Sequence record: MF498774.1
Direction: 5' to 3' (one strand)
DNA length: 64,000 nucleotides
Positions 1-64,000 of the stretch are shown in pieces. Made by a program: the position numbers and the translations under genes. Positions within the stretch are counted from its first letter, which is position 1. The number at the start of each line of letters is the position of its first letter. The notes below the pieces were generated by a model. That model was given only the letters and a program-made list of their open reading frames with translations. It did not search any database and was not told where the DNA came from.

Positions 1-1633
1 AATATAGCCAACCACCCCCCGCATCCGGTGTGATATTGGAACCGGAATAATAGACACCACTAGCAGGAGAAGACCCTTTAATAAAAGGTAGTTTTTCTGA
101 TTGTGGATATTCATAATATCTTGAATTATTTGGTAGCTCATAATCTTCATACTCCGAAGATATGATATACCCACTCATTTCAGAACCAACTCGAATTTCT
201 TCAAACTCTCGTCTTGCTAAGTCTTCTATTGTTGTACTTCCAACTAAAACCCCGTTGACATAAAACTTCATACTTGGGCTATCAATTTCCAACTTATACA
301 AATATTCTTTATTACAAGAAATTATTTCATTCGTGGTTATCGTTTTTCCAGCATAAGTAACAATATGCCCCATACCAGTAGGATGAGTCTTTGTTGTCAT
401 ACCAATGAAAATAGTATCATCGGATCCAGATCCAACCCGGTTTACAGGTACGTTGGTATCTGTATAAACCATTGATATAAAATAAGAAAATTTCTTACCA
501 ACTACCAATTTAGGGTCTTTTATATATTTTCCGTCATTATATGTGAAGTGTGGAAAACTGACATTTTCTAAATTACCATATTCAAATGCGGTAATATTTT
601 TCTCTTTAATTCTACCTGCGATGTCCCCACTGGTTTCTATCGCGTCTTCTGTAATAAAACCCCATTGACCAAAAGAAGCAGTTCCGGATTTAACAACTAC
701 CGGTTTTTTCCTGAATACGGATACCGTGCGAACCCCAGTAGTACCAATATATTGGGATTTAACGGGCCATGACGTAGCATATACGGTTAATCTATCTATT
801 GTGGTTGGAACAACAAAATCGTTATAAACAAAATCCCACTGCCCAGACGTATCAAGAGAACTGACATATCCGGAAGTAACGGAAGTATTTCCGTTATATC
901 CAATATAATATAGTCTTATTGATTCACCAGCCGCCGCCGCTAGGTCGTCCCTATACGTCTCAAGGCTGAATCTAAGGGTTTCGCCCCAGTTAACCACCAT
1001 ATCAGATATAAGGGTTTTATTCATGAATGTTTTGAATTCCGCTGTTTTTGATTTTTCGTTTATATATTCCTGTTGGTCTGAGATGATATTGTTTCCATAT
1101 CCTACAACACCAATATCATTGAACGTATCAAAAACAACTTCTAGAGAAACATTTATAAGCGAACTAACCCCAAATTGTTCTACCATAACCTTTTTCAGAC
1201 CACAGTCATATATTGCAGCGTATCGGGTGTTCTGTGTGTTTGTTGATGGATTCCAATGATTTGACCAACCAATACATCCAATTTTTTTGAAATAGTTGTT
1301 GATTGATGTAGTTGTTATGTTTTCACCATGAGAGATCATTAGAATAATCCCACTACCAATGGAATTGATCCAACCTTCAAACCGATTTACGTCAGTTGAA
1401 TTCTTAAAATTAAAAACGTCTCTGATTCCAACACTGAGATCGTTGTTTATACTGATACACTCAAGACCGTCTATTTCTACTGGGTTAATTGAGTATCCGT
1501 TGATAGACGCAATTTTATTTTGAGTGTCTGTTTTTGGGGATATCTTGATCTGATTTAATCCAGAAAAGTTCTCTGATAATTTATTAGACTTGATACCACC
1601 GTTTGAAATACTTGATATAACAAGTTCGGCCAT
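1..1633 (-). CDS. gp35: Long tail fibre hinge (knee) protein gp35 with C-terminal extension; truncated at window edge (>=544 aa)
   Basis: Missing from the ORF track. Hand translation from ATG at 1633 stays open to the edge. YAAIYDCGLKK, LEVVFDTFNDIGVVGY, GQWDFVYNDFVVP and ASFGQWG match T4 gp35 (YAAFYTSSKR, LDVVFDSLEDVGATGF, GSWELKEDYVVVP, AEFGVNG). Directly downstream of gene 34. Confidence 0.85.
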   Translation of the reverse strand, partial: MAELVISSISNGGIKSNKLSENFSGLNQIKISPKTDTQNKIASINGYSINPVEIDGLECISINNDLSVGIRDVFNFKNSTDVNRFEGWINSIGSGIILMISHGENITTTSINNYFKKIGCIGWSNHWNPSTNTQNTRYAAIYDCGLKKVMVEQFGVSSLINVSLEVVFDTFNDIGVVGYGNNIISDQQEYINEKSKTAEFKTFMNKTLISDMVVNWGETLRFSLETYRDDLAAAAGESIRLYYIGYNGNTSVTSGYVSSLDTSGQWDFVYNDFVVPTTIDRLTVYATSWPVKSQYIGTTGVRTVSVFRKKPVVVKSGTASFGQWGFITEDAIETSGDIAGRIKEKNITAFEYGNLENVSFPHFTYNDGKYIKDPKLVVGKKFSYFISMVYTDTNVPVNRVGSGSDDTIFIGMTTKTHPTGMGHIVTYAGKTITTNEIISCNKEYLYKLEIDSPSMKFYVNGVLVGSTTIEDLARREFEEIRVGSEMSGYIISSEYEDYELPNNSRYYEYPQSEKLPFIKGSSPASGVYYSGSNITPDAGGGWLY

Positions 1634-1648
1634 TATATTGCCCCTATG

Positions 1649-1674
1649 AAAAAGCCACCCCGTAGGATGGCTTT
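1649..1674 (-). terminator. Intrinsic terminator between genes 34 and 35
   Basis: Minus strand GCCATCC-TACG-GGGTGGC followed by a T run (UNCG loop). Confidence 0.8.
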
Positions 1675-1680
1675 GTTTTA

Positions 1681-4600
1681 TTAACTGATCCAAACAAAGT
1701 CAACAGACTTGGTAGTTGGGTTTGCTCTTATTTCTAAGAATTCTCCGTTACCAACTGCTATCCTAAGTTTATTTACGGTTGTTGTTCCATTCAGGTTAGA
1801 ATCACCATTTACGGTTAGCGCTTTCACCGAATTGATGATAAGCTCGCCTGTCATGGTATCACCACCCTTAAACACACGAGAACCAGATGTAGTATTCATA
1901 TCGTCTATCACGGAATCCAGATAGTCTTTACGAATTGCATCATCAGGATCAATCGGTAATGCACTTCCTATCTTAACTTGAGCATTTACCTTTAGGTCAC
2001 CATTCGATTCAAACGATGATGTATTTGATGGCGAAGATAGACCATTAGGGCGAATTTGTAATCCACCAAGAGAACCAATATTCAAACTCTCGTTTGCGTT
2101 TATGGTTATCCCACTCTTAGAAGTATTACCCATCCATATATTTTGGACACCGCTGTTCTTAAAATATGTAGTATTAACAAACGTTTTGTTACCGGTAATA
2201 GTTTCTGCGAAGTTACCCGGTCCACGAACATATCTTTCTTCTGCATAAGCAAAACGAACAAGGTGGTTCCCAGACGTTGGGTTCTGTCCGCCGTTTTGAA
2301 CTTGGTTGGTGAATATTGCATTACCATCCCGTTCAACAGTAAAGATCCTATAGTATCTACTGTTTTCGTCCATTGCGTTAAGGATTAATGGGCCATCAAT
2401 CGTGTTTACACCAAGATCTAAAAACGCATTGCTACCCTGACGTTTCCACTGGATCATGGATACATGAGATGTAGTCGATGTTTCGTTGAGATAGAAATAA
2501 GGTCTAATCTTCTCAATAGACGGATTTGCAGTAAATGTCATTTCGCCGGTTATTGTTTGTGCAATAGTACGACGAACCCAATCAGTTGAAGGTATACGGT
2601 TTCCACCAACCTCCATTGCACTGGCACTTACAGCCACAGCTTTAAGTGGTAGGAAATTAGCTAATGCTGTATTCAAACCTCTTGGAGAAACCAATACATC
2701 CCCATGTGCGTAACCGGTTAATGCTCTTGTAGAACCAAGAATATCATTACCTTCAAACACAGAGTTAGCAGAGTTGTTGTTTGACAATATTGCAGTAATA
2801 CCAACACCATATCTAGTATCAGTCATTCTATAACCCGCACTATTTCTAGAGCTGGTTAGAGCGGTTAACGGGGTTAGGTATTTTGTGTTGTTAGTACCGG
2901 TATCAACCTCAGATTGAGTTGCAATTTGAGACAAACCCGTTTGGGTCGTAGTCGCTAGTCTTGCACTCAGTTTCTTTGGAGTTACGATAATTTCGTCATT
3001 TGCGGTTCCGGTCATATCGTTTACTTCATTCTGAGTTGCAATTCTAGCAGTGCCTCGTTGTGACTCAGTAGGAATAACGATATTAAAAGATTGACCTTCC
3101 CAAATATTACCAACGGTTCTAAGTCCCGATGTATCGAACACAGTCAGTCTTTCTCTAGCTAACCAGTTACCAAATGTTTTTGGAGTAACAAACCATTTGT
3201 CATGTAATGTTCCCGCATCTACTTCCGCTTGTGTTGCGGTTTCGGACAAACCCCAACGGGTTTCGGTTGCGGTTCTACTTACAAGTCCTTTTGCGCTAAC
3301 GTGTACGTTGTCACCAGCCGGTGGTGTGTTGCTTAGTACTTCTGTTGATGTTGCCGCCCTTGACAACCCGGTTAGTGATGCTGTAGCCTGACGTCCTTCT
3401 AGGGTAGTTGCGGTTACTACTAGCGCACCGGTTGCGGTGTCAGCAGTACCTGTGTTAACCTCCCCTTGGTTGGCAATGTACACCATACCTTGTGAAAACT
3501 CAGTTGCGTTTTTCTCAAATAGAGTTTTCGGAGTGATTACCTTGCTATGATCGTTATAATCATAAACACCTGTACCCGGAGTTGTTCTTGTGGTAGGCTT
3601 AGTTCCATTAGCTGAGACAAGAGCCGATAAACCAGTCATAGACTCGGTGGCGACTCTACCGTTAAGGGTAGATGGTGTGACTGCAACTTGAGCCCAGTTT
3701 TCACCGGAACCGGATTGTGCGTTTGCTTGACTCTGTGTCGCTACCTTCAACAACCCACGCATTGTTGTTGTAGATAGACGGTCGTTCAACAGGAACGGAC
3801 TTATTGCCACCCCGGACCATGCTTCATCGGATAGGTTTCCACTAACTGCCTTGGATTCACCGTTAGATGCATATCGGGTGATACCACGCCGGACGGTACT
3901 TGCTGTTTTGTTAGCCAATGTTTCAGCGGTAACAAAATCCTCACAATCTGGGTTTTGACCGGTTGTGATCTCTTCTTTGTTCTTGTTTACAGATGATTGA
4001 GACGCAATGGCAGCCATACCATAAAATTCTGGTACATTTCGGTCTACTCGATACGGAATCTCAGACATAGTAACAACAGACCATACGTCTTTACCAGAAC
4101 CAAGAGCATTTGTGAAGTACACAAATTCCCACTGTTCCCCACGGTTTTGGATATCAAATGACTGAGTTTTTACGGTATTTGATTCCATATTAGCAAGAAA
4201 ATCGCGGTATGCGCTGATCCGGGGGTTCATTAGAGTGTTACCATCGGGTACAAAGAAATCATTTGTACTGGATGTATCAATATTTAAAGTTAAAGTGGAA
4301 CCCCTTTTCATGTATCGTGTGTCTATAAAGAAGCTATCACCTCTTGCCGCATCACGAGGGAATGTAATGTTGACAGTCGACGGAGTTTCAGTATAAACTA
4401 CTAGTCGGTCGTTTGGTTGACCTAAGTATGTGGATGTTTTGACACTTTTCCAACGACTAAGGTTGTCAGCGTCGAAAACTCTCCAAGCGTTGAGGGTTGA
4501 ATCAAAGACAAACATACCCCAATCTGTAGAATCAAAAACGACCGTTTTCATTGGGGTCGACCCATATTCAACTATGATGTTGTGGCTACTACCCGGATGA

Positions 4601-5373
4601 ACGTTTACGGTTGTCTTTGTTACTGGGTTATTACCATCAAGATCATATGTGGTAATAGTATCACCGTTTCTGGCGTATTTTGGTAGTTGGATCTTAATTC
4701 CACCAGTATATCTGGTTTCTCTCATCAACTGGTCACCAACAATGGATTTATAATATCCACCGGCTGGATACGACTTGTTGCTGATAAATGATTTGTTTAC
4801 ATCACCAGCGTATTCAGTTTGAACAAACCATTCGCTACCATTCAAAATGAAGTAGTTGGATGAATTTTTGGCTGTGATCTTATAAGAAGCCAAACCGGAA
4901 ATAGTTCTTCCATTACCAGAAACATCTATGGTATAATCGTGAAGATTAGAACCATTATCTCTGATAACAATAACGTCCCCATTAAGGGCATTCGTTGGTA
5001 AGGTAAATGTTACATCACTACTTATGGTCTGTGCCAAAATATGATCACCGGCAGAAAGATTTGTCAATGCTGGTGCATTAGTCGTAACCAGTTTCCAACT
5101 TGGGTCTGTACGTACTGGTTTCCATTTTACTGGGTTGAATGCCTCTGGTGAGGTTATATCAACTTGACTTAGGTATATGCGGTTATCATAGATAACAGCA
5201 AAGTTTTTGTCGTATGTTCTAGTTGCGTCATATAGTTGGATTGTGTTTTCTTGTACAAAGAAATCGACACTCACACCATCCATCTTTGAGTTAATATCGG
5301 GATAACCGACGTTAACTATTTTTTGACCAGCGGCATCTAAGCCATCGGTAACGCGAAACGGAATTGAAGACAT
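1681..5373 (-). CDS. gp34: Long tail fibre proximal subunit gp34 (1230 aa)
   Basis: N-terminus FRVTDGLDAAGQKIVNV, many ATxxxxG(L/I)xxxAT...(V/I)TP fibre repeats, C-terminal IRANPTTKSVDFVW; divergent from rnh as in T4. Confidence 0.95.
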   Translation of the reverse strand: MSSIPFRVTDGLDAAGQKIVNVGYPDINSKMDGVSVDFFVQENTIQLYDATRTYDKNFAVIYDNRIYLSQVDITSPEAFNPVKWKPVRTDPSWKLVTTNAPALTNLSAGDHILAQTISSDVTFTLPTNALNGDVIVIRDNGSNLHDYTIDVSGNGRTISGLASYKITAKNSSNYFILNGSEWFVQTEYAGDVNKSFISNKSYPAGGYYKSIVGDQLMRETRYTGGIKIQLPKYARNGDTITTYDLDGNNPVTKTTVNVHPGSSHNIIVEYGSTPMKTVVFDSTDWGMFVFDSTLNAWRVFDADNLSRWKSVKTSTYLGQPNDRLVVYTETPSTVNITFPRDAARGDSFFIDTRYMKRGSTLTLNIDTSSTNDFFVPDGNTLMNPRISAYRDFLANMESNTVKTQSFDIQNRGEQWEFVYFTNALGSGKDVWSVVTMSEIPYRVDRNVPEFYGMAAIASQSSVNKNKEEITTGQNPDCEDFVTAETLANKTASTVRRGITRYASNGESKAVSGNLSDEAWSGVAISPFLLNDRLSTTTMRGLLKVATQSQANAQSGSGENWAQVAVTPSTLNGRVATESMTGLSALVSANGTKPTTRTTPGTGVYDYNDHSKVITPKTLFEKNATEFSQGMVYIANQGEVNTGTADTATGALVVTATTLEGRQATASLTGLSRAATSTEVLSNTPPAGDNVHVSAKGLVSRTATETRWGLSETATQAEVDAGTLHDKWFVTPKTFGNWLARERLTVFDTSGLRTVGNIWEGQSFNIVIPTESQRGTARIATQNEVNDMTGTANDEIIVTPKKLSARLATTTQTGLSQIATQSEVDTGTNNTKYLTPLTALTSSRNSAGYRMTDTRYGVGITAILSNNNSANSVFEGNDILGSTRALTGYAHGDVLVSPRGLNTALANFLPLKAVAVSASAMEVGGNRIPSTDWVRRTIAQTITGEMTFTANPSIEKIRPYFYLNETSTTSHVSMIQWKRQGSNAFLDLGVNTIDGPLILNAMDENSRYYRIFTVERDGNAIFTNQVQNGGQNPTSGNHLVRFAYAEERYVRGPGNFAETITGNKTFVNTTYFKNSGVQNIWMGNTSKSGITINANESLNIGSLGGLQIRPNGLSSPSNTSSFESNGDLKVNAQVKIGSALPIDPDDAIRKDYLDSVIDDMNTTSGSRVFKGGDTMTGELIINSVKALTVNGDSNLNGTTTVNKLRIAVGNGEFLEIRANPTTKSVDFVWIS

Positions 5374-5414
5374 TTACAAGATCCTCTTGTGTTAGAATTA
5401 GTTATCATATATTA

Positions 5415-5421
5415 TTTAGGG
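5415..5421 (-). promoter_or_regulatory. Late promoter (CCCTAAATA) for gene 34
   Basis: TATTTAG(GG) on the plus strand ~40 nt upstream of the gene 34 start; the same motif recurs before most structural genes. Confidence 0.75.
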
Positions 5422-5431
5422 AGATTAACAG

Positions 5432-6367
5432 ATGTCATTATTTGACAATCCAGATCTTGGGTTAACTGGCGAACCCAATATTCAACTAATAGATTATAGC
5501 CAAATAGTAATTTCAAATTTGATGTATTACTTCAAACCAGAAGATATCATCACACCAAAAATCATTCGTAATATCATCATCGATGCATTACGTTCTCACG
5601 TTTTGAAAAACAAAAATGATTATCCAAATATCATTATTGCGATAGATTCCGTTGATGGATATTGGAGACGGGACGTGGCTCCGTATTATAAAAAGAGTCG
5701 AATCGCTAAAAAAGAAGAAAGTGGTTACGATTGGAAAGCTATTGGCGAAGCAATGACCGAAGTTCGGAAAGAAATTGCGCAGTACCTTCCATATAAGACT
5801 ATTTATGTTCCGGGTGCAGAAGCAGATGATATTTTTGGTGTTTTGATTAAATACTTCAAAGAAAAAGACCCAGATGTTAAGATACACATAACGTCAGCAG
5901 ATGGAGACTTTACCCAGCTTCAAAGGTGGAAAGGTGTTCGTCAATGGAACCCAATGCATAAGAAATGGGTTAAACCTGAACATGGTAGCGCACAACGGGA
6001 TCTCCTTTATAAAATTGTAAAGGGGGACACCAAGGACTCCATCGCAAATATCTACTCCCCGTCAGATCTTATTTATAAGAATAGTCTTCTGGAAAAAGAA
6101 GACCGAGTGAGACAGAAGTCAATTCGAAAAGAATTGTTGGCAAGTGTATTTACTGCCAAGGAACCAAAATCACTTTTTGAAGGTGATGTATTGGAAAGAT
6201 TTGAAGAAAACGAAAAATTAATTGATTTTAACTTCATACCGGATGATATTTCTGCTAAAATACTGACAGAATATCATTCTTTCAAAGTTCCAGCTCGTGG
6301 TAAAATCACAAATTACTTTATCTCTTCTGGTATGTCAGAAATGATCGGAAAAGAATCTGAATTTTAA
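5432..6367 (+). CDS. rnh: T4-type RNase H / 5'-3' exonuclease
   Basis: LIDYSQI, YWRRDVAPYYKKSR, EADD, SADGDFTQL and KGDTKDSIANI FEN-family motifs. Confidence 0.95.
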   Translation: MSLFDNPDLGLTGEPNIQLIDYSQIVISNLMYYFKPEDIITPKIIRNIIIDALRSHVLKNKNDYPNIIIAIDSVDGYWRRDVAPYYKKSRIAKKEESGYDWKAIGEAMTEVRKEIAQYLPYKTIYVPGAEADDIFGVLIKYFKEKDPDVKIHITSADGDFTQLQRWKGVRQWNPMHKKWVKPEHGSAQRDLLYKIVKGDTKDSIANIYSPSDLIYKNSLLEKEDRVRQKSIRKELLASVFTAKEPKSLFEGDVLERFEENEKLIDFNFIPDDISAKILTEYHSFKVPARGKITNYFISSGMSEMIGKESEF

Positions 6368-6382
6368 TTGAGGAAATATAAT

Positions 6383-6706
6383 ATGGCTCGTGAAGCAAAA
6401 GAAAAACCTATTTTTAATATCCATTCTTCTAAGCAAGAACTTATTCAACTAGTAAAAACTTGCTATGAACATCACACCAAGATCTCTATCGAGAAGGAAG
6501 GTATCAAAGCCGCTAAAGATGCAGCAAAGGCTATGGGTGTGGACGGTAAGCGTTTCAATAAGGTTCTGAAAATGTATCTTGATCAGAACCGCGACGAAGT
6601 AGAACAAGAAAACGAAGAAGCAATCGACCTCTTTGATACTCTGTTTGTTAATGGTATGAAACAAAAATCCCATGACTTCGATGATGAAGTTGAGGAAGAT
6701 GAATAA
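6383..6706 (+). CDS. dsbA: dsDNA-binding protein DsbA
   Basis: GVDGKRFNKVLKMYLDQNRDEVE matches T4 DsbA; ATG at 6383 follows a GAGG Shine-Dalgarno; synteny. Confidence 0.9.
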   Translation: MAREAKEKPIFNIHSSKQELIQLVKTCYEHHTKISIEKEGIKAAKDAAKAMGVDGKRFNKVLKMYLDQNRDEVEQENEEAIDLFDTLFVNGMKQKSHDFDDEVEEDE

Positions 6707-6945
6707 TGGCTACAGAAAACGATAAGATTGAATTCTCTAAGAGAGTTGAAGAACTAGCAGAGGCTCAAGGTTTGAGCCTGCTTACAGCCTGTTTTGAAGT
6801 GGCTGACGAACAATCGGTGGAAGAGGATCAGATCCATTCTCATATCCATCCTGTTTTAAAAGAGAAAATTCGAATGGAAGCTATCAGCAACCGAGTGCTT
6901 CGAGTTGAACAAGAAAATAACTTGGACTTTCTATTTAACCAATGA
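6706..6945 (+). CDS. gp33: Late transcription co-activator gp33
   Basis: Synteny (dsbA-33-59); LKEKIRMEAI..RVLR core and C-terminal clamp-binding-like LDFLF. Confidence 0.85.
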   Translation: MATENDKIEFSKRVEELAEAQGLSLLTACFEVADEQSVEEDQIHSHIHPVLKEKIRMEAISNRVLRVEQENNLDFLFNQ

Positions 6946-7607
6946 TTAAACTAATTCTCCCTCCAAAACCAATGATTACGATTGATGGGAGAAGCTGTTA
7001 TCGCCTTTATAGGTCTTTAAAGACCCAATTTTCGAACCCTAAATATCAGGTGGTTAAAGGTGGTGATTGGAAACTCCTAAATACATCGGAAGCAACCTAT
7101 AATAAAATGGCGCGAAAGCACATTTATGAAAGGTTGGCGAAGAAATATAATCTGGGTACTCTCTGTGGTATAATGATCACGAATCTGTGTTCTAATCCGG
7201 ATATGTGGGGTGGTGAATTCGGTGGTGAAGACGCCCACGATCATTACTTAAAAACTACCGGTAAATATGAGAGAATGAGCATAGTCTTTAAGAAAGAAAT
7301 TCAAGACTTACTCAGGAAATCAAAATCAAAAGGTGTGTCGTTCCGTGATATGATACTACCGACTGATGGTCAACCTTGGTTATTTAAATACGTCCAACAA
7401 GACGTTATTAGCTATGAAACGATGTTGCTTTTGGATTCATTATTCAATTTCATTGATTCATATGATAAATTAAACGACCATGTTTGGCAGAACGGTTATT
7501 CTAGCCGTATCAAAGCTTATCGTAGCTTAGTTAAAATAGATAAAGAAAAAGTAAGAAAGCATTTCAAAAAAATAATCGAAGATTACAAAGAACTAAACAA
7601 TATCTAA
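6942..7607 (+). CDS. gp59: Helicase loader gp59
   Basis: MIKLILPP..IDGRSCYRLYRSLK, YERLAKKYNL and ISYETMLLLDSLFNFID match T4 gp59. Confidence 0.95.
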   Translation: MIKLILPPKPMITIDGRSCYRLYRSLKTQFSNPKYQVVKGGDWKLLNTSEATYNKMARKHIYERLAKKYNLGTLCGIMITNLCSNPDMWGGEFGGEDAHDHYLKTTGKYERMSIVFKKEIQDLLRKSKSKGVSFRDMILPTDGQPWLFKYVQQDVISYETMLLLDSLFNFIDSYDKLNDHVWQNGYSSRIKAYRSLVKIDKEKVRKHFKKIIEDYKELNNI

Positions 7608-7632
7608 AAATAATCCAAAAGGAAAATAAAAT

Positions 7633-8604
7633 ATGTCTACTGCATTTGTTCGTCGTAAAAAAGACCCGTCCGCCCTGCAAGCTCAACTGGAAGCTGTATC
7701 TAACAAAGGTGGTTTCCAACAAGATCTGACTGAATGGAAACTGACTGTTGATAAGAAGACCAAAGAAGGCTCCGCTATCATTCGTTTCCTGCAACCTAGT
7801 GATCTGGAAGGTATGGAAGATTGGCCCACCATCGTGACCATCTCCAATCACTTTGTAGAGCGCGGTGGTAAGTACTACGTAGAAAACTGTACCGGTGGTA
7901 CTCACAAGAATTACGATGGCTGCCCTGTGTGTCAATGGCGCAATGCTCAAGGTTGGGACTGGTCTAGCGAAGCAGATAAGAAAGCTGCTCGTGAAACTGG
8001 AACCAGTATCAATACCAACTACTGGGCTAACATCATGGTCATCAAAGACCCGGCTAACCCGGATAATGAAGGTAAAGTATTCAAATACCGTTTTGGTGTT
8101 ACCATCCTGAAAATGATTCAAGCCGCTGCCGCTGGTGATGAGGAAATGGGTGAAGCCAAGGTTACAGTTACTGACCTTGATGAAGGTGCTAACTTCCTGC
8201 TCCGTTCTACCAAGAAAAACGAGAAGAATGCCACTCTGGAAACTTCCAAGTTCCAACCAGTAAGCCCGCTTCCGGGTATCGAAAAGCCGGAAGTTCAGAA
8301 GGCAATTTTGGAAGGTATGCAAGATCTGCGTAAGATTGTAGCACCTGACCAATTCAAGCCTTATGATGAACTCAAGAAGAAGTTTGATACTATTATGGGT
8401 GTTCGTGGTTCTACTGCTTCTGCAAAGAAAGCTGATCAAGAACTCGATTCATTCGAAGCGGATATGAAAAACTTCGAAGCAAGCACCACTTCCAAACCGG
8501 AAGTAAAGAAAGATGATACCGACGAACTGGCTAAAGCTGTGTCAGAAAGTGTAGGTTCCTCTGATGGTGATGACGACCTCGACGCTCTGTTGGCTGGTCT
8601 GTAA
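7633..8604 (+). CDS. gp32: Single-stranded DNA-binding protein gp32
   Basis: Zn ligands NH...C...CPVC, YWANIMVIKDPANPDNEGKVFKYRFG and acidic tail DDDLDALLAGL. Confidence 0.97.
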   Translation: MSTAFVRRKKDPSALQAQLEAVSNKGGFQQDLTEWKLTVDKKTKEGSAIIRFLQPSDLEGMEDWPTIVTISNHFVERGGKYYVENCTGGTHKNYDGCPVCQWRNAQGWDWSSEADKKAARETGTSINTNYWANIMVIKDPANPDNEGKVFKYRFGVTILKMIQAAAAGDEEMGEAKVTVTDLDEGANFLLRSTKKNEKNATLETSKFQPVSPLPGIEKPEVQKAILEGMQDLRKIVAPDQFKPYDELKKKFDTIMGVRGSTASAKKADQELDSFEADMKNFEASTTSKPEVKKDDTDELAKAVSESVGSSDGDDDLDALLAGL

Positions 8605-8610
8605 GAATTC

Positions 8611-8637
8611 AAAAAGAGACCTTCGGGTCTCTTTTTT
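8611..8637 (+). terminator. Terminator after gene 32
   Basis: AAAAAGAGACC-TTCG-GGTCTCTTTTTT. Confidence 0.9.
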
Positions 8638-8639
8638 AG

Positions 8640-8669
8640 TTTACAACGTATGAAATTTTGTGATAGAAT
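8640..8669 (+). promoter_or_regulatory. Early sigma70-type promoter
   Basis: (G)TTTACA-18 nt-TAGAAT with TGTG just upstream of the -10, like T4 early promoters. Confidence 0.65.
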
Positions 8670-8694
8670 GAGTCAAAACATAATGAGGTTTAAA

Positions 8695-9297
8695 ATGAAA
8701 AGTGTATTCTTAACAGACATTGATGGTGTATGTGTTTCTTGGCAAAGTAATCTACCGTTCTTTGCGGCTGAACATAACTTACCAACCAATGTCATCATTG
8801 AGATGATTCAAGATGAAAAATTCCGCCCAATGAGCGAGATATTCGACTGTTCTCCTGCATTTGGTGATCAGCTTCTTAGGAAATATAATGAAAGTAAATG
8901 GATTCGTGGACTCAAACCTTATAACGACGCACTAAAATTCATCAACGAAAATAAAGATGAATTCGATTTCGTTGGTATTACTGCTTTGGGAACTAAGTTT
9001 GAAGTTGCTGCAAACCGGATGTCAAACCTGAATGTATTGTTTCCCGGTGCGTTTCGTGAAGTTCTGATTTGCGATCACAACGAAAGTAAAGAGAAACTGT
9101 TTGAAGAGGCGTTTCAACACTATGGAAACCGGATAGTAACTTATGTGGATGATCTACCTCATCACTGTGATATGGCTCGTAAGGTGCTAAATGACCGTTG
9201 TGGACTCAATATTCCAGTTTATGAAATGAACCGCCGTAATAGCGACAAATCCGAATTCGTAGTTAACGATTTCAGTCAACTAGTAGGTAAAATTTAA
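8695..9297 (+). CDS. 30.2: HAD-superfamily protein, T4 gp30.2 homolog
   Basis: LTDIDGVCVSWQSNLPFFA, MIQDEKF and NLNVLFPGAF closely match T4 30.2. Start moved to ATG 8695, after a GAGG SD. Confidence 0.9.
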   Translation: MKSVFLTDIDGVCVSWQSNLPFFAAEHNLPTNVIIEMIQDEKFRPMSEIFDCSPAFGDQLLRKYNESKWIRGLKPYNDALKFINENKDEFDFVGITALGTKFEVAANRMSNLNVLFPGAFREVLICDHNESKEKLFEEAFQHYGNRIVTYVDDLPHHCDMARKVLNDRCGLNIPVYEMNRRNSDKSEFVVNDFSQLVGKI

Positions 9298-9758
9298 TGC
9301 AATATGAAGTAATTTGTGATGAAACAAATAATCCGATGTTAAATATTCAATCCCCGGTTCCAACCTATTCTGTACCTCGTCGTGGGTACGTTTTTGTGCA
9401 TCGTGGGATCTCTGGTATCTATGCTGGTATTCAGCTTGCACATGCACTCGCACGACTTGTACATGATCAATACGCAAATACTGATATGATTGAGTGGATC
9501 CAAAACCACGAAACTCTGGTTGCTCTGGATGGCGGTAATTCCGATAACATGAACCAGATTATGGGAATTTTGTATGGTGCTGATAATGTGTTTGCATCAT
9601 TTAATGAACCAGATATGAACAATATGGTTACCGCAATTGCATATGTTCCCTCCGAGGATGAAATGTTGGATATCGAATTCTATAAAAATAACAAGGAATT
9701 GATCCCAACAAACCCAGTAATCGATCTCCTTATTAAAACTCGTACTCATAAAGGTTGA
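9297..9758 (+). CDS. Peptidyl-tRNA hydrolase II (Pth2)-like protein
   Basis: YVFVHRGIS..AGIQLAHA, W..NHETLVAL and FNEPDMNNMVTAIAY resemble the phage Pth2-fold family pattern. Confidence 0.65.
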   Translation: MQYEVICDETNNPMLNIQSPVPTYSVPRRGYVFVHRGISGIYAGIQLAHALARLVHDQYANTDMIEWIQNHETLVALDGGNSDNMNQIMGILYGADNVFASFNEPDMNNMVTAIAYVPSEDEMLDIEFYKNNKELIPTNPVIDLLIKTRTHKG

Positions 9759-9761
9759 TAT

Positions 9762-11315
9762 ATGATTCTTGATATTCTGAACGAAATTAATACCGCCCGT
9801 GGTAGCGCAAAGCTGGAAGTTTTGAAGTCACACGTAGATAACGAACTTCTCGCTCGCGTGTGTCTGATGACATACAGTAAACAGATTACATTTGGTATCA
9901 GCAAAAAGACATTCCCGGTAGTGTCATCCCATACAGGGGAATGCAGTCTTGAAAAAGCTCTAACTTTCATGATGGAAAAATTCGCAACTCGGGTCTTCAC
10001 TGGTGGAGATGCTATCAGTAGACTTTCTGAAATTCTCAGTCAATTGTCTGAATCTGATTCGGAAGTGGTTAAAAGGATCATGTTTGGTGATCTGGATGTC
10101 GGTATTAACGTATCCACTATCAACAAGGTATGGAAAGGTCTGGTTAAAGAACAACCTCAGATGTTGAGTAGTCCAGAAGATCAAAAACTGATTGATAAAA
10201 TTCTCAAACTTGGTAATGCATATGCAGAACTTAAGGCGGATGGGGCTCGTGGATTTGGTGATGTGACCGGGTTATCCACCGACGATGGTGTACATTTCTT
10301 TACCCGTAGTTCAAACGAATATTTGGGTCTTAATCGCATTTTGAGAGCGATTGATAAGATGCAGTGCATTGGGTGGGTGTTGGACGGGGAATTCGTTGTA
10401 CGCGCATCTGATGAGCCAGAAATCGATGTTATGGCAGCCCTTATGGGTGATGTTGAAGAAGTTGAACTCTCGAAAAGTAAAAAGTACGATAAAACTGTGT
10501 TTGACCGTGAATCTGGTAATGGGATCATGAATACATCCCTTAAAAACAGTATCACTCCGGAAGACTCAGAGCGTGTTGTTTATCAGGTATGGGATATTGT
10601 ACCCCGTGATGTGTATTATGGTTTGGTTCCTTGTCCACCAGAATTGACTCAACAGAAACGACGTAAAATTTTGATTGACTTCTTGTCTAAGTTGGATGAT
10701 GATTGTATCCAGATCATTGAGTCTACCCCTGTTAAAACCCTTGCTGACGTACGTCGCGTGTATCAGGGTTATGTACAGGATGGATACGAAGGTATCATTC
10801 TTAAACACGGTGATTCTTTGTGGGAAAACAAGCGTAGTAAACTGTTTGTTAAGTTCAAGGAAAAATACCCGTTTGACCTTCGGATCGTTGAGGTTTATCC
10901 TCATGACAAAGACCCTAACAAGGTTGGTGGGTTTGTCATGGTCTCTGAATGTGGTACTATCAAGACAAACGGTGGTAGTGGTCTTACCGATACAACCCAT
11001 AAAAAATCATATAGTTCGGTTGACATTTTTAACCATCCAGAACTAGAACGGTTTGAAGATAAGGGTGGACAATTTATCGAAATCTATATCCCGTTGGAAG
11101 AACGTGGTGAACTAGACAGAGAAAAATTGATGCAGATGTATCGCGACGGGGAACTTGATGATATGATTGTTGAATGTGAAGTTAACGCACCAACCACATC
11201 AAAAACCCGGAAAGCTGGTGATCCAGAGTATAGTTTCTTCTTGCCTATCATCAAGAAACTGAGATGGGATAAGAACACTGCAAACCGTTATGAAGATGTT
11301 TTTGTTGTTAGTTGA
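9762..11315 (+). CDS. gp30: ATP-dependent DNA ligase gp30
   Basis: ELKADGARG adenylation motif, LDGEFV, EGIILK, KFKE and FFLPI..LRWDK. Confidence 0.97.
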   Translation: MILDILNEINTARGSAKLEVLKSHVDNELLARVCLMTYSKQITFGISKKTFPVVSSHTGECSLEKALTFMMEKFATRVFTGGDAISRLSEILSQLSESDSEVVKRIMFGDLDVGINVSTINKVWKGLVKEQPQMLSSPEDQKLIDKILKLGNAYAELKADGARGFGDVTGLSTDDGVHFFTRSSNEYLGLNRILRAIDKMQCIGWVLDGEFVVRASDEPEIDVMAALMGDVEEVELSKSKKYDKTVFDRESGNGIMNTSLKNSITPEDSERVVYQVWDIVPRDVYYGLVPCPPELTQQKRRKILIDFLSKLDDDCIQIIESTPVKTLADVRRVYQGYVQDGYEGIILKHGDSLWENKRSKLFVKFKEKYPFDLRIVEVYPHDKDPNKVGGFVMVSECGTIKTNGGSGLTDTTHKKSYSSVDIFNHPELERFEDKGGQFIEIYIPLEERGELDREKLMQMYRDGELDDMIVECEVNAPTTSKTRKAGDPEYSFFLPIIKKLRWDKNTANRYEDVFVVS

Positions 11316-11340
11316 CAAAACTGTGCAGGGGGAGTAAAAT
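11312..11340 (+). promoter_or_regulatory. Early sigma70-type promoter
   Basis: TTGACA-17 nt-TAAAAT; the -10 sits in the loop of the hairpin GGGGGA-GTAAAA-TCCCCC. Confidence 0.75.
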
Positions 11341-11369
11341 CCCCCATACAATCAAAAGAGGAATACATT

Positions 11370-11546
11370 ATGAAAGGTTATATCTCATATATGGGTAAAG
11401 TTGTTGATGTAGAGCTTGATGAAAATGGTAACATCGATTTTGAATCGATGGGGATCCCAATCGTCGGAGTTTTACCGACTGTGTTTAACAAAAACACGTT
11501 TGTTGATGCATATGGTAACGTCCTTCATTTCAACGTTCATCGGTAA
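11370..11546 (+). CDS. Hypothetical protein (58 aa, not in ORF track)
   Basis: GAGGA SD, ATG 11370, MKGYISYMGKVVDVELDENGNIDF...VHR, TAA at 11544-11546. Confidence 0.7.
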   Translation: MKGYISYMGKVVDVELDENGNIDFESMGIPIVGVLPTVFNKNTFVDAYGNVLHFNVHR

Positions 11547-11554
11547 GGGATTTT

Positions 11555-12175
11555 ATGACTCGTAAATTTAAATTCAAAGACGAAGAATCATTTAACAATT
11601 TCGTCAGTAAACATCCTTATCTGAAAGGGTTTTTGTTCTGGTTCAGAGAATTTGAAGTTGATTATGACGAGGACTTTGGTAGGATCTATAATATCCAAGA
11701 CGTTTTTGGAAATTGGCATACTGCCCAGTTCGGTTCACCTTTTTTCTGGTATGGTGATATTAAATCATCCCTTATCGAGATTTATGATTGTGAATATCGT
11801 AATAAGTATGGTATGACCAGAGAAGAATATTGGGATGAGGTAATGCGCCGTCGTCAACCGGAATATTGTGAGCTTGACAGGCTTAATATGATTGGGTCTT
11901 ATTTCTTCCATGAAGAAGAATACAAAGACTCGCATTATGATGGTAAACTGTCTGTATTCCTTAGTGAGGCAAAACGACCTTATGGGAACAAAAATATTCA
12001 ACAATCTATCGCATATACTTTGGGATGGGATTGGGGTCGAGAACTTTGTTACGATATGAAGGGGTTGCCAGATAATGTCAAAGAAGCAGCTACACAATTA
12101 CATGAAAAATTGATAGCACAAGTTAGAGAGAAGGAAAATAATGAGGAACGAGAACGAAATAACACTAACAAATAG
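11555..12175 (+). CDS. Hypothetical protein with KFKFKxEE N-terminal domain
   Basis: 206-aa ORF with SD; N-terminus resembles ORF 56600..56965. Confidence 0.75.
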   Translation: MTRKFKFKDEESFNNFVSKHPYLKGFLFWFREFEVDYDEDFGRIYNIQDVFGNWHTAQFGSPFFWYGDIKSSLIEIYDCEYRNKYGMTREEYWDEVMRRRQPEYCELDRLNMIGSYFFHEEEYKDSHYDGKLSVFLSEAKRPYGNKNIQQSIAYTLGWDWGRELCYDMKGLPDNVKEAATQLHEKLIAQVREKENNEERERNNTNK

Positions 12176-13445
12176 TCAACAAATGGCGGTAGATGCGGTT
12201 CGATCTGGGACTGGTCATATTACGATATCCGGTCCTCCCGGTAGTGGTAAAACATTCTTGGTAAAATATATTATCAAAATGCTTGGTGACGAATTGGGTA
12301 CGGTTCTTGCTGCCCCCACACATCAAGCTAAAATCGTTCTAACTGAGATGTCAGGTATTGAGGCTTGTACAATCCATAGCCTAATGAAAATCCACCCAGA
12401 AACACTTGAAGATATTCAGATCTTCGACCAAAGTAAAATGCCAGACCTTAGTACGGTTCGATATCTCATTATCGAAGAAGCGTCTATGCATTCAAAAACC
12501 CTGTTTAATATTACGATGAAATCTATTCCTCCGACTTGTCGTATTATTGCCATAGGTGATAAAGACCAGATCCAACCAGTAGATCACGCACCGGGCGAAT
12601 TGAGTCCGTATTTTACAGATAGTAGGTTTACTCAAATCCGAATGACTGATATTATGCGTCAATCTCTGGATAACCCGATTATTCAGGTAGCAACAACTAT
12701 CAGGGAAGGTGGATGGATTTATCAGAACTGGAACAAAGAGAAAAAGTCTGGCGTGTATAAAGTCAAAAGTATCACAGACCTGATCAACTCATATCTCCGA
12801 GTTGTGAAAACTCCGGACGACCTAACCAAATACAGGTTCTTGGCATTTACAAACAAGGTCGTTGATAAAGTCAACTCGATTGTCCGAAAACACGTATACA
12901 AAACAGATCTACCATTCATCGAAGGTGAGAAGCTTGTTTTACAAGAGCCGGTTATGGTTGAATACGACGATGATACGATAGAAACAATCTTCACTAATGG
13001 TGAGGTAGTAACTGTTGATGAAATCGAAGTGTCTGATATGAACATTCGTATTGATGGATCCCCTGCATTTTCTATTTCAGTTGCCAAGCTTAAGGTAACA
13101 TCAGATTTTTCTGGTGTGACCCATGACATTATGTCTGTATATGGCGAAGACTCAAAAGCCGAGTTTAATTACCAACTCAGTGAGGCAGCGGCTGTTATAA
13201 AACAAATGCAACGTGGACAAACTAAGGCGGCGTGGGCTTCGTTCTGGGATGCTAAAAAGACATTTACAGAAACGAAATCTCTTGGTGCATGTACCATTCA
13301 TAAGAGCCAAGGATCTACTGTGAAGGGTGTCTGGCTTGGGTTGCATGATATCAGTTATGCCGATACCGACCTACAGCAACAGCTTGTTTATGTTGGCGTG
13401 ACCCGCCCAACAGATTTCTGTTTGTACTTCGATGGCTCTAAATAA
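12141..13445 (+). CDS. dda: SF1B DNA helicase Dda
   Basis: GPPGSGKT, AAPTHQAK, TIHS, IGDKDQIQPV, IMRQS, ACTIHKSQGST and YVGVTR. Confidence 0.95.
   Translation: MRNENEITLTNSQQMAVDAVRSGTGHITISGPPGSGKTFLVKYIIKMLGDELGTVLAAPTHQAKIVLTEMSGIEACTIHSLMKIHPETLEDIQIFDQSKMPDLSTVRYLIIEEASMHSKTLFNITMKSIPPTCRIIAIGDKDQIQPVDHAPGELSPYFTDSRFTQIRMTDIMRQSLDNPIIQVATTIREGGWIYQNWNKEKKSGVYKVKSITDLINSYLRVVKTPDDLTKYRFLAFTNKVVDKVNSIVRKHVYKTDLPFIEGEKLVLQEPVMVEYDDDTIETIFTNGEVVTVDEIEVSDMNIRIDGSPAFSISVAKLKVTSDFSGVTHDIMSVYGEDSKAEFNYQLSEAAAVIKQMQRGQTKAAWASFWDAKKTFTETKSLGACTIHKSQGSTVKGVWLGLHDISYADTDLQQQLVYVGVTRPTDFCLYFDGSK
13438..13444 (+). promoter_or_regulatory. Late promoter (CTAAATA) for uvsY.-2/uvsY
   Basis: Motif overlaps the dda stop; followed by the hairpin AAGGGGG-ATT-CCCCCTT (13450-13466). 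Confidence 0.6.
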
Positions 13446-13485
13446 AGGAAAGGGGGATTCCCCCTTACTTGAAAGGAATATGAAA

Positions 13486-13659
13486 ATGAAATGTATCATT
13501 TGTAAACAAAAAATTGAATCGCATCAAACAACTGTAGACACTCCCCATGGTACTCTCCATTATCAAGGGTGTTATGCATACTACAAAGATCAATTTGAAA
13601 ACTCTAAACTAAACGAATCGGATTTGAGTTCTAAAATTGAAGAGGTGCAAATGCTGTAA
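13486..13659 (+). CDS. uvsY.-2: UvsY.-2 homolog (small Cys/His protein)
   Basis: CIICKQKI...TPHGTLHYQGCY matches T4 uvsY.-2 (CVVCKTPI...TDKGPVHPGPCY). Start moved to fit SD spacing. Confidence 0.8.
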   Translation: MKCIICKQKIESHQTTVDTPHGTLHYQGCYAYYKDQFENSKLNESDLSSKIEEVQML

Positions 13660-14075
13660 TGGATTACTCATTGGAAAGCTTACAAGCAGAATTGGAAAAA
13701 GACCTTATTATCGACCGTGGTAATATTCAAAATTCCGCTATGGACAATCCAGTAATCTATGGGAAATGGATCCGGTACAAAGCAGACTTAAGCCGCCAGC
13801 GTATTGGTATTCATTCTTCGCATGTTGTTATCCTGAAAGATAGTCTAATGCACAATACTGGGCGTGGTGATGATATATGCGAGTTCGATTTCAGTGCAAC
13901 TGAATTAAAAACCATCATCCCGGCGGACGATAAAGTTCTTTTGTCATCAAAAAAACTGGATTATCTGGATCTGATGATTAAGTTTTGTGATGGTGCAATC
14001 GAATCTATCCGACAACGTGGATTTAGTATTAGAGCGATTGTTGACCACCAAGCCCTTATGGTTGGTGTAAAGTAA
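13659..14075 (+). CDS. uvsY: Recombination mediator UvsY
   Basis: LQAELEKDLIID, NPVIYGKW, YLDLMIKFCDGAIESIRQRGFSI. Confidence 0.93.
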   Translation: MDYSLESLQAELEKDLIIDRGNIQNSAMDNPVIYGKWIRYKADLSRQRIGIHSSHVVILKDSLMHNTGRGDDICEFDFSATELKTIIPADDKVLLSSKKLDYLDLMIKFCDGAIESIRQRGFSIRAIVDHQALMVGVK

Positions 14076-14078
14076 AGT

Positions 14079-14113
14079 AAAATCCCAAGTGAATCAATCA
14101 CTTGGGATTTTTT
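14079..14113 (+). terminator. Terminator after uvsY
   Basis: AAAATCCCAAGTGA-ATCAA-TCACTTGGGATTTTTT. Confidence 0.85.
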
Positions 14114-14135
14114 GCATTTATTTTTCAAAAATCGC

Positions 14136-14163
14136 TTGCACCAAAATCCAGTTCTGGTAATAT
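14136..14163 (+). promoter_or_regulatory. Early sigma70-type promoter with A/T-tract UP element, followed by a stem-loop
   Basis: TTGCAC-16 nt-TAATAT with TG extended -10; downstream hairpin GGGAC-GGGTT-GTCCC, then AAGGA SD. Confidence 0.6.
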
Positions 14164-14211
14164 TACTCATGTCGGGACGGGTTGTCCCTCTTCTGAAAAA
14201 GGAAATGAACC

Positions 14212-14439
14212 ATGACTATGACCGCTCAAGTTTTCTTCGCTACTCGTTCTGCCGCCCGTGTCGCTTCCTTCGGTAAAATGACCGACAACGGCAAAGATTC
14301 CGCTAATCGCTGGGCTCGTTCTGTTGAGGTTACCCCTTCCCAGAAAAAAGAGACCATGACCCTCACCCGTACTGGTCGTCGTGGTCCTTCCACCCAGACT
14401 ACCGTGGTTGTTAAGAAAATGAAAACCATGGTTCGCTAA
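14212..14439 (+). CDS. Small basic early protein (75 aa)
   Basis: Promoter plus SD; codon usage like highly expressed genes (GCT/CGT/ACC). Confidence 0.8.
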   Translation: MTMTAQVFFATRSAARVASFGKMTDNGKDSANRWARSVEVTPSQKKETMTLTRTGRRGPSTQTTVVVKKMKTMVR

Positions 14440-14450
14440 GGAGAGATAAA

Positions 14451-14786
14451 ATGAATCACCACAATAACGATGTTTTGAAAAATGGTGAATTTGGTCAAGT
14501 GATGGAGATCCGTGAACTGACTAACCAAGTTCGAAAAGAACTTAATTGTCTTGTTCTAGAACACACACGGGGAAAGAACCGCCAAAACTGCATCTTGGCT
14601 CTCCTTTATGATGTAGACCCAGATCTCGCCCCCCTGTTTTCCGCGTCACGTTATGCTCGGGTTAGTGGAGCAATCTATCAAAAAGGAAAATGTAGCGTTG
14701 GTTTCATAGCGCAAACGGTTTATGATGAGTTGAAGAATTACGAGAAGTTCCTTAAAAACCCAAGTAAAAACCACAACCCATTCTAA
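14451..14786 (+). CDS. Hypothetical protein (111 aa)
   Basis: AGGAG SD; ends at a bidirectional terminator. Confidence 0.75.
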   Translation: MNHHNNDVLKNGEFGQVMEIRELTNQVRKELNCLVLEHTRGKNRQNCILALLYDVDPDLAPLFSASRYARVSGAIYQKGKCSVGFIAQTVYDELKNYEKFLKNPSKNHNPF

Positions 14787-14790
14787 ACAG

Positions 14791-14820
14791 AAAAGCCCCA
14801 ACCGAAAAGGAAGGGGCTTT
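14791..14820. terminator. Bidirectional terminator between convergent genes
   Basis: AAAAGCCCC...GGGGCTTT hairpin. Confidence 0.75.
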
Positions 14821-14825
14821 AAAAA

Positions 14826-15107
14826 TCAAAAGTCTTCTACTTCCTCACCGCCTTCCTCTTGTTTAAAGGCTTCGCGGCGACCATCGATTGCATCACGGAT
14901 CTGAATATCATCAGTATCCGAAATAGCAACGGATTTTATTCGACTTTTATAATAACGCTCTAGTTCGTCAAGTCCTTTGGGTGTCATTGCTGACATAATT
15001 TTACCCAAAAACTTTTCGATACTTACAGCAGGCTTGTCATCACCACCATCGGTGTTTTTTTCTTCTACCTCTTCTTGAAGGCGAAGATAATCAGCAAAGT
15101 ATATCAC
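14826..15107 (-). CDS. uvsW.1: UvsW.1
   Basis: SIEKFLGKIMSAMTPKGLDELERYYKSRIK..DTDDIQIRDAIDGRR matches T4 UvsW.1; GTGA overlap with the uvsW stop. Confidence 0.9.
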   Translation of the reverse strand: MIYFADYLRLQEEVEEKNTDGGDDKPAVSIEKFLGKIMSAMTPKGLDELERYYKSRIKSVAISDTDDIQIRDAIDGRREAFKQEEGGEEVEDF

Positions 15108-16609
15108 AGTTCTATTTCCTTAATTTGATAGTCAAATTGTTCACTTGCATATCTTTCGATACGAAGCATTGCATGTTTGTAAGCATAATTTTTATGTGCA
15201 TATTTAACCGAGCCCGGTTTCGAATTTTTGGTCTCAATACATAGGTTATCTACGATATCCCATAGAGTGGCGATAGTCTTTTCTCCATGTTTTCGAAGAA
15301 CCCGACCAATACTCTGTAATGTGGTAACCTTAGATTTAAATGGGGAAGCGAAAATAACGTGGAATAGCTTTTTGATAGAAATACCTGTCGAGAATATACC
15401 AATAGAAGCAACGATAATCATTCCGTCGCTACCCTCTGCAATTTTCTTAAGCTGATCCCGTTCCTCTACGTTAGTATCGCCATTAGCAAAGAATACATTG
15501 TCATGTTTTTTTCTAAGGGCCTCATAAAGCTTCTTCCCATGTTCCTTATGCCTAAACAGTATCAAGGTATTCTCTTTCTTCTCTTTGGCTAATTTTAAAG
15601 CCAAACGACACACAAAAGCATTTCTCTTTGTATGTTCCTCGATATATTTAATCTCTTGTTGATATTCTATTCCTTTAGTTAATACACAATCTTGTTTAGG
15701 ATACCGCAAGAACAGGTTATTTATTTTAAGATCTGTTACTTGACCCTCTTCCATAAGTTGTTTAGTACTAACCGGCTTGAATACATCCCCAAACAAACCA
15801 ACATACGACATAATATTACATTTACCATCTTTCAAAGAACCACTCATACCCCATTTAAACGGGCACTCAGAGAGGTTTGTGATGATATTCTTAATCTCAC
15901 TACCTACGTTGTGACATTCATCAATCAAAAGAGCCCCAAATTGGCGGAACCAATGAACTGGTTGTTTCGATGCACTTTGCCATGTACTAACAAATACTGG
16001 TGCTGGGTGATCTTTTGTTTTACCAGCCATAATACCATGAGAAAATTCCCGTCTCATAAACTGATAATCTGAGAAATCGTCCATCATCTGAGTAACAAGG
16101 GAGGTTGTTGGAACGATTAGCAATATTTTCCCATCATAATTAGTCATATACCAGTAACAAATAAGAGCTGCTATTAGGGATTTACCGGCAGACGTAGGAA
16201 GGTTTAAGATACCCCGGTTATTCTGAATTGCGTAATAAACCGCATCAGCCTGATACCAGTGCGCGGTAATCTTATTTCCCCCAGAATATATATCAATATC
16301 AGCCAACCATTTATCAAACTCTTCTCTAGATGTGAAATGGTTAATAGGAGTAAAGTCTTCTTCTTTTTCAAATTCGTATTCGTTTCTAGCGCAATATTTC
16401 TCAAGGTTATTGACCAGACCATAAGGGAATTTTCCATCCGGTTGTAGGAGACGGATCCGACCATCCCAACCGCTATATTTGAACTTAGGATTAAATCTAG
16501 CACCACCTTCCGTCTCAAATGAATAATACTCTCTCAATTCCATGAATATGTCACGTTCACATTCAATAATAGCATTACTATAGTCGTTGAATTTAACTGA
16601 TACTTTCAT
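15104..16609 (-). CDS. uvsW: SF2 DNA helicase UvsW
   Basis: WDGRIRLL, HWYQADAV, LPTSAGKSLI, IDECH, FSTGISIK and LQSIGRVLRKH. Confidence 0.97.
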   Translation of the reverse strand: MKVSVKFNDYSNAIIECERDIFMELREYYSFETEGGARFNPKFKYSGWDGRIRLLQPDGKFPYGLVNNLEKYCARNEYEFEKEEDFTPINHFTSREEFDKWLADIDIYSGGNKITAHWYQADAVYYAIQNNRGILNLPTSAGKSLIAALICYWYMTNYDGKILLIVPTTSLVTQMMDDFSDYQFMRREFSHGIMAGKTKDHPAPVFVSTWQSASKQPVHWFRQFGALLIDECHNVGSEIKNIITNLSECPFKWGMSGSLKDGKCNIMSYVGLFGDVFKPVSTKQLMEEGQVTDLKINNLFLRYPKQDCVLTKGIEYQQEIKYIEEHTKRNAFVCRLALKLAKEKKENTLILFRHKEHGKKLYEALRKKHDNVFFANGDTNVEERDQLKKIAEGSDGMIIVASIGIFSTGISIKKLFHVIFASPFKSKVTTLQSIGRVLRKHGEKTIATLWDIVDNLCIETKNSKPGSVKYAHKNYAYKHAMLRIERYASEQFDYQIKEIEL

Positions 16610-16643
16610 CTCATTCTCTCTTTAAATTTTTCACATATATAAT

Positions 16644-16664
16644 TATTTAGGGCAACACTAAATA
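16644..16664. promoter_or_regulatory. Back-to-back late promoters (uvsW leftward, 120-aa gene rightward)
   Basis: TATTTAG-GGCAACA-CTAAATA. Confidence 0.75.
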
Positions 16665-16709
16665 AATGCGAGGGAATACCATTTCCTCGTGACGTAGGGA
16701 GAAAATAAA

Positions 16710-17072
16710 ATGCTTATAAATAGTAAGCTGTTTAAAGACACCCTACCCGTCCTAACCGTTATTGTGGCGATCTGGGCCTCTATATTTTCATATAATGAAT
16801 TTATAGCGGATTCCCGCCAAGTAGCTTTTAAAGAGCAAATCACTTCCCACATGGACAAATCTATAGATAACCTAAGAACGGAGATTAAATCTCTCCCAAA
16901 TAAGGATTCTGTAGAAACTGCTCAACTGCGGGCAATGCTTTATAGTAAGGATCTTATCGATGAGGTTAATAGGGGGAACCGAGTTGAATTGGAGAGACTT
17001 GAGAAGCGGATCAGTGAGATGGAAAACGCCAGAGTTGAGAAGAAAACTCAAACAAAACGCGAGGACGGTTAA
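16710..17072 (+). CDS. Late-expressed single-TM coiled-coil protein (120 aa)
   Basis: Hydrophobic LPVLTVIVAIWASIFSY followed by helical, charged heptads; has its own late promoter, SD and terminator. Confidence 0.8.
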   Translation: MLINSKLFKDTLPVLTVIVAIWASIFSYNEFIADSRQVAFKEQITSHMDKSIDNLRTEIKSLPNKDSVETAQLRAMLYSKDLIDEVNRGNRVELERLEKRISEMENARVEKKTQTKREDG

Positions 17073-17085
17073 GTTGTCTAACGTG

Positions 17086-17117
17086 GGTCATGATGCAATT
17101 TGCTCATGGCCTTTTTT
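17086..17117 (+). terminator. Terminator after the 120-aa gene
   Basis: GGTCATGA-T-GCAA-T-TTGC-TCATGGCC-TTTTTT. Confidence 0.75.
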
Positions 17118-17131
17118 CTTTTAAAAAGGGG

Positions 17132-17161
17132 TTGACTCATGAAACTTGTGTGTAGTATTAT
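17132..17161 (+). promoter_or_regulatory. Early sigma70-type promoter
   Basis: TTGACT-18 nt-TATTAT with upstream A/T tracts. Confidence 0.7.
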
Positions 17162-17193
17162 CTATCTCGTTGAGACACAAAAGAGGAATTACA

Positions 17194-17676
17194 ATGCTGA
17201 ATGATCCTTACGAGTTGTTTTTTGATATGGATGGGGTGATGGCTGACTGGTGTCGTGCATTCGATGCTCGTTTTGGTGAGGGTGCGGCAGAACAGTTTGA
17301 CAGTCTGAACAAAGAAGATAAGAATCTTATCAAAGAAGAACTGGCAAATGGTAATTTCTATCGTCATCTTCCGGTGATGGAAAAAGGGGTTTCTCTGGTT
17401 ATTGAGATGGTTCGTAGTGGTCGCAAGGTAAGTATCTTAACCAGCGTCGGTCGTCAAAACCCAGAGAACGTAGTTCGCCAGAAGAAAGCTTGGGTCTCTT
17501 ATGTATATCCTGCTGACGTCGCTGCGGTACTGTTAGAAAACTTCCATTATACCCTGTGTAGTGAAGACAAAGCCGCGTTTGCTCGTCCTAACGTTTGTCT
17601 GGTTGATGACCGTGCCAAGAGCCGCATCCCGTTCATCGCTGCTGGTGGTGTTGCTGTTGATATCGCTGACCTTTAA
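17194..17676 (+). CDS. HAD 5'(3')-deoxyribonucleotidase-like (NT5C family)
   Basis: FFDMDGVMADW motif I, ILTS motif II, QKKAW and LVDDR motif IV; ATG 17194 follows a GAGGA SD. Confidence 0.8.
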   Translation: MLNDPYELFFDMDGVMADWCRAFDARFGEGAAEQFDSLNKEDKNLIKEELANGNFYRHLPVMEKGVSLVIEMVRSGRKVSILTSVGRQNPENVVRQKKAWVSYVYPADVAAVLLENFHYTLCSEDKAAFARPNVCLVDDRAKSRIPFIAAGGVAVDIADL

Positions 17677-17688
17677 GAGGAATTAATT

Positions 17689-18024
17689 ATGTTGGTAGAA
17701 AGTTTGTCTGTTGGTGTTGTTTGTCTTGGTCTGGCATATGGTCTTGACAAGTTTTTAGGAACTGGTATATTTTCTTGGAAAGAGAAAACCCCATCAAAAC
17801 TGATGCGATCTAACGCAGATCAAGATTCAGTAATGAGGAACCAACACCACCAAAAAGGTATGATCGCCAAAAATGTGTTTGGTAAATTTTATGGTGGAAA
17901 ACACAAAGCTAGGGTAAGTTATACCGAGAAAGAAATTTGTGTCCCTCACCCGGTAATTGTTAACTTTATTAACAACCTTTATAAAGAAAGGAAACAAAAA
18001 TGTGTAACGAAGAATTGCAAGTAA
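17689..18024 (+). CDS. Hypothetical protein with N-terminal hydrophobic helix
   Basis: GAGG SD; LSVGVVCLGLAYGL segment. Confidence 0.7.
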   Translation: MLVESLSVGVVCLGLAYGLDKFLGTGIFSWKEKTPSKLMRSNADQDSVMRNQHHQKGMIAKNVFGKFYGGKHKARVSYTEKEICVPHPVIVNFINNLYKERKQKCVTKNCK

Positions 18025-18323
18025 AATACCCAAACATTTATTTTTCGAAGTACTGCACAGGGTCTTATTGGCGAAAAGGGGTTGGTGGTCGAGATGCAGA
18101 AGCACTCCCACGAAACAAACCACTTGAGTTCCTTAACGAACAGTGTGGTTTGGTAAATGTAGGTGTTCGATATTTTGTATGTACTTGTTGTGGTACTGCA
18201 CAAGACGAAGACCAACTTGTTGGTAATGTGTTTGCTGGGAAATATTGCAAAACCTGCTATGACAAAGAGCCACAAATTCGCAAATCTATTGCTGAAAGCA
18301 AAAAACCCGGTTTTTACGACTAA
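18000..18323 (+). CDS. Putative Zn-binding protein
   Basis: CTCC...CKTC pairs; AAGGA SD. Confidence 0.7.
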   Translation: MCNEELQVKYPNIYFSKYCTGSYWRKGVGGRDAEALPRNKPLEFLNEQCGLVNVGVRYFVCTCCGTAQDEDQLVGNVFAGKYCKTCYDKEPQIRKSIAESKKPGFYD

Positions 18324-18326
18324 ATA
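18320..18326 (+). promoter_or_regulatory. Late promoter upstream of rnlB
   Basis: CTAAATA 12 nt before the rnlB ATG. Confidence 0.55.
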
Positions 18327-18338
18327 AAAGGAAATAAT

Positions 18339-19340
18339 ATGATTTTTGTAAAATATAACTCTCTTGAGAACCACTATCGTCAAAACGTCATCGACTCTTT
18401 TGCAACTTCCGGATATACTGCAAAGGGTGTTGAATGGGTTGCAATGGAAAAGATTCATGGTACTAATTTTCAACTTGCTGTAAATGATGAACATGTACAG
18501 GCTGGTCGTCGAACTGATCTTCTTGGTGATTTTGACCAGTTTTATGAAGCAGACCTGATTGTAAAGAAATATCATGATAATGCCCGAAAAGTATACAACT
18601 TTGTTAAACAAAAACACCCAGAAGTTGATCAAGTTACAATCTTCGGGGAATATGCCGGTAATCTTACTACTGGAAAAATGATTCAAAAAGAAGTAGAGTA
18701 TGGAGATCAAGACTTTTATGTGTTTGATATCTTCATTTTCTCTGGTGAAACTGGAATGTACCTCTCCCACGATTTCGTTATGGATGCAATCGATGGGATC
18801 TTCAAACATGCCCCTGTTATCTACCGTGGGGATTTCGATGGTGTAACAAAACTCCCGAACGACTTCCAATCAGTTGTTATCCCAAGCAACAAAGCAGGAA
18901 AATTCGATCTTGTTGAAGGAACTGATAACATTGCGGAGGGGTTTGTTGCGAAGACAGTAGACCCACATTATACCCGTCAAGGTCGGACTATTTTCAAATC
19001 TAAAAACTCCAAGTTTACAGAGAAAGGGAAATCTGACAAACCGGTAAAGGTAAAAGAGCCTCTGGGTGAATCAGATCTTGCTATGGTTCATGAGATTGCT
19101 GAATATATCAACGTGAATCGTCTTAAAAATGTCCTCAGTAAGATTGGGATCCCTACCACCAAAGAGTTTGGTAAGGTTTCTGGTAACCTCTCGAAAGACG
19201 CAATTGAAGATTTCACGAAGGATACCAGCAAAAATCTACGAGATGCAGAACGTCCTTCTGATGTAGGTAAAGCAGTGAACAACCTAGCAGGGGAACTTGT
19301 TCGGGAACACTGGATGAATATCCTTGATGGAAATTTCTAA
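18339..19340 (+). CDS. rnlB: RNA ligase 2
   Basis: KYNSLENHY, EKIHGTNF, FGEYAG, FDI, EGFV, FKSKNSKFTEK and C-terminal domain YINVNRLKNVLSKIG. Confidence 0.95.
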   Translation: MIFVKYNSLENHYRQNVIDSFATSGYTAKGVEWVAMEKIHGTNFQLAVNDEHVQAGRRTDLLGDFDQFYEADLIVKKYHDNARKVYNFVKQKHPEVDQVTIFGEYAGNLTTGKMIQKEVEYGDQDFYVFDIFIFSGETGMYLSHDFVMDAIDGIFKHAPVIYRGDFDGVTKLPNDFQSVVIPSNKAGKFDLVEGTDNIAEGFVAKTVDPHYTRQGRTIFKSKNSKFTEKGKSDKPVKVKEPLGESDLAMVHEIAEYINVNRLKNVLSKIGIPTTKEFGKVSGNLSKDAIEDFTKDTSKNLRDAERPSDVGKAVNNLAGELVREHWMNILDGNF

Positions 19341-19349
19341 AAATAAATG

Positions 19350-19387
19350 AAAAAGGCTTGCCAATGGGTGAGCCTTTTTGATATCTT
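19350..19387 (+). promoter_or_regulatory. Terminator hairpin overlapping an early promoter
   Basis: AAAAAGGCT...AGCCTTTTT encloses TTGCCA; -10 TATCTT follows at 18-nt spacing. Confidence 0.55.
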
Positions 19388-19423
19388 ATCCATATCGAAA
19401 CAAGAGACAAAAAGGAACGAACC

Positions 19424-20059
19424 ATGAACAACGAAAAATTCAATGAAATTATGGAAAACGTAGTTGGTATGGTTGAAGCCGGTTTTGTTTCTAAGGCCGG
19501 TCAGAAACGCGCCCTGAACGAATGCGCAAAAATGATGGAACTGGTGCGGGCCGAATTCTCTTCTTTCTATCTGGACTCCATCAACATCGAACAGCGTAAT
19601 ATGAATCTTCCGGAACACGAAGCAGCGGTAGACCTTTATTATGCACAACCAAACACCGCGACTTTCGCCAAATATCTGGTAAAAGCAGAAAAAGCAATGC
19701 CTTGGATGGATAAAGCTCTGTGTGAAGAATTGGTTTCTATGGGTGAACAGGTTGTTGCTATGATTGCAACAGTTAAAAACGCTCCCATCAACCAACCAGA
19801 ACCGAAAGTTAGCGAGAAGGAAGCCGTTATCAAGAAAAACATCATGGAGATCATGGAACTTCGGGGTGAACAGTTCAACCGGTGTCTTCGTTTGGATGAG
19901 ATGTTTGGTCGGATGATGGTAACCGCTAACGTTCACCTTGTTCGTGGACACAAAGGTACTGTGTTTGTTCGCGCCTTCTACTACGTTTGTGGACACCTGA
20001 CTCCCCTGAATGTCATCATTGCTGCTATGGAAGAAGCAGCAAAAAAAGAAACAAAATAA
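19424..20059 (+). CDS. Hypothetical early protein (211 aa)
   Basis: AAGGA SD; C-terminal VTANVHLV...FVRAFYYVCGHLTPLNVIIAA looks like a recurrent phage family. Confidence 0.8.
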   Translation: MNNEKFNEIMENVVGMVEAGFVSKAGQKRALNECAKMMELVRAEFSSFYLDSINIEQRNMNLPEHEAAVDLYYAQPNTATFAKYLVKAEKAMPWMDKALCEELVSMGEQVVAMIATVKNAPINQPEPKVSEKEAVIKKNIMEIMELRGEQFNRCLRLDEMFGRMMVTANVHLVRGHKGTVFVRAFYYVCGHLTPLNVIIAAMEEAAKKETK

Positions 20060-20080
20060 CTTTAAATTGAGGAATGAAAA

Positions 20081-20800
20081 ATGAAAAAGCGGTTTGTTAG
20101 TTTTGCTATCTTAGGTGCTATGTGTGCTATTAGTGTGGTACAGGTTAATGCGGCATCTTTTGACTGTGAGAAAGCATCGAGTAAAATAGAGCGAACTATT
20201 TGTGCAGACGAACGGCTGAGTGAATCAGATGAGAAACTGAATTCTGTTTATAAAGAAGTTCGAAAAATTAACCCAGCGATCATCGAAGGTCAGCGAGATT
20301 GGGTCAAACGTCGTAATAAAGCATCTTCAATCGAAGAACTTGACCAACTCCATGAAACACGGATCCAAGAACTTGAATCCATGCTTAAACCAATCATCGA
20401 ACAAGATGATGAAAGTGTATTCACCCGTTCTGAACAACCAAAAATCAAGAAAGTGTCTGTTGTTGAAAATAAAAACGTAGTGAAAGACATTAAATATTAT
20501 GTCGATGAAGTACAACGCACTGGTGGAATGACTAATAAGGATGGATTCTTTTCTGCAAAAGTAGTGGGAAAGGGTTATCCTAGTTGGTTAAAAGATTGTG
20601 GGATGGTTGTAGGAGAAGCACACGATACAAAATATTTCATTAATGACGCCAATAAATATGGTCAATTTGATATCTATATTCAGAACGAATTGAGCTTTAA
20701 AAATGTTGCTGCGAACATGATGATCAAATATATGGTGGATTCCGTAAAAGGTGATTTGGGTCTTGTTAAAATCATGTGTGATTCCGGAGAATTGTATTAA
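20081..20800 (+). CDS. Secreted LprI/DUF1311-like (lysozyme-inhibitor family) protein
   Basis: Signal peptide MKKRFVSFAILGAMCAISVVQVNA, then ASFDCEKAS..IERTIC...LS..DEKLNSVY...QRDWVKRRN. Confidence 0.75.
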   Translation: MKKRFVSFAILGAMCAISVVQVNAASFDCEKASSKIERTICADERLSESDEKLNSVYKEVRKINPAIIEGQRDWVKRRNKASSIEELDQLHETRIQELESMLKPIIEQDDESVFTRSEQPKIKKVSVVENKNVVKDIKYYVDEVQRTGGMTNKDGFFSAKVVGKGYPSWLKDCGMVVGEAHDTKYFINDANKYGQFDIYIQNELSFKNVAANMMIKYMVDSVKGDLGLVKIMCDSGELY

Positions 20801-21066
20801 TGAACCAAAAAGCTCGTGAATTGATGATAGAGCTATTCAATAGCGGGATCGAGTGTAAGTTGGTATCTTCATCCACAAGCTCTTATATCGACGTACAGGG
20901 GCATATGGTGAGGGTTTCAGACCATGGGGGTCACTCCAAATTCAAAGGAACTCAGATCAGGAAAGACCATGGCTATAAAAAGACCAAATATGGTATGATC
21001 TTTGGGTATAACGAGATTGGGATGGCAGTAAAATATCTCAAATCCCTAAATACATTAACAAACTAA
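20800..21066 (+). CDS. Hypothetical protein (88 aa, RVSDH motif)
   Basis: TAATG-coupled to the upstream gene. Confidence 0.7.
   Translation: MNQKARELMIELFNSGIECKLVSSSTSSYIDVQGHMVRVSDHGGHSKFKGTQIRKDHGYKKTKYGMIFGYNEIGMAVKYLKSLNTLTN
21046..21052 (+). promoter_or_regulatory. Late promoter for inh
   Basis: CCCTAAATA 26 nt before the ATG. Confidence 0.7.
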
Positions 21067-21078
21067 GAGGAATGCGAA

Positions 21079-21876
21079 ATGGCATTGAATTATGTAGAAG
21101 AACCAGTAGAAAAAGAAAATAAACCAAAAAAGTCTACTGCGAAAAAACAAAAAGAACTTGACCTCGGGGTAATCAACGAAATTGTTGATGCTAATACCGC
21201 ACCAGAAGCGAAAGCGAAAATTCAAGCATATGCTAAGGAATGTGGTTTTAAAATTAGCAAGTCTAATACTTCGGTTGACGATATGATCGTTAAACTCCTT
21301 GAAATGGCGGACGCCAAAGAGAATGAAAAACTGGACCTTGCACCGGAACCGAAAGAAAAAACCCCTTTTGTCGAACCAGTTGTAGTCGATGACGAATTCG
21401 ACAATGTAGATGAGGTTATTGAACTTGGTGTGGTTGAATCAATCAAAATTGATGATGGGGTGGTTAATATCAATACTCCCAACGATGTTAAAATTGAATT
21501 CACTCCACCGAAACAACCAGAATATATTGATTCTTCTGGGTTTAAAACTCTTGACGAATTAATTGAAGATGAAAAGAAGTTCGTTAAAGAAAAAATGAAT
21601 TTGGAAACTACTAAAGATACCCAAGAACCGGATTTGACTTATGGTTTCAAGCCGAAAGTAAATCTGATTGGGGCTGTTGGTAACCAATACCTCAATTGCC
21701 CGTATTGGATTCTTGATTGGATCCTTGAGAAAGGACCGTCTTGGAAGAGTATTATTGATACTCATGAACGCGAACCGGATAAAGCACTTCTGAAAACAGT
21801 TCTTTATTACATCCAGATTAATGGTAGTGTGACATTGCGCGAGAGTCGTAATTCTCGTTTCCATACCATTTACTAA
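21079..21876 (+). CDS. inh: Inhibitor of prohead protease gp21
   Basis: EAKAKIQAYAKECGFKI, GFKPKVNLIG, PYWILDWI and LYYIQINGSVTLRESRNSRF match T4 Inh. Confidence 0.9.
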   Translation: MALNYVEEPVEKENKPKKSTAKKQKELDLGVINEIVDANTAPEAKAKIQAYAKECGFKISKSNTSVDDMIVKLLEMADAKENEKLDLAPEPKEKTPFVEPVVVDDEFDNVDEVIELGVVESIKIDDGVVNINTPNDVKIEFTPPKQPEYIDSSGFKTLDELIEDEKKFVKEKMNLETTKDTQEPDLTYGFKPKVNLIGAVGNQYLNCPYWILDWILEKGPSWKSIIDTHEREPDKALLKTVLYYIQINGSVTLRESRNSRFHTIY

Positions 21877-21881
21877 TATCT

Positions 21882-21906
21882 AGCCATCCTACGGGGTGGC
21901 TTTTTT
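21882..21906 (+). terminator. Terminator after inh (same sequence as 1649..1674)
   Basis: AGCCATCC-TACG-GGGTGGC-TTTTTT. Confidence 0.85.
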
Positions 21907-21912
21907 GTATCC

Positions 21913-21919
21913 CTAAATA
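21913..21919 (+). promoter_or_regulatory. Late promoter for the 73-aa ORF
   Basis: CCCTAAATA followed by the palindrome ATTGACCA-TTT-TGGTCAAT. Confidence 0.6.
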
Positions 21920-21957
21920 CTAATTGACCATTTTGGTCAATATAATAAGGGTGTTAA

Positions 21958-22179
21958 ATGGAATACAATTTCATCGAAGTTAATGAAAATACTTTTGTTC
22001 TTACTGGATATTTCGGTTCTTATAATTTGATTGAAAGGTGGAAAAGACTTGAAGAAGATGACCATTTGATGATCGAGAAGATAAAGGAATATTTGGAGAG
22101 GGGAGATATTGTGGTTGTACATGATGTACAAGAAGATTTATTCGTTAAACTAGATGGAGATAAATTTTACGTTTTTTGA
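21958..22179 (+). CDS. Hypothetical protein (73 aa)
   Basis: AAGGG SD, upstream late promoter, downstream terminator. Confidence 0.7.
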   Translation: MEYNFIEVNENTFVLTGYFGSYNLIERWKRLEEDDHLMIEKIKEYLERGDIVVVHDVQEDLFVKLDGDKFYVF

Positions 22180-22226
22180 TTTCGTATTGTATCAGACATT
22201 ACGAATGTTTTTAACTTTTTATACTT

Positions 22227-22250
22227 AGGTGGTCGAGAGATCACCTTTTT
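22227..22250 (+). terminator. Terminator with GNRA loop
   Basis: AGGTGGTC-GAGA-GATCACCT-TTTT. Confidence 0.7.
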
Positions 22251-22283
22251 GTATATTTTATATACAAAATAAAATAGTTTCAC

Positions 22284-22312
22284 TTGCAATCAAAGTATAA
22301 AATCTCTATAAG
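22284..22312 (+). promoter_or_regulatory. Sigma70-type promoter upstream of the structured element and SLOG gene
   Basis: TTGCAA-17 nt-TATAAG with an AT-rich UP region. Confidence 0.55.
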
Positions 22313-22319
22313 TATTTAT

Positions 22320-22416
22320 ATAGAAGATCTATAATTAGAAAGAGTGTGAGCGAAGCGAACAGGCGGCTACGCCGTCTCACTACGTTCGAGATCTATTTAT
22401 TTATAATGCTATTTAG
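22320..22416. other. Structured non-coding element (GC-rich mini-hairpin cluster between AGATCTAT direct repeats)
   Basis: GCGAAGC (22350-56), GGCG-GCTA-CGCC (22362-73), GTGAG/CTCAC (22346-50/22376-80), CGAAC/GTTCG (22356-60/22384-88) and AGATCTAT at 22325 and 22389, inside very AT-rich DNA. Confidence 0.7.
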
Positions 22417-22434
22417 GTGTGTTAAAATATCATC

Positions 22435-22995
22435 ATGAAAAGGAAAATTGTAACTCTTATAGGAACCAGATATCCTAACGAAGAGTATAAACAGTTGATG
22501 ATAAGAATTGGAAAAGCTTTTTCTGATCGTGGTTATGGTGCTAGATCTGGTGGTGCCATTGGTTCTGATACGCTTTTCCTAACCGAATATGACCCAGCAT
22601 TAACCGTTGTATATCGTCCTGATGATAGACCCGGTTGTGTTAATGTCAAAAATCATGAAAACTATTATGAATTTGAATTGCTTGCTTCCCGTGTTCATGG
22701 GTCTGGTATTGGATGGGAATTTATGCCAATTGGTCACCAAGAATTACACGCTAGGAACGTTCCTCAAGTTATGGGATTAAATCTCAAGTCTTATTCTGAC
22801 TTAGTTGTATTTTGTGCGGAAGAATCGATACATGGTACTGTATCTGGTGGAACTGCTACTGCGGTTAAAATAGCAAGAAGCCTAAATATACCTACCCTAA
22901 ACATTATGAACCCAGTTCAAAGATCAAAACTTTGTAAATGGTTGGGTATTGATGATATACCAGTATTAGAAAAGGTTGACATTTTCAATCTCTAA
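22435..22995 (+). CDS. SLOG-superfamily (DprA/Smf/YpsA-like Rossmann) protein
   Basis: TLIGTR, SGGAIGSD, HARN..V.G and SGGTATAVKIAR...IP motifs. Confidence 0.8.
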   Translation: MKRKIVTLIGTRYPNEEYKQLMIRIGKAFSDRGYGARSGGAIGSDTLFLTEYDPALTVVYRPDDRPGCVNVKNHENYYEFELLASRVHGSGIGWEFMPIGHQELHARNVPQVMGLNLKSYSDLVVFCAEESIHGTVSGGTATAVKIARSLNIPTLNIMNPVQRSKLCKWLGIDDIPVLEKVDIFNL

Positions 22996-23033
22996 ATATT
23001 GTTGTGGAATAATAACAATAAACGAGGTTGAAA

Positions 23034-23378
23034 ATGAAAAGCTCACCACGTAAGATCGCCAGAACTGCGCATGATGCGATTCGACGGTTTAATTTAATAC
23101 TAGGCGACACCGATACATTGTGGAAAGAAGAACCCGAAAAGGTTAAACGGGTCTGGACTAAACATGTAACATATATAATCGACCACCCTGATTCTGATGC
23201 TCGAACTGTTCATGAGCTTTGGAGAAATTATAAAGAGGGAGAAGGTTGGATATTTGGTGAAGATAAATCTAGAGACGAGAAAACCCATCCATGTTTGACA
23301 TCTTACGATGAATTACATGAAATAGAAAAGATGAAATATTATATTTTCATCGAAACTGTTCTTGAGCAATCAAAATAA
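23034..23378 (+). CDS. Stand-alone RyR-repeat domain protein
   Basis: HELWRNYKEGEGWIFGEDKSRDEKTHPCLTSYDELHEIEK matches the RyR repeat consensus; ATG 23034 follows GAGG; CTAAATA at 22992-22998. Confidence 0.85.
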   Translation: MKSSPRKIARTAHDAIRRFNLILGDTDTLWKEEPEKVKRVWTKHVTYIIDHPDSDARTVHELWRNYKEGEGWIFGEDKSRDEKTHPCLTSYDELHEIEKMKYYIFIETVLEQSK

Positions 23379-23409
23379 AAAAGCCCCGACCTAAAAAGGT
23401 TGGGGCTTT
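23379..23409. terminator. Bidirectional terminator between the RyR gene and gene 24
   Basis: AAAAGCCCCGACC-TAAAA-AGGTTGGGGCTTT. Confidence 0.8.
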
Positions 23410-23456
23410 CTTTTATCCAGAATAAAGCTTCTACGTCTTTTTATCTGGAAAATTAA

Positions 23457-24686
23457 TTATGCGTAATCTTTCATTTCGACCATACACATACGAGCCAATT
23501 GAGACTTGTTGGCGGCACCTACCCAATCTTCCCCATCATATACCTTAGCCGGGTTGGATTCAATTTTTCTGAAATCTGGGCTAGTAGATAGAGCGTATCT
23601 TGAGATAATACCAACTACAGGTTGTAGTGCGTCCGGATCGGCAGCAACCATAAAAGTTCCTGCTTCGTCTTCTTCTATATACGGACTGTAATAAACTGCA
23701 CTTACTGTATCAACACTATCATCAAATTTAGCTTTAACACCAACCAGCATATAATGGACTGGTGTTTTTGTATCAACAATCAATTTCATTTTAGTACCGA
23801 TAATTCGGTGTTGATCGTCAACTAATCCAGACGTTTGAATAAGTGCGGCCACATGAGCAGAAGCAAGAATATAAGTCGGTTTGAATGTGGTATCCAAAGT
23901 AATTTGTGCAGCCATACGACATGCACGAGCAACAAGATCACGACCAGCAAAATATTCAGTGGTTGCTACATTGTACGGGGTTGCTTTAACTTCTTTAGAT
24001 GCAACGGTTACCAGCTTCATGATAATATCGCTGTTAATTTCTTCTGCGATGGCGACAGACAATAGATCTTCTACTGCGGCATCACCATCCATATTCATAC
24101 CACCCATATCTTGAAGAAGTTCTAGAGTGATGTTAGATTTTAGTTTGCGACTACGAACAACGGATTTCCATTTGTTCATTACATATCTGGTTTTTTGGAT
24201 TTCTTTATCTTCTTGTGTGTTCGGTACAATTGCGTCAACAACAAGACGAAGGTTACCAGTAAAGACATTCTCAAAAAGAGAATTCAAATCACCGGAGTAA
24301 TCACCATCATTGATAACTTGGAACACATAACCTTCACTGGCAAAATATGTTTTTGATACCATACTAGCACTACCGGCTGGTAATGCAGCAACGGCGGCCA
24401 TATCAAATTCACCACCATAATTACGGTTGTCAAGGTTAATATCCCGATGACTTTGATTGTCTTCGCTAATATACTCGTAACGTACACCAAATACGTTTGC
24501 TACTGGGTCTGTAGTTGGTTGAACACCAGCAAGCTCATCATAAATTTTATTAAATGTTTTGCGAGTTAGTGAAACTAAAGAAGGGCGACCCGTTACGATA
24601 TCACCACTACTAGATTCAACCAACCGCCCGGACATACCAGACTCTTTAATTAGGTCTTGTATTTTTTTGGAGACTACTTTAGCCAT
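23457..24686 (-). CDS. gp24: Capsid vertex protein gp24
   Basis: RPSLVSLTR, VQPT, RKLKSNITLELLQD, EEINSDI, YYSPY and SRYAL; follows gene 23. Confidence 0.93.
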   Translation of the reverse strand: MAKVVSKKIQDLIKESGMSGRLVESSSGDIVTGRPSLVSLTRKTFNKIYDELAGVQPTTDPVANVFGVRYEYISEDNQSHRDINLDNRNYGGEFDMAAVAALPAGSASMVSKTYFASEGYVFQVINDGDYSGDLNSLFENVFTGNLRLVVDAIVPNTQEDKEIQKTRYVMNKWKSVVRSRKLKSNITLELLQDMGGMNMDGDAAVEDLLSVAIAEEINSDIIMKLVTVASKEVKATPYNVATTEYFAGRDLVARACRMAAQITLDTTFKPTYILASAHVAALIQTSGLVDDQHRIIGTKMKLIVDTKTPVHYMLVGVKAKFDDSVDTVSAVYYSPYIEEDEAGTFMVAADPDALQPVVGIISRYALSTSPDFRKIESNPAKVYDGEDWVGAANKSQLARMCMVEMKDYA

Positions 24687-24709
24687 TTTTAAGATTCCTC
24701 TTTTTCTTT

Positions 24710-24763
24710 TATTTAGGGCTCATTCATTGGTTGACTGTATGAACTCTATCTAGTATTATTTAG
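24710..24763 (-). promoter_or_regulatory. Two tandem late promoters for gene 24
   Basis: TATTTAG at 24710-16 and 24757-63. Confidence 0.65.
24731..24759 (+). promoter_or_regulatory. Sigma70-type promoter facing antisense to gene 23
   Basis: TTGACT-17 nt-TATTAT; same hexamers and a similar spacer to the early promoter at 17132. Confidence 0.55.
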
Positions 24764-24780
24764 ACCAGTAAGAAAAACGA

Positions 24781-24809
24781 AAAGGGAACCCGAAGGTTCC
24801 CTTATTTTT
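24781..24809 (-). terminator. Terminator after gene 23 (potentially bidirectional)
   Basis: Minus strand AAGGGAACC-TTCG-GGTTCCCTTTT. Confidence 0.9.
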
Positions 24810-24819
24810 GGATTTGCTA

Positions 24820-26502
24820 TTAGGCACCCAGAACACGTACACGACGGTAGAAGGAGTTCTTACCGAAGATTGCAGCACCCGGCATACCGGAAGTGATCTT
24901 GGAGAAGCCTTTGTTCTTGGAACCGTCAGCGAACGGGTGCAGTTTAACACCGTAACGGGTCTTGAAGCCAAGAATGGTAGCGAAGGACTTAGGATCCACA
25001 CCACGCAGCGGGCTCAACGGGACGTATGGGCAGTAGTACAGACCTGCATCCAGTTCGGAGCTACCCTTGAAGCCTACAGTGAAGTAATCTTCAACAGCGT
25101 ACTGGTCGATGAAGACACGATACTTACCAGCCAGAACACCAGCGAACTGAGATACGGAGGTATCAGTGTTCAGCTTGGTAGTACCAGCAGCAGCCGGAGA
25201 AACCAGTTGGTCGGTGGAACCGAGCATTACGGCAACGTTACGGGAACAGATTACGAAGTTACCGTTACCACGACCGGTTTGACGACCGATTTCAGCAGCT
25301 TCCTTATCGATTTGGGTAACCAGAGCCTTGGCGCTCTCACCTTGCCAACGAGCACCACGAATGTCGTTCGGGTCGGCAAAGTTGAAGACACCAGCTTGAC
25401 CACCATGTTGGTTAGTCCAACCGGTCTTACCAATTTGAGCGGTAGCGTTGATCCACAGGATCATTTCACGGTTGATTTCTAGCATGATTTCGTTAGCCAG
25501 AATGCTGGACAGTTCGCTATCTGCATCCAGACCATGAACGTTACGCAGGTCCTGAGCCAGTTCGATGGAGTACTGAGCTTTCAGTTGACGAGCCTTAGCT
25601 TCAACTACTTGCTTATCAATACGGAAACTCATTTCAGGCCACGGGTTATTGCTGGAACCATTAAAGTTCTCTTGCAGTTCCGCCATGGAGGTAGCCATAC
25701 CTTCACCGATTTCAACCGCGATCTTGTCGTGGATTAGTTTCAGGTAACCAGCGGTTTTAACGTCAGCAGCAGTACCAGCAGTATAAGCGGTAACAAACTG
25801 AACAACCTTAGTACCGGAGTTGGAATAAGCGTCTACTTCTTCATCCAGTTGGAAGCGAGCCAGATCACCGATTGCATAGGTTCCGTCTTTATCAAAAGCA
25901 GGAATCAGCGGGGCAGTGGCACCACGACCAGAGAAGCTGGAATCAGGTGCATATTGCGGGTGAAAAGCTTCGCGAGCTTGAGCATCCAGCGCATCAGTAC
26001 CATAGATGGCACGAAGGGTGAATACCTGACCAGCGGAAGAGGTCATCGGCTGAACACCACAGATATCAAAGGCAATCAGGTTGCTGATAGCACGACGAGC
26101 CAGACCCATAACAGCCGGACCGACGTTGGTGATGTTACCGGAAGCTTCACCAGAGGCGATCTTAACAGCATCATAACCGTGGTCACCGACGATGTTAGCT
26201 TCGGTTAGCATGGTTTCCATCTCTTCACCGGTCAGTTCGCGACCTTCTGCCAGAGCAGCGGCTTGAGCTTCGTTCAGCATCTTTTTGGCTTCTGCCAGTT
26301 GAGCTTTACGACCTTGAACGTCAACCATGGAGTCGATTACGGTTTGGTCGGTATATGCAGCACCGTCGTTACTCTTGATGTCTTCATATTGGTTTTCCAT
26401 CAGACGAGCGACGATATCCTTGCGCTTCATGGTAGCAATTTCCGGCATACCTTCTTTTTCAAGCAGCGGTTTCCACTTAGCGATAATAGCGGTCTTAGAC
26501 AT
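24820..26502 (-). CDS. gp23: Major capsid protein gp23 (560 aa precursor)
   Basis: KWKPLLE, LTE|ANIVGDHGY, NLIAFDICGVQPM, SIELAQDLRNVHGLDA and GFKTRYG. Confidence 0.99.
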   Translation of the reverse strand: MSKTAIIAKWKPLLEKEGMPEIATMKRKDIVARLMENQYEDIKSNDGAAYTDQTVIDSMVDVQGRKAQLAEAKKMLNEAQAAALAEGRELTGEEMETMLTEANIVGDHGYDAVKIASGEASGNITNVGPAVMGLARRAISNLIAFDICGVQPMTSSAGQVFTLRAIYGTDALDAQAREAFHPQYAPDSSFSGRGATAPLIPAFDKDGTYAIGDLARFQLDEEVDAYSNSGTKVVQFVTAYTAGTAADVKTAGYLKLIHDKIAVEIGEGMATSMAELQENFNGSSNNPWPEMSFRIDKQVVEAKARQLKAQYSIELAQDLRNVHGLDADSELSSILANEIMLEINREMILWINATAQIGKTGWTNQHGGQAGVFNFADPNDIRGARWQGESAKALVTQIDKEAAEIGRQTGRGNGNFVICSRNVAVMLGSTDQLVSPAAAGTTKLNTDTSVSQFAGVLAGKYRVFIDQYAVEDYFTVGFKGSSELDAGLYYCPYVPLSPLRGVDPKSFATILGFKTRYGVKLHPFADGSKNKGFSKITSGMPGAAIFGKNSFYRRVRVLGA

Positions 26503-26539
26503 TTTTGTTTTCCTTTTTGGATTTGAAATTTAATTTTCT

Positions 26540-26615
26540 GGGAGAAGAACCATTTCTTCTTTCCCTTACAAATATATTTAGGGGAGTTATTTCTAGTTAT
26601 TTTTTATAACTCCCC
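26540..26615 (-). promoter_or_regulatory. Gene 23 late promoter with upstream hairpin and 5'-leader hairpin
   Basis: CCCCTAAATA at ~26575-84; upstream GGGGAGTTAT...ATAACTCCCC; leader GGGAAAGAAGAA-ATGG-TTCTTCTCCC. Confidence 0.7.
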
Positions 26616-26628
26616 GTTAAACAGAAAA

Positions 26629-27462
26629 TTACCAGTGCATGAACTCTTGCACAGACTCATCGATTTTTGATTTGGGTTCTGGCTTTTTATCTTTCTTACC
26701 TTTTTCGCCTTTCTCACCCTTTTCATCTTTGTCGTCTTTCTGACCTTCGTCATCATTGAAGTTAAGATTTTCGTTTAGAGGTTTCTGATTAGGTTCTTGT
26801 TCTTTCTTCTGAGAAACCATTTCAACCAGAGCACTTACACGAGTACCGAATTGTTCAGCAGAACCAAACGAAATTCCTTCACAAAGAGTTTTAACTTGTT
26901 CTTGTTGAACCATAGTCAGATCTTTAATAGACTCGGCGATAACAGCTTCACGTTCTTTAGCTTGAATACTTTCGGTCAGAGCAGAGTTTTTACTAACCAG
27001 ATCGTTAATCATGCTTTGGGCTTCTTCCAGTTCAGCAGCTTGTTCAGCAACGATGTCAACTGCATCCTCTGGAACAACAACATGATGAGACACAAATAGT
27101 TCTTTCATACCAGCAAGCAGACTTTCAGCAAGTTGGGCTTGGATACCAGTTTCAATAGCTACTTTGTTATCTTCCATAAAGCTTTCTGCTAGATGTTCGA
27201 AATAACTATCCATGGTTTTAATCAGTTCTGCATTCTTTGCTTCGGCAGCTTCTTGAACCAGTTCATCGGATTTAGCGGCTAGGGCTTCGATGTGCGATTC
27301 TGCGAGCTGTACGGCTTCTTCACGCAGTTTGGTTTGAAATACTTGGGTCAGTGCGTCAACTACACCCTCGCTCAAATTGAGCCCTTGCAGAGCGCCAGAA
27401 ATGGCATCTGCTTGTACAGTGATATTTTTAGATTCACTGAGCAGTTGGTCTTTAATAGACAT
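26629..27462 (-). CDS. gp22: Prohead core scaffold protein gp22
   Basis: KDQLLSESKNI, YFEHLAESFMEDNKVAIE, LKELF-like segment, and LVEMV followed by a charged tail; late promoter at 27534-40. Confidence 0.93.
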   Translation of the reverse strand: MSIKDQLLSESKNITVQADAISGALQGLNLSEGVVDALTQVFQTKLREEAVQLAESHIEALAAKSDELVQEAAEAKNAELIKTMDSYFEHLAESFMEDNKVAIETGIQAQLAESLLAGMKELFVSHHVVVPEDAVDIVAEQAAELEEAQSMINDLVSKNSALTESIQAKEREAVIAESIKDLTMVQQEQVKTLCEGISFGSAEQFGTRVSALVEMVSQKKEQEPNQKPLNENLNFNDDEGQKDDKDEKGEKGEKGKKDKKPEPKSKIDESVQEFMHW

Positions 27463-27483
27463 TGGTTTTTCCTTATTTGAAAG

Positions 27484-28209
27484 TTAACTTTTCAATGCTT
27501 CGATTAATTTTAGAATCTTTGCATCGTCTGTATTATTTAGGGTAGGTTTTTGATCGGTTTTTGATTCGTTAACTCGGTATGCGTTTGTATACGCATTAGG
27601 TGCGCTTGGTCCCCAAACAACATCCACCCCAACAGTTAAACGATAACCTTCTTGAACTTCATTTAAACCGCGTGAATTACGCTTTAAAGAACCAAGACCA
27701 CGAGAACTAACACCCGGAATCCAACCAGCTCTAATAAGAGCAGCGACCTTATCACCTTCCGCATGGTCTCCTTCTACAATACGAGCACGACCATAAACGT
27801 CATTACCTTTCCACCAGAGCTTTTCAATGACCAAAGCTGACTTGGATGGATCTGGATAAGAACGATCACCGGGGTGATTTAGCTCACCAAGAGATTGTTT
27901 AGACGCAACCTGATCTTTAATGTATCTTTCTACGGCTTTTTCCATTACCCGTTTTGGATAAATACGACCATTACCATTAGGAACTTCCGCTTGGAGGAAA
28001 ATACCCTCGATATAAAGATTACCAGTACCTTTGTCATCCACTGATTCAATAAGGTAACATTCTTTATTGGGAACCCCGGATTCATTTTTCTCGGTTAGAT
28101 TAGTATCAGTCCTATATTCGGTGCTCCAATGCTCAATTAAAAGCATATTTTTTGAAGGTTCACCGTTGTCTCTACCTTCCCAGTTTTCTACTAGAATATT
28201 TTCATACAT
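27484..28209 (-). CDS. gp21: Prohead protease gp21
   Basis: LYIEGIFLQAE..NGNGRIYPK, LGELNHP, GWIPGVSSRGLGSL and DVVWGPSAPNAY. Confidence 0.97.
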   Translation of the reverse strand: MYENILVENWEGRDNGEPSKNMLLIEHWSTEYRTDTNLTEKNESGVPNKECYLIESVDDKGTGNLYIEGIFLQAEVPNGNGRIYPKRVMEKAVERYIKDQVASKQSLGELNHPGDRSYPDPSKSALVIEKLWWKGNDVYGRARIVEGDHAEGDKVAALIRAGWIPGVSSRGLGSLKRNSRGLNEVQEGYRLTVGVDVVWGPSAPNAYTNAYRVNESKTDQKPTLNNTDDAKILKLIEALKS

Positions 28210-28211
28210 GA

Positions 28212-28688
28212 TTAGAGCCCCATCGAATGGCGCTTACGCATAGCCTTTTTATATTTCTTATTAGCTCGAATCTGAATAGACGGGTTAGCTCTTTTGGTTT
28301 TAACCGCATGTCTAGCAATTTGACGACGCTGTGACTTACTTAATCCAGTGGTTTGTGACGCTCTACGTTTACGGGTTTCGCGGTCATGGATACGTGTAAC
28401 AGTACCGGCAGCATTTACACGCTTCACAAGAACTTCATCAAGTTCCTCAGACTCTTCCAAAATACTTAGGATCGCCAATGCTTCAATCGCATTTTCAGAA
28501 ATCATATTTTCTGCAATTGTCAAAGAGTCATCTTCACCAAATACAGATTTAAGGTGTTGTGCTTTTTCGGGAGCAGTTGATTCAACGCATTCAGCGATTA
28601 ACGAAAGGAGTACGTCGTACTCCAAATCGGTTTCAAGAATGCGAGAACCTTTTACTCCCCATTTGGAAATTACTTCTTGTTTTTCCAT
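28212..28688 (-). CDS. gp68: Prohead core protein gp68
   Basis: VKRVNAAGTVTR..DRETRKRRASQTTGLSKSQRRQIAR...KRANP. Confidence 0.93.
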   Translation of the reverse strand: MEKQEVISKWGVKGSRILETDLEYDVLLSLIAECVESTAPEKAQHLKSVFGEDDSLTIAENMISENAIEALAILSILEESEELDEVLVKRVNAAGTVTRIHDRETRKRRASQTTGLSKSQRRQIARHAVKTKRANPSIQIRANKKYKKAMRKRHSMGL

Positions 28689-28716
28689 TTTATTTTCCTT
28701 ATGGGGTTGTTAAAAA

Positions 28717-28872
28717 TTATTCTTGTTCGTCTTCGAAGGGGGCTAAGGATGCTCCCATCTGAACCCGCATATCATGAGTTTTAGCGGCAATACGTGAAAA
28801 CATTTCAGTTTCGAATGCACCTTTAGCGGCAATAAGATCACCAGCTCGTGCTGCATTAATAAATTCTTCCAT
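28717..28872 (-). CDS. gp67: Prohead core protein gp67 (51 aa, not in ORF track)
   Basis: MEEFINAARAGDLIAAKGAFETEMFSR resembles T4 MEGLIEAIKSNDLVAARKLFAEAMAAR; between genes 20 and 68; late promoter at 28886-92. Confidence 0.8.
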   Translation of the reverse strand: MEEFINAARAGDLIAAKGAFETEMFSRIAAKTHDMRVQMGASLAPFEDEQE

Positions 28873-28897
28873 CACTCTATACCTTTATTTAGTGTTG

Positions 28898-30475
28898 TTA
28901 AAAATCAGCGAGACCATCTTCTGGATTTGGTGGATTGAGAATTTCGGATTTCATTTCTTCCTCAATCTTCTTCGCCTCTTCTTCAATTTGTTTATCTGTC
29001 ATTTTCATTATGTCTTTCATTATTGTGTTATGAGACATATATTTCCCGACGATATTATTTTGAATGAGACTACTTACCACATCTATTCTACGTTGAAGAA
29101 TCTCAATATCTTTAAGTTCTTCATAATAAGAATCTTTGGCATATACAATCTTGATGTTATTCTTTTCTTCGTCCCATTCTTCCTGACTCATAATACCTTT
29201 TAGAATAAGGTTTGTAACCAGCGGGTCATAGAAAATTGGGTCAAATTGGCGCTGCATACCACGAACCAATTTAGCAAACAACAGCTCATCACGAGATATT
29301 TCCCCACCATTTGAAAATGTAACACCACCAGATTCCATTGGGAGGCGACTAAGTGGTAATTTCATTGCTTCATACACTTTACGGTTGAACCAACGAACGT
29401 CGTCCATTTCACCAATAGACTGAGCACCCGGAAGAGTAGAAATCTCAGTAGAAGCCTTACCATCGCGACGCATCAACCAGAAATCTTCTGTCATGCTTAG
29501 GTTATTGGCTGCTGTTTTAACCTTACCAGTTGAACTGTCATAGATAACCCGGTTTTTAAAACCTTGCATGACTTTGTTTACGTGTTCGGTTGCTTTTTTC
29601 GGTTGCATATTACCAACGTCAATATAAAAAATACGACGTTCTGGTGCGCGTGATACGCGATATATAACCAATGCATCCTCTAACATCTTCAAAATGTTAG
29701 CTGGCTTTATTGCAGCATGTAAATGTCCTATAATGGATCTACCATCACAAGATACTTTGCCACTATGAGCATAAACCATCGCATCTCGGGGGATAACGAT
29801 ATGGTTTGTATTGGCTTGGTTTATATTATAAGTTGAACATTCAGTACCAGAATAAGTAAAATATTCACGATGACCTTTATAAATGCTATTACCACCTTCA
29901 ACCTCTTTAAAGTTTTCTCTGTGATAATATACGGCTCGTGGATCTAACAACCGAAGTTCTTTAATACCTTCTTTTTGGTGTTTCGGGTCGATCATTTTAT
30001 GGAAATAGATTCGACTATCGACATACCAACGGCGATATAATCTCTTACCTTCTTTTTCGAAGTTCAAAAGAGACAATATTTCTTCAAATTCTTCCTGAAC
30101 CCGGTCTTTAATGGATTTATTCCATTTAGTTGCATCCAGATCCAATGAAACAGTATTCTTTTCGTCTTCTTGAACAATTGCATCGTTTACGATTTCATCA
30201 ATCGCATTATCAACTTCGTGATAATTTGTTAGAGCGCGATATTGATCTATAAGTTGACGAGTTGAATTAATTTTTTGTTCAGTACCATATGCATAAGCTT
30301 GATATGCACGACTGGGTGCTGATGTATCGGTTCTATCAATAGAATTTGCACCATCGGGATTGTCTGGTGCGGAGAAACTATCAATACCCGATTTTAGTTC
30401 TATATCTAGTTCCTTATCGTCATCTTTCGCCCACGGACGAAGAAAACTTGGAACAGTAAAACGACCATTGAACAT
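28898..30475 (-). CDS. gp20: Portal protein gp20
   Basis: YHEVDNAIDEIVNDAI, RRWYVDSR, EDALVIYRVSRAPERRIFYIDVGN and EDFWLMRRDGK. Confidence 0.98.
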   Translation of the reverse strand: MFNGRFTVPSFLRPWAKDDDKELDIELKSGIDSFSAPDNPDGANSIDRTDTSAPSRAYQAYAYGTEQKINSTRQLIDQYRALTNYHEVDNAIDEIVNDAIVQEDEKNTVSLDLDATKWNKSIKDRVQEEFEEILSLLNFEKEGKRLYRRWYVDSRIYFHKMIDPKHQKEGIKELRLLDPRAVYYHRENFKEVEGGNSIYKGHREYFTYSGTECSTYNINQANTNHIVIPRDAMVYAHSGKVSCDGRSIIGHLHAAIKPANILKMLEDALVIYRVSRAPERRIFYIDVGNMQPKKATEHVNKVMQGFKNRVIYDSSTGKVKTAANNLSMTEDFWLMRRDGKASTEISTLPGAQSIGEMDDVRWFNRKVYEAMKLPLSRLPMESGGVTFSNGGEISRDELLFAKLVRGMQRQFDPIFYDPLVTNLILKGIMSQEEWDEEKNNIKIVYAKDSYYEELKDIEILQRRIDVVSSLIQNNIVGKYMSHNTIMKDIMKMTDKQIEEEAKKIEEEMKSEILNPPNPEDGLADF

Positions 30476-30556
30476 ATGAGTAATCCTTTTATTTTATCTA
30501 TATTTATTTAGGGCAATAAAATTAAAAGGATATGGGGTATTTCTACCCCAATCATT

Positions 30557-31045
30557 TTATTCCCACCAGTCCAAAGCCATAATAACTTCAAACATTTCAA
30601 CCTCAGACCCAGTATCCCAGTCCAAAGCAAGTTCGGAAATTTGGGTAGGCCAAGTACCATAAACTGTATAAGAACGAGTGCGCTTACCAGTACGGTCTAG
30701 TTGATGTACGGTTGCTTCCTTCTTATACACGGTTGGAACTTCACCATTGATATTACGACCAAGGGATTGAGCTATATTTTGCCACTCAATAAATTGTTGA
30801 CGTGTGTTGTGTTCGGTGTCATTATAGACTGTGAGTGTCCAGTCATCGAATGTACGGTCACCAGCCAGTTTGAGCTTTTTATTCTGATAACCCAGAATTA
30901 CGGGTTCTACAGTTGCACCCGGCATAGAAGCAGCTTTACATTTAAATGAAAAGTCTTGCCCCATGAAAGGAATTTCAATCTCAAACAGGTTAGGGCGAGC
31001 CAGATCACCGTTAGAAAACGCACGGCTTACATCAGTAAGATCCAT
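30557..31045 (-). CDS. gp19: Tail tube protein gp19
   Basis: GDLARPNLFEIEIP, AGDRTFDDWTLTVYND, WPTQI.ELALDWD and DWWE. Confidence 0.97.
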   Translation of the reverse strand: MDLTDVSRAFSNGDLARPNLFEIEIPFMGQDFSFKCKAASMPGATVEPVILGYQNKKLKLAGDRTFDDWTLTVYNDTEHNTRQQFIEWQNIAQSLGRNINGEVPTVYKKEATVHQLDRTGKRTRSYTVYGTWPTQISELALDWDTGSEVEMFEVIMALDWWE

Positions 31046-31112
31046 TTTAAACCTCTTTGTATTCTTTAATTATTTAGGGTGGTTAAAATGGGGGATATTA
31101 TCCCCCACTCTA

Positions 31113-33149
31113 TTAGTTTTGTGGACCAACCAACTCATCGAAGTTAGCGGAAGTTCCCACGGCGGAGAAGTTCAGGCTAACATAGTTGATAGACCGTGCT
31201 GGTTTGATTAGAATAGTTGCAACAAACTCGTTACGGTCAATAACCGCTGGGGTGTTGTTTGTCTCATCACACACGACACGGAAATCATAGATACCACCAA
31301 GAGACTTGATAGAATCTAGGTAGGAATTGACCTCACTGCGGAAAGAGTTACGAGTGAACGCATCGTTATTCTCAAACAGCTTATATTTCGCACTTTCAGA
31401 GATAGACTTCTTCAACAGGTTGAACAAACGACGGACGTTGATCCGGTCGAATGGGGTTGGTTGAAGACTCATAGTCTTATCACCATACAGAATGAAACCT
31501 TGTCCGGGGAATCCAACTACTGGGTTCATACTGTTTTGATACAGCTCATCACGATGTGCTTGACGAGTCTCGATAGCCAGCTTACGAACGTCTAGGATCT
31601 GACCACGGTTAAAACCAGCCGGAGACATCCATGGTTGGGCTACTGTGTCTGTACGAGCACACAAACCAGCCATATCAGCAGACAACGGAATCCAACGGTT
31701 AGTATCGTTGTATTTGTCATATTGCAGCTTGTAGTTTGCAGATGTAGAACTGTAGGTGGTTCCTATGTTCATGTTATCATCAACCACAACACCCGAATCG
31801 GTAACACCACGACGCCATTCAACCATCTTCTTAACAGAAGTTGCTACAGGTAGGTTTACCATGTATTCGCGGGGTGGGCTAATCCAGCCAAGGCAATCCT
31901 GACGCTCGTCACAGATCGCAGCAACGGATTTCTGTACAGTTGATGCAATTTCCACACCTTCACCAGCACAAGAACCGGCAATAAACAGGTTTACATCTAC
32001 GTGCTCACGGTCGGAGAACATATCCCAACCTTCGATCCAATCACCGGCAGAAGCAGTCGAGTTACCACTATTACCGCCACCGAATGTAAGGATTCCGGAA
32101 TATTCAGTAGGCCACGACTCAGCAACACCTTGAATAAAGGTGGAATATCCATTAATGAAGAATTCATCAACATAGATACTGGAACCGTATATATCGCGGT
32201 CATTCTCTTTTACTGACAGAACACGAGATTCAACAGCAGAACCACCAACAAAAACAATCATTGCGAACTGGTCTTTTGTTTGTGGACCATATTCCAAATA
32301 AGAGCTTGGGGTGATATTACCAAAACTCAAGCCACTCGGGAAAGTTTTCAGATTTACTGTATTAACAGACGAAATCTTACCATCAACACCAAACTTGTAA
32401 TAATCTTTGTACGCAATAAATGCGACTTGGATATTATCACCGGTCAGACCGGCATAACGAGAAGCAACAACCGGAATACCATAAGATTCACACATATCGA
32501 TGTATGTTTCAGTCGTTTCGTCTCTACGAAGCAGGGATTCACGGGAATATTCATCATTACGGATATAAATCTTACTATCTTGACGAATACCGTTCAGTAC
32601 AGCCGTTGCAGATTGACCACTACCGGGACCACCAGAGGTGAATTGGATCTGCCATCCATTTTGAAGGGCTGGGTAATCGTTAAGTTCTTTTGCCTTTTTA
32701 ACTACTTCGGCAGTAGAGAATCTAACGAAGGTAATACCACCAACGGAGTTAAGTGCAGACACTTTACCAGTGGTGATAGTTGCACCATTTTGGAGAATTT
32801 TAACATCGTCACCAATACGATAATCAACACCCGGAGATGTAATAGTATAATCAATTGTTTCAAAAAACGGACTAGAGTTACGTGCAGTATCTTCATCAAG
32901 AATACGGACGGTACGAAGATCGTTACCATATTTCAGGAAGTTGATCGCACTGAGAACGCTATCAGCAGTTTGATTATCAGGACGACCGAAACGGTCGATA
33001 AGATCGGTCTCGGAAACTAGTTGAGAAATTTGATATGCAGGACCCCACTGGAATTTACCAGCTAGAGCCGCCCGTCCAGTAGATGAACGGGCAATAGTAG
33101 TTTGCATATTATTCTCTTTAGCTTCTACACCCGGAGAAAGTAATGCCAT
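31113..33149 (-). CDS. gp18: Tail sheath protein gp18
   Basis: LLSPGVEAKE, GKFQWGPA, PWMSPAGFNRG, FDRINVRRLF and IKPARSINY. Confidence 0.98.
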   Translation of the reverse strand: MALLSPGVEAKENNMQTTIARSSTGRAALAGKFQWGPAYQISQLVSETDLIDRFGRPDNQTADSVLSAINFLKYGNDLRTVRILDEDTARNSSPFFETIDYTITSPGVDYRIGDDVKILQNGATITTGKVSALNSVGGITFVRFSTAEVVKKAKELNDYPALQNGWQIQFTSGGPGSGQSATAVLNGIRQDSKIYIRNDEYSRESLLRRDETTETYIDMCESYGIPVVASRYAGLTGDNIQVAFIAYKDYYKFGVDGKISSVNTVNLKTFPSGLSFGNITPSSYLEYGPQTKDQFAMIVFVGGSAVESRVLSVKENDRDIYGSSIYVDEFFINGYSTFIQGVAESWPTEYSGILTFGGGNSGNSTASAGDWIEGWDMFSDREHVDVNLFIAGSCAGEGVEIASTVQKSVAAICDERQDCLGWISPPREYMVNLPVATSVKKMVEWRRGVTDSGVVVDDNMNIGTTYSSTSANYKLQYDKYNDTNRWIPLSADMAGLCARTDTVAQPWMSPAGFNRGQILDVRKLAIETRQAHRDELYQNSMNPVVGFPGQGFILYGDKTMSLQPTPFDRINVRRLFNLLKKSISESAKYKLFENNDAFTRNSFRSEVNSYLDSIKSLGGIYDFRVVCDETNNTPAVIDRNEFVATILIKPARSINYVSLNFSAVGTSANFDELVGPQN

Positions 33150-33161
33150 TTTATTTTCCTT

Positions 33162-35084
<1,923 letters not shown>

Positions 35085-35390
35085 TTATCCCTCAAAAATA
35101 TATCGATAGAATGAACCTCTGGGGATATCTAACTTATTAGTAAATTTGATAACAGAGTTCCCGATGATATATTTATCACCAGAAACATCATATCCTAATT
35201 TAGAAAAAATATAGGTGTATAGTTCTCTAACAAGTGGATAATTAACAACTTGAACTCTAACACCATTTCTGTGTGTTAGAATATCCCACGATGTACTAAT
35301 TAGATGGTCATTAAATTCCGTTCTGTCTAGGTCAATATAAGCCCTTAGATGTTCTTCTGTTTTTATATGGTCTCGCCAATTAAGTTGCAT
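35085..35390 (-). CDS. Hypothetical protein inserted between genes 16 and 17 (101 aa)
   Basis: GAGG SD and ATG 35390 overlap the end of gene 16; the stop lies 3 nt before the gene 17 ATG. Confidence 0.7.
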   Translation of the reverse strand: MQLNWRDHIKTEEHLRAYIDLDRTEFNDHLISTSWDILTHRNGVRVQVVNYPLVRELYTYIFSKLGYDVSGDKYIIGNSVIKFTNKLDIPRGSFYRYIFEG

Positions 35391-35892
35391 TTTTAACCTC
35401 TTCTGATTCACCATCAATAACAAGAGATTGAGCCTGTGTTTGGGTTCCTTCTCTTAGCATTAGTTCAGCAGGGGTTCCCATAAAAACAGTAGCGTTTTCA
35501 ATATTCATACTCGGGCTAGGAGTTTCTGGTTTATTTCCACCAGTCTTTGTTTTCTCGGCTGTAATTGCGTCCATTTCTTTATGGAGCTTAAGAATTTCCT
35601 TTGTATTAGCAGTCCACGTTCCCATTAACTGAGTAAACGCATTAACTTGGTTTGGACTCTCTGAATTCTTTGCATTCTCCAATGCAATTGCCGCCATAGC
35701 CATAATCATTTGTTGTTGTTGGTTTAATGCTTGTCTAGCCAAACTGTAATCGTCTGATAGGTCTTTTGCTCTATCTAACGGGTTGGATTCCACCGGAAGT
35801 AATACAGTTGGTTCATACACAACAACTTCGCCACCATCAAATCCGGGCAACCCAGACACATCAAGTAGACTTTTCATATCTAATTCACTCAT
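35380..35892 (-). CDS. gp16: Small terminase subunit gp16
   Basis: LLDVSGLPG, VESNP, DYSLARQ, ALENAKNSESP and EILKLHKEM. Confidence 0.95.
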   Translation of the reverse strand: MSELDMKSLLDVSGLPGFDGGEVVVYEPTVLLPVESNPLDRAKDLSDDYSLARQALNQQQQMIMAMAAIALENAKNSESPNQVNAFTQLMGTWTANTKEILKLHKEMDAITAEKTKTGGNKPETPSPSMNIENATVFMGTPAELMLREGTQTQAQSLVIDGESEEVKNAT

Positions 35893-35893
35893 T

Positions 35894-36706
35894 TTAATTC
35901 TCTCTTGGTTTTGATGGTTCTGGATCTACGGGGATTGGTACTCCAGCAGAGCAAGTTTCTATATAATCCCCATTCCATGTATTCGGTGTGGAATCGAAAG
36001 GGGCCACTTGTGAGTCAACGGATTCATAAGCTTCAACCGGTAGTCTTTTCATATTCCCAAAGAAATCAAGATATGTTGTTTTGATCTCACCCTTAAGGTC
36101 TGCAAAGTTTGCATACATCCATCCATCTAGTTCAAAGAATAAGGTCCATTCTAGACGACGACGTTCTCCCCGGTCTCCTTCTAATTCTTCTGACATAGAA
36201 ACAGATTGGATTGTTATCTGAATATCTCTATTGACTGGGGTTTTACCGTCATGAAGTTCAACAATTTTGCATGGGAAGTTAGGTTGGAAATATGGTAGAA
36301 TTTGCTCTACGATGGTATGCATATCAGTTTCATATCTGGTATGAATAGAAACCTCAAAAGTAAATTTCCAAGGTACTGGGTTGAAAATATTATATGACTT
36401 ATTGTTTTGGTCAGATGCTTGTCTTCCCTGCATACCTGTTTTATACTGGGAATTATACATCATATCCACCATATGGATATTTATTCTAGGGAGAATGGTT
36501 TCACCACGAGCCATTTCACCATCATAATTGTTGCTAAACGCATTGTTAAGCTTTATGATAAATCGCTCTTTTGATGCGTTTGTAATTGGTACTTTATTAT
36601 AAAACTTTTGGTCTCCCCGTGTACGTTCTACTTGTACACCGCTAAGGAGGTCCATTAGCAAAACCGTATATCTACGCATTGAGCTATTATAGAAATATCC
36701 AAACAT
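35894..36706 (-). CDS. gp15: Tail terminator / sheath stabiliser gp15
   Basis: MFGYFYNSSMRRY, VPITNASKE, ILPR and IVEQILPYFQP; late promoter at 36733-39. Confidence 0.95.
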   Translation of the reverse strand: MFGYFYNSSMRRYTVLLMDLLSGVQVERTRGDQKFYNKVPITNASKERFIIKLNNAFSNNYDGEMARGETILPRINIHMVDMMYNSQYKTGMQGRQASDQNNKSYNIFNPVPWKFTFEVSIHTRYETDMHTIVEQILPYFQPNFPCKIVELHDGKTPVNRDIQITIQSVSMSEELEGDRGERRRLEWTLFFELDGWMYANFADLKGEIKTTYLDFFGNMKRLPVEAYESVDSQVAPFDSTPNTWNGDYIETCSAGVPIPVDPEPSKPREN

Positions 36707-36768
36707 AATTTATACTCCATATGTATTTATTGTATTTAGGGAAGCGGGGTTTCCCCCGCCTTTATATT

Positions 36769-37560
36769 TTATCTAAAGTCAAGATCACTGAATGGGTCTT
36801 TATTAGTTTGACCCTTAACAAATGGTTGATATGGAGCTTCTGCAACCGGGGCACCAGTACCAATTAACACATCAAATTCTTCTACAAAATCATCTGCTTC
36901 GTCAGAAACAAAATCATCTTCTTCATATTCAAGAATCGATGTATCAACTCGTTTATCGAGTTTACGAACCGGATCAAGGGAGGGGTTCATAATATAATCA
37001 GATGGACTAAATTCGGGTTGAATCTCTTCACCAGAATATATGAATTTCTGTGCTGTAATTTTATACAGTGTTTCTTGTCCATTTTGATAGAATGGGTTAT
37101 TTGGTTCAACCCAAGTTACTTCGAAAAGGGCATTATTCATAGGGAAATATATTAGGTCTCCCTCCCTTGCCTTCTCTCCATCACCTTGTCTATTAAACAG
37201 TTCTGGGGATACGGAGAATTCTGCTTCGTCATTTACACTCATACCAAATTTTGAGAAAAATTCTTGACGTCCCTGATACCCCTCAAAGTTTTCCAAATAC
37301 ATAGCAACCCGGAAAGCGTTGTTGAATTTGGATTGCATATCTTCCCCGTACAAAAGGTCAAGTTTCACCAGTTCCCTTCGAATATAGAAAACCTCAATTC
37401 CTTTCATTTGGATTGCTTCTGACATTAAATGTCTAGCAAATGCTTGTGTATAACCATGACCATAATTATTAACATGAGGATTCAATACTTCTTTCTTATT
37501 AGTTGAATCCTCATATCCGGAACCATCTTCTAGTCTGGCAAATAGATTAGAATCGTACAT
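36769..37560 (-). CDS. gp14: Neck protein gp14
   Basis: LFARLEDGSGY, VLNPHVN, EAIQMKG, FFSKFGM and EGDLIYFPMNNALFE. Confidence 0.96.
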   Translation of the reverse strand: MYDSNLFARLEDGSGYEDSTNKKEVLNPHVNNYGHGYTQAFARHLMSEAIQMKGIEVFYIRRELVKLDLLYGEDMQSKFNNAFRVAMYLENFEGYQGRQEFFSKFGMSVNDEAEFSVSPELFNRQGDGEKAREGDLIYFPMNNALFEVTWVEPNNPFYQNGQETLYKITAQKFIYSGEEIQPEFSPSDYIMNPSLDPVRKLDKRVDTSILEYEEDDFVSDEADDFVEEFDVLIGTGAPVAEAPYQPFVKGQTNKDPFSDLDFR

Positions 37561-37563
37561 ATA

Positions 37564-38484
37564 TTACCCCATAATAATTGGATCTGGGCCAGCCAACAGA
37601 AGCAATTCCTCTCGAAGGGTCTCAATTTCTTGTTTGGCTTCTTGGATTAGTCTAGTTCCGTCAACAGTTACTCCACCGGGGAGTTGCATCCCTTGGTGTT
37701 TAGCCATTATGTTCCCCCAAACCTCTTTAACGAACGCTGTGGACATATCTTTAACCCATCTGTTGTTATATACCTTCTGGTCTGGGAAATCGTTCCTTGC
37801 GCTTCCTATGACGCTTTGGGGGAGTTTCTTGTATGGGTTAGACCATTTATTTTCTAAATCCGATGCAGGTACACCGTGACCTATTGGTAAAGCACTACCT
37901 ATATCGTTAAATGCGTATTCGTCAAGGTCTACGAAGTTTTGAACATATGCTTCAATAACCATCACATCACCTTTTTTGAGGTTGTTGTGTGTGATCTGTA
38001 GAATCCCAGATTTGGTATCAAAATCATAATCCGGTAGTGGATTTAATTGGTCTTGTAGGAGTTTCTGATAGGAACTAAATGCAGCAAAATATCCAACGGA
38101 ACCGATTGTCCCAAAAGGTCCATGGTAGCAAGAACCAACGCCACTCGTTGCTAACCCAGTAATGAAACTAGCAAACCAGTTTAGAGGAACACCACCACCC
38201 AACAGAGTCATATTACCGACCATACTACGCAGAATTCTAGTTACTGCGAATACTGGGTATTCACTCAAATCGATATACCCGGTCATGGCTTGTTCTTCGG
38301 TTAGAATACAGGTTATAAAGGCCCGGTTTAGTGCATCGTGGTGGTAATCTTTATAAAGTTCAAGAGCCCGCCCGATACTGTCATAGATCTGAGTTTCTGT
38401 AACCTCAATATTTATAATTGGAGCACCTAACCGACGAAGAATATTATCTTTTAGTTCTTTAGGGTTATTACAGGTATTATACAT
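37564..38484 (-). CDS. gp13: Neck protein gp13
   Basis: NPKELKDNILRRLGAPIIN, YNNRWVKD and KHQGMQLPGGVTVDG; late promoter at 38513-19. Confidence 0.96.
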   Translation of the reverse strand: MYNTCNNPKELKDNILRRLGAPIINIEVTETQIYDSIGRALELYKDYHHDALNRAFITCILTEEQAMTGYIDLSEYPVFAVTRILRSMVGNMTLLGGGVPLNWFASFITGLATSGVGSCYHGPFGTIGSVGYFAAFSSYQKLLQDQLNPLPDYDFDTKSGILQITHNNLKKGDVMVIEAYVQNFVDLDEYAFNDIGSALPIGHGVPASDLENKWSNPYKKLPQSVIGSARNDFPDQKVYNNRWVKDMSTAFVKEVWGNIMAKHQGMQLPGGVTVDGTRLIQEAKQEIETLREELLLLAGPDPIIMG

Positions 38485-38521
38485 TTTATCTTCCTTTAAT
38501 AGTTTACAATGGTATTTAGAG

Positions 38522-38555
38522 AAAAGCCCCGAACGAATAAACGAACGGGGCTTTT
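38522..38555 (-). terminator. Terminator ending the 12-wac-adhesin-47aa operon
   Basis: AAAAGCCCCG-14 nt-CGGGGCTTTT. Confidence 0.75.
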
Positions 38556-38557
38556 AA

Positions 38558-38701
38558 TTATTGTTCTTTATTTTTGTTAGCCTCTTTATCTTCTTCATTC
38601 TGCTTCTGTTTTTTGGTGATTGCTTCCGCCGCCACCTTAAGCAACTGAGTTAGAATTTCGAGACCTATTGTCCTAAAGAATAAAAGTACAGCGGTTTGCA
38701 T
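38558..38701 (-). CDS. Small amphipathic/charged protein (47 aa, not in ORF track)
   Basis: AAGGGG SD; MQTAVLLFFRTIGLEILTQLLKVAAEAITKKQKQNEEDKEANKNKEQ; fills the gap between the 498-aa gene and the terminator. Confidence 0.65.
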   Translation of the reverse strand: MQTAVLLFFRTIGLEILTQLLKVAAEAITKKQKQNEEDKEANKNKEQ

Positions 38702-38712
38702 TTTAATGCCCC

Positions 38713-40209
38713 TTAAGATATTTGGATCCTAGTTGAGCGAGTGGTTACTTGACCATAACTGTTCTTATAAATGGCGTAGTAGAAAATTGATGTGTCTAGA
38801 GTTGGGGTAACTTCTATCTCTAGATTTTTAGAATTACCTACTTCAACACCCCTTGAGGTTTTCCATTGAACTGTGGAAAATCTATCACAATCCGATTCTA
38901 TCACGACCGTATCACCAACTTGCGCGTTATATATAACTTGCGGTTGTTTCGTTATTTTAGGCGCAACCGTACTCCACCAAATTGTATCACCGACGATATC
39001 AAGAACCAGTTTTCCATCAGTAGATACCAATTTTCCATTACCCTGATTTGAAATATTAAATAGATGACTGTTTCCATCCATGTAAATTTCAAATTGTTCA
39101 ATGGTGATGTTATTACTATTTAACCCGAATACAGTATTGAGCCCTGTATCAAGACTAAGATATGGATCTGTTATTCTTGCGTAGACTTCACCGTTTACAT
39201 ACAACCTTATATTTTGAGCAAATCCGTTAGATACATCAAACCAAACAGATACACCAATACTGTTATTTCTTGGTAATGGTCTTTTCAATGGTTTGGTGTG
39301 ATAAACACCATCAGGAGTTTTAACCCAGAATGTGTTAGTTTCTAGATTTATGCCCATACCAGTAGAAATACCACCAACGTTTTTTGAAGCTATCACTAGT
39401 TCTGTAGCGATATCACCAATAACAAGGCCACCAGAAACTTTATGTGTCTTGTTCGCAACCATCAAAGAACCAGTGGTAGAGAATCCAGCGTCTCTATTTA
39501 AAATAATTGCTTCGTTGGTTAAAACGTGGGGGGTTGGTTGATAATCGATCAGGATATTTGTATTTGTAACCATAGGTGAATCAAAAGAGAAATCACCATT
39601 TGTGTTATATCTAACTCCAACACCAAAGTTAAATTGTATTAGACAGTCTTTCTTTGCGGTGAAAGTAGAGTATATACGGGTTCTCTCATCACCAATTAAT
39701 GGATTATTATCAAATTTAGTTTTAAATGTTAGATAATTATCAATGGGGTCACCATTGTCCATGTATATATCAGCAAGTACACCACTATGAACCAACGTAA
39801 GATCGTTGTTTTTAACCATAACGCTTGCGGTATAAGTTTTTCCAGCCTTTAACGAAATACGGGTTTGGAAGAACATTCGACTATCAATAGTTCTGAATGT
39901 ATATCCTTTCGTATTTTCATTATCTTGGTTGAAGCTTATAGCAAAAGCGTTATTTCCCGTATTTGTCGAGTTATTATAAACGGTATAGCATGGTGGAACG
40001 TTTCCAATAACAACCCCGTCAGAATAACAAAAAATATCAGTACCATTCAACATTCGACTATTTGCTAATAGGTTTTCGTCGCCAAGGTCATAAGCTCTAT
40101 GCCATGCCCCATTAGAAAAAACCCACGGTACGGACCTATGCCAGTTATTTTTATAAATGGATGGGATGGTGTCATGCACCACCCCATTTTTATACACTTT
40201 GTTAGCCAT
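38713..40209 (-). CDS. Putative whisker-associated adhesin (aromatic N-terminal anchor, CBM-like, LamG-like, Ig-like; 498 aa)
   Basis: NLLANS...LKAGKTYTASVMVK...DYQPTP (CBM-like), RLYVNGE (ConA/LamG-like) and APKITKQP...VQW...YYAIY (Ig-like); 11 nt downstream of wac. Confidence 0.65.
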   Translation of the reverse strand: MANKVYKNGVVHDTIPSIYKNNWHRSVPWVFSNGAWHRAYDLGDENLLANSRMLNGTDIFCYSDGVVIGNVPPCYTVYNNSTNTGNNAFAISFNQDNENTKGYTFRTIDSRMFFQTRISLKAGKTYTASVMVKNNDLTLVHSGVLADIYMDNGDPIDNYLTFKTKFDNNPLIGDERTRIYSTFTAKKDCLIQFNFGVGVRYNTNGDFSFDSPMVTNTNILIDYQPTPHVLTNEAIILNRDAGFSTTGSLMVANKTHKVSGGLVIGDIATELVIASKNVGGISTGMGINLETNTFWVKTPDGVYHTKPLKRPLPRNNSIGVSVWFDVSNGFAQNIRLYVNGEVYARITDPYLSLDTGLNTVFGLNSNNITIEQFEIYMDGNSHLFNISNQGNGKLVSTDGKLVLDIVGDTIWWSTVAPKITKQPQVIYNAQVGDTVVIESDCDRFSTVQWKTSRGVEVGNSKNLEIEVTPTLDTSIFYYAIYKNSYGQVTTRSTRIQIS

Positions 40210-40220
40210 CGTAAACCCTT

Positions 40221-43200
40221 TTAGTTGATGAATTCGAAGAACACATCACCTTCTTTAGGACTGGTCGGTGCGTCTGTAGCAAAATCACCGTAGTAATACG
40301 CTCTTGTCCACTGACCATCTTGTCTTACGTACTTGTTTCCGTCTGCTGGTGCTTCGAAACTATCCTTTGTGAGGACTTTATCGTTATTGATTGTTACCTC
40401 AGATGTGGTAATACGAACCGGTAGATCGGTGTCACCAATTGCGATAAACTTTTCTGTAGAAGGTTGCGATATACTAATTATGTTCTTATCGACATTATTT
40501 ACCTGTGTGGTAATACCGAAACTATTATTGGCACCTACTTCTGCAAGCTTGAGGTTAGTTACCTTACCGTCAAACTTCATGAACGTTCTACTATCACCAA
40601 TAACCATTAGCTTATCGACACCAACTGTATCCACCTTGGCTACGTTATATCCACCAATGATGAAATCGCTGGTTTCACCAACAGAAACATCCTTGGTTGG
40701 GTCTATACCGTCATGGATTAGAGTCCATTGCCCACCCTTACGAGCGTAGAAATTCGCGTTGTTTGGTGCGTCATGTGCGTCGGTCCAAACTTTCTTAGCA
40801 TCAGAACCAACACCAACAAACAGATTCCCAGTAGAATATACATTCACTGGTGTGGTTGTGTCGCCGATCACTATTTTGGTTTGGGTACTTTCTAAAAGAG
40901 AACCATAAGATGTAGAAATTTTACTTTCTAATTTGAAATCGGATACAGTACCACGAAGGTTTATTTTCCCTGTAGTTCCACCAATTCGAGTTGTTACGGT
41001 TGCAGAATCAACGGTAAATGCAGTAATCGTACCACTATTGGTTTTTGCCATTATAGATACGTTTTCTGCTAGGGTTATATTTCTTTCGCCTACGGCTTGC
41101 CAGAAACCAACACCATCGTCATTTACCCGAGCGTATGCCAATCCGGACTGTGGTGCATCACCAATAATACCAGTACCAGAACCACCCTGTTCAACGACCA
41201 TCCATTGGTTGTTCTTACGAGCGTAAAAACTACCATCTGCGGGTGCATCCATACCTTGGTGCCAAACCTTAAACCGATCAACCCCAGTACCTTGAATATA
41301 AAGGTCCGTTGCAAATACGTTAGTAGTTTCAATATCACCGTATGTCAATATTCCACCAAAGTTATTGACCACGTTTAGATGTTTACCCATACCAACATTC
41401 ATCTTAAACGCTTTGTCTTGGTCCATAATCAATTCGCTGACATTTCCCTTAAATGCGAGGTTTGTATTAGCAGAACCAATATTTATTGTAGTGTTATCTA
41501 ATTTAATAACATCTGCGCCTGCATAACCAATTACCGCATTCTGGTTTAGGGTAAATCCATTCTCTGGGTTAACGTCGGTGATATATTTTTTGTAGTTCCC
41601 AATATGCAGAACATCAAATTCACCGGTTGGTGTGTTATACTTGAAAGAATCGATATCCTTACCAACCATAACTATATTCTTATCACTCTGACCAACTTTT
41701 ATAGTTTGATCGGTAGAGCCAAGAATAGTTTTCCCATATTTTCTGATATCAGAGGTTGTATCAAGAGAAATATTTCCGATAATGTCGCCGACTATACGGA
41801 GTTTGGTTGTTCCGTTATGACCAAAGGTCGGGATATATTTCCCATCAGAACCAGTAGAATAAGAAACAAGTGTGGTTCCGTCGATGGCGGTAATCTTATT
41901 GTTATCACCAACCACAAAGTTAGTGGTAAACAAATCTCGCCATACCCAGTTAGCACCATCATATTCTCGCGACCATACAGCACCAAGCCGAGTTTCTGTT
42001 GGGTTAGGGATATATCCAGCACCATTCTTATAATCACGGTACATCTGTTCATACATATCTTTCGATGCTTGATATGAACCAATTCTACGGTAATCGTCGT
42101 CAGCGACGTTTTTTGTCCCTTCTACCTTGATAACCAAACCTGTGTTTGGATTACCTACGGTATTTTGTAGATCCTCAATAGAAGTTCTATATTCGACGTT
42201 AACAGTAGTTGATATACTCGAAACACGACCATCAAGATCTTCGAAATGTTCTTTCTCTCTCTGGTCTACTTCTTTAACTTTTCCCTGCAATCCATCTAGA
42301 GGACTAGATCCTAGAATACCTTCGTTATTCTCCATACGGACACGTAGATCATTAATTCTACCCCAAGCGGTGGTATCCAGTGTGGAATCACTAGCCGAAC
42401 CAAGAGAACGAGCCAAGTCATCAGACAGACCCTCGGTTTGTTTGGCGATACCACTAATATAATCTACGTCTTTCTTGACATGTAAAGAATAATCGTATAG
42501 ATTACCTACGGTTTGATAAGAATCGGTTTGTACATCAAGATACTGGAGAGGGAATTCACCGTATCCAGTGTGTTCTACAAGTTCTTGAACCAAAGGTGAA
42601 TTTGTTTCGTCGGCCATTTCTAAATCGCCGATACGAGAATAAATGTTCCTTGTTGGATCAGGGTCTTGTCCAAGTTCGGTTCTAATCTGGTTAACTTCTT
42701 CCCTCAAAGATGCAGGAGTTGAGTCTTCCCACCATTTTTCAAGAGAAGTAACACGAACATCAAGGTTGACACCAGTGTTATAGTTACGTTCGATCTGACC
42801 TTTCACCCCCGAAGAAAGTGAGCCGGGTGATGGAACACCATCAATATCAAAATCTTTATAATTACCCAACATTTTTTTGATATGAAGGTCATCTGCTCGG
42901 AGAGTTCGGAATCTAAGAGATGGATCCCCAACTCCGATATTATCTGAAATTGACTGGATTTTTGCGTCGAGGATTACATCGGTTTCTTTTATTTCTTCAA
43001 GGATTCCGCTATGGACATCCATTTCGGTTTCCAAATCACCAACTCGTTGATATAAATCTCGCCCATCACCAGCATTAATTATATCATCATGAATATTCAC
43101 CTTGTCGATAACTTCCGACATCTTAGAAAGGATTGTTTCTTGGTTTTTATCCAATGTCTCTACGTTAGCAGAAATTTGAGTAGAGGGGCGGTTTAAAACG

Positions 43201-43346
43201 CCCCCTTTATCACCAACAATATAAGGATCTGCACCTTGTGGTTGCTCACCATTTTTAATCCATTCAACCTGTTTTTGACCAGAACCAGCAACAGGCATAT
43301 CAGAAGTATATTTCAGGTCATCCAATACAGGTTTAATAATTTCCAT
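40221..43346 (-). CDS. wac: Fibritin (whisker/collar) with long multi-foldon C-terminal extension (1041 aa)
   Basis: LDDLKY...EWIKNGEQPQGAD...LNRPST..NVETLDKN matches the T4 fibritin N-domain; segmented coiled coil; between genes 12 and 13; late promoter at 43378-84. Confidence 0.92.
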   Translation of the reverse strand: MEIIKPVLDDLKYTSDMPVAGSGQKQVEWIKNGEQPQGADPYIVGDKGGVLNRPSTQISANVETLDKNQETILSKMSEVIDKVNIHDDIINAGDGRDLYQRVGDLETEMDVHSGILEEIKETDVILDAKIQSISDNIGVGDPSLRFRTLRADDLHIKKMLGNYKDFDIDGVPSPGSLSSGVKGQIERNYNTGVNLDVRVTSLEKWWEDSTPASLREEVNQIRTELGQDPDPTRNIYSRIGDLEMADETNSPLVQELVEHTGYGEFPLQYLDVQTDSYQTVGNLYDYSLHVKKDVDYISGIAKQTEGLSDDLARSLGSASDSTLDTTAWGRINDLRVRMENNEGILGSSPLDGLQGKVKEVDQREKEHFEDLDGRVSSISTTVNVEYRTSIEDLQNTVGNPNTGLVIKVEGTKNVADDDYRRIGSYQASKDMYEQMYRDYKNGAGYIPNPTETRLGAVWSREYDGANWVWRDLFTTNFVVGDNNKITAIDGTTLVSYSTGSDGKYIPTFGHNGTTKLRIVGDIIGNISLDTTSDIRKYGKTILGSTDQTIKVGQSDKNIVMVGKDIDSFKYNTPTGEFDVLHIGNYKKYITDVNPENGFTLNQNAVIGYAGADVIKLDNTTINIGSANTNLAFKGNVSELIMDQDKAFKMNVGMGKHLNVVNNFGGILTYGDIETTNVFATDLYIQGTGVDRFKVWHQGMDAPADGSFYARKNNQWMVVEQGGSGTGIIGDAPQSGLAYARVNDDGVGFWQAVGERNITLAENVSIMAKTNSGTITAFTVDSATVTTRIGGTTGKINLRGTVSDFKLESKISTSYGSLLESTQTKIVIGDTTTPVNVYSTGNLFVGVGSDAKKVWTDAHDAPNNANFYARKGGQWTLIHDGIDPTKDVSVGETSDFIIGGYNVAKVDTVGVDKLMVIGDSRTFMKFDGKVTNLKLAEVGANNSFGITTQVNNVDKNIISISQPSTEKFIAIGDTDLPVRITTSEVTINNDKVLTKDSFEAPADGNKYVRQDGQWTRAYYYGDFATDAPTSPKEGDVFFEFIN

Positions 43347-43380
43347 TAGTTTTTACCCCATTCGTTTTATATATTAGTAT

Positions 43381-44733
43381 TTAGGTTGTTTGGTATATGT
43401 CATTAACACCCCAAACATGCCATATAATACAGTTGTCACCCGTGGTATGGAAATAAGTACCATTAGCGTTAAACCTACCAATCCACCAAGTAGAATCGGT
43501 GTCTGCAATCCACCAAGCGTTAGCGAAATTATCTTGAAGGATAGAAATTTGAGCCTTCGATATATAGTTAGACTTCATATGTCTACCATCATCACCAGAG
43601 GATACAACTATTAACCCATCGTAATTCCACCACGGTTGTGACATATTAAAGTCACCACTTTTATGACCACCATATGGAGCAGCATTAAAAATCAATTGTC
43701 TATCAGTTCTATTAAGAGTTACTGCACTTCCACGATTAACCTTTCCATTTATTTGGTTTTGTTTATCCTCGAATGCTCCAACTGCCCAATCATATCTAAC
43801 AACCGCATTAGGTGAACCATCTTGGGGATTTGTAAGATATATATTTGGGGTAATCAATGCACCGGTCATTGTTCCCCCAGTTTTTGCAACTAAGGTTGTT
43901 GCTCCATGAGAACTTAACGCTTTATTCGTTGCCCCTTGCACAGCAACGTCTGTCAATGCAACAATACCCCACTGGGAAGACGATGCAATTGGAAGAGTTG
44001 CTGGGCTAATGGCTACGTCAGTTGCAGTACGGGCATTAGACTCGGCTTGAGTTGCCATTTTTACTGTACCAACTCTTGATTGAGTTGCACGAGTCTCAAT
44101 AAAGCCTTTCGGGCTAACTGCTACACCGTTATGTAAAGCCGCATTAATTACTGGGGATGGGGAAATCTTAACTATCCCAGAGGTCAATTCAGTTGCACCG
44201 GAATTTGCAGTAACTGCGAACTTATCTATCATTGCCTTAACAACATCAGGACTTGTTGCAGTAGTTGAATCAGTCCCTTGTTGTCCAATGGTAATCGTCG
44301 ATAATTTCAACGTACCTGCTTTTGTGGTAGAACCAATTGCTTTTGTTCTGATGATATCCCATATACCAGCCGTATTAATGCCTATAGATGCGCTTGCTGC
44401 TGTTTCTAGACGTTCCGCGCTGGTAGCGTACCTAACTAGACCCTTAACCGTTTCTGATGCATCTGGGCGCACCCATTTGGCTTGTAGGGTCTTGGGAGTA
44501 ACGATTGCATCAGCCACGGTTCCTGCCAATACTTCCGCTTCCGTCGCAATCCTGAGAATACCCATTTTTGTTTCGGTCGCTTTCATATCCTCATACCTTC
44601 CAATTGCATGGGGTTGTATGAGTTCAGCCATTTTTTGTACATCATTAGTTGTTGCTGGGAAATTAGTGGTGCTAGGATCTAGCACCACATCAACAGCTTT
44701 AGAACTAATATGTTGTTCTGTATTATTAATCAT
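43381..44733 (-). CDS. gp12: Short tail fibre gp12 (450 aa, non-T4 tip)
   Basis: NNTEQHIS...DPSTTNFP, ATETKMGILRIATEAEVLAGT..AIVTPKTL repeats. Confidence 0.92.
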   Translation of the reverse strand: MINNTEQHISSKAVDVVLDPSTTNFPATTNDVQKMAELIQPHAIGRYEDMKATETKMGILRIATEAEVLAGTVADAIVTPKTLQAKWVRPDASETVKGLVRYATSAERLETAASASIGINTAGIWDIIRTKAIGSTTKAGTLKLSTITIGQQGTDSTTATSPDVVKAMIDKFAVTANSGATELTSGIVKISPSPVINAALHNGVAVSPKGFIETRATQSRVGTVKMATQAESNARTATDVAISPATLPIASSSQWGIVALTDVAVQGATNKALSSHGATTLVAKTGGTMTGALITPNIYLTNPQDGSPNAVVRYDWAVGAFEDKQNQINGKVNRGSAVTLNRTDRQLIFNAAPYGGHKSGDFNMSQPWWNYDGLIVVSSGDDGRHMKSNYISKAQISILQDNFANAWWIADTDSTWWIGRFNANGTYFHTTGDNCIIWHVWGVNDIYQTT

Positions 44734-44735
44734 TT

Positions 44736-45707
44736 TTAACCAATCCTTTTCCAGTAATAAAGTGTTGTTACCGTGGTATCAATTGCAACTTTATCTTCTT
44801 TGAAAAACATTTCCCAATATCCGTAACCATAAGATGCAGGAGATCCAACAACCCAATCGATGGTCATCCCATATTCTGACCATGGTTCTGGTGTGTGATC
44901 ACGAAGGTCTCTATATGTGAAGTTTATAGAATCACTAGAAAGTTTAGTAACATCCCTCACATATAAACCATCCACTTCAAATTGTTTAAGTAAATCGAAT
45001 ACTTTATCTCTAACAAATGTCGGACTTACACCATCTGCAACTTCAATTCGAGTACCAAATACATCAAGAACAACAGGCATACCAGAAATTGGAGAGGAAA
45101 TAGCACCAGAAAAGGTTAATGTATCGATTTGTGGTTTTCCGCCGGGGTCCGTATTATCTATATTTATAATAACAGAACCTTTATTAAGTCTTCCCACATA
45201 TGCAGCATCGGAAATTGCGTTTTCAACTGTCTTGAACTTGTTATGACTTCTGGCATCTTGGATTGTTAGGTTACCGATACCACCAACAACAGATAACGTC
45301 TCTAATGTCGGGTCTCCATTAAATTCGTGGTCTGATGCTTTTCTACTCTTGATCATAGAAGCCATTCGACTTCTAGTCATATCTGTGTTTGTTCTACCGT
45401 CAAACATAGTCACGGTTACAACAGACGAATCCAAAGAACTTAGTTCCGCGCCTGATGTGGAATTGACTTCTTTAACACGACATCTGAAATAACCATGATT
45501 ATATGATGCGTTTGATGGAAGAACTCTTAGATTATCAGTTGCCGCACTAGCATCAACAACGGCAGTCCAAGCATTGCTATCTACGGAAGATTCCCAAGAA
45601 TATCTAAGTTCTGCATCTACGTTGTTTGTACTTGCTAAAATAGAAAGCTGGTATGAACTACCAGCATAATATGTTAGGCTTCTTGGTTGTTGAAAAATAC
45701 TTATCAT
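44736..45707 (-). CDS. gp11: Baseplate wedge/pin gp11 with N-terminal Ig-like domain
   Basis: TAATG overlap with the gene 10 stop gives start 45707. IKSRKASDHEF, GSVIIN, QIDTLTFSG and YGYGYWE...LYYWKRIG match gp11; the first ~100 aa are Ig-like. Confidence 0.85.
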   Translation of the reverse strand: MISIFQQPRSLTYYAGSSYQLSILASTNNVDAELRYSWESSVDSNAWTAVVDASAATDNLRVLPSNASYNHGYFRCRVKEVNSTSGAELSSLDSSVVTVTMFDGRTNTDMTRSRMASMIKSRKASDHEFNGDPTLETLSVVGGIGNLTIQDARSHNKFKTVENAISDAAYVGRLNKGSVIINIDNTDPGGKPQIDTLTFSGAISSPISGMPVVLDVFGTRIEVADGVSPTFVRDKVFDLLKQFEVDGLYVRDVTKLSSDSINFTYRDLRDHTPEPWSEYGMTIDWVVGSPASYGYGYWEMFFKEDKVAIDTTVTTLYYWKRIG

Positions 45708-47845
45708 TATTCTACCCTTAGCCATCTATGGGCGGTGGTTGTAGGTTGGATCACAGAGAACGGGTTTACTGTTTCGTTTGGTCTGGTATAGACATAATCC
45801 TCTCTGTATTTCTTATAACCCGGACCACTCTCGTCTGGGTCGTATTGACACCCACCAACAAGAACATCACCATTCGGATCTGCAATAAGCGCCTTTTCCG
45901 TACTTTTTGTTCCGGGGGTATTGTCAACCGCAAGGGTTACGTCGTTTTCACCAAAAATACTACCAGCACTGTGTCTTGGTTGTCCGTTAATATCCAAATC
46001 TTGGTTATTCAGACCGTATATCGGATCGTTTGGATTCTGACTATTCCACCCAGCAACAACCTTACCCTCTGCCCAACGAACCCAAGTACCAATCCCCATA
46101 TAGGTTGCTGGGTTGTTCGGGTTATGTGCGTTTTCGTAGATAGTACCAACTGGATAAAACATATCAAACAGCATTGCAATAGAGTTTGCAGGAACGTTGA
46201 TCAAATCGTTAGGATCTGGTTGTACTGTCTTTGGGGTTGGATTGAAAGGATCAGAATATCTAATTTTCCCGGTCAAAGTAACAGGAACAGTATTGATATA
46301 CTTTTTGTCTGTCTCTTTGATAATATCGTCAAGTTCAAGCAACGAACCAATATCATTATTAAACCAACGAATCGTAATAACGTCTTCATGGTTGAACGGT
46401 TCGTTCACCACAATATCACGCATATAACCGTTCTCATCTTCGATAGGTCCAAAATCAACACCAGTAGGAACCCAAACACCACCATTAGCAATACAAGATT
46501 CTTGAGTTAAGCTATCCGCACCCTCACAAGTAAAAAACGGTATATCACCCTGTCCAGATTTAACCAATTGACGACCGTTGACAATCATCTCTAGAGTTTT
46601 TGGGTTAAAAGTCTCACTTGGTTGGAAGCCAAATTCGGAAAGGTTAAATCTAAATTTAGCAGACAGATCCCCAACAAACCGACGCCCTGTTTCAGAAACA
46701 TAATCTACAGGAACATATTGGTCGGAATAAACCCGAATAGTCGCAGTTTCGTAAGAACTTCTATATGTAGCCAAACCGTCTAAGAAAGTTTCGATAACAA
46801 CAACATCACCAGCTTCGCACGGCTTTTCTAGCTTAATGGTATATCCATCAAGGTCTGTTATTTTGCTAACACCAACATAATATGAAAATTTTGACGCGAT
46901 TTTCATTTGAGCTAGAATGTCAGGGGTTTCATTCACAGAAACATATTCGCTGGTCAGCTTATCGAATTTCATTAGGTATGTTTTATCGTTATAAACACAA
47001 ACCAAACGGTCTTCGTTAAGTGGTTTCTTATTAAGGTCAAATTTTATGTATGTCTTTTTATCAGACTCTTTGGAATAAAAGGATACTATAGTATTCCCTT
47101 CAACTGTTCCAAATCTAGTTCCCTTACCAACAATAGTACCCCACCTATCGCTATCGATTTGTACCGGGTTAATATCAATCTTGGCTGGGTCTGCAACAGT
47201 CTTTTGAACAATAGACCCATAGTTTGATTCGGGACCGTATTCCTGACCGTAATAAAGAATGTTACCGCGCTTATATACGTTAATCGAGTTTCTGTTATAA
47301 CCAGACGAGAATATATTTTGAAAATCGGTTTGACCTTCGGTGGCAATAAATTCTTTTTTGGCAACAGTTGCTATGTCGTTGGATCTAATTTCACCAACAT
47401 ATTTACTTGGTACATAATCCCAGTTACCGGGAGAGCAATATACAAGCTCAACGTCCATGAAATTGTTTTCTAATCTGTGTGTACCAGAAGACCCTTTGAT
47501 GGTATTAAATCCACCGGGAACAAGAATTACTGGGTTTCCACCCCAAGTTCCCATTACATCACGAACACGAATAACCTTACCATAATCGGCTGGTGTTCCA
47601 CTCGGAAGATTGACAGTAATACGACCGGTTGTTGTATTAATTACCCACGCCTGACCCATAATAGCCGATAGAGTTTTTGTGTGGTCGCTATATGGTTTCC
47701 ATGCACCAGCAGCATGAGGAATGTTACCATCCCCCAAGTTGTAGTAAAGTTCATTAAAGTTGTCGTTTGTCTTCTGACCACCTTTTCTAAGGTAATCACC
47801 GGTTCCGTCATCAACACGATTACCAATAATAATTTGCTGTTTCAT
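45707..47845 (-). CDS. gp10: Baseplate wedge gp10 (712 aa)
   Basis: MKQQIIIGNRVDDGTGDYLRKGGQKTNDNFNELY, FDMFYPVGTIYENAHNPNNP and IQPTTTAHRWLRV. Confidence 0.97.
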   Translation of the reverse strand: MKQQIIIGNRVDDGTGDYLRKGGQKTNDNFNELYYNLGDGNIPHAAGAWKPYSDHTKTLSAIMGQAWVINTTTGRITVNLPSGTPADYGKVIRVRDVMGTWGGNPVILVPGGFNTIKGSSGTHRLENNFMDVELVYCSPGNWDYVPSKYVGEIRSNDIATVAKKEFIATEGQTDFQNIFSSGYNRNSINVYKRGNILYYGQEYGPESNYGSIVQKTVADPAKIDINPVQIDSDRWGTIVGKGTRFGTVEGNTIVSFYSKESDKKTYIKFDLNKKPLNEDRLVCVYNDKTYLMKFDKLTSEYVSVNETPDILAQMKIASKFSYYVGVSKITDLDGYTIKLEKPCEAGDVVVIETFLDGLATYRSSYETATIRVYSDQYVPVDYVSETGRRFVGDLSAKFRFNLSEFGFQPSETFNPKTLEMIVNGRQLVKSGQGDIPFFTCEGADSLTQESCIANGGVWVPTGVDFGPIEDENGYMRDIVVNEPFNHEDVITIRWFNNDIGSLLELDDIIKETDKKYINTVPVTLTGKIRYSDPFNPTPKTVQPDPNDLINVPANSIAMLFDMFYPVGTIYENAHNPNNPATYMGIGTWVRWAEGKVVAGWNSQNPNDPIYGLNNQDLDINGQPRHSAGSIFGENDVTLAVDNTPGTKSTEKALIADPNGDVLVGGCQYDPDESGPGYKKYREDYVYTRPNETVNPFSVIQPTTTAHRWLRVE

Positions 47846-47847
47846 TT

Positions 47848-48774
47848 TTATGCCCCAATTGCATCGATAGATTTTATATATACGTCTATCGTTGACTGAC
47901 TAATGTTTTTTATGGTCAGTAAAACAGAATTACCTGTGATGCTATAAGAAGCTTCAAATAAAAGGTTTTCTTCCGCTTTATCTGGTGTTTTGGTTCGCAG
48001 TCTAGCGTATTCAGTAGAATAAACTTTTGTATCTGCGGTACTGGTATTATTTACCATCAGTAAAGTTTCGCATGATTCTTGAAGGGCACCAACGCCACGT
48101 TGAGTAACAAAGATCATGTGTTTAACCGCGTTGAATTGTGGCTTACTAAACAAAACCACGTTTCGGTCAGCACCAACCGCGATCCCAGTAATAGTGGCGC
48201 TATATGAAGTTGCAGAGTCACCATAAATCGATTCAAGCTTATAATTCCATTTCGAACCTGCTGGACTTGCTTCTGCTACCCATAGGGTTAATTTGAAATT
48301 GGAACGGTTTACAACCAATCTATTCCCACTAGCCCCGATGGTATCACCAGAACCACTAGTCCGAATAATCACTTCTTTACCAGCACCAAACCCCACAGAA
48401 CCGTCTGTATTGACGAATTCTACACATTCCCCACCATGACCACTACCTTGAGGGAGAGTTATAGTAAGGTCTCCTGTACCGTCTCTGATAACAGATAGGT
48501 CGTGCATAGAACCAAATTCTACTGGGTTGCCAGACGGCTGTTCTGCCCCTGCATAGTATGCCCGAGTGTGTTTTTGATAATATCCAGTACCATGGAGGGT
48601 CTGAACGCGATTACCAAAACCAGAAGTCTTACCAATTCTGTAGTCCCCGAACACGTTCCAAATACTGTTTATATCTTGGTTTAATTTTAAGCCGCCGTCA
48701 TGAAGGGTATCACCGGTTCCTTCTTGACCACGGACGCCAGTATCAACTAGCTCTTTAGGCTTTTGTACAGACAT
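47848..48774 (-). CDS. gp9: Baseplate long-tail-fibre connector gp9
   Basis: QKPKELVDTG..GTGDTLHDGGLKLN, IWNVFGD and HGTGYYQK; late promoter at 48811-17. Confidence 0.95.
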   Translation of the reverse strand: MSVQKPKELVDTGVRGQEGTGDTLHDGGLKLNQDINSIWNVFGDYRIGKTSGFGNRVQTLHGTGYYQKHTRAYYAGAEQPSGNPVEFGSMHDLSVIRDGTGDLTITLPQGSGHGGECVEFVNTDGSVGFGAGKEVIIRTSGSGDTIGASGNRLVVNRSNFKLTLWVAEASPAGSKWNYKLESIYGDSATSYSATITGIAVGADRNVVLFSKPQFNAVKHMIFVTQRGVGALQESCETLLMVNNTSTADTKVYSTEYARLRTKTPDKAEENLLFEASYSITGNSVLLTIKNISQSTIDVYIKSIDAIGA

Positions 48775-48827
48775 TATTTTATATCCTTTATTTTATAGGG
48801 TTCACCCTTGTATTTAGGAGAAAATAA

Positions 48828-48856
48828 AAAACCCGACCTAATGGTCGGGTTTTTTC
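48828..48856 (-). terminator. Terminator after gene 8
   Basis: AAAAACCCGACC-TAAT-GGTCGGGTTTTTT. Confidence 0.85.
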
Positions 48857-49838
48857 AGAAACTAAACACCACGTTAAATTCTTCCGTTTGATCTCTAGAA
48901 CGAATTACAGGTTGTCTATTATCCATATAGATAATATTCCCACTATGTCTTTCTAACTGAGATGGATCATAACTGAGTGCAGTTGCTTTTACATCCGGAT
49001 CTGCTGGTGTATTTTTAACCAAAAGTGGATTATTTATAATCCCCATCTGCCGAAAACCAGTGTTACCGATTTTACTTGATGCGGGGAAATTATAACTATC
49101 AAAATATGATCTAAACCTAAGTGTATTACATTTTATTCTACCAATAAGGTTATAATCATTTGGATACCAAGTTATAACGTGTTGGTATCCCCATACATCA
49201 GGAGATGTTTTTAGTTCATCTGGAGTTGGTACTACGATATATTCATTTGAACAATCGTTTATCGCAACGTCGGTTGGTATTGTGTATAGGTATTCCCATA
49301 TATAACCATCTTGCATGTTTACGCCATCAGAACGTCCTATCGGGAGTATGCTGAATATTGATGGAGTCCATTTACCACCAACTTTCAAACACTCTTCCTT
49401 GTCTTTAATGGTTTGAATTGAACACATACCATCTGATGGTACATCAACACAACGATATACCATCCACCCAGATCCAATTTCAGTTGTATTATACGGGGCT
49501 GAGTTGGTAACTACAATGTCACCGATATGGAAAGTGTATGGGTCTGCATATCTCTGGTCCCCCCAATCCTTACGGGGCACTACTGGACGAATAAGCTCTT
49601 TTTGGATCTTAACAGCTCCCAGCATTCTAGACCAAACATCAGAATACCCCTCTGACGTATCATCGGGATATGGTGGTGCAAATTTTGGGTCTGATTCATT
49701 ATCAGCCCATGCTTCACTTCTCCCGAAATATGCATAGAGGGTATTTTGTGTATTACCATCTCCGATAAGAGAATAAAAGTTTAAAAGGTTAGCGACCCGA
49801 AAGTCGCTAGTAACCATTGCTCTATAAATCACTGACAT
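48855..49838 (-). CDS. gp8: Baseplate wedge gp8
   Basis: SVIYRAMVTSDFR, FGRSEAW...FAPPYP.D, PRKDWGD and WEYLYTIP. Confidence 0.97.
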   Translation of the reverse strand: MSVIYRAMVTSDFRVANLLNFYSLIGDGNTQNTLYAYFGRSEAWADNESDPKFAPPYPDDTSEGYSDVWSRMLGAVKIQKELIRPVVPRKDWGDQRYADPYTFHIGDIVVTNSAPYNTTEIGSGWMVYRCVDVPSDGMCSIQTIKDKEECLKVGGKWTPSIFSILPIGRSDGVNMQDGYIWEYLYTIPTDVAINDCSNEYIVVPTPDELKTSPDVWGYQHVITWYPNDYNLIGRIKCNTLRFRSYFDSYNFPASSKIGNTGFRQMGIINNPLLVKNTPADPDVKATALSYDPSQLERHSGNIIYMDNRQPVIRSRDQTEEFNVVFSF

Positions 49839-52800
49839 TATTGTTCTACCTTAACTTGGGTAGGTGGTACTGGCACAAGGAGTTTACTTACATCACGAGG
49901 ATTGCCTATATCATCCTTAAGCCGTTTTTCTGACAACCGTTTAAGGTCAGAATACCTACTACTGAAATCGCTAAACAGGGGACTACCATCAAGCCTACGT
50001 GCCGATGGGGTATAAACAACACCGTCAACAGTCCAGTTCTGTTCATCTTGGTCATAATTCCTGACCTCAAATACATTACCGGTACTTGTATCAATTGCGT
50101 TATTCCACTCAGACACATCAAATGGCGTTTGTGGTTGTTCCACTTCCATTAATTCCCCAGTTATCGGGTCGAATAGAGGTACTGGATCTGTAAACGAACC
50201 ATTGGGGTCTGGTACTGTTCTATATTTAGGGGTTAGGCTAGGTAAACCAGAATCCCACCGATATGATTTATTTATATCGACGATAGTCTCTATGTGTTTC
50301 ATAGAAATACCCCCGTTAACCATAACAGTTAGTAGAGTAATACCAACAAATCCAAATCCAACTGGATGAACAAACCGAATAACATCATCCTTATACCGAG
50401 ATGTGTTCAATTCAGAACGAATTCTCATCATATAGTAAGATCTGTTTCTGTTTATATAATCTATGTCGGAATATGCTAGCTCTTTACCCTTAACTCCCCG
50501 AGTGACTTCACCAACAAAAGAACTAGATTCAGATTTTATTTCTTGCCCAACTTCCAACTTCCCAATAAGGTTATGAATCGTTATTTTCCATCTTAATTGA
50601 CCATCAACAAACTGACGTTCAATATAGGTAACGTTGGCTCGACCAGTTTTGGTAAATATCGTTCTTCCAACAAGATCAGTACTGATATTAGACGACTTAA
50701 CCAGTATATCATAATCTATCCCAACTTGAGATTCGATTTCAATATCTACATCGGCATCATATAGCAGTTTGAACAAGAACTTATAACTATCCAGAGTTCC
50801 CTTTGAGCTATAAAAGTTATTGGCGTTGGCTTCGAAGAATTTAACAACCTCATCTCTCTTGTTTTGGTCTAGATATATATTCCTTCTTCTCATCTCAGAC
50901 CACAAAAATACAAAAGAATCTTTCTCTCTCGGGTATTTTAGTTTGATGAAATTGAGAAGTTTACCATACATCGAATCAGTACCTTCTGATAGGAATTGAA
51001 GATAATATTCAGCAAACTTAGAGTAATTTGAGTCGTTGAAATAATGTTCAGGTCCCATAATTCTCAACATAGGTGCGATATTTGGATCAATTATACCTGT
51101 ATCATCCTTCTTCTCTTCAACAACTTCTCTTTCTTGGTTTATCAAAGAAGCTTGCAACGCGATATATTCTGGTCTCCAAAATACAGATGCTTCATCTCTA
51201 ACACGATAAGGGAACTCATAGTATCCAAATATCTCCCCACCAAGACCATTCTCTCTATTGTAGGCAGTGTGAATCAAAATACCGTTACAATACTTACTAA
51301 AGTTTTTGAAATTAATATTGTTCAGATAAAATTTTACAGAACCTTTATTCCAAACTTCTTTGTTATATTCCCGTGTAGGGTCTATGTTATATTGGTATTT
51401 GGTGGAAGGTGTTATAAGAACTATTCGGTTTTCATGGTTTTTCCAAACTCTCTCCCCAGTCATAGCCATATAATCAAACCCAGCCTCGTTATAATATCTA
51501 GCTGGTCTTAAGGAGAAAACATCACCATCTTCGGTTTCCCATTGATACATGAAAACTTTCTTTTCACTAAGATATCCAAAGTCCGAACTGTATTTTACCG
51601 CATAGGTCACATCATCCGGGTATTTATTAACGGTATCAAGATCTTCGATAGTATTGGTGTATTTATAAGTTGCACCGGATACAAATAATTTAGTACCATC
51701 AACACTCATATCGGAATATTTGTGTTCGATATTATACCGTTCATCCTCAGTATTTCCAAACACTCTTTCCCATGACCCACCATCCGGAACAGAAGGCTTT
51801 ACTATCTGCCCATCTTCTTGGTAAAGGTCAAAAATATTAGGATATGCAAAATCATCAACAAACCGACTATATTTCACCGGGTCTACTATCTTTTGTACTG
51901 GATCGGAATAGATATCAGCAATAAACTCAAACGAGTCATGGCTATCACTTGGTACAAAGTTGACTTTCATTTGCATCCCATGGGTTCTACCTTGGAATAC
52001 TCTAGATTCCCATCTAGTAGAAACTTTACCAACGTGTGTACCGTCAGGAAGGAAAGTTACCATCTCACGACCAACGTCAATACCATTTACGAAATTAATA
52101 TCTTCTGTTGGGTCGGAAAAGTTCATATCCCCCAACATGAAATCTTCTTTCTTGTATTTTTCGTTGAGGCGATATACACCAGAATATGTAGATTTCTTTA
52201 CGTTTTTAGGATCTCGTTTATCTTTCCCTGCATCTACTTCACCGGATACCAGCGCATAACAAACCTCGTTAAGTACATCCATTTTCTTAACTACTACGTT
52301 TGGATTATCACAGATCGTAAAGACTTCCGGGTCCCATATGATATTACCTTCATTATCGGTTGGACCACCAGATACTCGTATACGTCTAGTAACACCATTT
52401 GCAGCGGCATATAGCCACATATTAGAGGAAGTTTGAGCTTCTACTTTTCTTCTGATATCGTCTGGGTACTTGGCAAAAGTCCCAAAGAACATAGTAGGAA
52501 ATGGGATAGACGAATCAGTATCCATCTTAACAAATGTAAGCTGATCATCCGACCAAAAATGAAGGTCTGAGCTAAATCTTACTTCATCAACATTTCGTCC
52601 GTAAAAAGCAAAATCATAACCAAGAAGGAAAGATGTATTCCTGTTTTGGCTCATTACGGTATTACCGGTTGGATATCCAACGCGATCAGAAATAGCTTGG
52701 TAGTAATACCAGTTCTGCCCACCGTCGTTAGTTACCTTACAGTAGTTTTGATATTTTTCAAATGCGTATACAACACGACGGTTTGCGCCAAGGTAAACGC

Positions 52801-53341
52801 TATTAATATCCCGACAAATTTTTGATACAGAACCCAAAATCTCATGGTATTCATCGTCACTAGTAACAAAATTTTCTATATTCGTGACGTTTGAGATACT
52901 AGGATCGTATATAAAGTTTTCATTCATCAAACTAGCCTGAATCACATCACTATTGAGGTTGATATAATCCATCTTGTTTTTATGTAACTTCATATCAATA
53001 AACTTAAACGATGGAATGAATTTCTCCATGGTGGTTATTTGATATGCGTTTGTTGTGAATGATTCTATTACATCACTAACAACCCAATCAGACGGCTCCA
53101 AACCGGGATGAGTTGTAGATATTCTAAATTTATATTTTGTATCTGGAATGAGAGATGAACTAAAAAATTCGGGGGAATATTCCACCCCCAATTGTGTCCA
53201 ACTATCTACCCCAGTACCTGAAACGATGGTGTATTCGACAATATAAAAATAGTTCGAACCTACATCATCCCATTTTAGGTGAACGAAGTTCGCGCCGAGC
53301 ATGGCGACGCGAAGACTTGTTATTGTTGGAGCTTTTATCAT
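49838..53341 (-). CDS. gp7: Baseplate wedge initiator gp7 (1167 aa)
   Basis: KAPTITSLR, WDDVG.NYFY, WERVFGNTE, YSSKGT..SYKFLFKLLY and RFVHPVGFGF. Confidence 0.96.
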   Translation of the reverse strand: MIKAPTITSLRVAMLGANFVHLKWDDVGSNYFYIVEYTIVSGTGVDSWTQLGVEYSPEFFSSSLIPDTKYKFRISTTHPGLEPSDWVVSDVIESFTTNAYQITTMEKFIPSFKFIDMKLHKNKMDYINLNSDVIQASLMNENFIYDPSISNVTNIENFVTSDDEYHEILGSVSKICRDINSVYLGANRRVVYAFEKYQNYCKVTNDGGQNWYYYQAISDRVGYPTGNTVMSQNRNTSFLLGYDFAFYGRNVDEVRFSSDLHFWSDDQLTFVKMDTDSSIPFPTMFFGTFAKYPDDIRRKVEAQTSSNMWLYAAANGVTRRIRVSGGPTDNEGNIIWDPEVFTICDNPNVVVKKMDVLNEVCYALVSGEVDAGKDKRDPKNVKKSTYSGVYRLNEKYKKEDFMLGDMNFSDPTEDINFVNGIDVGREMVTFLPDGTHVGKVSTRWESRVFQGRTHGMQMKVNFVPSDSHDSFEFIADIYSDPVQKIVDPVKYSRFVDDFAYPNIFDLYQEDGQIVKPSVPDGGSWERVFGNTEDERYNIEHKYSDMSVDGTKLFVSGATYKYTNTIEDLDTVNKYPDDVTYAVKYSSDFGYLSEKKVFMYQWETEDGDVFSLRPARYYNEAGFDYMAMTGERVWKNHENRIVLITPSTKYQYNIDPTREYNKEVWNKGSVKFYLNNINFKNFSKYCNGILIHTAYNRENGLGGEIFGYYEFPYRVRDEASVFWRPEYIALQASLINQEREVVEEKKDDTGIIDPNIAPMLRIMGPEHYFNDSNYSKFAEYYLQFLSEGTDSMYGKLLNFIKLKYPREKDSFVFLWSEMRRRNIYLDQNKRDEVVKFFEANANNFYSSKGTLDSYKFLFKLLYDADVDIEIESQVGIDYDILVKSSNISTDLVGRTIFTKTGRANVTYIERQFVDGQLRWKITIHNLIGKLEVGQEIKSESSSFVGEVTRGVKGKELAYSDIDYINRNRSYYMMRIRSELNTSRYKDDVIRFVHPVGFGFVGITLLTVMVNGGISMKHIETIVDINKSYRWDSGLPSLTPKYRTVPDPNGSFTDPVPLFDPITGELMEVEQPQTPFDVSEWNNAIDTSTGNVFEVRNYDQDEQNWTVDGVVYTPSARRLDGSPLFSDFSSRYSDLKRLSEKRLKDDIGNPRDVSKLLVPVPPTQVKVEQ

Positions 53342-53343
53342 TT

Positions 53344-55299
53344 TTAAATTACCACCGAGTTCATTTCAATTGTTGTGTATTGAGGACGTAGGTTATTCTC
53401 AAAAACGATCAATGTACCATCTGACGGGAATATATTAAGTGAAGTTGGTTCACTATGTAATTCAATATATGCCGCAATAAACTGATCTGGATCTTTATTG
53501 AGAACGCCAAGGTCGAATGTGATTTGGTCTATTTCATAATTTATAGATCCAACTACATAGTATTTACTGCGCCCATCAATTTCTTTCCTATCAAAGTCGC
53601 TTCCGGTATATTCTTGAACACCAGATATATGACCAGCAGCAAAGGGTCCAACCAACATCAACCCAGTATTTTCGCTGTGTACCCCAGACGGATCAGGAAT
53701 ATCGTTCTTCTTAGTACCAACATAATGAACATCATAACTTGTTGTTGTGTTATGGATATATTTTATTTCGGTGCTATAGATAGAGCCTTCAACTAGGTCG
53801 TTATTGTACTGAATACCATTCATCGGACTAACTAGATAGTTGTCTATTTCTCGAACAAGTCCAATTTTTGTTTCAGTACCAAGAATAGACACATCAGTAT
53901 TATCAATACGACTGTTCATTTTGGATGTATAGAAACCAGCGTTGAAGATTTCAACCTCTTCCGTATAATAACGGTCTATGGAATTCAAGATCTGACCTTG
54001 TAACCATTCTTCTGTTTGTGGGAGTTGGTTTATTGCGTAGGTAACCTTGGCATTGGTTTTCACATACATATAATTTGGACTATGAACAACCGGAGTAATC
54101 GTACTAACGTTAAACGGTCTCAGATAGTTTTGGATGTCTTCTTTCTGCACAGTAGTCAGATATAAACCATCTTGAGGCTTTATCGCAATGAATGCATAAC
54201 CCGGCTTTTCTGGGTTGGTATAACACTGGATAGCCTGAACGATATTTCCAAATCGACTAGATATGAAAGTTTCGTAGTCGGAAGCAGTAACACAACGACG
54301 CTGTGTCTCTCTCATTACCGGACCTAGTGAACGAATACGTTCTATATCCTCAACTTCACCACCACCAATAGATCCGACATAATTCACATCGTTGATTCCG
54401 TCAGGATGAGTTGGGTTTTCTCTAATCTCTTCAACAACCAAGTTAGGAATTGTATCCACATAATCAAAACCACGAGAACCATTAGCGGCGGTTCCTTTGG
54501 TGCTTATATATTCCAAAACGATGGTATCCCCTACAGAAGGCTTTAAACCACCAACGTAGTTACTGCGGAGCATACCGTTAGTATCAACGGTAGAGTCGCC
54601 TTCCCCGAAATATATTTCAGTGAAACTATCAATTGTTTCTCGTTGATAAAAAACAGTCGAAGTACCACCAACACGAACAATCGGTTTATTAGACCAGTCT
54701 TCCCATTTAGCCCCGTTCACATAAACGTTAACATATCTACGGTCAATATTTGGATCCTGAATTACAATAGTTCCATCCTGTCCAAACGTCATTTGGTTTC
54801 TGATAATTCTACCTTGAACCAAGTTAAGATCGGTAATATATCGTTTATCTATACCACGTATTACCTCAACGTCTTCCCAAGTGACATAATCATAAAATTC
54901 AACTTCTTCAATAGAAGCAGTAAATTTAGTACCCTTCGGAATTGTAATAGAACGAGGACTACTATCAATCGGGCTATAATACGCTTGGATCTGTATCATA
55001 TTAGTACTAGCACTCATACCCCAAGGCATATATCCATTATCTTGTGCGTGTTGAACCACAGAAGAACGAAGGCGGGCAGTTTGGTTGTACCCTTCAAATA
55101 AAGCCCCGTTCGCAAATTGCTGATGATACAGCATAGCATAAGCCATAGATTCGATTAGAACAGTCAATCTTGACCCTTCAAAATCATAATCTTTAAATTC
55201 ATATTGGTTTTTAAAGAAATCCCGTAATCTGGTTTTGAAACCTTCAAAGGTACTCTCTTTGAATACGTTTGGGATTTCAACTGAGTTAATATTAGCCAT
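53344..55299 (-). CDS. gp6: Baseplate wedge gp6
   Basis: YDFEGSRL, RSSVVQHAQDNGY, RETQRRCVTASDYE and FENNLRPQY. Confidence 0.97.
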   Translation of the reverse strand: MANINSVEIPNVFKESTFEGFKTRLRDFFKNQYEFKDYDFEGSRLTVLIESMAYAMLYHQQFANGALFEGYNQTARLRSSVVQHAQDNGYMPWGMSASTNMIQIQAYYSPIDSSPRSITIPKGTKFTASIEEVEFYDYVTWEDVEVIRGIDKRYITDLNLVQGRIIRNQMTFGQDGTIVIQDPNIDRRYVNVYVNGAKWEDWSNKPIVRVGGTSTVFYQRETIDSFTEIYFGEGDSTVDTNGMLRSNYVGGLKPSVGDTIVLEYISTKGTAANGSRGFDYVDTIPNLVVEEIRENPTHPDGINDVNYVGSIGGGEVEDIERIRSLGPVMRETQRRCVTASDYETFISSRFGNIVQAIQCYTNPEKPGYAFIAIKPQDGLYLTTVQKEDIQNYLRPFNVSTITPVVHSPNYMYVKTNAKVTYAINQLPQTEEWLQGQILNSIDRYYTEEVEIFNAGFYTSKMNSRIDNTDVSILGTETKIGLVREIDNYLVSPMNGIQYNNDLVEGSIYSTEIKYIHNTTTSYDVHYVGTKKNDIPDPSGVHSENTGLMLVGPFAAGHISGVQEYTGSDFDRKEIDGRSKYYVVGSINYEIDQITFDLGVLNKDPDQFIAAYIELHSEPTSLNIFPSDGTLIVFENNLRPQYTTIEMNSVVI

Positions 55300-55732
55300 T
55301 TGATAGTTCCATTTTTAGTTCAACAACAGTTGATAAATTTGTGATAAGAGAATAATAAATAGAAACTATATATTCGTTTCTGTCGTATAAAGGAACGACT
55401 TGTACCTGCCTCAATTTTACACGAGGTTCATAGTTTCTTATTGCATCATATATACTTCGTTCAACCGCACTAGTTGACGCATCATTCATTAATTCAAATA
55501 GTTCTGCACTAATATCACAGCCGAAATCAGGATCAAACGGTTTTTCACGCTTCCTAGTTGCTATAATACCAGCCATTGACAATTGCACAGCACCGATGTT
55601 CTGTGTCATAAGAACATCGTTTGTCTTTATATCACGACGAAAATTAGGGTCTATATCTGTATAATAGACAGTTTTCTCGTTGGTGATAATTTTTAATCTG
55701 TTTCCAAAAAATCCAGCCATAATAAACCTCAA
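55292..55732 (-). CDS. gp25: Baseplate wedge / sheath-nucleating gp25
   Basis: YTDIDP, GIIATRKREKPFDPDFGCDI, and AIRNYEPRV. Confidence 0.95.
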   Translation of the reverse strand: MRFIMAGFFGNRLKIITNEKTVYYTDIDPNFRRDIKTNDVLMTQNIGAVQLSMAGIIATRKREKPFDPDFGCDISAELFELMNDASTSAVERSIYDAIRNYEPRVKLRQVQVVPLYDRNEYIVSIYYSLITNLSTVVELKMELSNG

Positions 55733-56031
55733 ACAACAAATACATTAGATGAACATTCCACAATAACTTCCCCTTCTGTACAAAGATCTGCTAATTGCGC
55801 AACCCGTTTCCCTTCGATGAATACTTTCGCGCTACTGGCGATAACAAGTCCAGACTTCGGACTTGGGTCATCACCGGGCTTTATGTGAGTAATCACCCTA
55901 TCATCTTCTCTAACTAGAATTTGTTTTCCGTTAGCAAAAACCGTAGTTGTGGTTCCAATAACCTGACTTGGTAACCAAGGCCCCGGCCCAACAGTTTTTG
56001 CACCATTTAATACTAAACCTGCCATTTTCAT
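55729..56031 (-). CDS. 5.4: PAAR-type spike tip gp5.4
   Basis: Aligns with T4 5.4 over its length (MAGL..., VFANG, KVFIEGKR..QLAD, SSNVF). Confidence 0.85.
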   Translation of the reverse strand: MKMAGLVLNGAKTVGPGPWLPSQVIGTTTTVFANGKQILVREDDRVITHIKPGDDPSPKSGLVIASSAKVFIEGKRVAQLADLCTEGEVIVECSSNVFVV

Positions 56032-56540
56032 ATCCCCAATTTTGGAAAAGGTCCAGACGAAGATACATAAGCCCTAAATTTTGCAACCCAACCATCAAAT
56101 GAACCTATGATAGTCATATTTATAGAATCACTAACTGTTTTTCTAACTGGTAGTACAGGATCTGTAATATCGTCATAAACCAATGTCTGTGTATAAGTAA
56201 CAACCTTTTTCAATTCGCTTGGTGGGTTAAATGCTATGAGGTCACAAGTAGTTGGTTCTGGTAAAGAAGCAAACGAATTTGTTTGCGATATCTGTAGAGA
56301 TGTTCTATCTCTATACTTTAGAACCAAATCCACTTTCCCATCAAAATAGTCATTGACTTTCCCATACAATCTGTTACCATCAAGAAAAATCCCATCTGGT
56401 GATAGGTCTTCTGACGGAACCACCGTAAAACTAACCAGTTGGTCAGATGCGGCTAGTGTATAGCTAAACAAGCTATCTATAGAGGTCTCTCCATCAAAAA
56501 TGGTTGACTTCCAGTTGGTAGGTGTGTTAATTTGTGCCAT
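56028..56540 (-). CDS. 5.1: gp5.1 homolog
   Basis: NRLYG, LKYR, PVRKT and WVAKFRAYV match T4 5.1; GGAGG SD before ATG 56540; late promoter at 56563-69. Confidence 0.85.
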   Translation of the reverse strand: MAQINTPTNWKSTIFDGETSIDSLFSYTLAASDQLVSFTVVPSEDLSPDGIFLDGNRLYGKVNDYFDGKVDLVLKYRDRTSLQISQTNSFASLPEPTTCDLIAFNPPSELKKVVTYTQTLVYDDITDPVLPVRKTVSDSINMTIIGSFDGWVAKFRAYVSSSGPFPKLGI

Positions 56541-56599
56541 ATAAAAATCCTCCATTATGGAGTATTTAGGGGTTGTTCATATAAAATAGAGGGTATAAT

Positions 56600-56965
56600 A
56601 TGATGTATAATAAATTCAAATTCAAAAACGAAGAAGCAATGGAAAAATTTATCCAGTTTGGAGAAAAAGATGGCAACGAGGAAAATAATCGCATCATAGT
56701 GGAAACACTTGGTATGGATATCTTTTTTGTCGATGAAAAACAGGAAGATGAAATCTATAAAATAGAAGGATATGAAAATCTAAATGAATTCAGCCCAATC
56801 TTTACTTCGAAAGAGATGAAAGAATACCTTATGATAGCAGAATCAGATGATGAGGAATCTTATGAACCTCCGAAGGTAAACAAAACCAAAAATGATTTAT
56901 TGGTTTTGCGCAAAGAATTGATGAAGCAAGTACATCGAATTGACGAGATGTTGGAATCTCTATAA
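56600..56965 (+). CDS. Hypothetical acidic protein with KFKFKxEE domain (inverted insert)
   Basis: GAGGG SD; paralogous N-terminus to 11555..12175. Confidence 0.8.
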   Translation: MMYNKFKFKNEEAMEKFIQFGEKDGNEENNRIIVETLGMDIFFVDEKQEDEIYKIEGYENLNEFSPIFTSKEMKEYLMIAESDDEESYEPPKVNKTKNDLLVLRKELMKQVHRIDEMLESL

Positions 56966-56976
56966 GGAAAATAAAT

Positions 56977-57252
56977 ATGAAACTAATTTATGTAGGAACT
57001 AATTTTGCTGGTTTTAAAGAAAATCAGGTTCATAATTTTCGAGTTCGTCGAGAACTAAAAAACTTTATCGAAAAGAACTTTGATAAAGTTGAAGACGAAG
57101 AACTTCTGATGGAAGTAAAGATGAAAGAAACCATTTATTGGGATTTCTGTCCATTTGAAATTGATGTAGGTGCCGGCACTCTATCTTTTGTGTGGGGACT
57201 TGAAAAAGAAGCACTCCAAGAATATATCAAACGAAGTGCAGACGACATCTAA
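56977..57252 (+). CDS. Hypothetical protein (91 aa; inverted insert)
   Basis: AAGGA SD; ends at a bidirectional terminator. Confidence 0.75.
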   Translation: MKLIYVGTNFAGFKENQVHNFRVRRELKNFIEKNFDKVEDEELLMEVKMKETIYWDFCPFEIDVGAGTLSFVWGLEKEALQEYIKRSADDI

Positions 57253-57256
57253 AACA

Positions 57257-57284
57257 AAAGGGATCCCGATTTGGGATCCCTTTT
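57257..57284. terminator. Bidirectional terminator between the insert and gene 5
   Basis: AAAAGGGATCCC-GATTT-GGGATCCCTTTT. Confidence 0.85.
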
Positions 57285-57286
57285 CG

Positions 57287-59125
57287 TTAGTTAATACTAA
57301 CAGTAGAACCACTAATCTCGGTCGTACCTTGAGAGGTAATAAGAGATTGAGCAGCTTGCGATTTATAGTCACCAGATACAGTAACTGTATAATCACCAAA
57401 AACATTAAGGTTCATATCACCCTCTACGTTCTCGTTGCAATTACCTTGAACTGTTGCAGTTAAATTCCCTTCTATATCACTAACAACACTACCACCGACA
57501 GATAGGGTCACATCAGCGTCTATACGCGATTCTAAGCCACCGTTAACAGTTTGCTTAACGTTCCCCTTCACCGACTGTTCAACGTTACCATAAACCGATT
57601 CAGATACGTTTCCTTTGACAACCTGAGTCAAGTTTCCATCAACTTGCTGGGTACAGTTACCCATAACGTATACAGTCGCGTTACCTTCAACAACTACCTG
57701 ATAATCACCCTTTACGTTGATCATCCTGTTTGCCATATCGATAACATAGTCATCACCCATAACTTTGTTTACTTGACGACCACCACCAGAAATCTCAATA
57801 TACGTCCCTGATGTATGTTTCAGGTTATATCGTTCTTTCCCCGGAGTATCATCAAATTCCTGAATATGACCACTCTCCGATTCATATACATGGTTATATG
57901 GGTATTCAGCAGCATATGCGCTAGGTGGTTCTTCGAAAAGAAGACCATCAGTACGAGGTGGTGGTGGAACGGACGGATCATCTGGGTCTACTTCGTCAGC
58001 AAAAACAACCGGAGAGGACAATGCCATAATAGAACGCTTCATTCTCCCAGATATTGGGATAATAGGCGGTTCCTCTGGTTTTGGTTTTACTCCATAAGAC
58101 TCTAGGTTTCCGGTTAAAATAATCTTGGCAACCCGATTCGCTCGACCCGGAGTTTGTCTAGCCCAAAGAGAGTCGAGCATACCATTATATGCATCTCGCC
58201 AACGTTCTTCATACATAGCGTTTAGTGTATTTTTGAATTTCGCTAATCCGCCAGCCCCCATCTGAAACGCCATATTTTCTAAAGCCATTTGACGACTTCT
58301 ATTTTCTTTGACGTAGACACGACGTATATTTTCGAATCTCATCATATCAGCACGAGTCTTTTGGATATCCTCGTTAAACAGCTTTGTAACGTCTTCTGGG
58401 GAGATCACACCCCCTTGTACAGGATGACCCAACTGTTGGGTTAGAATAGCATCTATACGGGCTACGTTTCGTGTATTCTCATGTATGATTAGATGACCAA
58501 TACCTATGGTTGGATATCCAAGAGAATCGAGATACCATTTGTTCCTAACCCCTTCGTCCCCCTTCAACATTTTTTCAATTGTGAAATCTGGATCGTCATC
58601 TGCGATTGCATCGTCAAATGATTTGTCATCAGGGGCTAATGCACCAGAAGTATTTTCATCCTGAGTATAAACCGATAACGGCTTCCCATCAATAGAAACT
58701 GGTGCCGTTCCATGGATACTAGCTCCTTTTTGTCCACCACCGGCTAATATATTAACGTCGTTACCAATATATCGAGGGTATTGACCTGTTGGGTCACAGA
58801 ATCCCCGTAGAGTATTTGGTTTTTGGACATAAGATCCGGGGATAGAAAAAAGTATTAAACCATCCTGTTTAAATTCATCCTTGAAAACCCCCATCACCCA
58901 CACACCCTCTACTAGGTTTGTTGGGCTATTTCCTACACCAGATATAGAGGCTGAATCCGTTGACGTGGCACAGCGCATCCAAAGAAGTTCGTCAGTGGGT
59001 ATACCTATTAAATCATCTTTTGATTTTTGATCTGTGTGGTATCCCATCACACGAACTCTATATCTCCCTTGATTAAGAGGATCAAACCGATCCTCTACAA
59101 CTCCAAAAAAGAATTCAAATTTCAT
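57287..59125 (-). CDS. gp5: Baseplate hub needle / tail lysozyme gp5
   Basis: FFGVVEDRFDPLNQGRYRVRV OB-fold, lysozyme DEG..YLDSLGYPTIGIGHL, YPYNH..ESESGHIQEFDDTPG and V.GN beta-helix repeats. Confidence 0.97.
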   Translation of the reverse strand: MKFEFFFGVVEDRFDPLNQGRYRVRVMGYHTDQKSKDDLIGIPTDELLWMRCATSTDSASISGVGNSPTNLVEGVWVMGVFKDEFKQDGLILFSIPGSYVQKPNTLRGFCDPTGQYPRYIGNDVNILAGGGQKGASIHGTAPVSIDGKPLSVYTQDENTSGALAPDDKSFDDAIADDDPDFTIEKMLKGDEGVRNKWYLDSLGYPTIGIGHLIIHENTRNVARIDAILTQQLGHPVQGGVISPEDVTKLFNEDIQKTRADMMRFENIRRVYVKENRSRQMALENMAFQMGAGGLAKFKNTLNAMYEERWRDAYNGMLDSLWARQTPGRANRVAKIILTGNLESYGVKPKPEEPPIIPISGRMKRSIMALSSPVVFADEVDPDDPSVPPPPRTDGLLFEEPPSAYAAEYPYNHVYESESGHIQEFDDTPGKERYNLKHTSGTYIEISGGGRQVNKVMGDDYVIDMANRMINVKGDYQVVVEGNATVYVMGNCTQQVDGNLTQVVKGNVSESVYGNVEQSVKGNVKQTVNGGLESRIDADVTLSVGGSVVSDIEGNLTATVQGNCNENVEGDMNLNVFGDYTVTVSGDYKSQAAQSLITSQGTTEISGSTVSIN

Positions 59126-60360
59126 TGTATATCCTTCCCTCTAGTATCGGAATCAGATATCAATTCTAAGTTCATGATATAAGAGCCCTGTGTACAGACA
59201 TGATTTATTGAGTTGATAAGCCAGCGTCCTGCATCTTTTGATGTCATTTCACCATTCATATCACCAGCAATAATATTTACGACTTGACCACAACTCAGAT
59301 CCGAATTACCGGCAACTTGAATAAGCATTCTTTTTGCGTTTAGTGATGTTCGGTTTGTTGCTCTTATACCAAGAGAGTTACCATTAGAACCCATATTGAT
59401 ATACTTATACATCTGGTCTTCTGTTGTGAAGTAAACACAAGCATTTCTTTCTGGTTTTATATCACCACCAAACCATGGCTCTGGGTTTAGTGTTGGATAT
59501 ACATCTTTTACAGACGTATAATCCTGATAACTATTTGTATAAAGCTTTTTATCAAACGACATCGAATGAACGTTAACACCAAGACCACCATTCCTATATT
59601 GTTCTGGTATGTTGTATCCCTTAACACGCTGCATCTTGATTATCTTGTTATACATTGTTGTGTCGTGGGTTGCTTCAAATATCAGATCAACCACTGGATC
59701 TCCAACCATCATGGATGTACCAGTTCTGAATTTGGCTCCATCTACATCCTCATAAAAGTAGAAATTACTATCACCCTTTGAATTAACATCTGATGATTGT
59801 GCAGAAGAAGCTAAGAAATTAATAACTGATATCGGTGTTAAATTTGGGATTACAATATCCCGGTTATAAAGCGTTGGTTCGACAAATATGGTTTCGTCAG
59901 TGAACCCAATCACCCGGAGCATATCAGAAACGATTGCATGAATGGATGTCCCTTTATAACTTTTACTGATCCGACTATATTCATTCTTGTGATCTTGTTC
60001 GGATACAAGATGAAGTCTTACAAACTTTTGAGTTTGTGTATTTGGGTTTGTAATATCTTCGTAACGAGTAACTTTGAATATTTTAGAATACGTTTTTGCA
60101 TCCACCCCGTTTAAATGTACGGATCTAAAACTTATTTGTACCTTCTCATCACCTCTTGGATTAATTGAGTTTATTAAATTCATGAAATCAACAAATTCAA
60201 GGGTGCCTTTCAGCAACCCTTGACTAATCCCTTCATATATGGAGAAGGATTTGAATATATCAGTTATATCAAACCCTTCACTATCCAAGCTTTGAAAGAA
60301 AACAATACGCTCAATGGTAAAGTTTTCATACGCCGCCGTACTGCGTCTACTTATTCCCAC
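59122..60360 (-). CDS. gp27: Baseplate hub protein, gp27-like (412 aa)
   Basis: Size, position directly upstream of gene 5, and pattern (GTLEFVD, FYFYEDVDG, GNSDLSCGQVVNI, WLINSINH) typical of gp27/gpD-type hubs. Confidence 0.7.
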   Translation of the reverse strand: MGISRRSTAAYENFTIERIVFFQSLDSEGFDITDIFKSFSIYEGISQGLLKGTLEFVDFMNLINSINPRGDEKVQISFRSVHLNGVDAKTYSKIFKVTRYEDITNPNTQTQKFVRLHLVSEQDHKNEYSRISKSYKGTSIHAIVSDMLRVIGFTDETIFVEPTLYNRDIVIPNLTPISVINFLASSAQSSDVNSKGDSNFYFYEDVDGAKFRTGTSMMVGDPVVDLIFEATHDTTMYNKIIKMQRVKGYNIPEQYRNGGLGVNVHSMSFDKKLYTNSYQDYTSVKDVYPTLNPEPWFGGDIKPERNACVYFTTEDQMYKYINMGSNGNSLGIRATNRTSLNAKRMLIQVAGNSDLSCGQVVNIIAGDMNGEMTSKDAGRWLINSINHVCTQGSYIMNLELISDSDTRGKDIQ

Positions 60361-60913
60361 GGATACGCTCCATTAATCTTGTGTATTCATCCATAAACCT
60401 ACCCAAATCTGACGGATTTAAAACGTTTATGGTTCTCTTGGATTCGTTGGTTGCTAATTCATGTTCTATGGCAGTAACAGGGACTAAAGTCCCGACATAC
60501 TGTTTATATAGATGAGCGGTATCCCCTTCATCATACCAAACACCAGAACCAACCGGATATTCTTTCATACGAAAATACATCTCACCATTTTCATCAATAT
60601 GATATAAAACAGTTCCCTCTTTTGCTGGTAGGTTTTTATATTTTTGCGCTGTATATTGATGAACTATTTCTTCTTCACATATCCAATCATAAAAAGGATC
60701 GTATACTTGGTTAAGAAATAGTAGGATCCAATAATATTTCGTATCCCCATATAAATCGTAGGAAACAACTTCTGGTCTAGGAGAACCAGAGACGATATAT
60801 TTTCTTACAATGAATTTGCTTAAAATATCATCAAAATAGTTTCCATGTGGACGAAATATATCAGCAGTTGGAGCCCCATTATATTTTATAGGGGGAAAAT
60901 AGTTAAATAGCAT
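60347..60913 (-). CDS. gp53: Baseplate wedge gp53
   Basis: MLFNYFPPIKY, RPEVVSYDLYG...YWILLFLN.VYDPFYDW and NESKRTI. Confidence 0.95.
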   Translation of the reverse strand: MLFNYFPPIKYNGAPTADIFRPHGNYFDDILSKFIVRKYIVSGSPRPEVVSYDLYGDTKYYWILLFLNQVYDPFYDWICEEEIVHQYTAQKYKNLPAKEGTVLYHIDENGEMYFRMKEYPVGSGVWYDEGDTAHLYKQYVGTLVPVTAIEHELATNESKRTINVLNPSDLGRFMDEYTRLMERIRGNK

Positions 60914-61971
60914 TATCTCTTACCTCCATACGAACCGAAGAAGAATTCACCAGAATCAGGATTACCCAAATCTGATGTAAGAGCTTCCCAGTAATCGCGA
61001 TAAACCGGACGAAGTTCTGTAACAGTTATTTCTAGATCTATTGCGACGGAATCCGCAGCCGTTGACGCGAATGTATCATATATTTGGTCTGGGGTTTTGT
61101 TGATCCGGATATTACTAATACCGGCTGGACCCATTGCGAATTTAGGTGTAAATCTAATCTTCTGTTCTTGACTTTGACTTACCCTTTCTTCTATAAACCA
61201 CAAAGGGGGTACTTCGAGATAAGTATACCCTTCACCCGCACCAAGTTCTGAATCCGTACCAATTCCAAGAGAAGCAAGATCTACAGCCCCTTTGTTTTCG
61301 GCAGCACTAAGAACCATAAAAGTTTTAATTATTTGTCCAACCTCTTTTAATTCTGCCATAGACCTCGGTCGGAATTGAAATATAAATGTTTGGGAACGTA
61401 CACCAGTACCACGATACATTTGGGCGGCTCGATCACCAAGCAAATTACCAGTTACCTGAGAATTATATCGCTGTGCAATACCACCAGTGGAGACGATAAC
61501 CTTTTGAGCCATCGCGTTTACAACGGCTTTACCACCGTTTGCAATGCTATCCAATGTTCCATCTCTTTCTGATGCGTTGGCTTGGTAGTTCATAACTATA
61601 TCTTGAAGGAATCCACCATCGTTATCTTCATAATTATGACTAATGTTTTCGTTCATGTTTGGCATATATAGCTGAATAACGGCTAGGGTTTCTTCGTTGA
61701 ATTTACCCTTAACAGACCTCATAGAACGTTCGTGGATATCACTATTTTTAAGCCCCCCATTTGTTGGTTTCACAGCATAGAAAACTAAATAGGAAGAGTG
61801 TTTGTTGTCACTACCCTTCATGGTTAATGGGTACTGTAAAGCCTTTATACCGGGTTTCTTAGAGTTTTTATTTTCTATAATAAGATCGGTTCCCTCTGAC
61901 TTAGTGTCAGTGAGTGGGTTGAAACTACCACCAATAGCTCGGTTAACCCCATTGAGAATATTAACTTTCAT
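60913..61971 (-). CDS. gp48: Baseplate tail-tube cap gp48
   Basis: MYRGTGVRSQTFIFQFRPRS, GPAGISNIRINKTP and LEITVTELRP match T4 gp48. Confidence 0.85.
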   Translation of the reverse strand: MKVNILNGVNRAIGGSFNPLTDTKSEGTDLIIENKNSKKPGIKALQYPLTMKGSDNKHSSYLVFYAVKPTNGGLKNSDIHERSMRSVKGKFNEETLAVIQLYMPNMNENISHNYEDNDGGFLQDIVMNYQANASERDGTLDSIANGGKAVVNAMAQKVIVSTGGIAQRYNSQVTGNLLGDRAAQMYRGTGVRSQTFIFQFRPRSMAELKEVGQIIKTFMVLSAAENKGAVDLASLGIGTDSELGAGEGYTYLEVPPLWFIEERVSQSQEQKIRFTPKFAMGPAGISNIRINKTPDQIYDTFASTAADSVAIDLEITVTELRPVYRDYWEALTSDLGNPDSGEFFFGSYGGKR

Positions 61972-61996
61972 TTTTAAACCTCATGTTGTTTACTTG

Positions 61997-62019
61997 TATT
62001 TAGGGACAAACCCTAAATA
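61997..62019. promoter_or_regulatory. Palindromic back-to-back late promoters (48 leftward, 4 rightward)
   Basis: TATTTAGGG-ACAAA-CCCTAAATA perfect inverted repeat. Confidence 0.8.
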
Positions 62020-62040
62020 AAACAAATAGGAGAATTTATT

Positions 62041-62511
62041 ATGGCCGGAAATAATACATACAAAGGTCAATACTTTGTAAAGAATAGAGAAAAATATAAA
62101 GGAGACCCAAAAAAGGTTACCTACCGTAGTTCGTGGGAAAAGTATATAATGGAGATGTTGGATAATAATCCAGACGTTAGATATTGGAACAGCGAATGTA
62201 TGGTCATTCCGTATTTTTCTAATGCAGATGGAAAGAAACGACGTTATTTTATGGATATGTGGATACAGTGGTCCGACGGTTCTATTTCTCTCTGGGAAGT
62301 TAAGCCTAAAAAAGAATGTTTTCCACCAGTACCACCAAAAAGAAATACATTAAAAGCAAAAAATGCTTATATTCAAGCTGTGTATACATGGCAAGTCAAT
62401 AACGACAAATGGAAAACCACCGCTGAATTATGCAAGAAAAAAGGGTGGAGATTTAATATAATTAATGAGGACTCATTGAGAGCAATGGGTTTCAAAGGAC
62501 TTACTAAATGA
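62041..62511 (+). CDS. gp4: Head completion nuclease gp4 (gp50)
   Basis: KYKGDPKKVTYRSSWE, WNSE, RRYFMD, EVKPKKE and VNNDKW. Confidence 0.95.
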   Translation: MAGNNTYKGQYFVKNREKYKGDPKKVTYRSSWEKYIMEMLDNNPDVRYWNSECMVIPYFSNADGKKRRYFMDMWIQWSDGSISLWEVKPKKECFPPVPPKRNTLKAKNAYIQAVYTWQVNNDKWKTTAELCKKKGWRFNIINEDSLRAMGFKGLTK

Positions 62512-63506
62512 TATTCGAAATAACTGAACGTGCAGAGTCCACAACAGAAAAACGCAATAGAAAACAATGGATTGATGTTGGTGTTGATTATATGAACGCC
62601 AAGAAAAAGAACCCAAGTCTTACTGCAAAGAAATATGCAGAGGAAAAAGGGTTGAATTATGAAACATTCAGTAGAGCTATGCGCAGACACAGAGAAGAAA
62701 TAAAGACTTATTATTCTCTGGTAAACCCAAACAAGAATAAACAACAATGGATTGAGCTTGGTGTTGATTATTTGACACAAAAAGAAAAGAGTAGCATTAC
62801 TCTAAAAAATTATATTGAAGGACGTGGACTTAATAAAGAAACCACGGAGCGGGCATTCAGAAGATTCAAGCAAGATATTCTACTGGCTAAGAAGTTAAAA
62901 GATGCGCAAGTAAGCGGAAGAAAACTATCTAAAGCCGAAAAATATCAGATGTTGTTGGCTGACTTTAGAAATAAAGTAAGACAACACGAAAAAGAGCCTG
63001 TAAAGTCTCAGAAGAAGTCAACGGAATGGTTTAACAATTTCATAAAGAAAAACGTTCGTGGTCACCAAGTAACAAGACCAATTGCTGGTCGATTGTATAC
63101 TTTCGCATATGACGCAAAACATAAGGCAACACTACCATACTGGGATAAATTCCCCCTGATCGTATATCTTGGCCTAAGTGCAAAACACAAAGGTTTGATG
63201 TTGGGTCTCAACCTTCACTATATCCCGATCAAAGCCCGTAAAGAATTTATGGAAGAGTTGCTGAAACATGCAACCACAGAGAGGATTACCAACCGTACAT
63301 CCCTAAATATCAACTGGGGTAAGGTTAAGGGAATGAGAGGTGCAGACCATATGATCAAAGCGTATTTGCCGGGTCATATTAAGGGTCCATTAATGGAGAT
63401 TAAACCGCAGGATTGGAGTTCTGTCATTAATCTACCGACTCAACGGTTTGTATCTGGTGTTCCTCCGAAGACCTATAATACGAATTCCGTTTGGAGATCA
63501 TACTAA
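62508..63506 (+). CDS. gp2: DNA end protector gp2 with duplicated N-terminal module
   Basis: YDAKHKATLPYWDKFPLI, GLNLHYIP, VKGMRGADHMIKAY. Confidence 0.96.
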   Translation: MIFEITERAESTTEKRNRKQWIDVGVDYMNAKKKNPSLTAKKYAEEKGLNYETFSRAMRRHREEIKTYYSLVNPNKNKQQWIELGVDYLTQKEKSSITLKNYIEGRGLNKETTERAFRRFKQDILLAKKLKDAQVSGRKLSKAEKYQMLLADFRNKVRQHEKEPVKSQKKSTEWFNNFIKKNVRGHQVTRPIAGRLYTFAYDAKHKATLPYWDKFPLIVYLGLSAKHKGLMLGLNLHYIPIKARKEFMEELLKHATTERITNRTSLNINWGKVKGMRGADHMIKAYLPGHIKGPLMEIKPQDWSSVINLPTQRFVSGVPPKTYNTNSVWRSY

Positions 63507-64000
63507 TGAACTTAATACCACCTATTCCAACCATAGATAGTATGATAGATAGTACTATCGGGTTTGGTGAAGATTTATTAAACGATGGTGGGGATGCAAG
63601 CGAGATCCCCGATCTAACTAGGTTTATGCGGAAAGTTGAGAATACCGATTTGGCTAGACCAAACATGTTTATTGTAAGGTTCGGAGATTTCCGAACCTCT
63701 ATATTCAGTGATGGTGTTTTTGATAGGGATTTACCAATATTTCCTGATTCAAGTAGCGGGATGGACGTCAATGATAGTCTTTTCTCTGGTACAAGTTATG
63801 CTTGGCATAGAGTTCAGGACATTGCTTTGGGACAAGCACACAAAATCCTCACGCCTAGCATGAAGAAGATTTTTGGTGCTTGGGACCCGTCCTTGATCCG
63901 GATCATACCGGGAGCAGGAGAGATCCTTGATGGATTTTTGGGAACTGATTACGATGTAAACAGAGATCTAGCATTAATGGTAAAGAGTGTCGGTCTTCCT
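63506..64000 (+). CDS. gp54: Tail tube initiator gp54-like; truncated at window edge
   Basis: Not in the track. TAATG-coupled ATG 63506, open to the edge. DLARPNMF resembles T4 DFQRNNMF and LALMVKSVGLP resembles LMIYSVKMP. Confidence 0.7.
   Translation, partial: MNLIPPIPTIDSMIDSTIGFGEDLLNDGGDASEIPDLTRFMRKVENTDLARPNMFIVRFGDFRTSIFSDGVFDRDLPIFPDSSSGMDVNDSLFSGTSYAWHRVQDIALGQAHKILTPSMKKIFGAWDPSLIRIIPGAGEILDGFLGTDYDVNRDLALMVKSVGLP

Follow-up and report, generated by a model that had tools for sequence, protein, structure and literature searches.

Does the protein encoded at 20081..20800 (+ strand) in the genome of Aeromonas phage AS-yj inhibit a lysozyme, as the name of its family implies, and what might such a protein do in an infected cell? 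Infecting phages make only a handful of periplasmic proteins, most of them uncharacterised, and the textbook cases, Spackle, Imm and RI, were all three defined in T4. A preliminary description of the locus read the gene as encoding a secreted LprI-family protein and a candidate lysozyme inhibitor. We followed up this reading in the whole stretch of DNA in which the gene lies (here called the window; 64,000 nucleotides), which corresponds with 100% identity to positions 1-64000 of the AS-yj record MF498774.1. AS-yj is a ~230-kb T4-like phage (Straboviridae, Emmerichvirinae, Ceceduovirus).

A conserved gene under purifying selection

The LprI-like gene encodes 239 aa and is labelled in the record as hypothetical protein ATI17658.1. 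It starts 21 nt past the preceding gene, orf211, and has a ribosome-binding site, GAGGA (20069..20073, + strand, read from the sequence), 7 nt before the ATG. Because the mean dN/dS among six Ceceduovirus orthologs is only about a tenth of the neutral value (0.09), we regard the reading frame as a real gene under purifying selection. Positive selection was considered and rejected, dN/dS being well below 1 in all segments of the gene. Of the 21 variable residues among the six orthologs, 16 fall in the C-terminal domain described below, and this concentration of variability fits what would be expected of the part of the protein that bears specificity. The gene is present in one copy in the AS-yj genome, where no paralogs of its product were detected.

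Database searches with the protein were for the most part uninformative as to function. A full-length match was obtained to one PHROG family (phrog_4675, E 6.2e-82, aa 7-232), which carries no function; what we describe below in addition, a dissection into domains, a Cys/Asn signature and a tie to Klebsiella, SSU5 and AS4 proteins, is new here. A word-indexed protein search with either the whole protein or its C-domain region returned near-identical phage proteins only. NCBIfam gave sub-threshold matches only, and nothing meaningful was found with the PADLOC defence models. Searches of PDB sequences gave no meaningful match, whether the query was the protein, two canonical LprI proteins, the family profile (alignment A3) or that of the C-domain (alignment A6).

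Transcriptional setting

The gene lies in a co-directional block between two terminator-type structures. Upstream, the transcription unit is bounded by a hairpin with a T-run, identified by a terminator scan after rnlB (19350..19379, + strand). The RNA fold of this hairpin has an energy of -19.4 kcal/mol (z -5.4), and its stem is preserved in phage 65.2 and a metagenomic contig (L008) although the sequence has changed there. The preliminary description had proposed an early promoter at 19358. The corresponding sigma-70-like match (19358..19387, + strand) is weak, with 9/12 consensus positions, and sits inside the conserved hairpin; its -35 part varies among relatives, and promoter-like sites are no more frequent in the region than in shuffled sequence (16 observed against 15.7 expected).

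The first gene after the hairpin, orf211 (19424..20059, + strand), encodes a conserved protein without a signal peptide that matches phrog_8776 (2.3e-95), has no Pfam match, and occupies the corresponding place in phage 65.2, AS-sw and L008. The LprI-like gene follows, and its stop codon overlaps by 1 nt the start of orf88 (20800..21066, + strand), which matches phrog_17661. The last gene of the block is inh, annotated in the record as coding for the prohead protease inhibitor (21079..21876, + strand; phrog_1051, 1.2e-56), and a terminator-like hairpin with a T-run closes the block (21882..21901, + strand). No hydrolase or effector gene stands beside the LprI-like gene, whose neighbours are orf211, orf88, rnlB and inh.

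We also searched for late-type promoter motifs. A late promoter of the form TATAAATA is absent upstream of the LprI-like gene and was rejected; AS-yj appears to use CTAAATA. This motif is enriched in the window, with 30 occurrences against 14.3 expected and no shuffle reaching 30, and it is found upstream of gp23, gp24, the scaffold gene, rnlB (18320) and inh, where it lies 27 nt ahead of the gene (21046..21052, + strand). None is found upstream of orf211 or the LprI-like gene. Because the region upstream of the LprI-like gene is without the late-type motif, whereas inh has one, expression of the LprI-like gene is probably not confined to the late phase. Early expression, which the preliminary description had assumed, is supported indirectly by this absence.

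An export signal and two cysteine pairs

The preliminary description assigned the protein a Sec signal peptide, and this assignment holds. Charge and hydropathy profiles predict a signal peptide at aa 1-24 (20081..20152, + strand) with a signal peptidase I site after V-N-A. By inspection, the leader has an n-region, MKKR, with three basic residues, then a hydrophobic core of 16 residues, and finally a cleavage motif in which V-N-A is followed by A. Relatives keep the N-terminal hydrophobic leader, after which comes A-A-S-F-D-C. A lipoprotein reading was rejected on two grounds, the absence of a lipobox and the variation of Cys15 among relatives, and sequence features gave no membrane anchor. 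These export signals point to a periplasmic location. The protein has two invariant cysteine pairs, C29/C41 and C173/C233, which are consistent with an oxidising periplasm and would be expected to form two disulfides (C29-C41 and C173-C233).

The N-terminal module is of the LprI/DUF1311 type

The mature protein begins with a module of the LprI/DUF1311 type (aa 25-111; 20153..20413, + strand). It matches PF07007 with 30.0 bits (E 7.4e-07), above the gathering cutoff of 22, in agreement with the LprI-type pattern of cysteines and other residues in the preliminary description. The PF07007 alignment spans aa 29-82 only, equivalent to profile positions 1-72 of 106, and a local HMM of the module aligns up to aa 107. 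The AlphaFold2 (AF2) model has four helices in this region (35-42, 44-63, 67-78 and 84-111, the fourth lying beyond the PF07007 alignment) with pLDDT values of 93-97. The relatives in phages 65.2, LAh10, RB49 and F48 also pass the PF07007 cutoff. When 1.84 billion representatives were searched exhaustively with HMMER, 3552 relatives were recovered at E<=1e-3; almost all of these align to aa ~10-105 only.

The module shares with other PF07007 proteins the leading F-D-C...C, the downstream Q..W and R, the helical fold and export. It departs from the family norm in its PF07007 alignment, which takes in only 72/106 profile positions, in lacking the second cysteine pair and in being joined to a phage-specific C-domain. 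The first pair, C29 and C41 (C-x11-C), does not vary in any of three alignments, of 9, 66 and 17 sequences. The second pair (C-x4-C, ~40 residues further on), which had been thought lost, is indeed missing from the AS-yj protein. This loss is not peculiar to AS-yj: 44 of 149 representative relatives likewise have only the first pair, against 97 with both.

The family name and lysozyme inhibition

The family takes its name from M. tuberculosis LprI, which has an additional MliC domain. This MliC domain on its own is reported to suffice for lysozyme resistance, and lysozyme inhibition by the LprI domain itself is without experimental support (PMC7933661). Functional inference from the module is consequently weaker than the family name suggests. 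The M. tuberculosis and AS-yj proteins have in common a DUF1311-type module and an envelope location, predicted here for the latter (PMC7933661), but M. tuberculosis LprI is a lipoprotein with MliC, whereas the AS-yj protein has neither a lipobox nor MliC. There is no Pfam match of the AS-yj protein to MliC (PF09864) at E<=1, and its model is mainly helical with one short beta-hairpin. MliC was likewise found in 0 of the 148 relatives that we scanned (alignments A3 and A5). Neither sequence nor fold gave any signal of Ivy or PliG, and Foldseek comparison with the PDB gave no structural match of either domain to a known hydrolase inhibitor. The lysozyme-inhibitor label of the AS-yj protein is inherited from the family name, and the activity that it denotes is putative.

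One soluble protein of the family suggests a different type of function. ScwA of Salmonella, a periplasmic LprI-domain protein, leaves lysozyme sensitivity unchanged and controls the levels of MltD (PMC7933661). By analogy, the AS-yj protein could be a regulator of host peptidoglycan-remodelling enzymes. By binding lytic transglycosylases or endopeptidases, or by making them more stable, it would tune the integrity of the wall, for example against premature lysis. The analogy draws on the solubility, periplasmic location and disulfides of ScwA, its effect on MltD levels and its lack of a lysozyme phenotype (PMC7933661), and both proteins are soluble periplasmic LprI-domain proteins, by prediction in the case of AS-yj. 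In addition, AS-yj encodes a protein with an SLT domain (24.4 bits; record positions 185989..186516) that would be a possible partner. However, ScwA is not phage-borne and differs in architecture: it is a 275-aa protein with four conserved cysteines in which a canonical LprI domain is C-terminal, and its disulfides matter for stability (PMC7933661). The sequence relation between the two proteins is limited to the module, and the SLT gene is unlinked, lying ~166 kb from the LprI-like gene. We consider a ScwA-like role to be decidedly unlikely.

A C-terminal domain without a known fold relative

The preliminary description also proposed a linker and a distinct C-terminal domain of ~100 aa, and the structural model agrees with it. 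Residues 112-135 (20414..20485, + strand) form a charged linker, modelled with a pLDDT of ~50 and predicted to be flexible, whose length and sequence differ among relatives. The remainder (aa 136-239 plus the stop codon; 20486..20800, + strand) is modelled with confidence as a helical domain of ~105 aa. In the AF2 model of the full protein, this C-domain is separate from the N-module and consists of helices and one beta-hairpin (pLDDT 90-95); when modelled alone, it has a pLDDT of 92.8 and a pTM of 0.85.

No relative of the C-domain was found among known structures or families. Foldseek comparison of the C-domain with the PDB gave no match (best E 5.5, TM <0.3). The same comparison with the whole model, which is confounded by the flexible arrangement of the two domains, gave nothing below E 0.69; the lone local match of low rmsd was to 6ar7, an uncharacterised Burkholderia protein (probability 0.54). 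The C-domain belongs to no family that we could find in Pfam, NCBIfam or PADLOC, and its profile has no match among PDB sequences.

The domain nevertheless has a clear signature, consisting of invariant C173, N212 and C233 and an upstream D-G-x-x-S motif (alignments A6 and A7), and local profile searches recovered further representatives that carry it. A restriction of the C-domain to Aeromonas was considered and rejected, because profile-profile alignment (hhalign) ties the Aeromonas-type C-domains to a second group with 97% probability (E 8e-11). This group comprises gp108 of Klebsiella phage F48, SSU5_101 of the Salmonella phage-plasmid SSU5, a protein of Aeromonas phage AS4, and others. 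The two-domain family, which is so far known from phage contexts alone, is new here, as is its C-domain without a known fold relative.

Relation to Spackle and the gp5 lysozyme

The phage itself supplies a possible target for an inhibitor. As the preliminary description had it, gp5 of AS-yj has an intact T4-type lysozyme domain; its reading frame, 57287..59125, lies on the minus strand and is corrected in this respect. The domain (aa 190-316; 58178..58558, - strand) matches PF00959 with 31.3 bits and lies between Gp5_OB and Gp5_C. It aligns with T4 gp5 structures at E 7.8e-51, catalytic D-E-G and Asp included, and the gp5 lysozyme entries 6xc0 and 6xc1 were present in the PDB sequence set that we searched. 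The gp5 lysozyme can be named as a candidate target of the LprI-like protein by inference only. AS-yj also encodes an endolysin (record positions 80764..81264).

A known periplasmic inhibitor of the T4 enzyme is Spackle, a helical bundle of 75 aa in its mature form with one disulfide, which binds a basic patch around the cleft of the gp5 lysozyme (PMC7677548). The Spackle profile PF25676 does not match the LprI-like protein; its positive control, Klebsiella F48 Spackle, scored 99.5 bits. Foldseek comparison of the whole model and of the C-domain with the PDB returned no Spackle entry. The earlier expectation that the two proteins are unrelated is thus upheld in both sequence and fold. Their likeness is of another kind: both are phage-encoded proteins with a signal peptide and small helical domains, found in phages with a gp5 lysozyme, and the one conserved cysteine pair of the C-domain has a counterpart in the single disulfide of Spackle. 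The mature AS-yj protein, at ~215 aa and with two domains, is much the larger.

Spackle itself was not detected in AS-yj, the best match in a phmmer search of all 1248 ORFs having an E value of 1.5. A 149-aa ORF at the position of T4 sp (primase-helicase) was considered as a possible Spackle and rejected, as it has no Pfam match. Few or none of 738 tblastn matches to Spackle are in Aeromonas phage records. With no detectable Spackle and an intact gp5 lysozyme, AS-yj has room for a Spackle analogue. Nevertheless, the family cannot be a simple Spackle substitute, because Klebsiella T4-like phages carry it alongside genuine Spackle and it also occurs in SSU5 and LAh10, phages without an evident T4-type gp5.

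Distribution of the two-domain family

All carriers of the two-domain architecture that could be placed are in phage contexts, in a C-domain scan that left out bacterial genomes and IMG/VR. The arrangement found in AS-yj, in which rnlB, one ORF, the LprI-like gene, another ORF and inh follow each other, is also present in the Ishiguroviruses 65 and 65.2 and in one metagenomic contig. Elsewhere the setting is different. The family gene lies downstream of the primase gene in Klebsiella Marfavirus-type genomes and likewise in an unidentified T4-like contig. In Aswh_1 the family gene, a second paralog, is placed between baseplate genes, and in another contig it adjoins gp7/gp8. The two-domain protein is also carried by the non-T4 jumbo phage LAh10, and phages D3 and D6, which are related to LAh10, have similar tblastn matches. 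Three metagenomic contigs have the two-domain gene within dense one-strand arrays of small unannotated ORFs, and in the temperate phage-plasmid SSU5 it sits among accessory genes. Thus, the genomic position of the family gene differs between phages and it has no constant partner gene, which, together with its single copy in AS-yj, suggests that the LprI-like gene is a stand-alone accessory gene.

The N-module is shared more widely than the C-domain. RB49 ORF260c has the N-module alone in common with the AS-yj protein, its C-terminal region being different and Cys-flanked. Klebsiella, Citrobacter and Raoultella bacterial proteins have the same N-module subtype without the C-domain. The module subtype is common to phage and enterobacterial proteins, but the C-domain was found in phage contexts only; the host origin that the preliminary description had supposed is a possibility at most.

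Possible immunity to type VI effectors

This enterobacterial link raises the possibility that the protein is an orphan immunity factor carried by the phage and directed at the cell-wall effectors that neighbouring Aeromonas or enterobacteria deliver by T6SS. It would keep the infected cell, or the SSU5 lysogen, from being killed before phage release. A role of this type has experimental support for one DUF1311 protein, Etsi4 of E. coli: it relieves the toxicity that a T6SS effector, cell-wall-targeting according to its authors, exerts in the periplasm (PMC12981562). For others it is supported by gene context: in Pantoea, Salmonella and WHIX loci, LprI-domain genes with signal peptides are neighbours of T6SS effector genes of the lysozyme-like or transglycosylase type (PMC9796082, PMC8867033, PMC12135965). 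The signal peptide is common to these immunity proteins and the AS-yj protein, for which periplasmic action is predicted. The presence of the N-module subtype in chromosomal proteins of Klebsiella, Citrobacter and Raoultella, and of the family in a temperate phage-plasmid, would fit the same role.

However, the immunity genes adjoin their effectors and can be short (Salmonella Dublin SED_RS06230 encodes 146 aa), whereas the AS-yj gene has no effector neighbour and its product has the extra C-domain. We saw no adjacent effector or hydrolase gene at any of the eleven relative loci examined, nor was the C-domain found in bacterial T6SS loci. The benefit of such immunity in a short lytic cycle is also uncertain. 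We give this T6SS-immunity reading only a slim chance.

Fusion partners of the N-module and phage exclusion

The proteins to which the N-module is fused offer a further clue to its function. Among the 148 scanned relatives (alignments A3 and A5), the usual partners are SH3, Ank, Sel1, TPR and PDZ domains. As these are generic interaction modules, the N-module may itself be a scaffold rather than an inhibitor. One of the 148 relatives (P0039, from a contig whose ORFs are small and mostly unannotated) has the N-module fused to a superinfection immunity domain of the T4 Imm type (47.6 bits), and in another the partner is an Ltp exclusion-lipoprotein domain. On sequence grounds, these two fusions point to a link between the N-module and phage exclusion.

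The protein could accordingly be imagined as an envelope-directed exclusion or remodelling factor with no lysozyme target, in which the N-module serves as a scaffold or oligomerisation unit and the C-domain binds a component of the host envelope. Its target would be a receptor, the injection route or membrane machinery, and it would resemble proteins of the Imm, Ltp and Llp types. Such a role would account for a module joined to many unrelated partners, the Imm_superinfect and Ltp domains among them, in the pattern of a carrier. It would also suit a C-domain that evolves faster than the rest and is found in phage contexts only, and a family that coexists with Spackle and, in SSU5, lies among accessory genes. 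Against this, the LprI-like protein has no similarity that we could find to Imm, Ltp, Llp or Cor, and it is without the membrane anchor or lipobox. Moreover, experiment provides only one precedent for action in trans by a DUF1311 protein, that of Etsi4, which neutralises an effector that acts in the periplasm and is described as targeting the cell wall. We regard an exclusion factor of this kind as rather doubtful.

A possible protective role in the periplasm

The single most likely reading, which we put forward tentatively, is that the protein has a protective, enzyme-neutralising role in the periplasm. This reading is favoured because of the family context and by analogy, and not because of the family name. 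It means that the preliminary description is confirmed in its anatomy and supported in part in its interpretation. Several observations speak against it: the absence of MliC, the partial PF07007 match and missing second disulfide of the N-module, the generic fusion partners, the coexistence of relatives with Spackle, the lack of an adjacent effector or hydrolase gene and of any structural match to a known hydrolase inhibitor, and the unchanged lysozyme phenotype in the case of ScwA. The protein would be a phage-made, disulfide-stabilised periplasmic protein of two domains, produced during infection from a unit without a late-type promoter motif. Sec-dependent export and cleavage of the signal peptide would leave the N-module and the C-domain joined by the flexible linker. 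The protein would then bind and neutralise a wall-cleaving enzyme of external origin in the periplasm, for example a superinfecting phage's tail lysozyme or the muramidase-type effector of a neighbouring bacterium. The infected cell would in this way stay intact until the phage's own lysis. The reading frame and its selection, the domain anatomy, the export signals, the restriction of the family to phages and the genomic settings are observed, whereas the periplasmic location, the two disulfides, the time of expression and the whole step of binding and inhibition are what we infer.

A broader proposal is that the two-domain proteins of T4-like phages, jumbo phages and phage-plasmids constitute an unrecognised class of periplasmic inhibitors of cell-wall hydrolases, with target specificity residing in the C-domain. 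In Aeromonas T4-like phages that lack Spackle, these proteins would provide superinfection exclusion at the tail-lysozyme step, or immunity to wall-degrading T6SS effectors. In this full form we think the proposal unlikely.

The case of the AS-yj protein also exposes an annotation hazard. The UniRef/Pfam name 'lysozyme inhibitor LprI' is attached to thousands of proteins, yet the activity to which it refers has been mapped to another domain of the founding protein. For phage biology, the family includes a domain that is predicted to fold with confidence and has no known structural relative. As a conserved family of exported two-domain proteins that recurs in unrelated phage lineages, it makes a good candidate for a second way of guarding the infected envelope.

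Sequence elements and genes flanking the LprI-like gene

The LprI-like gene is flanked by orf211 (window positions 19424-20059; phrog_8776) and orf88 (20800-21066; phrog_17661) in both Ceceduo- and Ishiguroviruses. Both neighbouring proteins lack Pfam matches and signal peptides, and the orf88 start shares 1 nt with the stop codon ahead of it. One close relative, P0005 from Aeromonas phage AsSzw2, is recorded as a shorter product of 142 aa, and in phage 65 (NC_015251.1) the match lies over two annotated ORFs where phage 65.2 has a single one. Each case is a single event, perhaps a broken copy or a sequencing error.

Immediately 3' of rnlB lies a GC-rich, stable hairpin followed by a T-run (19350-19379). 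Its stem is preserved despite sequence changes in phage 65.2 and the metagenomic contig L008, a pattern that points to a likely intrinsic terminator. The approximately 30 nt ahead of the orf211 start codon (19392-19423) are near-invariant among AS-yj, AS-sw, 65.2 and L008, although the DNA on either side has diverged; this stretch possibly serves as a leader or has a regulatory role. The AS-sw record (Aeromonas phage, NC_048674.1, labelled a 'partial genome') has one N in the rnlB-orf211 spacer and contains the rnlB-inh block twice, at locus L026 and again near 121-124 kb. The doubling probably stems from the assembly rather than from a true duplication.

The motif CTAAATA occurs 30 times across the window against 14.3 expected, an excess of about twofold, with example sites at 18320, 21046, 21913 and 22992 on the plus strand and at 24710, 24757, 26575 and 27534 on the minus strand. 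Because it lies upstream of rnlB, inh, the scaffold gene, gp23 and gp24, CTAAATA is a candidate late-promoter core of the AS-yj phage group, in which it would replace the T4 motif TATAAATA.

Further members of the two-domain family and an N-module fusion

The Ishigurovirus Aswh_1, an Aeromonas phage, has a second two-domain paralog between the baseplate genes gp9 and gp8 (L018:3046-3648). Its annotated start appears to omit the leader, since the tblastn match begins 45 nt further upstream. Another member adjoins gp8 and gp7 on a metagenomic T4-like contig (L010:192-929). In the 326-aa relative P0039 (L021:1559-2539), an LprI-type N-module is fused to a superinfection immunity domain of the T4 Imm type (47.6 bits; cutoff 27.9). 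The contig that encodes P0039 consists of small ORFs, most of them without annotation.

Spackle and candidate muralytic genes

Bona fide Spackle genes (PF25676) are present in Klebsiella Marfavirus-type genomes (L005:1158-1439 and L009:2330-2611), with a two-domain family member about 2 kb downstream. The T4 position of the Spackle gene sp is the primase-helicase interval, which in AS-yj is filled by a single, minus-strand ORF of 149 aa lacking a Pfam match (record positions 202433-202882; L016:38433-38882). Elsewhere in the AS-yj record, among minus-strand genes of mostly unassigned function, a minus-strand gene (185989-186516; L016:21989-22516) encodes a protein with an SLT lytic-transglycosylase domain (24.4 bits). 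The protein is a candidate third muralytic of AS-yj, beside the endolysin and gp5.

Follow-up and report, generated by a model that had tools for sequence, protein, structure and literature searches.

The locus at nucleotides 22284–22416 of the window (the whole stretch of 64,000 nt of phage DNA that was analysed) raises the question of what a structured non-coding element, left out by the coding annotation, is doing there, and whether the element is real. On single-sequence evidence alone the case would be weak: the motifs listed in a preliminary description of the window are, taken singly, within chance. We hold the element to be real because of its repetition in six copies and its conservation in relatives, and in this respect the preliminary description, which had proposed such an element, was borne out. 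Using a 3-kb query around 22284–22416, we obtained a 100% match to Aeromonas phage AS-yj (MF498774.1; Straboviridae, Emmerichvirinae, Ceceduovirus; a T4-type phage) with identical coordinates, the window being nt 1–64000 of that genome. Positions 22275–22396 are one of six near-identical, dispersed, non-coding cassettes (about 115–120 bp each) in the AS-yj genome; the 12-mers of the cassette are the most repeated 12-mers of the whole genome, and a 35-nt core gave zero chance matches in shuffled sequence. Neither the cassette nor its core is described in Rfam or in the literature searched (a search by sequence words returned unrelated primers only, and a review of T4-family genomes makes no mention of such a repeat). 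We regard its folded, GC-rich core module as a candidate regulatory element.

A dispersed cassette of two modules

The features of the locus, from left to right, are as follows.

21958-22179, plus strand: 73-aa ORF, the left neighbour of cassette c1
22227..22246, plus strand: intrinsic terminator of the 73-aa ORF (8-bp stem, then a T run), closing the preceding transcription unit just before c1
22275..22342, plus strand: AT-rich promoter module, near-identical in all six genome copies, about 85% A+T
22284..22312, plus strand: putative sigma-70-type promoter Pa, with -35 TTGCAA (22284-89), a 17-nt spacer and -10 TATAAG (22307-12)
22330..22335, plus strand: perfect TATAAT with no usable -35, at about +10 to +16 relative to Pa, unchanged in nearly every copy and in all genera
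22346..22388, plus strand (canonical): GC-rich core, 43 nt, 63% G+C, matched by the covariance model
22350..22356, plus strand: mini-hairpin P2, GC-GAA-GC with a GNA triloop, second pair compensatory
22364..22374, plus strand: hairpin P3, CGGC-UAC-GCCG (22364-67 with 22371-74), with changes on both sides
22389..22396, plus strand: second AGATCTAT, the right edge of the cassette only in c1–c3 of the CC2 group, absent from c4–c6, phage 65 and ZPAH1
22410..22417, minus strand: putative late box CCTAAATA (CTAAATA at 22410-22416), reading leftward into the core with no ORF downstream
22420..22437, plus strand: putative extended -10 element, TTTATA-17-TAAAAT with TG (TG-n-TAAAAT at 22420-28)
22435-22995, plus strand: DprA-like/SLOG gene, the right neighbour of c1, followed by a RyR-domain gene in a block that converges on gene 24

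The six copies, all of them intergenic, are distributed over the genome as follows.

c1, 22.3 kb, plus strand: the copy under study
c2, 64.48-64.60 kb, minus strand: starts 484 nt beyond the end of the window
c3, 227.9 kb, minus strand
c4, 186.9 kb, plus strand
c5, 138.1 kb, minus strand
c6, 94.7 kb, minus strand

Within the 64,000-nt window there is no copy besides c1, and c2 is the nearest. We note that membership in a family of six concertedly evolving copies becomes visible only with the whole genome and its relatives. ARAGORN found no tRNA or tmRNA.

All copies share a left boundary, TAGTTTCA, and each consists of two modules, an AT-rich promoter module and the core. The promoter module has partial dyad symmetry with its centre near 22314/15 and holds four TATA boxes (starting at 22296, 22307, 22319 and 22330) at a spacing of 11–12 nt. 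The sigma70-type promoter that had been described as reading into the core at 22284-312 is present in its letters (TTGCAA-17-TATAAG); its -10 is TATAAT in phage 65, and the DNA upstream of it is AT-rich. Transcription from Pa would be expected to start near 22319-21, and the TATAAT at 22330-35 may mark a second start or cause sigma-dependent pausing. Ordinary early promoters of AS-yj read TTGAC(A)-17-(TG)n-GATACT, and some of them have a CTTGCA-type -35; Pa is therefore a plausible sigma-70 promoter that differs from these and is conserved to an unusual degree. A simple sigma-70 scan of the window found no excess over shuffles and did not single out Pa.

The AGATCTAT direct repeats said to flank the core are at 22325-32 and 22389-96, although their number in the window (5 vs 2.4 expected) is within chance. 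The other letters given for the core are also in place, namely the GCGAAGC heptamer at 22350-56 (6 in the window vs 1.9 expected, a count that 4 of 100 shuffles reach), GTGAG/CTCAC at 22346-50 and 22376-80, and CGAAC/GTTCG at 22356-60 and 22384-88. The letters of the proposed GGCG/CGCC hairpin are found around 22362-73, but the comparative register of the stem is CGGC/GCCG.

Structure of the GC-rich core

The core is laid out as a segment A (UGAGCG-N-AGCGAAC), a variable GC hairpin, and a segment B (CUCACU-N-CGUUCG). A home-made covariance model built from seven cores (its E-values are rough) scored the c1 core at 64.1 bits on the plus strand vs 13.6 on the other strand, and it matched exactly six cores in AS-yj, six in ZPAH1, and zero stand-alone cores.

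Two hairpins of the core, P2 and P3, are supported by compensatory changes. Among 14 distinct cores (a small and closely related set, in a model-fitted alignment that leans towards the fitted structure), 10 have C-G and 4 have U-A as the second pair of P2, a compensatory change, and three of the four pairs of P3 change on both sides across copies (CGCC/GGCG, CCC/GGG, CGC/GCG, CGCG/CGCG). The covariation score is 0.221 vs 0.073 in shuffles, and none of 500 shuffles exceeded it. Most copies have GAA or GUA as the P2 loop, and two have a tetraloop; one phage 65 copy (L289) has a 3-bp version of P2 and, although too diverged for the model, keeps both hairpins with wholly different stems. The exact heptamer of c1 resembles the d(GCGAAGC) mini-hairpin with its GNA triloop, and relatives keep a two- or three-pair stem with a mostly G-N-A loop. 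Because phage 65 has GUGAAAC where c1 has GCGAAGC, and because two copies have tetraloops, it is the stem that is conserved and not the hyper-stable DNA heptamer.

The crossing helices of the proposed pseudoknot are well paired across the copies (GUGA/UCAC 92.9%, GAAC/GUUC 94.6%) with zero both-side changes, and two phage 65 copies (L017 and L289) break one S2 (pseudoknot) pair. A nested imperfect hairpin, the minimum-energy fold, fits the pairing data as well as the pseudoknot does. Three substitutions in L017 are accommodated by the nested fold but cost the pseudoknot one pair; the double change of the phage 65 type agrees with the mini-hairpin and disrupts the nested fold. A three-way junction reconciles the two observations. 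The variable N positions of segments A and B show no covariation with each other.

Fold energy of the core RNA is ordinary (z = -1.60 on the plus strand and -0.88 on the minus strand), a 77–81-nt stretch folds with z = -2.2 to -2.3, and with DNA parameters the core is unremarkable (z = -0.44 and -0.67). Rfam gave zero matches at gathering threshold over the window and only noise at E up to 10 in 22250-22450. Several candidates were rejected: an AGATCU/AGAUCU closing helix is limited to three CC2-group copies; a hammerhead, suggested by eye from a stem II followed by GAA, lacks the CUGANGA strand; and resemblances to attC, CIRCE and T-loops failed on inspection.

Conservation, inversion and look-alikes

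The preliminary description had named a homology and covariation search in related phages as a check; copies are conserved at syntenic sites in relatives, and P2 and P3 show compensatory changes. A 121-nt query matched Aeromonas phages only, at 3–8 places in each of 21 records; relatives with copies at syntenic sites are the CC2 group, ZPAH1/Aswh_1, and phage 65/avDM6. In IMG/VR the only true relatives are phage 65, AS-zj and CC2, and the motif there is confined to the CC2 group. The cassette family is specific to Emmerichvirinae (the CC2- and 65-like T4-type Aeromonas phages). All six AS-yj copies have positional orthologues in ZPAH1, and at least four have them in phage 65. Of these common locations, one precedes the DprA-like gene, one follows the long-tail-fibre gene, one separates gp54 from the baseplate hub, one is close to the SLT/alc genes, and two are early-region sites; two copies lie in late-gene regions.

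Promoter modules are 0.91–0.92 identical within a genome vs 0.78–0.87 between AS-yj and phage 65 orthologues, and each genome has diagnostic blocks common to all of its copies. The copies have therefore undergone concerted evolution. Between AS-yj and ZPAH1 the cassettes are 0.88–0.96 identical at five of the six orthologous sites and 0.87 at c3. Because this exceeds the identity of the flanking DNA (about 75%), the cassette is under stronger constraint than coding sequence; the compensatory changes together with conservation above coding DNA point to selection.

The core can be inverted relative to the promoter, as in c6, ZP4 (the ZPAH1 orthologue of c1) and ZP5, and in ZP6 it is the promoter module that is flipped. 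At orthologous sites the inverted core is an exact reverse complement. We note that this opposition of core and promoter (c6, ZP4, ZP5, ZP6) fits a purely structure-based role and also a role at the DNA level. The two modules are separable: phage 65 L281 has promoter modules with other hairpins (a convergent pair enclosing them), and phage 65 L018 has a truncated core. In the AP1 record synteny ends exactly at a cassette edge, and the AS-zj genome (IMG/VR copy, contig 2974605215) has Ns within cassettes; each could come from genuine recombination or from faulty assembly at the repeat.

Outside the phages, a strict core pattern with 25 fixed bases gave 4 matches among 185,579 prokaryote genomes (Halosimplex, two Planctomycetota, and one Patescibacteria MAG), as compared to an estimated chance expectation of about 0.01. 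The four matches differ in their inner hairpin, have further flanking or outer helices, occur without any promoter, and lie between or just upstream of genes of unrelated function, whose neighbourhoods share nothing (S6/SSB, BON/Sir2, ABC ATPase, glycosidase). These look-alikes are strong long hairpins (z near -5 for the two that were folded with shuffles, L301 and L303), and Rfam gave no match at their loci. A metagenome scan with a loose core pattern listed no phage relative among at least 120 matches, and a few unrelated metagenome loci, preselected for segment B, share the core architecture according to the covariance model. The recurrence in prokaryotes may be homology, convergence on a common partner, or a palindromic-repeat family. 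It is unlikely, but a possibility of some weight, that the core is an undescribed cross-domain motif (phages, a haloarchaeon, Planctomycetota, Patescibacteria) with a specific biochemical role, which the phage would use from six promoters of its own; such a motif would form a pseudoknot or three-way junction and could, e.g. be recognised by a protein, act as a ribozyme or provide an ssDNA signal.

Candidate functions and known systems

We tentatively favor, with somewhat less than even confidence, the reading that each cassette joins an early promoter and a structured leader in one portable unit, akin to PeSLs (promoter-early stem-loop cassettes) yet different from them. From repetition, synteny, concerted evolution, conservation above coding DNA and the two hairpins, all of them observed, we infer promoter activity, a transcription start, RNA as the active form, and a stabilising or processing role. 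Host RNA polymerase with sigma-70 would start at Pa (TTGCAA-17-TATAAG) near 22320, would then cross the conserved, consensus -10-like TATAAT, and would next transcribe the 43-nt module, which would form its two small hairpins in a quasi-palindromic frame. The start of the transcript would be a compact structured leader acting through its structure, by protecting the 5' end from decay, by serving as a processing or protein-binding site, or both. At c1 the cassette would serve the DprA-like and RyR genes, and at the other five sites it would serve other genes or short RNAs. Recombination between copies would keep them alike, and the copies could act as recombination break-points.

Several placements count for the promoter-leader reading. 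Copies c3 and c5, and L018 and ZP1 in the relatives, have an SD and an ATG after the core in the promoter direction, with a conserved 39-aa ORF at c3; a gene lies about 90 nt downstream of c6, in the direction in which c6 points; and terminators directly precede c1, c3 and phage 65 copy L012. Against it, c2, c4 and their ZPAH1 orthologues point against the local gene flow with no ORF to serve, the core can lie opposite to its promoter, the sigma-70 scan does not pick out Pa, and the fold energy of the core is ordinary. The genes downstream of the phage copies share no common family. At c1 itself, the DprA-like/SLOG ATG begins 7 nt after the putative extended -10 in AS-yj and the gene has no SD, a layout of extended -10 and ATG that is also found in phage 65 (TGGTATAAT) and ZPAH1 (TGTTAGAAT). 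The gene likely has a leaderless start independent of the cassette, and c1 may therefore not be its functional promoter. Finally, the unpaired part of the core is conserved across genera and recurs promoterless in unrelated prokaryotes, which a mere stabiliser hairpin would leave unexplained.

PeSLs of the T4-type phages RB49/phi1, PST and nt-1 are a precedent for dispersed promoter-plus-stem-loop modules that recombine (PMC2839356, PMC4122927). Both kinds of cassette are dispersed, conserved, intergenic units of about 100 bp in T4-type genomes that combine a sigma-70-type promoter with a GC stem-loop, and in PeSLs the similarity is upheld by recombination and tied to genome rearrangement, as it may be in AS-yj. 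In a PeSL, however, the stem-loop comes before an AT-rich UP element and the promoter and acts as terminator or attenuator of incoming transcription (PMC2839356), whereas the structured module of AS-yj is downstream of the promoter, would be part of the transcript, and lacks a U tract. PeSLs have many copies, which lie between ORFans in hyperplastic regions; AS-yj has six copies at fixed syntenic sites, and its core has conserved non-stem sequence and orientation flips.

Small conserved structures at mRNA ends that act by shape are also known as 5' stabiliser hairpins or processing signals (the ompA leader, the T4 gene 32 leader pseudoknot, T7 RNase III sites), and about ten related RNase III sites are spread through the T7 genome. 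The AS-yj core has no sequence similarity to these and does not reach the length of an RNase III substrate. The promoter-proximal antitermination RNAs lambda nut and HK022 put provide conserved RNA hairpins right after early promoters, with more than one copy per phage, and for sigma-dependent pausing at lambda PR' there is a -10-like element in the stretch transcribed first. The parallel is one of function alone: AS-yj has no boxA/boxB or put similarity, and we know of no N- or Q-like protein in T4-type phages.

In another reading, which we consider unlikely though it deserves serious weight, the core RNA itself is the product: the cassettes would be small-RNA genes or leaders carrying a conserved pseudoknot or three-way-junction motif that floods the cell, binds a protein or host factor, or is catalytic, with the downstream genes incidental. 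Copies c2 and ZP2 run from promoter through core to a terminator hairpin with no ORF. The segments UGAG, CGAAC, CUCACU and CGUUCG, outside the proven stems, are conserved across genera, the same 25 fixed bases recur in Halosimplex, two Planctomycetota and one Patescibacteria genome, with further look-alikes in metagenome loci, and no Rfam family matches the core. However, in half of the ZPAH1 cassettes and in one AS-yj cassette the core is antisense to the promoter, there is zero covariation behind P1 or S2, and the prokaryote examples resemble plain long intergenic hairpins.

We find it rather improbable that the core is a selfish or neutral, REP- or MITE-like quasi-palindrome beside a strong promoter, a functionless passenger that is carried along, flipped and homogenised via recombination or template switching. 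Quasi-palindromes can flip by strand switching, inverted cores at orthologous sites are exact reverse complements, the two modules can come apart (other hairpins in L281, a truncated core in L018), and similar intergenic hairpins occur in unrelated prokaryotes, one locus with a second partial copy. REP/BIME elements and RAYT-mobilised REPINs share with the cassette core imperfect intergenic palindromes in either orientation and related hairpins in many genomes, but REPs occur in hundreds, with a conserved 5' GTAG and a RAYT gene, whereas AS-yj has six fixed-site copies and no annotated RAYT. The two minus-strand GTAGs that had been pointed out hold for CC2-type cores, while ZPAH1-type cores have GAAG at one site; GTAG is not conserved, and the REP analogy drawn from it falls away. 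Further against a passenger, positions are fixed across genera with neither a new-site copy nor a stand-alone core, copy number is only six, there is neither target-site duplication nor terminal inverted repeat, and the compensatory changes and conservation above coding DNA point to selection.

CTAAATA is enriched in AS-yj (30 vs 14.3 expected, reached by none of 100 shuffles), is usually preceded by C, and is found 20–40 nt before gp23, gp24, gp20 and other late genes, whereas TATAAATA is not enriched in the window (10 vs 6.3 expected, with 18 of 100 shuffles as high), and 6 of its 20 copies in the genome are simply parts of the cassette. Judged by sequence, the late-promoter box of AS-yj is CTAAATA and not TATAAATA, a substitution also noted for Aeromonas phage Aeh1 (PMC2988020). 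Of the leftward late boxes previously listed, CCTAAATA at 22410-17 fits this late consensus, but the two TATAAATA boxes (22313-20 and 22398-405) are T4's box; that they have no ORF to serve was correct, as there is no convincing minus-strand ORF left of c1.

A late antisense RNA that starts at CTAAATA (22416 to 22410, minus strand) and crosses both the core and the early promoter would shut the cassette off late or yield a complementary core RNA, and we regard this, too, as rather improbable. The box fits the AS-yj late consensus, is followed by no minus-strand ORF, and is kept in place in phage 65 (L017) and ZPAH1 (ZP4) despite diverged surroundings. Against this, the box occurs only at the c1 site and is unable to explain the family, its conservation could stem from its overlap with the spacer of the putative leaderless promoter, and no minus-strand terminator is seen. 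The earlier proposal of a late antisense or small RNA keeps the conserved CCTAAATA reading into the core and loses both TATAAATA boxes, which are of the wrong late type.

A DNA-level role could be that of a replication origin of the T4 oriF(uvsY)/oriG(34) type, a reading we consider more doubtful still, in which the promoter transcript would persist as an R-loop and the easily melted AT-rich module and displaced-strand hairpins would stabilise the opening for helicase loading. Like these origins, the cassettes join a promoter to an easily opened or structured region and occur at several sites per genome. There are about six, at conserved positions, with one beside the long-tail-fibre genes, which T4 oriG also adjoins. 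The promoter adjoins a quasi-palindrome of about 85% A+T with phased TATA boxes, followed by hairpin-forming DNA; d(GCGAAGC)-type mini-hairpins are very stable in DNA; and orientation independence fits a role at this level. T4 origins, however, require a MotA-dependent middle promoter and a downstream AT-rich unwinding element, and we know of no repeated sequence that they share, whereas AS-yj has six near-identical copies. The cassette has no TGCTT MotA box at -30 (the -35 region is TTGCAATCA), and MotA was not found at the T4-syntenic place next to gene 52, while AsiA is present. Downstream of the promoter lies GC-rich DNA (43 nt, 63% G+C) with no unwinding element, the AT-rich part being the promoter module itself. 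DNA-parameter folding is unremarkable, and several copies look like ordinary 5'UTRs with SD and ATG.

The earlier suggestion of a ligand-sensing riboswitch controlling the SLOG/DprA-like gene, for which the location before that gene and a small, junction-like fold would speak, is highly improbable, as the same element precedes unrelated genes or none, the gene has its own extended -10 and no SD, there is no expression platform overlapping an SD and no Rfam match, and the core is inverted in the ZPAH1 orthologue of c1, which argues against such a switch.

If the promoter-leader reading is true, the CC2- and 65-like Aeromonas phages would own a small regulon of six identical promoter-leader cassettes, on which selection would be tighter than on the neighbouring genes. 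This would widen the concept of mobile regulatory cassettes, known from PeSLs, to include another architecture, and would give a handle on early gene control and genome shuffling in phages used against fish pathogens. The conserved non-stem sequence of the core in distant prokaryotes may represent a new small structured motif, and the six copies, with their natural inversions and compensatory variants, are a ready-made mutational series.

Genes downstream of cassettes c1 and c3

The DprA-like/SLOG gene, which lies behind cassette copy c1 in AS-yj, lacks a Shine-Dalgarno sequence (window 22420-22437), and its start codon is placed close to a conserved extended -10 element:

22420-22437 (window): extended -10, TG-n-TAAAAT, conserved, with the ATG of the DprA-like/SLOG gene 7 nt past the -10

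Because the identical arrangement of extended -10 and ATG recurs in phage 65 and ZPAH1, the mRNA of this gene is probably leaderless. Cassette c3 is predicted to drive an unannotated gene:

AS-yj 227688-227807 (L005 13688-13807), minus strand: conserved 39-aa hydrophobic ORF (MNSKTFSVTIPLIPF...), with Shine-Dalgarno sequence

Counterparts of this ORF are ST65p047 and ZPAH1_orf00235, and it is convergent with a SegE-type GIY-YIG homing endonuclease gene.

Unusual and disrupted cassettes in relatives

At ~102 kb in phage 65 (locus L281, about 5365-5560), two cassette promoter modules face each other with ~50 nt between them, and in place of the usual core this interval contains two different GC hairpins. 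In AP1 (MT713136.1, 134.1 kb; locus L304, 3001-3117), synteny with AS-yj ends exactly at the left edge of a c1-type cassette, and the genes upstream of the break resemble those of the AS-yj early region at 97-99.4 kb; the break could have arisen by recombination within the repeated sequence, or else contigs were joined there during assembly. Several cassettes in the IMG/VR contig 2974605215 (AS-zj genome; loci L014, L197, L220 and L221) contain single Ns and short deletions, a sign that the repeat was hard to assemble or is heterogeneous. The c1 copy of AsSzw2 (L011) carries a 21-nt deletion.

Segment B look-alikes outside Aeromonas phages

Among the matches listed, six metagenome contigs (L072, L113, L063, L064, L124 and L153) carry an unrelated recurrent repeat, GATTGCCGCG-CTCACTTCGTTCG-CTCGCAATGAC, which includes a 13-mer identical to that of core segment B (CUCACU-N-CGUUCG). 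In two others among these matches (L093 and L094), the 13-mer forms the loop of a hairpin with a GGCGCC stem, inside long palindromes. A second, partial segment B is found after the ssb gene in the Patescibacteria contig L303 (1906-1928, plus strand), ~600 nt from the full motif, a hint that the repeat is dispersed in the genome concerned.

Other promoters and terminators of AS-yj

The late-promoter box of AS-yj is (C)CTAAATA, which differs from its T4 counterpart TATAAATA and is commoner in the window than expected by chance (30 versus 14). Examples in the window are:

26575-81, minus strand: late box
24710-16, minus strand: late box
21046-52, plus strand: late box
21913-19, plus strand: late box
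22992-98, plus strand: late box

The box lies a short way upstream of many late genes, among them gp23, gp24, inh and the RyR gene. Ordinary early promoters, as seen in minus-strand intergenic gaps at 85-160 kb (L002/L003), are of the TTGAC(A)-17-GATACT type. Directly 3' of the -10 they share a recurring motif in the leader, (T)ATCGAAAC(G)AGA or TTGTTGAAAC, which may act as a conserved signal for the start site or the leader. The inh and gp54 genes end in a near-identical terminator hairpin, AGCCATCC-TACG-GGGTGGCT:

window 21882-21901: terminator hairpin
AS-yj about 64450-64480: terminator hairpin

AS-yj thus has, besides the cassette, another small regulatory element that is repeated.

Follow-up and report, generated by a model that had tools for sequence, protein, structure and literature searches.

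A stand-alone SLOG-domain gene paired with a RyR-domain gene in Aeromonas phage AS-yj: a candidate for counter-defence

The SLOG-RyR locus of phage AS-yj

The window, that is the whole stretch of DNA which was analysed (64,000 nucleotides of the record MF498774.1), belongs to Aeromonas phage AS-yj, a T4-like myovirus of about 230 kb. An ATG-start open reading frame within it encodes a SLOG-domain protein; the frame is deposited in the record as a 'hypothetical protein' with identical coordinates and 100% identity. It is followed on the same strand by the gene of a small RyR-domain protein, and the features which delimit these two genes are given in Table 1.

Table 1. Features of the SLOG-RyR unit in the AS-yj window
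Feature	Position	Strand	Basis
Terminator-like hairpin ending the upstream unit (inh and a 73-aa ORF)	22227..22246	+	8-pair stem followed by a T-run
Promoter and GC-rich-hairpin cassette before the SLOG gene	22284..22416	+	TATAAT at 22330 and 22402
SLOG-domain protein, stand-alone, 186 aa (PHROG 768, annotated 'DprA-like')	22435..22995	+	HMM, alignment, AF2 model, structure searches
SLOG-RyR spacer, 38 nt, with a GAGG ribosome-binding site and without a terminator	22996..23033	+	
RyR-domain protein (RyDEP family), 114 aa	23034..23378	+	PF02026
Strong terminator-like hairpin closing the SLOG-RyR unit and facing the convergent head genes	23380..23409	+	13-pair stem with 7 GC pairs, T-run

The genome of G001, the nearest relative, contains six matches to the cassette before the SLOG gene, and a version of the cassette stands before the same gene in phage ZPAH1, where the promoter part is kept and the hairpin sequence is different yet still forms a GC-rich hairpin. 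A bacterial-type promoter in a T4-like phage suggests early transcription, and the SLOG gene is probably expressed early from this promoter and co-transcribed with the RyR gene, the timing being read from the promoter type. A further element, (A/C)TAAATA, straddles the SLOG stop codon (positions 22985-23000) and is conserved in five diverged SLOG-RyR loci (L009:4940-4955, L027:3960-3975 and L004:590-605 among them). Its sequence is similar to the T4 late promoter, TATAAATA, and a separate late transcription of the RyR gene may take place as well.

The gene is situated among head genes, and packaging of the SLOG protein into the head was therefore considered. It is unlikely, because the first strand of the fold starts at residue 5 and an N-terminal targeting peptide would find no space before it; the gene's own bacterial-type promoter is a second counterpoint. 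Further upstream in the window, at positions 20081-20800, a 239-aa protein is encoded in which an N-terminus like that of a signal peptide precedes an LprI (PF07007) domain.

The product of the second gene scores 41.6 bits with the RyR model, whose cut-off is 27.4, and it also matches the PDB entry 35TM, which is RyDEP, with an E-value of 5.5e-4. Phage RyR-domain proteins of the RyDEP type hydrolyse the ribose-ribose bond of 2'cADPR/3'cADPR or sequester these molecules with nanomolar affinity, and by either activity they defeat Thoeris (PMC13232231, a preprint of May 2026). Their catalytic dyad consists of H75 and D117, the ligand is contacted by W78 and H100, and no SLOG or DprA-like neighbours are mentioned in the preprint (PMC13232231). 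The AS-yj protein keeps H60, W63 (+3) and H85 (+25), with spacings identical to those of H75, W78 and H100 in RyDEP. At H+42 it carries Tyr102; when nine phage RyR proteins are aligned, the other eight all have Asp at this place, which corresponds to the D117 position of RyDEP by identical residue spacing, not by direct alignment to 35TM. The Asp-to-Tyr change points to a member of the family which is altered, either towards a sponge or in some other way, and as judged from these residues binding is likelier for the AS-yj RyR protein than glycosidase activity. The SLOG protein itself has no homology to RyDEP, Tad1 or Tad2, all of which sequester or cleave cADPR molecules, although a functional analogy with them is possible. 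A search of G001, the nearest relative, gave no Tad2-like gene.

Motifs, fold and relation to known SLOG domains

The earlier note had described the protein as a stand-alone SLOG domain with a complete set of four motifs and no effector domain, and each of these points was borne out. The motifs IGTR (residues 9-12), SGGAIGSD (38-45), HARN (105-108) and GGTATA (138-143) are all present and coincide with the conserved columns of a 91-sequence family alignment. The columns G39, A41, G43, D45, R107, G138, G139 and T140 are invariant in this alignment, and G10, R12, S38, N108, Q111, G114, A143, A147 and N156 are conserved in at least 90% of the sequences. Four conserved sites of the pocket are formed in this way, namely the loop after strand 1 with G10 and R12, the glycine-rich loop with the GxD element (S38-D45), the group R107/N108/Q111, and G138-G139-T140. 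All three loops which characterise the SLOG superfamily are found here, that is a polar or glycine-bearing loop after strand 1, a glycine-rich loop after strand 2 and GG(T/S) before the last helix. The motif match is far beyond chance, as the PHROG 768 model covers the protein over its full length with an E-value of 2.2e-51 and 1,578 cluster representatives are recovered at E<=1e-3.

An AF2 model, built on the same 91-sequence alignment, has a pLDDT of 94.9 and a pTM of 0.89 and consists of one Rossmannoid domain (residues 1-173) with a short, floppy tail of low confidence. It is a three-layer alpha/beta sandwich around a five-stranded parallel sheet (strands 5-10, 35-38, 57-61, 123-127 and 154-156). 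In structural searches the top of the list was occupied by SLOG domains alone: DprA of H. pylori (Z 13.1), DprA of R. palustris (12.7), TM1055 (12.6) and the Moco carrier protein MCP (12.6), followed by ShosA (10.9), YpsA (10.6) and LOG (10.5), and lower down by the SLOG domain of ThsA with 3'cADPR (9.2) and TRPM2 (7.1). Foldseek agrees with this ranking. The assignment to SLOG is thus upheld by the five-stranded model and by Z scores of 9-13 against solved SLOG domains; the four best rows lie within 1 Z unit, and therefore structure alone does not single out a subfamily.

The subfamily was also approached through sequence models, as the earlier note had proposed. Only DprA-type models responded to the AS-yj SLOG protein, always over its first ~50 residues. 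The Pfam model DNA_processg_A (PF02481), with a cut-off of 29.6 bits, scored 18.5 and covered residues 3-47 only, so that the match is below threshold; TIGR00732 gave 15 bits against a cut-off of 191, the PADLOC model of ShosA gave 19 bits, and the family profile compared with PDB sequences reached HpDprA at 27.8 bits. In the Pfam scan of the AS-yj protein, the models YpsA (PF06908), PF10686, YAcAr, LDcluster4 and STALD were not matched, and the LOG model (PF03641) had no match at E<=10. The LOG motif PGGxGTxxE reads SGGTATAVK in the AS-yj protein, without the catalytic Glu, and in the 91-sequence alignment no conserved acid is present in the helix which follows GGT. In the YpsA clade a GxD/E element after strand 2 has been predicted to bind the substrate (PMC6459960), and it is present here as G43-S-D45, invariant in the family; it is non-discriminating because DprA carries a GxD too.

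DprA of H. pylori (4LJK/4LJR) is the best structural match, with an rmsd of 2.8 over 135 residues, and DprA and ShosA (8ZVA) have in common with the AS-yj protein the motifs GxR, SGGAxGxD, xxRN and GGT/S. The DprA chains are 216-353 aa long, whereas the structural match covers the Rossmann part only; the AS-yj protein is without the SAM domain and without the C-terminal DML1/winged-helix domain, and about 50 N-terminal residues are alignable with DprA/Smf by sequence. HpDprA contacts ssDNA through the arginines R52, R143 and R170, and arginines of the R52 and R143 type are used by ShosA as well. Two of these three have motif-level counterparts in the AS-yj protein, R12 of GTR and R107 of xxRN. 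The setting of DprA is competence and RecA, in contrast to the ADPR-related context of the AS-yj family. With both the Pfam and the TIGRFAM score below the cut-off and the Rossmann domain alone being present, a bona fide DprA was rejected.

To our knowledge DprA has no catalytic activity. D45, which is the sole invariant acidic residue of the family, is also conserved in DprA, and so nothing argues specifically for catalysis.

The SLOG domain of ThsA was compared through BcThsA with bound 3'cADPR (7UXS). It has the same fold, with 129 residues aligned, at 8-11% identity to the AS-yj protein and without an HMM match. The ligand contacts of BcThsA are S290, R371, K388, G399 and E403; binding is through the loop after strand 1, through an Arg and through the Gly-rich loop on the C-terminal side, and these are regions which are conserved in the AS-yj family. 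The post-GGT helix, which in LOG holds the catalytic Glu, has no conserved acid in the family; with regard to E403 this is a comparison at the level of regions and not of mapped residues. Unlike in ThsA, the AS-yj SLOG domain is fused to neither SIR2 nor any other effector.

Distribution of the family, the gene pair and the fusions

The protein matches the PHROG 768 HMM with 175 bits, and residues 1-173 of 186 are aligned to positions 1-182 of 191 of the profile. This family is annotated as 'DprA-like DNA recombination-mediator protein', and the AS-yj protein is a member which has the size, the invariant motifs and the mostly stand-alone build in common with the rest. A word-based homologue search reached only 7 close relatives, and an exhaustive search was hence used, whose cluster representatives (clusters at 50% identity) are nearly all of 160-205 aa. 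A search for related loci from the single SLOG protein returned two near-identical loci only. Relatives were found in 963 out of a total of 50,697 phage records; most of these phages are large, with hosts in Escherichia, Klebsiella, Pseudomonas, Aeromonas and Vibrio (mainly gammaproteobacterial hosts). In the ESM Atlas the named clusters nearest to the protein are viral to 60-96%. The isoelectric point of the family is neutral to basic, being 7.7 for the query with a median of 8.3. The AS-yj SLOG protein belongs to a distinct family, seen mostly in viral records, whose nearest relation within SLOG is the DprA Rossmann domain. The name of PHROG 768 is inherited from weak similarity to DprA, and the label of a DNA recombination mediator is not supported by the present results.

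The pair of SLOG and RyR genes, with a spacer of 35-39 nt, was found in four diverged groups of T4-like Aeromonas phages, namely AS-yj/CC2/G2, ZPAH1/65, Ah1 (Cinqassovirus) and phiWae14, and in one metagenomic contig. Across these loci the identity drops to about 41% for SLOG and to about 32% for RyR. The small genes which flank the pair vary between the phages, from which it is argued that SLOG and RyR travel as a unit; all loci occupy the same syntenic position adjoining gp24, and the linkage may represent a single ancestral event. The linkage is also lineage-restricted, because this SLOG gene was absent from the whole genomes of five unrelated phages with RyR (Bajun, Bue1, LKA5, SeSz-1 and Kuja), the same search having recovered five out of five known carriers as a positive control. 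In the phage records RyR was detected in 279 as against 963 for SLOG, so that most SLOG-bearing records cannot carry RyR, and within PHROG 768 at large the RyR neighbour is confined to the Aeromonas T4-like subset. Both genes are present in phage DSS3phi2, at a distance of 7.6 kb.

No SLOG-RyR fusion was found among the 20 longest of the best 150 relatives, and what the longer RyR proteins (Ackermannviridae, LKA5) contain besides RyR is not SLOG, as two of them have Phage_gp49_66 there and the third has no match. In the Ackermannviridae phages SeSz-1 (L013:3452-4324) and Bue1 (L011:3503-4342) a C-terminal RyR domain is joined to an N-terminal Phage_gp49_66 domain (N4 gp49 / Sf6 gp66) in proteins of ~280-290 aa. 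Pseudomonas phage LKA5 has its RyR domain at the N-terminus of a 290-aa protein, whose C-terminal half has no domain match.

Fusion partners of the family were looked for in the same 20 longest proteins. Four carry NADAR, three carry DUF4326 and one carries DUF488-N3a with DUF7831; no nucleic-acid or DNA-handling domain was matched in these proteins. In their survey of viral NAD+/ADPR systems (PMC9503650), Iyer, Burroughs and Aravind argued in 2022 from ADPR-processing fusion partners; their prediction is that SLOG domains of viruses bind immune signals of the cADPR type or cleave them. The survey assigned a predicted role in the processing of ADPR derivatives to viral SLOG-NADAR, SLOG-Macro and SLOG-DUF4326 proteins. 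RyR is not mentioned in that survey (PMC9503650). Relatives of the AS-yj protein (E down to 1e-13) carry such NADAR and DUF4326 fusions, while the AS-yj protein itself is stand-alone. Most viral SLOG domains were put in a YpsA-like clade in the survey and few phage ones in the LOG clade (PMC9503650), whereas the AS-yj family is nearest to DprA by both sequence and structure.

The neighbours of the SLOG gene in other lineages are of several kinds. In Cronobacter phage leB (L015:1938-3552) an RNA ligase gene shares 11 nt with the start of SLOG, and a gene for NadV (nicotinamide phosphoribosyltransferase) is situated 1.3 kb downstream of SLOG; this locus may be a neighbourhood of RNA repair and NAD salvage. 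The T5-like phage Brizo has NAD-dependent ligase genes on both sides of SLOG, phage CHA_P1 has DNA ligase and helicase genes near it, and in DSS3phi2 a ribonucleotide reductase is the neighbour. RNA ligase 2 is encoded ~3 kb upstream of SLOG in the G2, Ah1 and ZPAH1 loci and is annotated under the SLOG match itself in CHI14. A Pfam scan of the immediate SLOG neighbours in five other lineages gave no matches. The nearest complete relative, G001, has one RyR gene and one Macro gene, and no NADAR, NadV or NUDIX genes were found in it. Its Macro-domain ORF (G001:C1:157277-157627, in locus L008, outside the window) lies in an open frame of 179 aa and scores 22.7 bits, just over the cut-off; it is a further candidate for an ADPR-processing gene.

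Possible functions of the SLOG protein

We consider counter-defence to be the most likely role, with about an even chance; in this role the SLOG pocket binds, and possibly cleaves, an immune molecule derived from NAD+ or ADPR, alongside a RyR protein which binds cADPR. In this proposal the deeply conserved pocket would serve for a phosphorylated nucleotide; the molecule bound, or possibly cleaved, would be a small product of host immunity derived from NAD+ or ADP-ribose, the candidates being the signals of Thoeris/TIR systems or the ADPR released by NADase effectors; and the AS-yj RyR protein would work alongside as the cADPR binder. The proposal is plausible because the gene forms a unit with a RyR/RyDEP gene, and because the family has NADAR and DUF4326 fusions and NadV or NAD-ligase neighbours elsewhere. 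From this contextual evidence we infer the ligand class and the anti-defence effect. The earlier note had suggested that the phage may sequester or degrade a second messenger of immunity or a metabolite derived from NAD; such a role fits the same context, but not exclusively, since the pocket motifs are shared with the ssDNA grip of DprA. The idea of sequestration or degradation is already published as a prediction for stand-alone SLOG domains of viruses (Iyer, Burroughs and Aravind 2022, PMC9503650). New here are the pairing of SLOG and RyDEP genes and its conservation, the replacement of Asp by Tyr in the partner, and the failure of the 'DprA' label in tests of score and architecture. It counts against counter-defence that DprA and ShosA are the nearest characterised family when profiles are compared with sequences, that the link with RyR is lineage-restricted and may go back to one event, and that the immediate SLOG neighbours in five other lineages had no Pfam match; it counts against a sponge that the median pI of the family is unlike that of many sponges, which are acidic; the pI is nevertheless uninformative as a hint between a sponge and a DNA binder. 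A more specific form, which we regard as unlikely, is a two-part module against TIR/Thoeris immunity, in which RyR would capture 2'/3'cADPR and SLOG would be an N-glycosidase or other hydrolase acting on ADPR-derived signals, or else a sponge which takes up another signal, for example His-ADPR.

Other functions have to be weighed against counter-defence. The main rival, suggested by the similarity to DprA, is a minimal, DprA-like binder whose Rossmann domain alone would hold phage or host ssDNA, and which would modulate recombination or replication (loading of UvsX/RecA) or mask ssDNA from sensors of the ShosTA or Hachiman type. This would agree with the rank of the two DprA structures at the top of the search, with DprA and ShosA as the sole families reached by sequence, with the motif-level counterparts, in GTR and xxRN, of R52 and R143, arginines of which ShosA makes use too, with the mildly basic pI, with the DNA ligase and helicase neighbours in CHA_P1 and Brizo, and with sporadic viral SLOG fusions to HNH, exonuclease and helicase domains (PMC9503650). 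We nevertheless hold it to be rather improbable: the DprA scores are far below threshold with ~50 residues aligned, the protein has neither the SAM domain nor the C-terminal DML1/winged-helix domain, the third arginine R170 has no mapped equivalent, the fusion partners are NADAR, DUF4326 and DUF488 rather than DNA-handling domains, and the operon partner is from a family which, by analogy with RyDEP, would bind cADPR-type ligands.

The ligase neighbours raise the question of an accessory function in nucleic-acid repair, by which SLOG would act with RNA ligase 2 or the NAD-dependent DNA ligase and handle an adenylate or ADPR-type by-product, or an end modification, in tRNA or DNA repair, and not immune signals. 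The RNA ligase gene overlapping the SLOG start in leB, the RNA ligase 2 genes near SLOG in G2, Ah1, ZPAH1 and CHI14 and the position between two NAD-dependent ligase genes in Brizo are in line with such a function, as are the action of LOG-clade SLOG domains on AMP and tRNA adenines and the partly NAD-dependent RNA repair of phages (PMC9503650). The proximity to rnlB in the T4-like phages can, however, be an inherited gp24-rnlB synteny; in AS-yj the RNA ligase gene is split from SLOG by five genes and a terminator, the immediate partner being RyR and not a ligase, and the catalytic Glu of LOG is absent, so that we judge this function improbable. Very improbable, in our estimate, is a LOG-like nucleotide phosphoribohydrolase or another housekeeping enzyme of the nucleotide pool which would serve phage DNA synthesis. 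LOG and LOG-like proteins are among the structural matches (Z 10-12.6), and a ribonucleotide reductase adjoins SLOG in DSS3phi2 and a deoxyribonucleotidase is found in the wider locus; on the other side, the LOG Pfam model gave no match, the Glu of PGGxGTxxE is replaced (G138-G139-T-A-T-A-V-K145) with no conserved acid in the helix family-wide, and the phage members of the LOG clade are few (Iyer et al., PMC9503650).

Among the gene families of large phages which lack an explanation, PHROG 768 is one of the commoner, and in the literature search no experimental, biochemical or genetic work on it was found. If its members do act on ADPR-derived immune signals, the family would represent a widespread counter-defence against TIR, Thoeris or SIR2 immunity, which bears on host range and on the choice of therapeutic phages; if this holds for PHROG 768 generally, a counter-defence gene mislabelled as a recombination mediator would have gone unrecognised in about a thousand sequenced phages. 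If the two-part module exists, the phage would neutralise a wider range of immune nucleotides, and if SLOG is its enzyme, this would be a class of SLOG enzyme not yet shown in viruses. The Aeromonas pair is a compact and easily tested system, as it consists of two small genes, one of which is from a family with known ligands.

The label 'DprA-like DNA recombination-mediator' is being spread by annotation pipelines. Two deposited annotations of SLOG orthologues also deserve mention. In ZPAH1 (MW272540.1; L028:2895-3461) the PHROG 768 member is mis-annotated as 'RNA ligase'. In phiWae14 (LC778249.1; L027:3391-3966) the deposited CDS (3532-3969, 145 aa) cuts off the SLOG N-terminus, while the open frame corresponds to positions 1-175 of the profile.

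Follow-up and report, generated by a model that had tools for sequence, protein, structure and literature searches.

A divergent RyDEP-family RyR gene beside a SLOG gene in T4-like Aeromonas phages, with a predicted role as a sponge for an ADP-ribose-derived alarm signal

Phage RyR-domain proteins and the Aeromonas gene

A preprint of May 2026 reported that phage RyR-domain proteins bind or destroy a cyclic ADP-ribose alarm molecule, and defined the RyDEP family as the viral members of PF02026 (PMC13232231). The RyDEP of Mycobacterium phage DyoEdafos cleaves the ribose-ribose bond of the signal with a catalytic dyad of H75 and D117. It is a homodimer with one ligand pocket per protomer, in which H75 and D117 contact the terminal ribose, W78 contacts the adenine and H100 contacts the phosphates (PMC13232231). 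Eight homologues were assayed in the preprint, none of them from an Aeromonas or T4-like phage; 2'/3'cADPR was bound by six and no signal binding was found for the other two, and every homologue assayed has Asp at the D117 column (PMC13232231). The homologues H4 and H7 had nanomolar affinity, bound the signals without cleaving them, and were each able to block Thoeris alone in vivo (PMC13232231). In ryanodine receptor channels, the R12 domain is a module at the periphery that binds nucleotides; the phage family targets soluble signals (PMC13232231). The statement in the preliminary description of this locus that prokaryotic RyR repeats have no established function has been outdated since that preprint appeared.

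We analyzed a stretch of 64,000 nucleotides from sequence record MF498774.1 (the window). It belongs to a T4-like Aeromonas phage, and the region described here matches phage AS-yj at 100%. Several of these Aeromonas phages were isolated on Aeromonas salmonicida. The features of the region are as follows.

22284-22416, plus strand: putative promoter-plus-GC-hairpin cassette, repeated, 5' of the SLOG gene
22435-22995, plus strand: stand-alone gene of the SLOG superfamily (DprA-like), 186 aa, phrog_768
22882-22888, plus strand: second CTAAATA motif, within the SLOG coding sequence and 145 nt 5' of the RyR start
22992-22998, plus strand: CTAAATA motif of the late-promoter type, which includes the SLOG stop codon TAA (22993-22995) and stops 35 nt short of the RyR ATG
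23024-23027, plus strand: ribosome-binding site GAGG of the RyR gene, 6 nt 5' of the ATG, read from the sequence
23034-23378, plus strand: gene for an RyR-domain (R12-type) protein, 114 aa, PF02026, phage RyDEP family member
23380-23409, no strand assigned: terminator hairpin of 13 pairs, of which 7 are G-C, where the RyR gene (plus) and gene 24 (minus) converge

The two genes are separated by 38 nt (SLOG ORF end to RyR start). They lie between inh and gene 24, which is the hoc/24.x slot of T4, as had been proposed, and are surrounded by head genes and small ORFs. The RyR product is annotated as a 'hypothetical protein' in nearly all related records, and the analysis places this unannotated gene of a group of Aeromonas phages in a just-described anti-Thoeris family.

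The RyR ORF passed the Pfam threshold for PF02026 (E 1.3e-10; 41.8 bits, cut-off 27.4) and matched phrog_5154 with an E value of 4.4e-35. The AlphaFold2 model (pLDDT 94.6) has helices at residues 5-22, 35-50, 56-69 and 96-113. The top Foldseek matches were a Bacteroides RyR protein and human RyR3 Repeat12, and all matches listed at the top were RyR repeats, with probabilities of 0.99-1.0 and TM scores up to 0.66. RyR3 Repeat12 and the Bacteroides thetaiotaomicron 'putative ryanodine receptor' (PDB 9L90, 6UHA, 3NRT) were the best PDB matches in both sequence and fold (phmmer E 3e-10 to 3e-9; Foldseek probability 1.0), and both have the HELW and HPCL motifs of the window protein. The window protein comes from a lytic phage and consists of one repeat unit; the RyR3 domain is a two-repeat module within a calcium channel of 5000 aa, and no function is assigned to the Bacteroides protein. 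The close relative G001 has a single RyR copy in its genome.

Comparison with DyoEdafos gp78 (PDB 35TM) revealed the same architecture, a stand-alone phage PF02026 domain of four helices, with the His/Trp/His contacts and 30% identity over the core (BLASTP E 2e-8 against gp78; phmmer E 5.5e-4 against chain 35tm_A). The window protein differs in being 24 residues shorter, in having H13 and I16 at positions that are Tyr and Ala in RyDEP, and in having Tyr (Y102) in place of D117; in addition, the DyoEdafos gene is embedded in a NARP1 NAD-resynthesis operon and the window gene is not. Identity to representatives of the assayed homologues H5 to H8 was 32-37%. H7, from a Pectobacterium phage (CB1_68 type; 35% identity between its representative L010 and the window protein over the RyR core), has an additional N-terminal region of about 75 aa, whereas the window protein is a bare domain. 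By sequence, the gene is a new and divergent member of the recently described RyDEP family. The protein is 100% identical among CC2-like phages, and comparison with the ZPAH1 orthologue (pS 0.74, pN 0.127) indicated purifying selection.

Ligand residues and predicted mode of action

Residues H60, W63 and H85 align with H75, W78 and H100 of RyDEP and were invariant in the 81 sequences compared. Ten further invariant RyR positions are also intact in the window protein. In contrast, the catalytic dyad is incomplete: the His is kept (H60), and the column of D117, which is Asp in 77 of the 81 sequences, is Tyr in the other four, all of which belong to the clade of the window protein. Two near-invariant positions are altered in this clade, N16 to I and D102 to Y. 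H4 (from a Ruegeria phage) and H7 have the same invariant residues as the window protein except at these two positions, where they have Asn and Asp.

The replacement of the catalytic acid by Tyr leads us to expect a non-catalytic signal sponge. Together with the further differences from RyDEP, it argues against glycosidase activity. The glycosidase owes an additional use to its NARP1 partner, which is also missing here, as there is no NAPRTase/Namat-type gene (PF04095) in G001. Based on these residues, the window protein most likely acts as a sponge and not as a glycosidase, the mode (binding without cleavage) described for H4 and H7. Overall, the computed domain identity, fold and residue pattern point with moderate confidence to a soluble RyDEP-family protein, encoded at 23034-23378, that would serve as a sponge for an ADP-ribose-derived alarm signal. 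The protein, probably a dimer by analogy with RyDEP, would sequester the signal and the host effector would stay off. We found nothing specific in the literature on Thoeris in Aeromonas hosts.

The ligand specificity of the window protein is possibly altered. Because D117 touches the terminal ribose in RyDEP (PMC13232231), a protein with Y102 may bind cADPR isomers less well, or may bind a different ligand instead. As a natural variant without the conserved Asp, the protein could be used to separate the part of that residue in binding from its part in catalysis.

A more extensive change is also conceivable, in which the RyR protein of this clade has taken on a different job, be it recognition of another adenine nucleotide or immune signal or a function with no link to Thoeris. 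The clade (CC2, phage-65, ZPAH1) sits on a very long branch, with 4.66 changes per column in a quick and poorly resolved tree. Two positions that are otherwise nearly invariant were replaced in it, and strong purifying selection then followed, which is the usual pattern when a protein shifts in function and not when it decays. The R12 domain of human RyR3 binds ATP and ADP analogues in the same pocket, and two of the eight assayed homologues failed to bind cADPR isomers (PMC13232231). However, the other three ligand contacts and the ten additional invariant positions are intact, the gene is syntenic with its orthologues in Aeh1-like phages, which have the Asp, and no finding points to another ligand. 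We consider a changed job unlikely, and favor the sponge for an ADP-ribose-derived signal.

The SLOG gene and its association with RyR

The SLOG ORF matched the 'DprA-like' family phrog_768 with an E value of 2.2e-51. It did not score as a member of the DprA family proper: the match to Pfam DprA (PF02481) covered residues 3-47 only and scored 18.5 bits, below the cut-off of 29.6, and a PDB profile search gave an E value of 0.004 over the first 52 positions. A search for homologous proteins gave only seven close matches. VIA-align of the AlphaFold2 model (pLDDT 92.9) gave the highest scores to the Moco carrier protein (Z 13.6), Helicobacter pylori DprA (Z 13.4) and ShosA (Z 11.2), followed by LOG (Z 10-11) and the SLOG domain of ThsA (Z 9-10, including the 3'cADPR complex); YpsA was within the range of Z 9-13.6, and other folds scored no higher than 7.5. 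The Moco carrier protein, DprA and ShosA share with the phage protein a Rossmann-like SLOG fold over residues 1-172 and the N-terminal 'GSR ... SGGAxGxD'. Solved DprA and ShosA chains are 213-353 aa long, with flanks that are absent from the phage protein, and their central Rossmann part alone aligns. Among 25 relatives, G39, G43, D45, R107, N108, Q111 and G138-G139-T140 were invariant and G10, R12, S38 and A41 nearly so, and the fold, together with the conserved SGGAxGxD and GGT motifs, places the protein in the SLOG superfamily. The order given in the preliminary description, a SLOG gene followed by a single RyR gene, is supported by these structural matches together with PF02026 and phrog_768.

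The SLOG and RyR genes could form a functional two-gene counter-defence module, in which the SLOG protein, too, would have an ADP-ribose-type signal to bind or process, jointly with RyR or in a successive step. The genes are adjacent and co-oriented, with no terminator between them. Synteny of the pair held in every Aeromonas T4-like phage that we examined, even where protein identity falls to 32-35% for RyR and about 40% for SLOG, and over that range (Aeh1, phiWae14, AsFcp_1, the phage-65 group and ZPAH1) both the adjacency and the promoter over the stop codon are kept. The SLOG model aligns with ThsA, a Thoeris effector whose SLOG domain binds 3'cADPR. However, its fold is nearer to DprA and the Moco carrier protein, and because T4-like genomes are broadly syntenic, adjacency within them says little about function.

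Computed neighbourhood counts over wider sets of loci did not reveal a general partnership. On viral contigs, phrog_768 was the upstream neighbour of RyR in 4 of 76 cases, which are four Aeromonas T4-like contigs, and in one of these the SLOG frame is split in two. SLOG families were absent from the 25 commonest Pfam families of the viral upstream neighbours and from the best 25 of the 44 Pfam families represented by 133 immediate neighbours in bacterial genomes. When local SLOG profiles were run over all ORFs of 160 loci, they matched only in Aeromonas phages and in Acidovorax phage ACP17. Conversely, 18 of the 24 viral contigs with a SLOG homologue had no RyR gene within 3 kb, and phage records with a SLOG gene outnumbered those with RyR (963 vs 235 in all; 84 vs 33 among Aeromonas phages). 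RB49 has the SLOG gene in the same slot beside gene 24, without RyR, and in other places the SLOG gene adjoins RNA or DNA ligase genes. TG1, LKA5 and CB1 have RyR and no SLOG gene, and in Marshall the SLOG gene is 15 kb from RyR. In the published assays, RyR homologues were sufficient alone, including the Pectobacterium CB1 type, which has no SLOG gene (PMC13232231).

ACP17 is the one case outside the Aeromonas phages. A gene of a different SLOG family, YAcAr (PF10686; 31.3 bits, cut-off 28.2), lies directly 5' of its RyR gene and overlaps it by 20 nt. The ACP17 RyR protein did not group with the Aeromonas RyR proteins in the quick, poorly resolved tree, and the pair is apparently independent of the Aeromonas pairs. 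Transfer of a cassette, with a common origin of the ACP17 and Aeromonas pairs, was considered and set aside on the basis of the same poorly resolved tree.

Taken together, these counts make a functional module quite improbable. The SLOG gene shares a predicted transcript with RyR and is not an obligate partner of it. As the RB49 gene is in the same slot without RyR, SLOG may be the older gene at that position. The context of RyR elsewhere is anti-defence or NAD-related: Acb2/Tad1-hairpin genes adjoin RyR genes at two viral loci, and neighbours in bacterial loci include Tad2-like, Macro, NUDIX+NrtR and SIR2 genes. The earlier suggestion of a nucleotide-signalling role fits RyR proteins in general, as described in the preprint (PMC13232231), and is not supported for a conserved SLOG-RyR module. 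Over most lineages the two genes are not conserved as neighbours (4 of 76 viral cases; 18 of 24 SLOG loci without RyR; RB49), and the pair, once put forward as possibly the undescribed system of the window, should not be counted as a new 'system' given the negative result for the partnership.

A more speculative combination is that the RyR protein of Aeromonas T4-like phages is retuned to a TIR-derived signal other than 2'/3'cADPR, and that the co-transcribed SLOG protein is a second phage binder or processor of ADP-ribose-type signals. If this were true, the stand-alone SLOG protein would represent a so far undescribed type of phage binder or processor of such signals, mirroring the host ThsA SLOG sensor, and the ACP17 pair would be a second instance; we regard it as a long shot.

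Ryanodine receptors contain RyR repeats and TRPM channels contain SLOG-like domains, and the proposal that the pair modulates ion flux drew on these common domain names alone. It can be dismissed as extremely improbable: both proteins lack hydrophobic segments (the largest Kyte-Doolittle mean over 19 residues is 0.02 for RyR and 0.85 for SLOG), both models are compact soluble domains, there is no channel or transporter gene adjacent, and R12 is itself peripheral in the channels, with the phage family acting on soluble signals.

Predicted early and late expression of RyR

We used motif statistics and synteny to evaluate the signals from which the timing of RyR expression might be predicted. In Aeromonas phage Aeh1, CTAAATA is the published consensus for late promoters (Nolan et al. 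2006, PMC1524935). The window contains 30 copies where 14.3 are expected, and in 100 shuffles the count always stayed below 30. Of the 30 copies, 19 are located 10-90 nt 5' of a gene start on the same strand, an arrangement that applies to approximately 4% of positions by chance, and the genes behind them include gp24, gp23, gp22 and inh. The motif in front of RyR is similar to the Aeh1 late promoters in its heptamer, in the class of its distance to the start codon, and in the link of the motif with orthologues of T4 late genes. It differs in that the gene it would serve is a non-structural accessory gene, and in that it runs over the stop codon of the gene in front. In diverged relatives, a late-type motif is also found over the SLOG stop codon, as CTAAATA in the CC2, ZPAH1 and phage-65 groups and as AATAAATA in Aeh1 and phiWae14. 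The placement of the SLOG stop codon within a CTAAATA late promoter, claimed previously, was confirmed by the coordinates, the enrichment of the motif and the Aeh1 consensus.

RyR is probably expressed at two stages. We found no terminator-like site in the SLOG-RyR intergenic region, so early expression could occur by read-through from the promoter cassette 5' of SLOG. The cassette at 22284-22416 is likely an early (host sigma-70 type) promoter of the SLOG-RyR transcript; six copies or part-copies (32-95 nt matched) were found in G001. The fold of the GC-rich leader at 22335-22440 was not significant (z -1.3), and an Rfam scan of 21800-23500 gave sub-threshold matches only, driven by terminators.

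Late expression, as predicted from the motifs, would come from the CTAAATA promoter that RyR has for itself over the SLOG stop codon. It would provide the large amounts of protein required by a stoichiometric sponge, and the motif suggests that the supply of sponge is raised late in infection. Structural proteins may trigger TIR sensors at the late stage, which is one possible reason for a late supply. The late promoter of RyR is conserved across relatives, and counter-defence genes do not usually have one of their own.

The late promoter and the surrounding head genes also raised the possibility of an internal protein packaged in the capsid. This seems unlikely, as the domain begins at residue 5 and would leave no space for a cleavable N-terminal targeting peptide.

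Downstream of RyR, a scan of the plus strand identified a strong hairpin followed by a T-run at 23380-23409, and a T-run on the minus strand was read from the sequence. Because there are T-runs on both strands, the sequence suggests that this terminator is bidirectional and acts on both RyR and gene 24.

Organization and transcription signals of the SLOG-RyR locus

The window comes from a T4-like Aeromonas phage. In a sequence comparison, Aeromonas phages AS-yj and AS-szw matched the region 21900-23450 at 100% identity, and CC2-like phages (Straboviridae, Ceceduovirus) at 97-99%. Four genes on the plus strand (inh, a small ORF, SLOG and RyR) converge on genes 24 and 23 on the minus strand, and the SLOG and RyR genes occupy the slot of hoc and the 24.x genes in T4 and RB49.

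Features of the locus (window positions)
21079-21876, plus strand: inh
21882-21901: terminator closing an upstream unit
21958-22179, plus strand: small ORF
22227-22246: terminator closing an upstream unit
22435-22995, plus strand: DprA-like SLOG gene, 186 aa
23034-23378, plus strand: RyR-domain gene, 114 aa
23380-23409: strong terminator after RyR
23457-24686, minus strand: gene 24
24820-26502, minus strand: gene 23

The preliminary description placed the SLOG stop codon inside a late promoter, and this is borne out by the position, enrichment and conservation of the motif and by its match to a published consensus. The stop codon TAA (22993-22995) lies within CTAAATA (22992-22998). There were 30 copies of this heptamer in the window, compared to 14.3 expected, and 19 of the 30 are followed, at a distance of 10-90 nt, by a start codon on the same strand (approximately 4% by chance). 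Genes preceded by the motif include gp24, gp23, gp22, gp20-like genes and inh. Exactly the same heptamer is the late consensus derived for Aeromonas phage Aeh1 (Nolan et al. 2006, PMC1524935). The placement of the motif over the SLOG stop was kept down to approximately 35% protein identity, as CTAAATA in CC2, ZPAH1 and the phage-65 group, and as AATAAATA in Aeh1 and phiWae14. No terminator was predicted between SLOG and RyR, and a putative promoter-plus-GC-hairpin cassette is located upstream of SLOG (22284-22416). These sequence signals lend good support to a dual expression of RyR, predicted to occur early via read-through and late from a dedicated promoter.

The genome of a close relative (G001; L119-L124) matched the cassette at six places, over 32-95 nt, as full or partial copies, and the repetition of the cassette accounts for the four to six matched places per related record in the sequence search. 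A 30-codon GTG-initiated ORF (22346-22438) spans the GC-rich leader, and its terminal ATGA overlaps the SLOG start codon; it may be due to chance, or it may serve as a leader or in coupling. The terminator hairpin of 24 nt that follows inh (21882-21905) has an exact second copy, in reverse orientation, at 1649-1672.

The RyR protein as a divergent member of the RyDEP family

Profile, sequence and structure comparisons agree on the RyR domain assigned to 23034-23378 in the preliminary description. The protein scored 41.8 bits against Pfam PF02026 (E 1.3e-10; cut-off 27.4 bits), and phmmer matched it to human RyR3 Repeat12 and a Bacteroides RyR protein (E 1e-9 to 1e-10), with a Bacteroides/human RyR Repeat12 chimera as the best match (E 4e-20). 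Its model has four helices (pLDDT 94.6), and the top Foldseek matches listed were RyR repeats throughout.

A RyR-domain protein of mycobacteriophage DyoEdafos, gp78 (RyDEP; PDB 35TM), was described in a May 2026 preprint (PMC13232231). In the RyDEP pocket, the adenine is stacked by W78 and the phosphates are held by H100. Of eight homologues taken from other phages, six bound the 2'/3'cADPR signals without cleaving them, and two of the six, H4 (Ruegeria) and H7 (Pectobacterium), are nanomolar sponges that each block Thoeris alone (PMC13232231). The window protein matched PDB 35TM (E 5.5e-4) and DyoEdafos gp78 (BLASTP E 2e-8), and was 32-37% identical to representatives of the tested homologues H5 to H8. 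For the orthologue in Aeh1, a RyR domain has been on record since 2006 (Nolan et al. 2006, PMC1524935).

In alignments, H60, W63 and H85 of the window protein take the places of RyDEP H75, W78 and H100. These three residues were invariant across 81 RyR sequences, as were K67, G71, W72, G75, K78, K83, P86, C87, L94, K101 and F105. RyDEP D117 corresponds to Y102. The D117 column holds Asp in 77 of the 81 sequences and in every tested homologue; Tyr was found in the window clade only (the window, CC2 type and phage-65 type in the 81-sequence alignment, and ZPAH1 in other alignments). This clade also has Ile at a column holding Asn in 77/81 sequences, and is on a very long branch in a quick tree. 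The gene is under strong purifying selection relative to ZPAH1 (pN 0.127, pS 0.74), and the protein is identical across CC2-like phages. Together, these features argue that it is probably a functional, divergent RyDEP-family member. The RyR gene is a new member, with an unusual pocket, of a family whose function was described in 2026, and not a new kind of system; the key source for the family is a preprint (PMC13232231).

Given the published mechanism, glycosidase activity is not expected of a protein with Tyr at the catalytic-acid position. In the close relative G001, which carries a single RyR gene, there is no gene of the NAPRTase/Namat type (PF04095), and the glycosidase's NARP1 recycling partner is therefore missing there. 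The Tyr argues instead for sequestration as the probable mode, or for a change in ligand preference. Most likely, RyR would be produced with SLOG early on and then again, in quantity, late; its His/Trp/His pocket would capture an ADP-ribose-derived TIR signal, withholding it from the Thoeris effector. A late boost in supply would fit a stoichiometric sponge. We found nothing specific in the literature on Thoeris in Aeromonas hosts.

Ackermannviridae encode the RyR domain as the C-terminal half of a longer protein, ~280-290 aa (Salmonella phage Marshall, L008:2952-3824; Erwinia phage Bue1, L011:3003-3842), with an N-terminal match to Pfam Phage_gp49_66 (E 1e-11); in the preprint, these proteins (H6, H8) were cloned as the RyR part alone (PMC13232231). 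Some RyR genes adjoin known anti-defence or NAD/ADPR-related genes (upstream neighbours in L012-L091; bacterial loci L126-L205). Acb2/Tad1 hairpin-domain matches (E 3e-13) came from two upstream neighbours in IMG/VR loci, and Tad2-like, Macro, NUDIX+NrtR and SIR2_2 matches from single neighbours in bacterial loci; prophage structural genes of the SU10-adaptor type account for eighteen neighbours. In public records (MW272540.1 (ZPAH1), BK061591.1 (D14S), MK511039.1 and relatives), the SLOG gene of ZPAH1 carries the label 'RNA ligase', and RyR homologues in Pseudomonas phages carry 'Anti-CRISPR protein' or 'alanyl-tRNA synthetase'. These labels look inconsistent, and we saw no support for them.

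The SLOG protein and its association with RyR

The SLOG assignment of 22435-22995 holds at the superfamily level. The protein matched phrog_768 (E 2e-51), and VIA-align of its model (pLDDT 92.9) gave Z scores of 13.6 for Moco carrier protein, 13.4 for H. pylori DprA, 11.2 for ShosA, 10-11 for LOG and 9-10 for the ThsA SLOG domain, including its 3'cADPR complex, compared to ≤7.5 for unrelated folds. By Pfam, the protein does not qualify as a genuine DprA (18.5 bits; cut-off 29.6). In three IMG/VR loci (L110, L116, L118) the SLOG-match frame is open for 1164-1397 codons, which may point to fusion proteins, to masked sequence or to a different genetic code.

The preliminary description proposed that SLOG and RyR form a two-gene module, and it seems unlikely that they are functionally linked. 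The genes are adjacent in every Aeromonas T4-like phage group examined (CC2, ZPAH1, the phage-65 group, Aeh1, phiWae14 and AsFcp_1), and in Acidovorax phage ACP17 a YAcAr-type SLOG gene overlaps the start of a RyR gene whose product did not group with the Aeromonas RyR proteins in the quick tree. However, with the exception of ACP17, the expected conservation as neighbours was mostly missing outside Aeromonas T4-like phages. On IMG/VR contigs, phrog_768 accounted for only 4 of the 76 upstream neighbours of RyR, all from Aeromonas T4-like contigs (four, one with its SLOG frame split in two), and no SLOG family was among the 25 commonest Pfam families of these neighbours, or among the 25 listed of 44 Pfam families for 133 immediate RyR neighbours in bacterial genomes. 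SLOG profiles searched against all ORFs of 160 loci (80 viral, 80 bacterial) matched in Aeromonas phages and ACP17 only. Conversely, of 24 viral loci carrying a SLOG homologue, 18 lacked RyR within 3 kb, and the SLOG gene is absent from the RyR-bearing phages TG1, LKA5 and CB1, the CB1-type RyR protein acting alone (PMC13232231). Among phage records, the SLOG gene was found in 963 and the RyR gene in 235. RB49 lacks RyR but has SLOG in this very position next to gene 24, so SLOG may be the older occupant of the slot. The proposed modulation of ion flux is unsupported: both proteins are soluble, and nothing channel-like is nearby.

Elsewhere in phages, SLOG adjoins RNA or DNA ligase genes, which hints at a possible role in nucleic-acid repair, or an NAD-linked one, independent of RyR. 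Stand-alone SLOG genes repeatedly lie beside genes for RNA ligase or for NAD-dependent DNA ligase, as in Cronobacter phage leB (L093:2438-4052), DyoEdafos (L003:15387-17170) and other phage records. The SLOG gene of leB overlaps the end of the RNA ligase gene with its start, and nicotinamide phosphoribosyltransferase is encoded 1.3 kb downstream.
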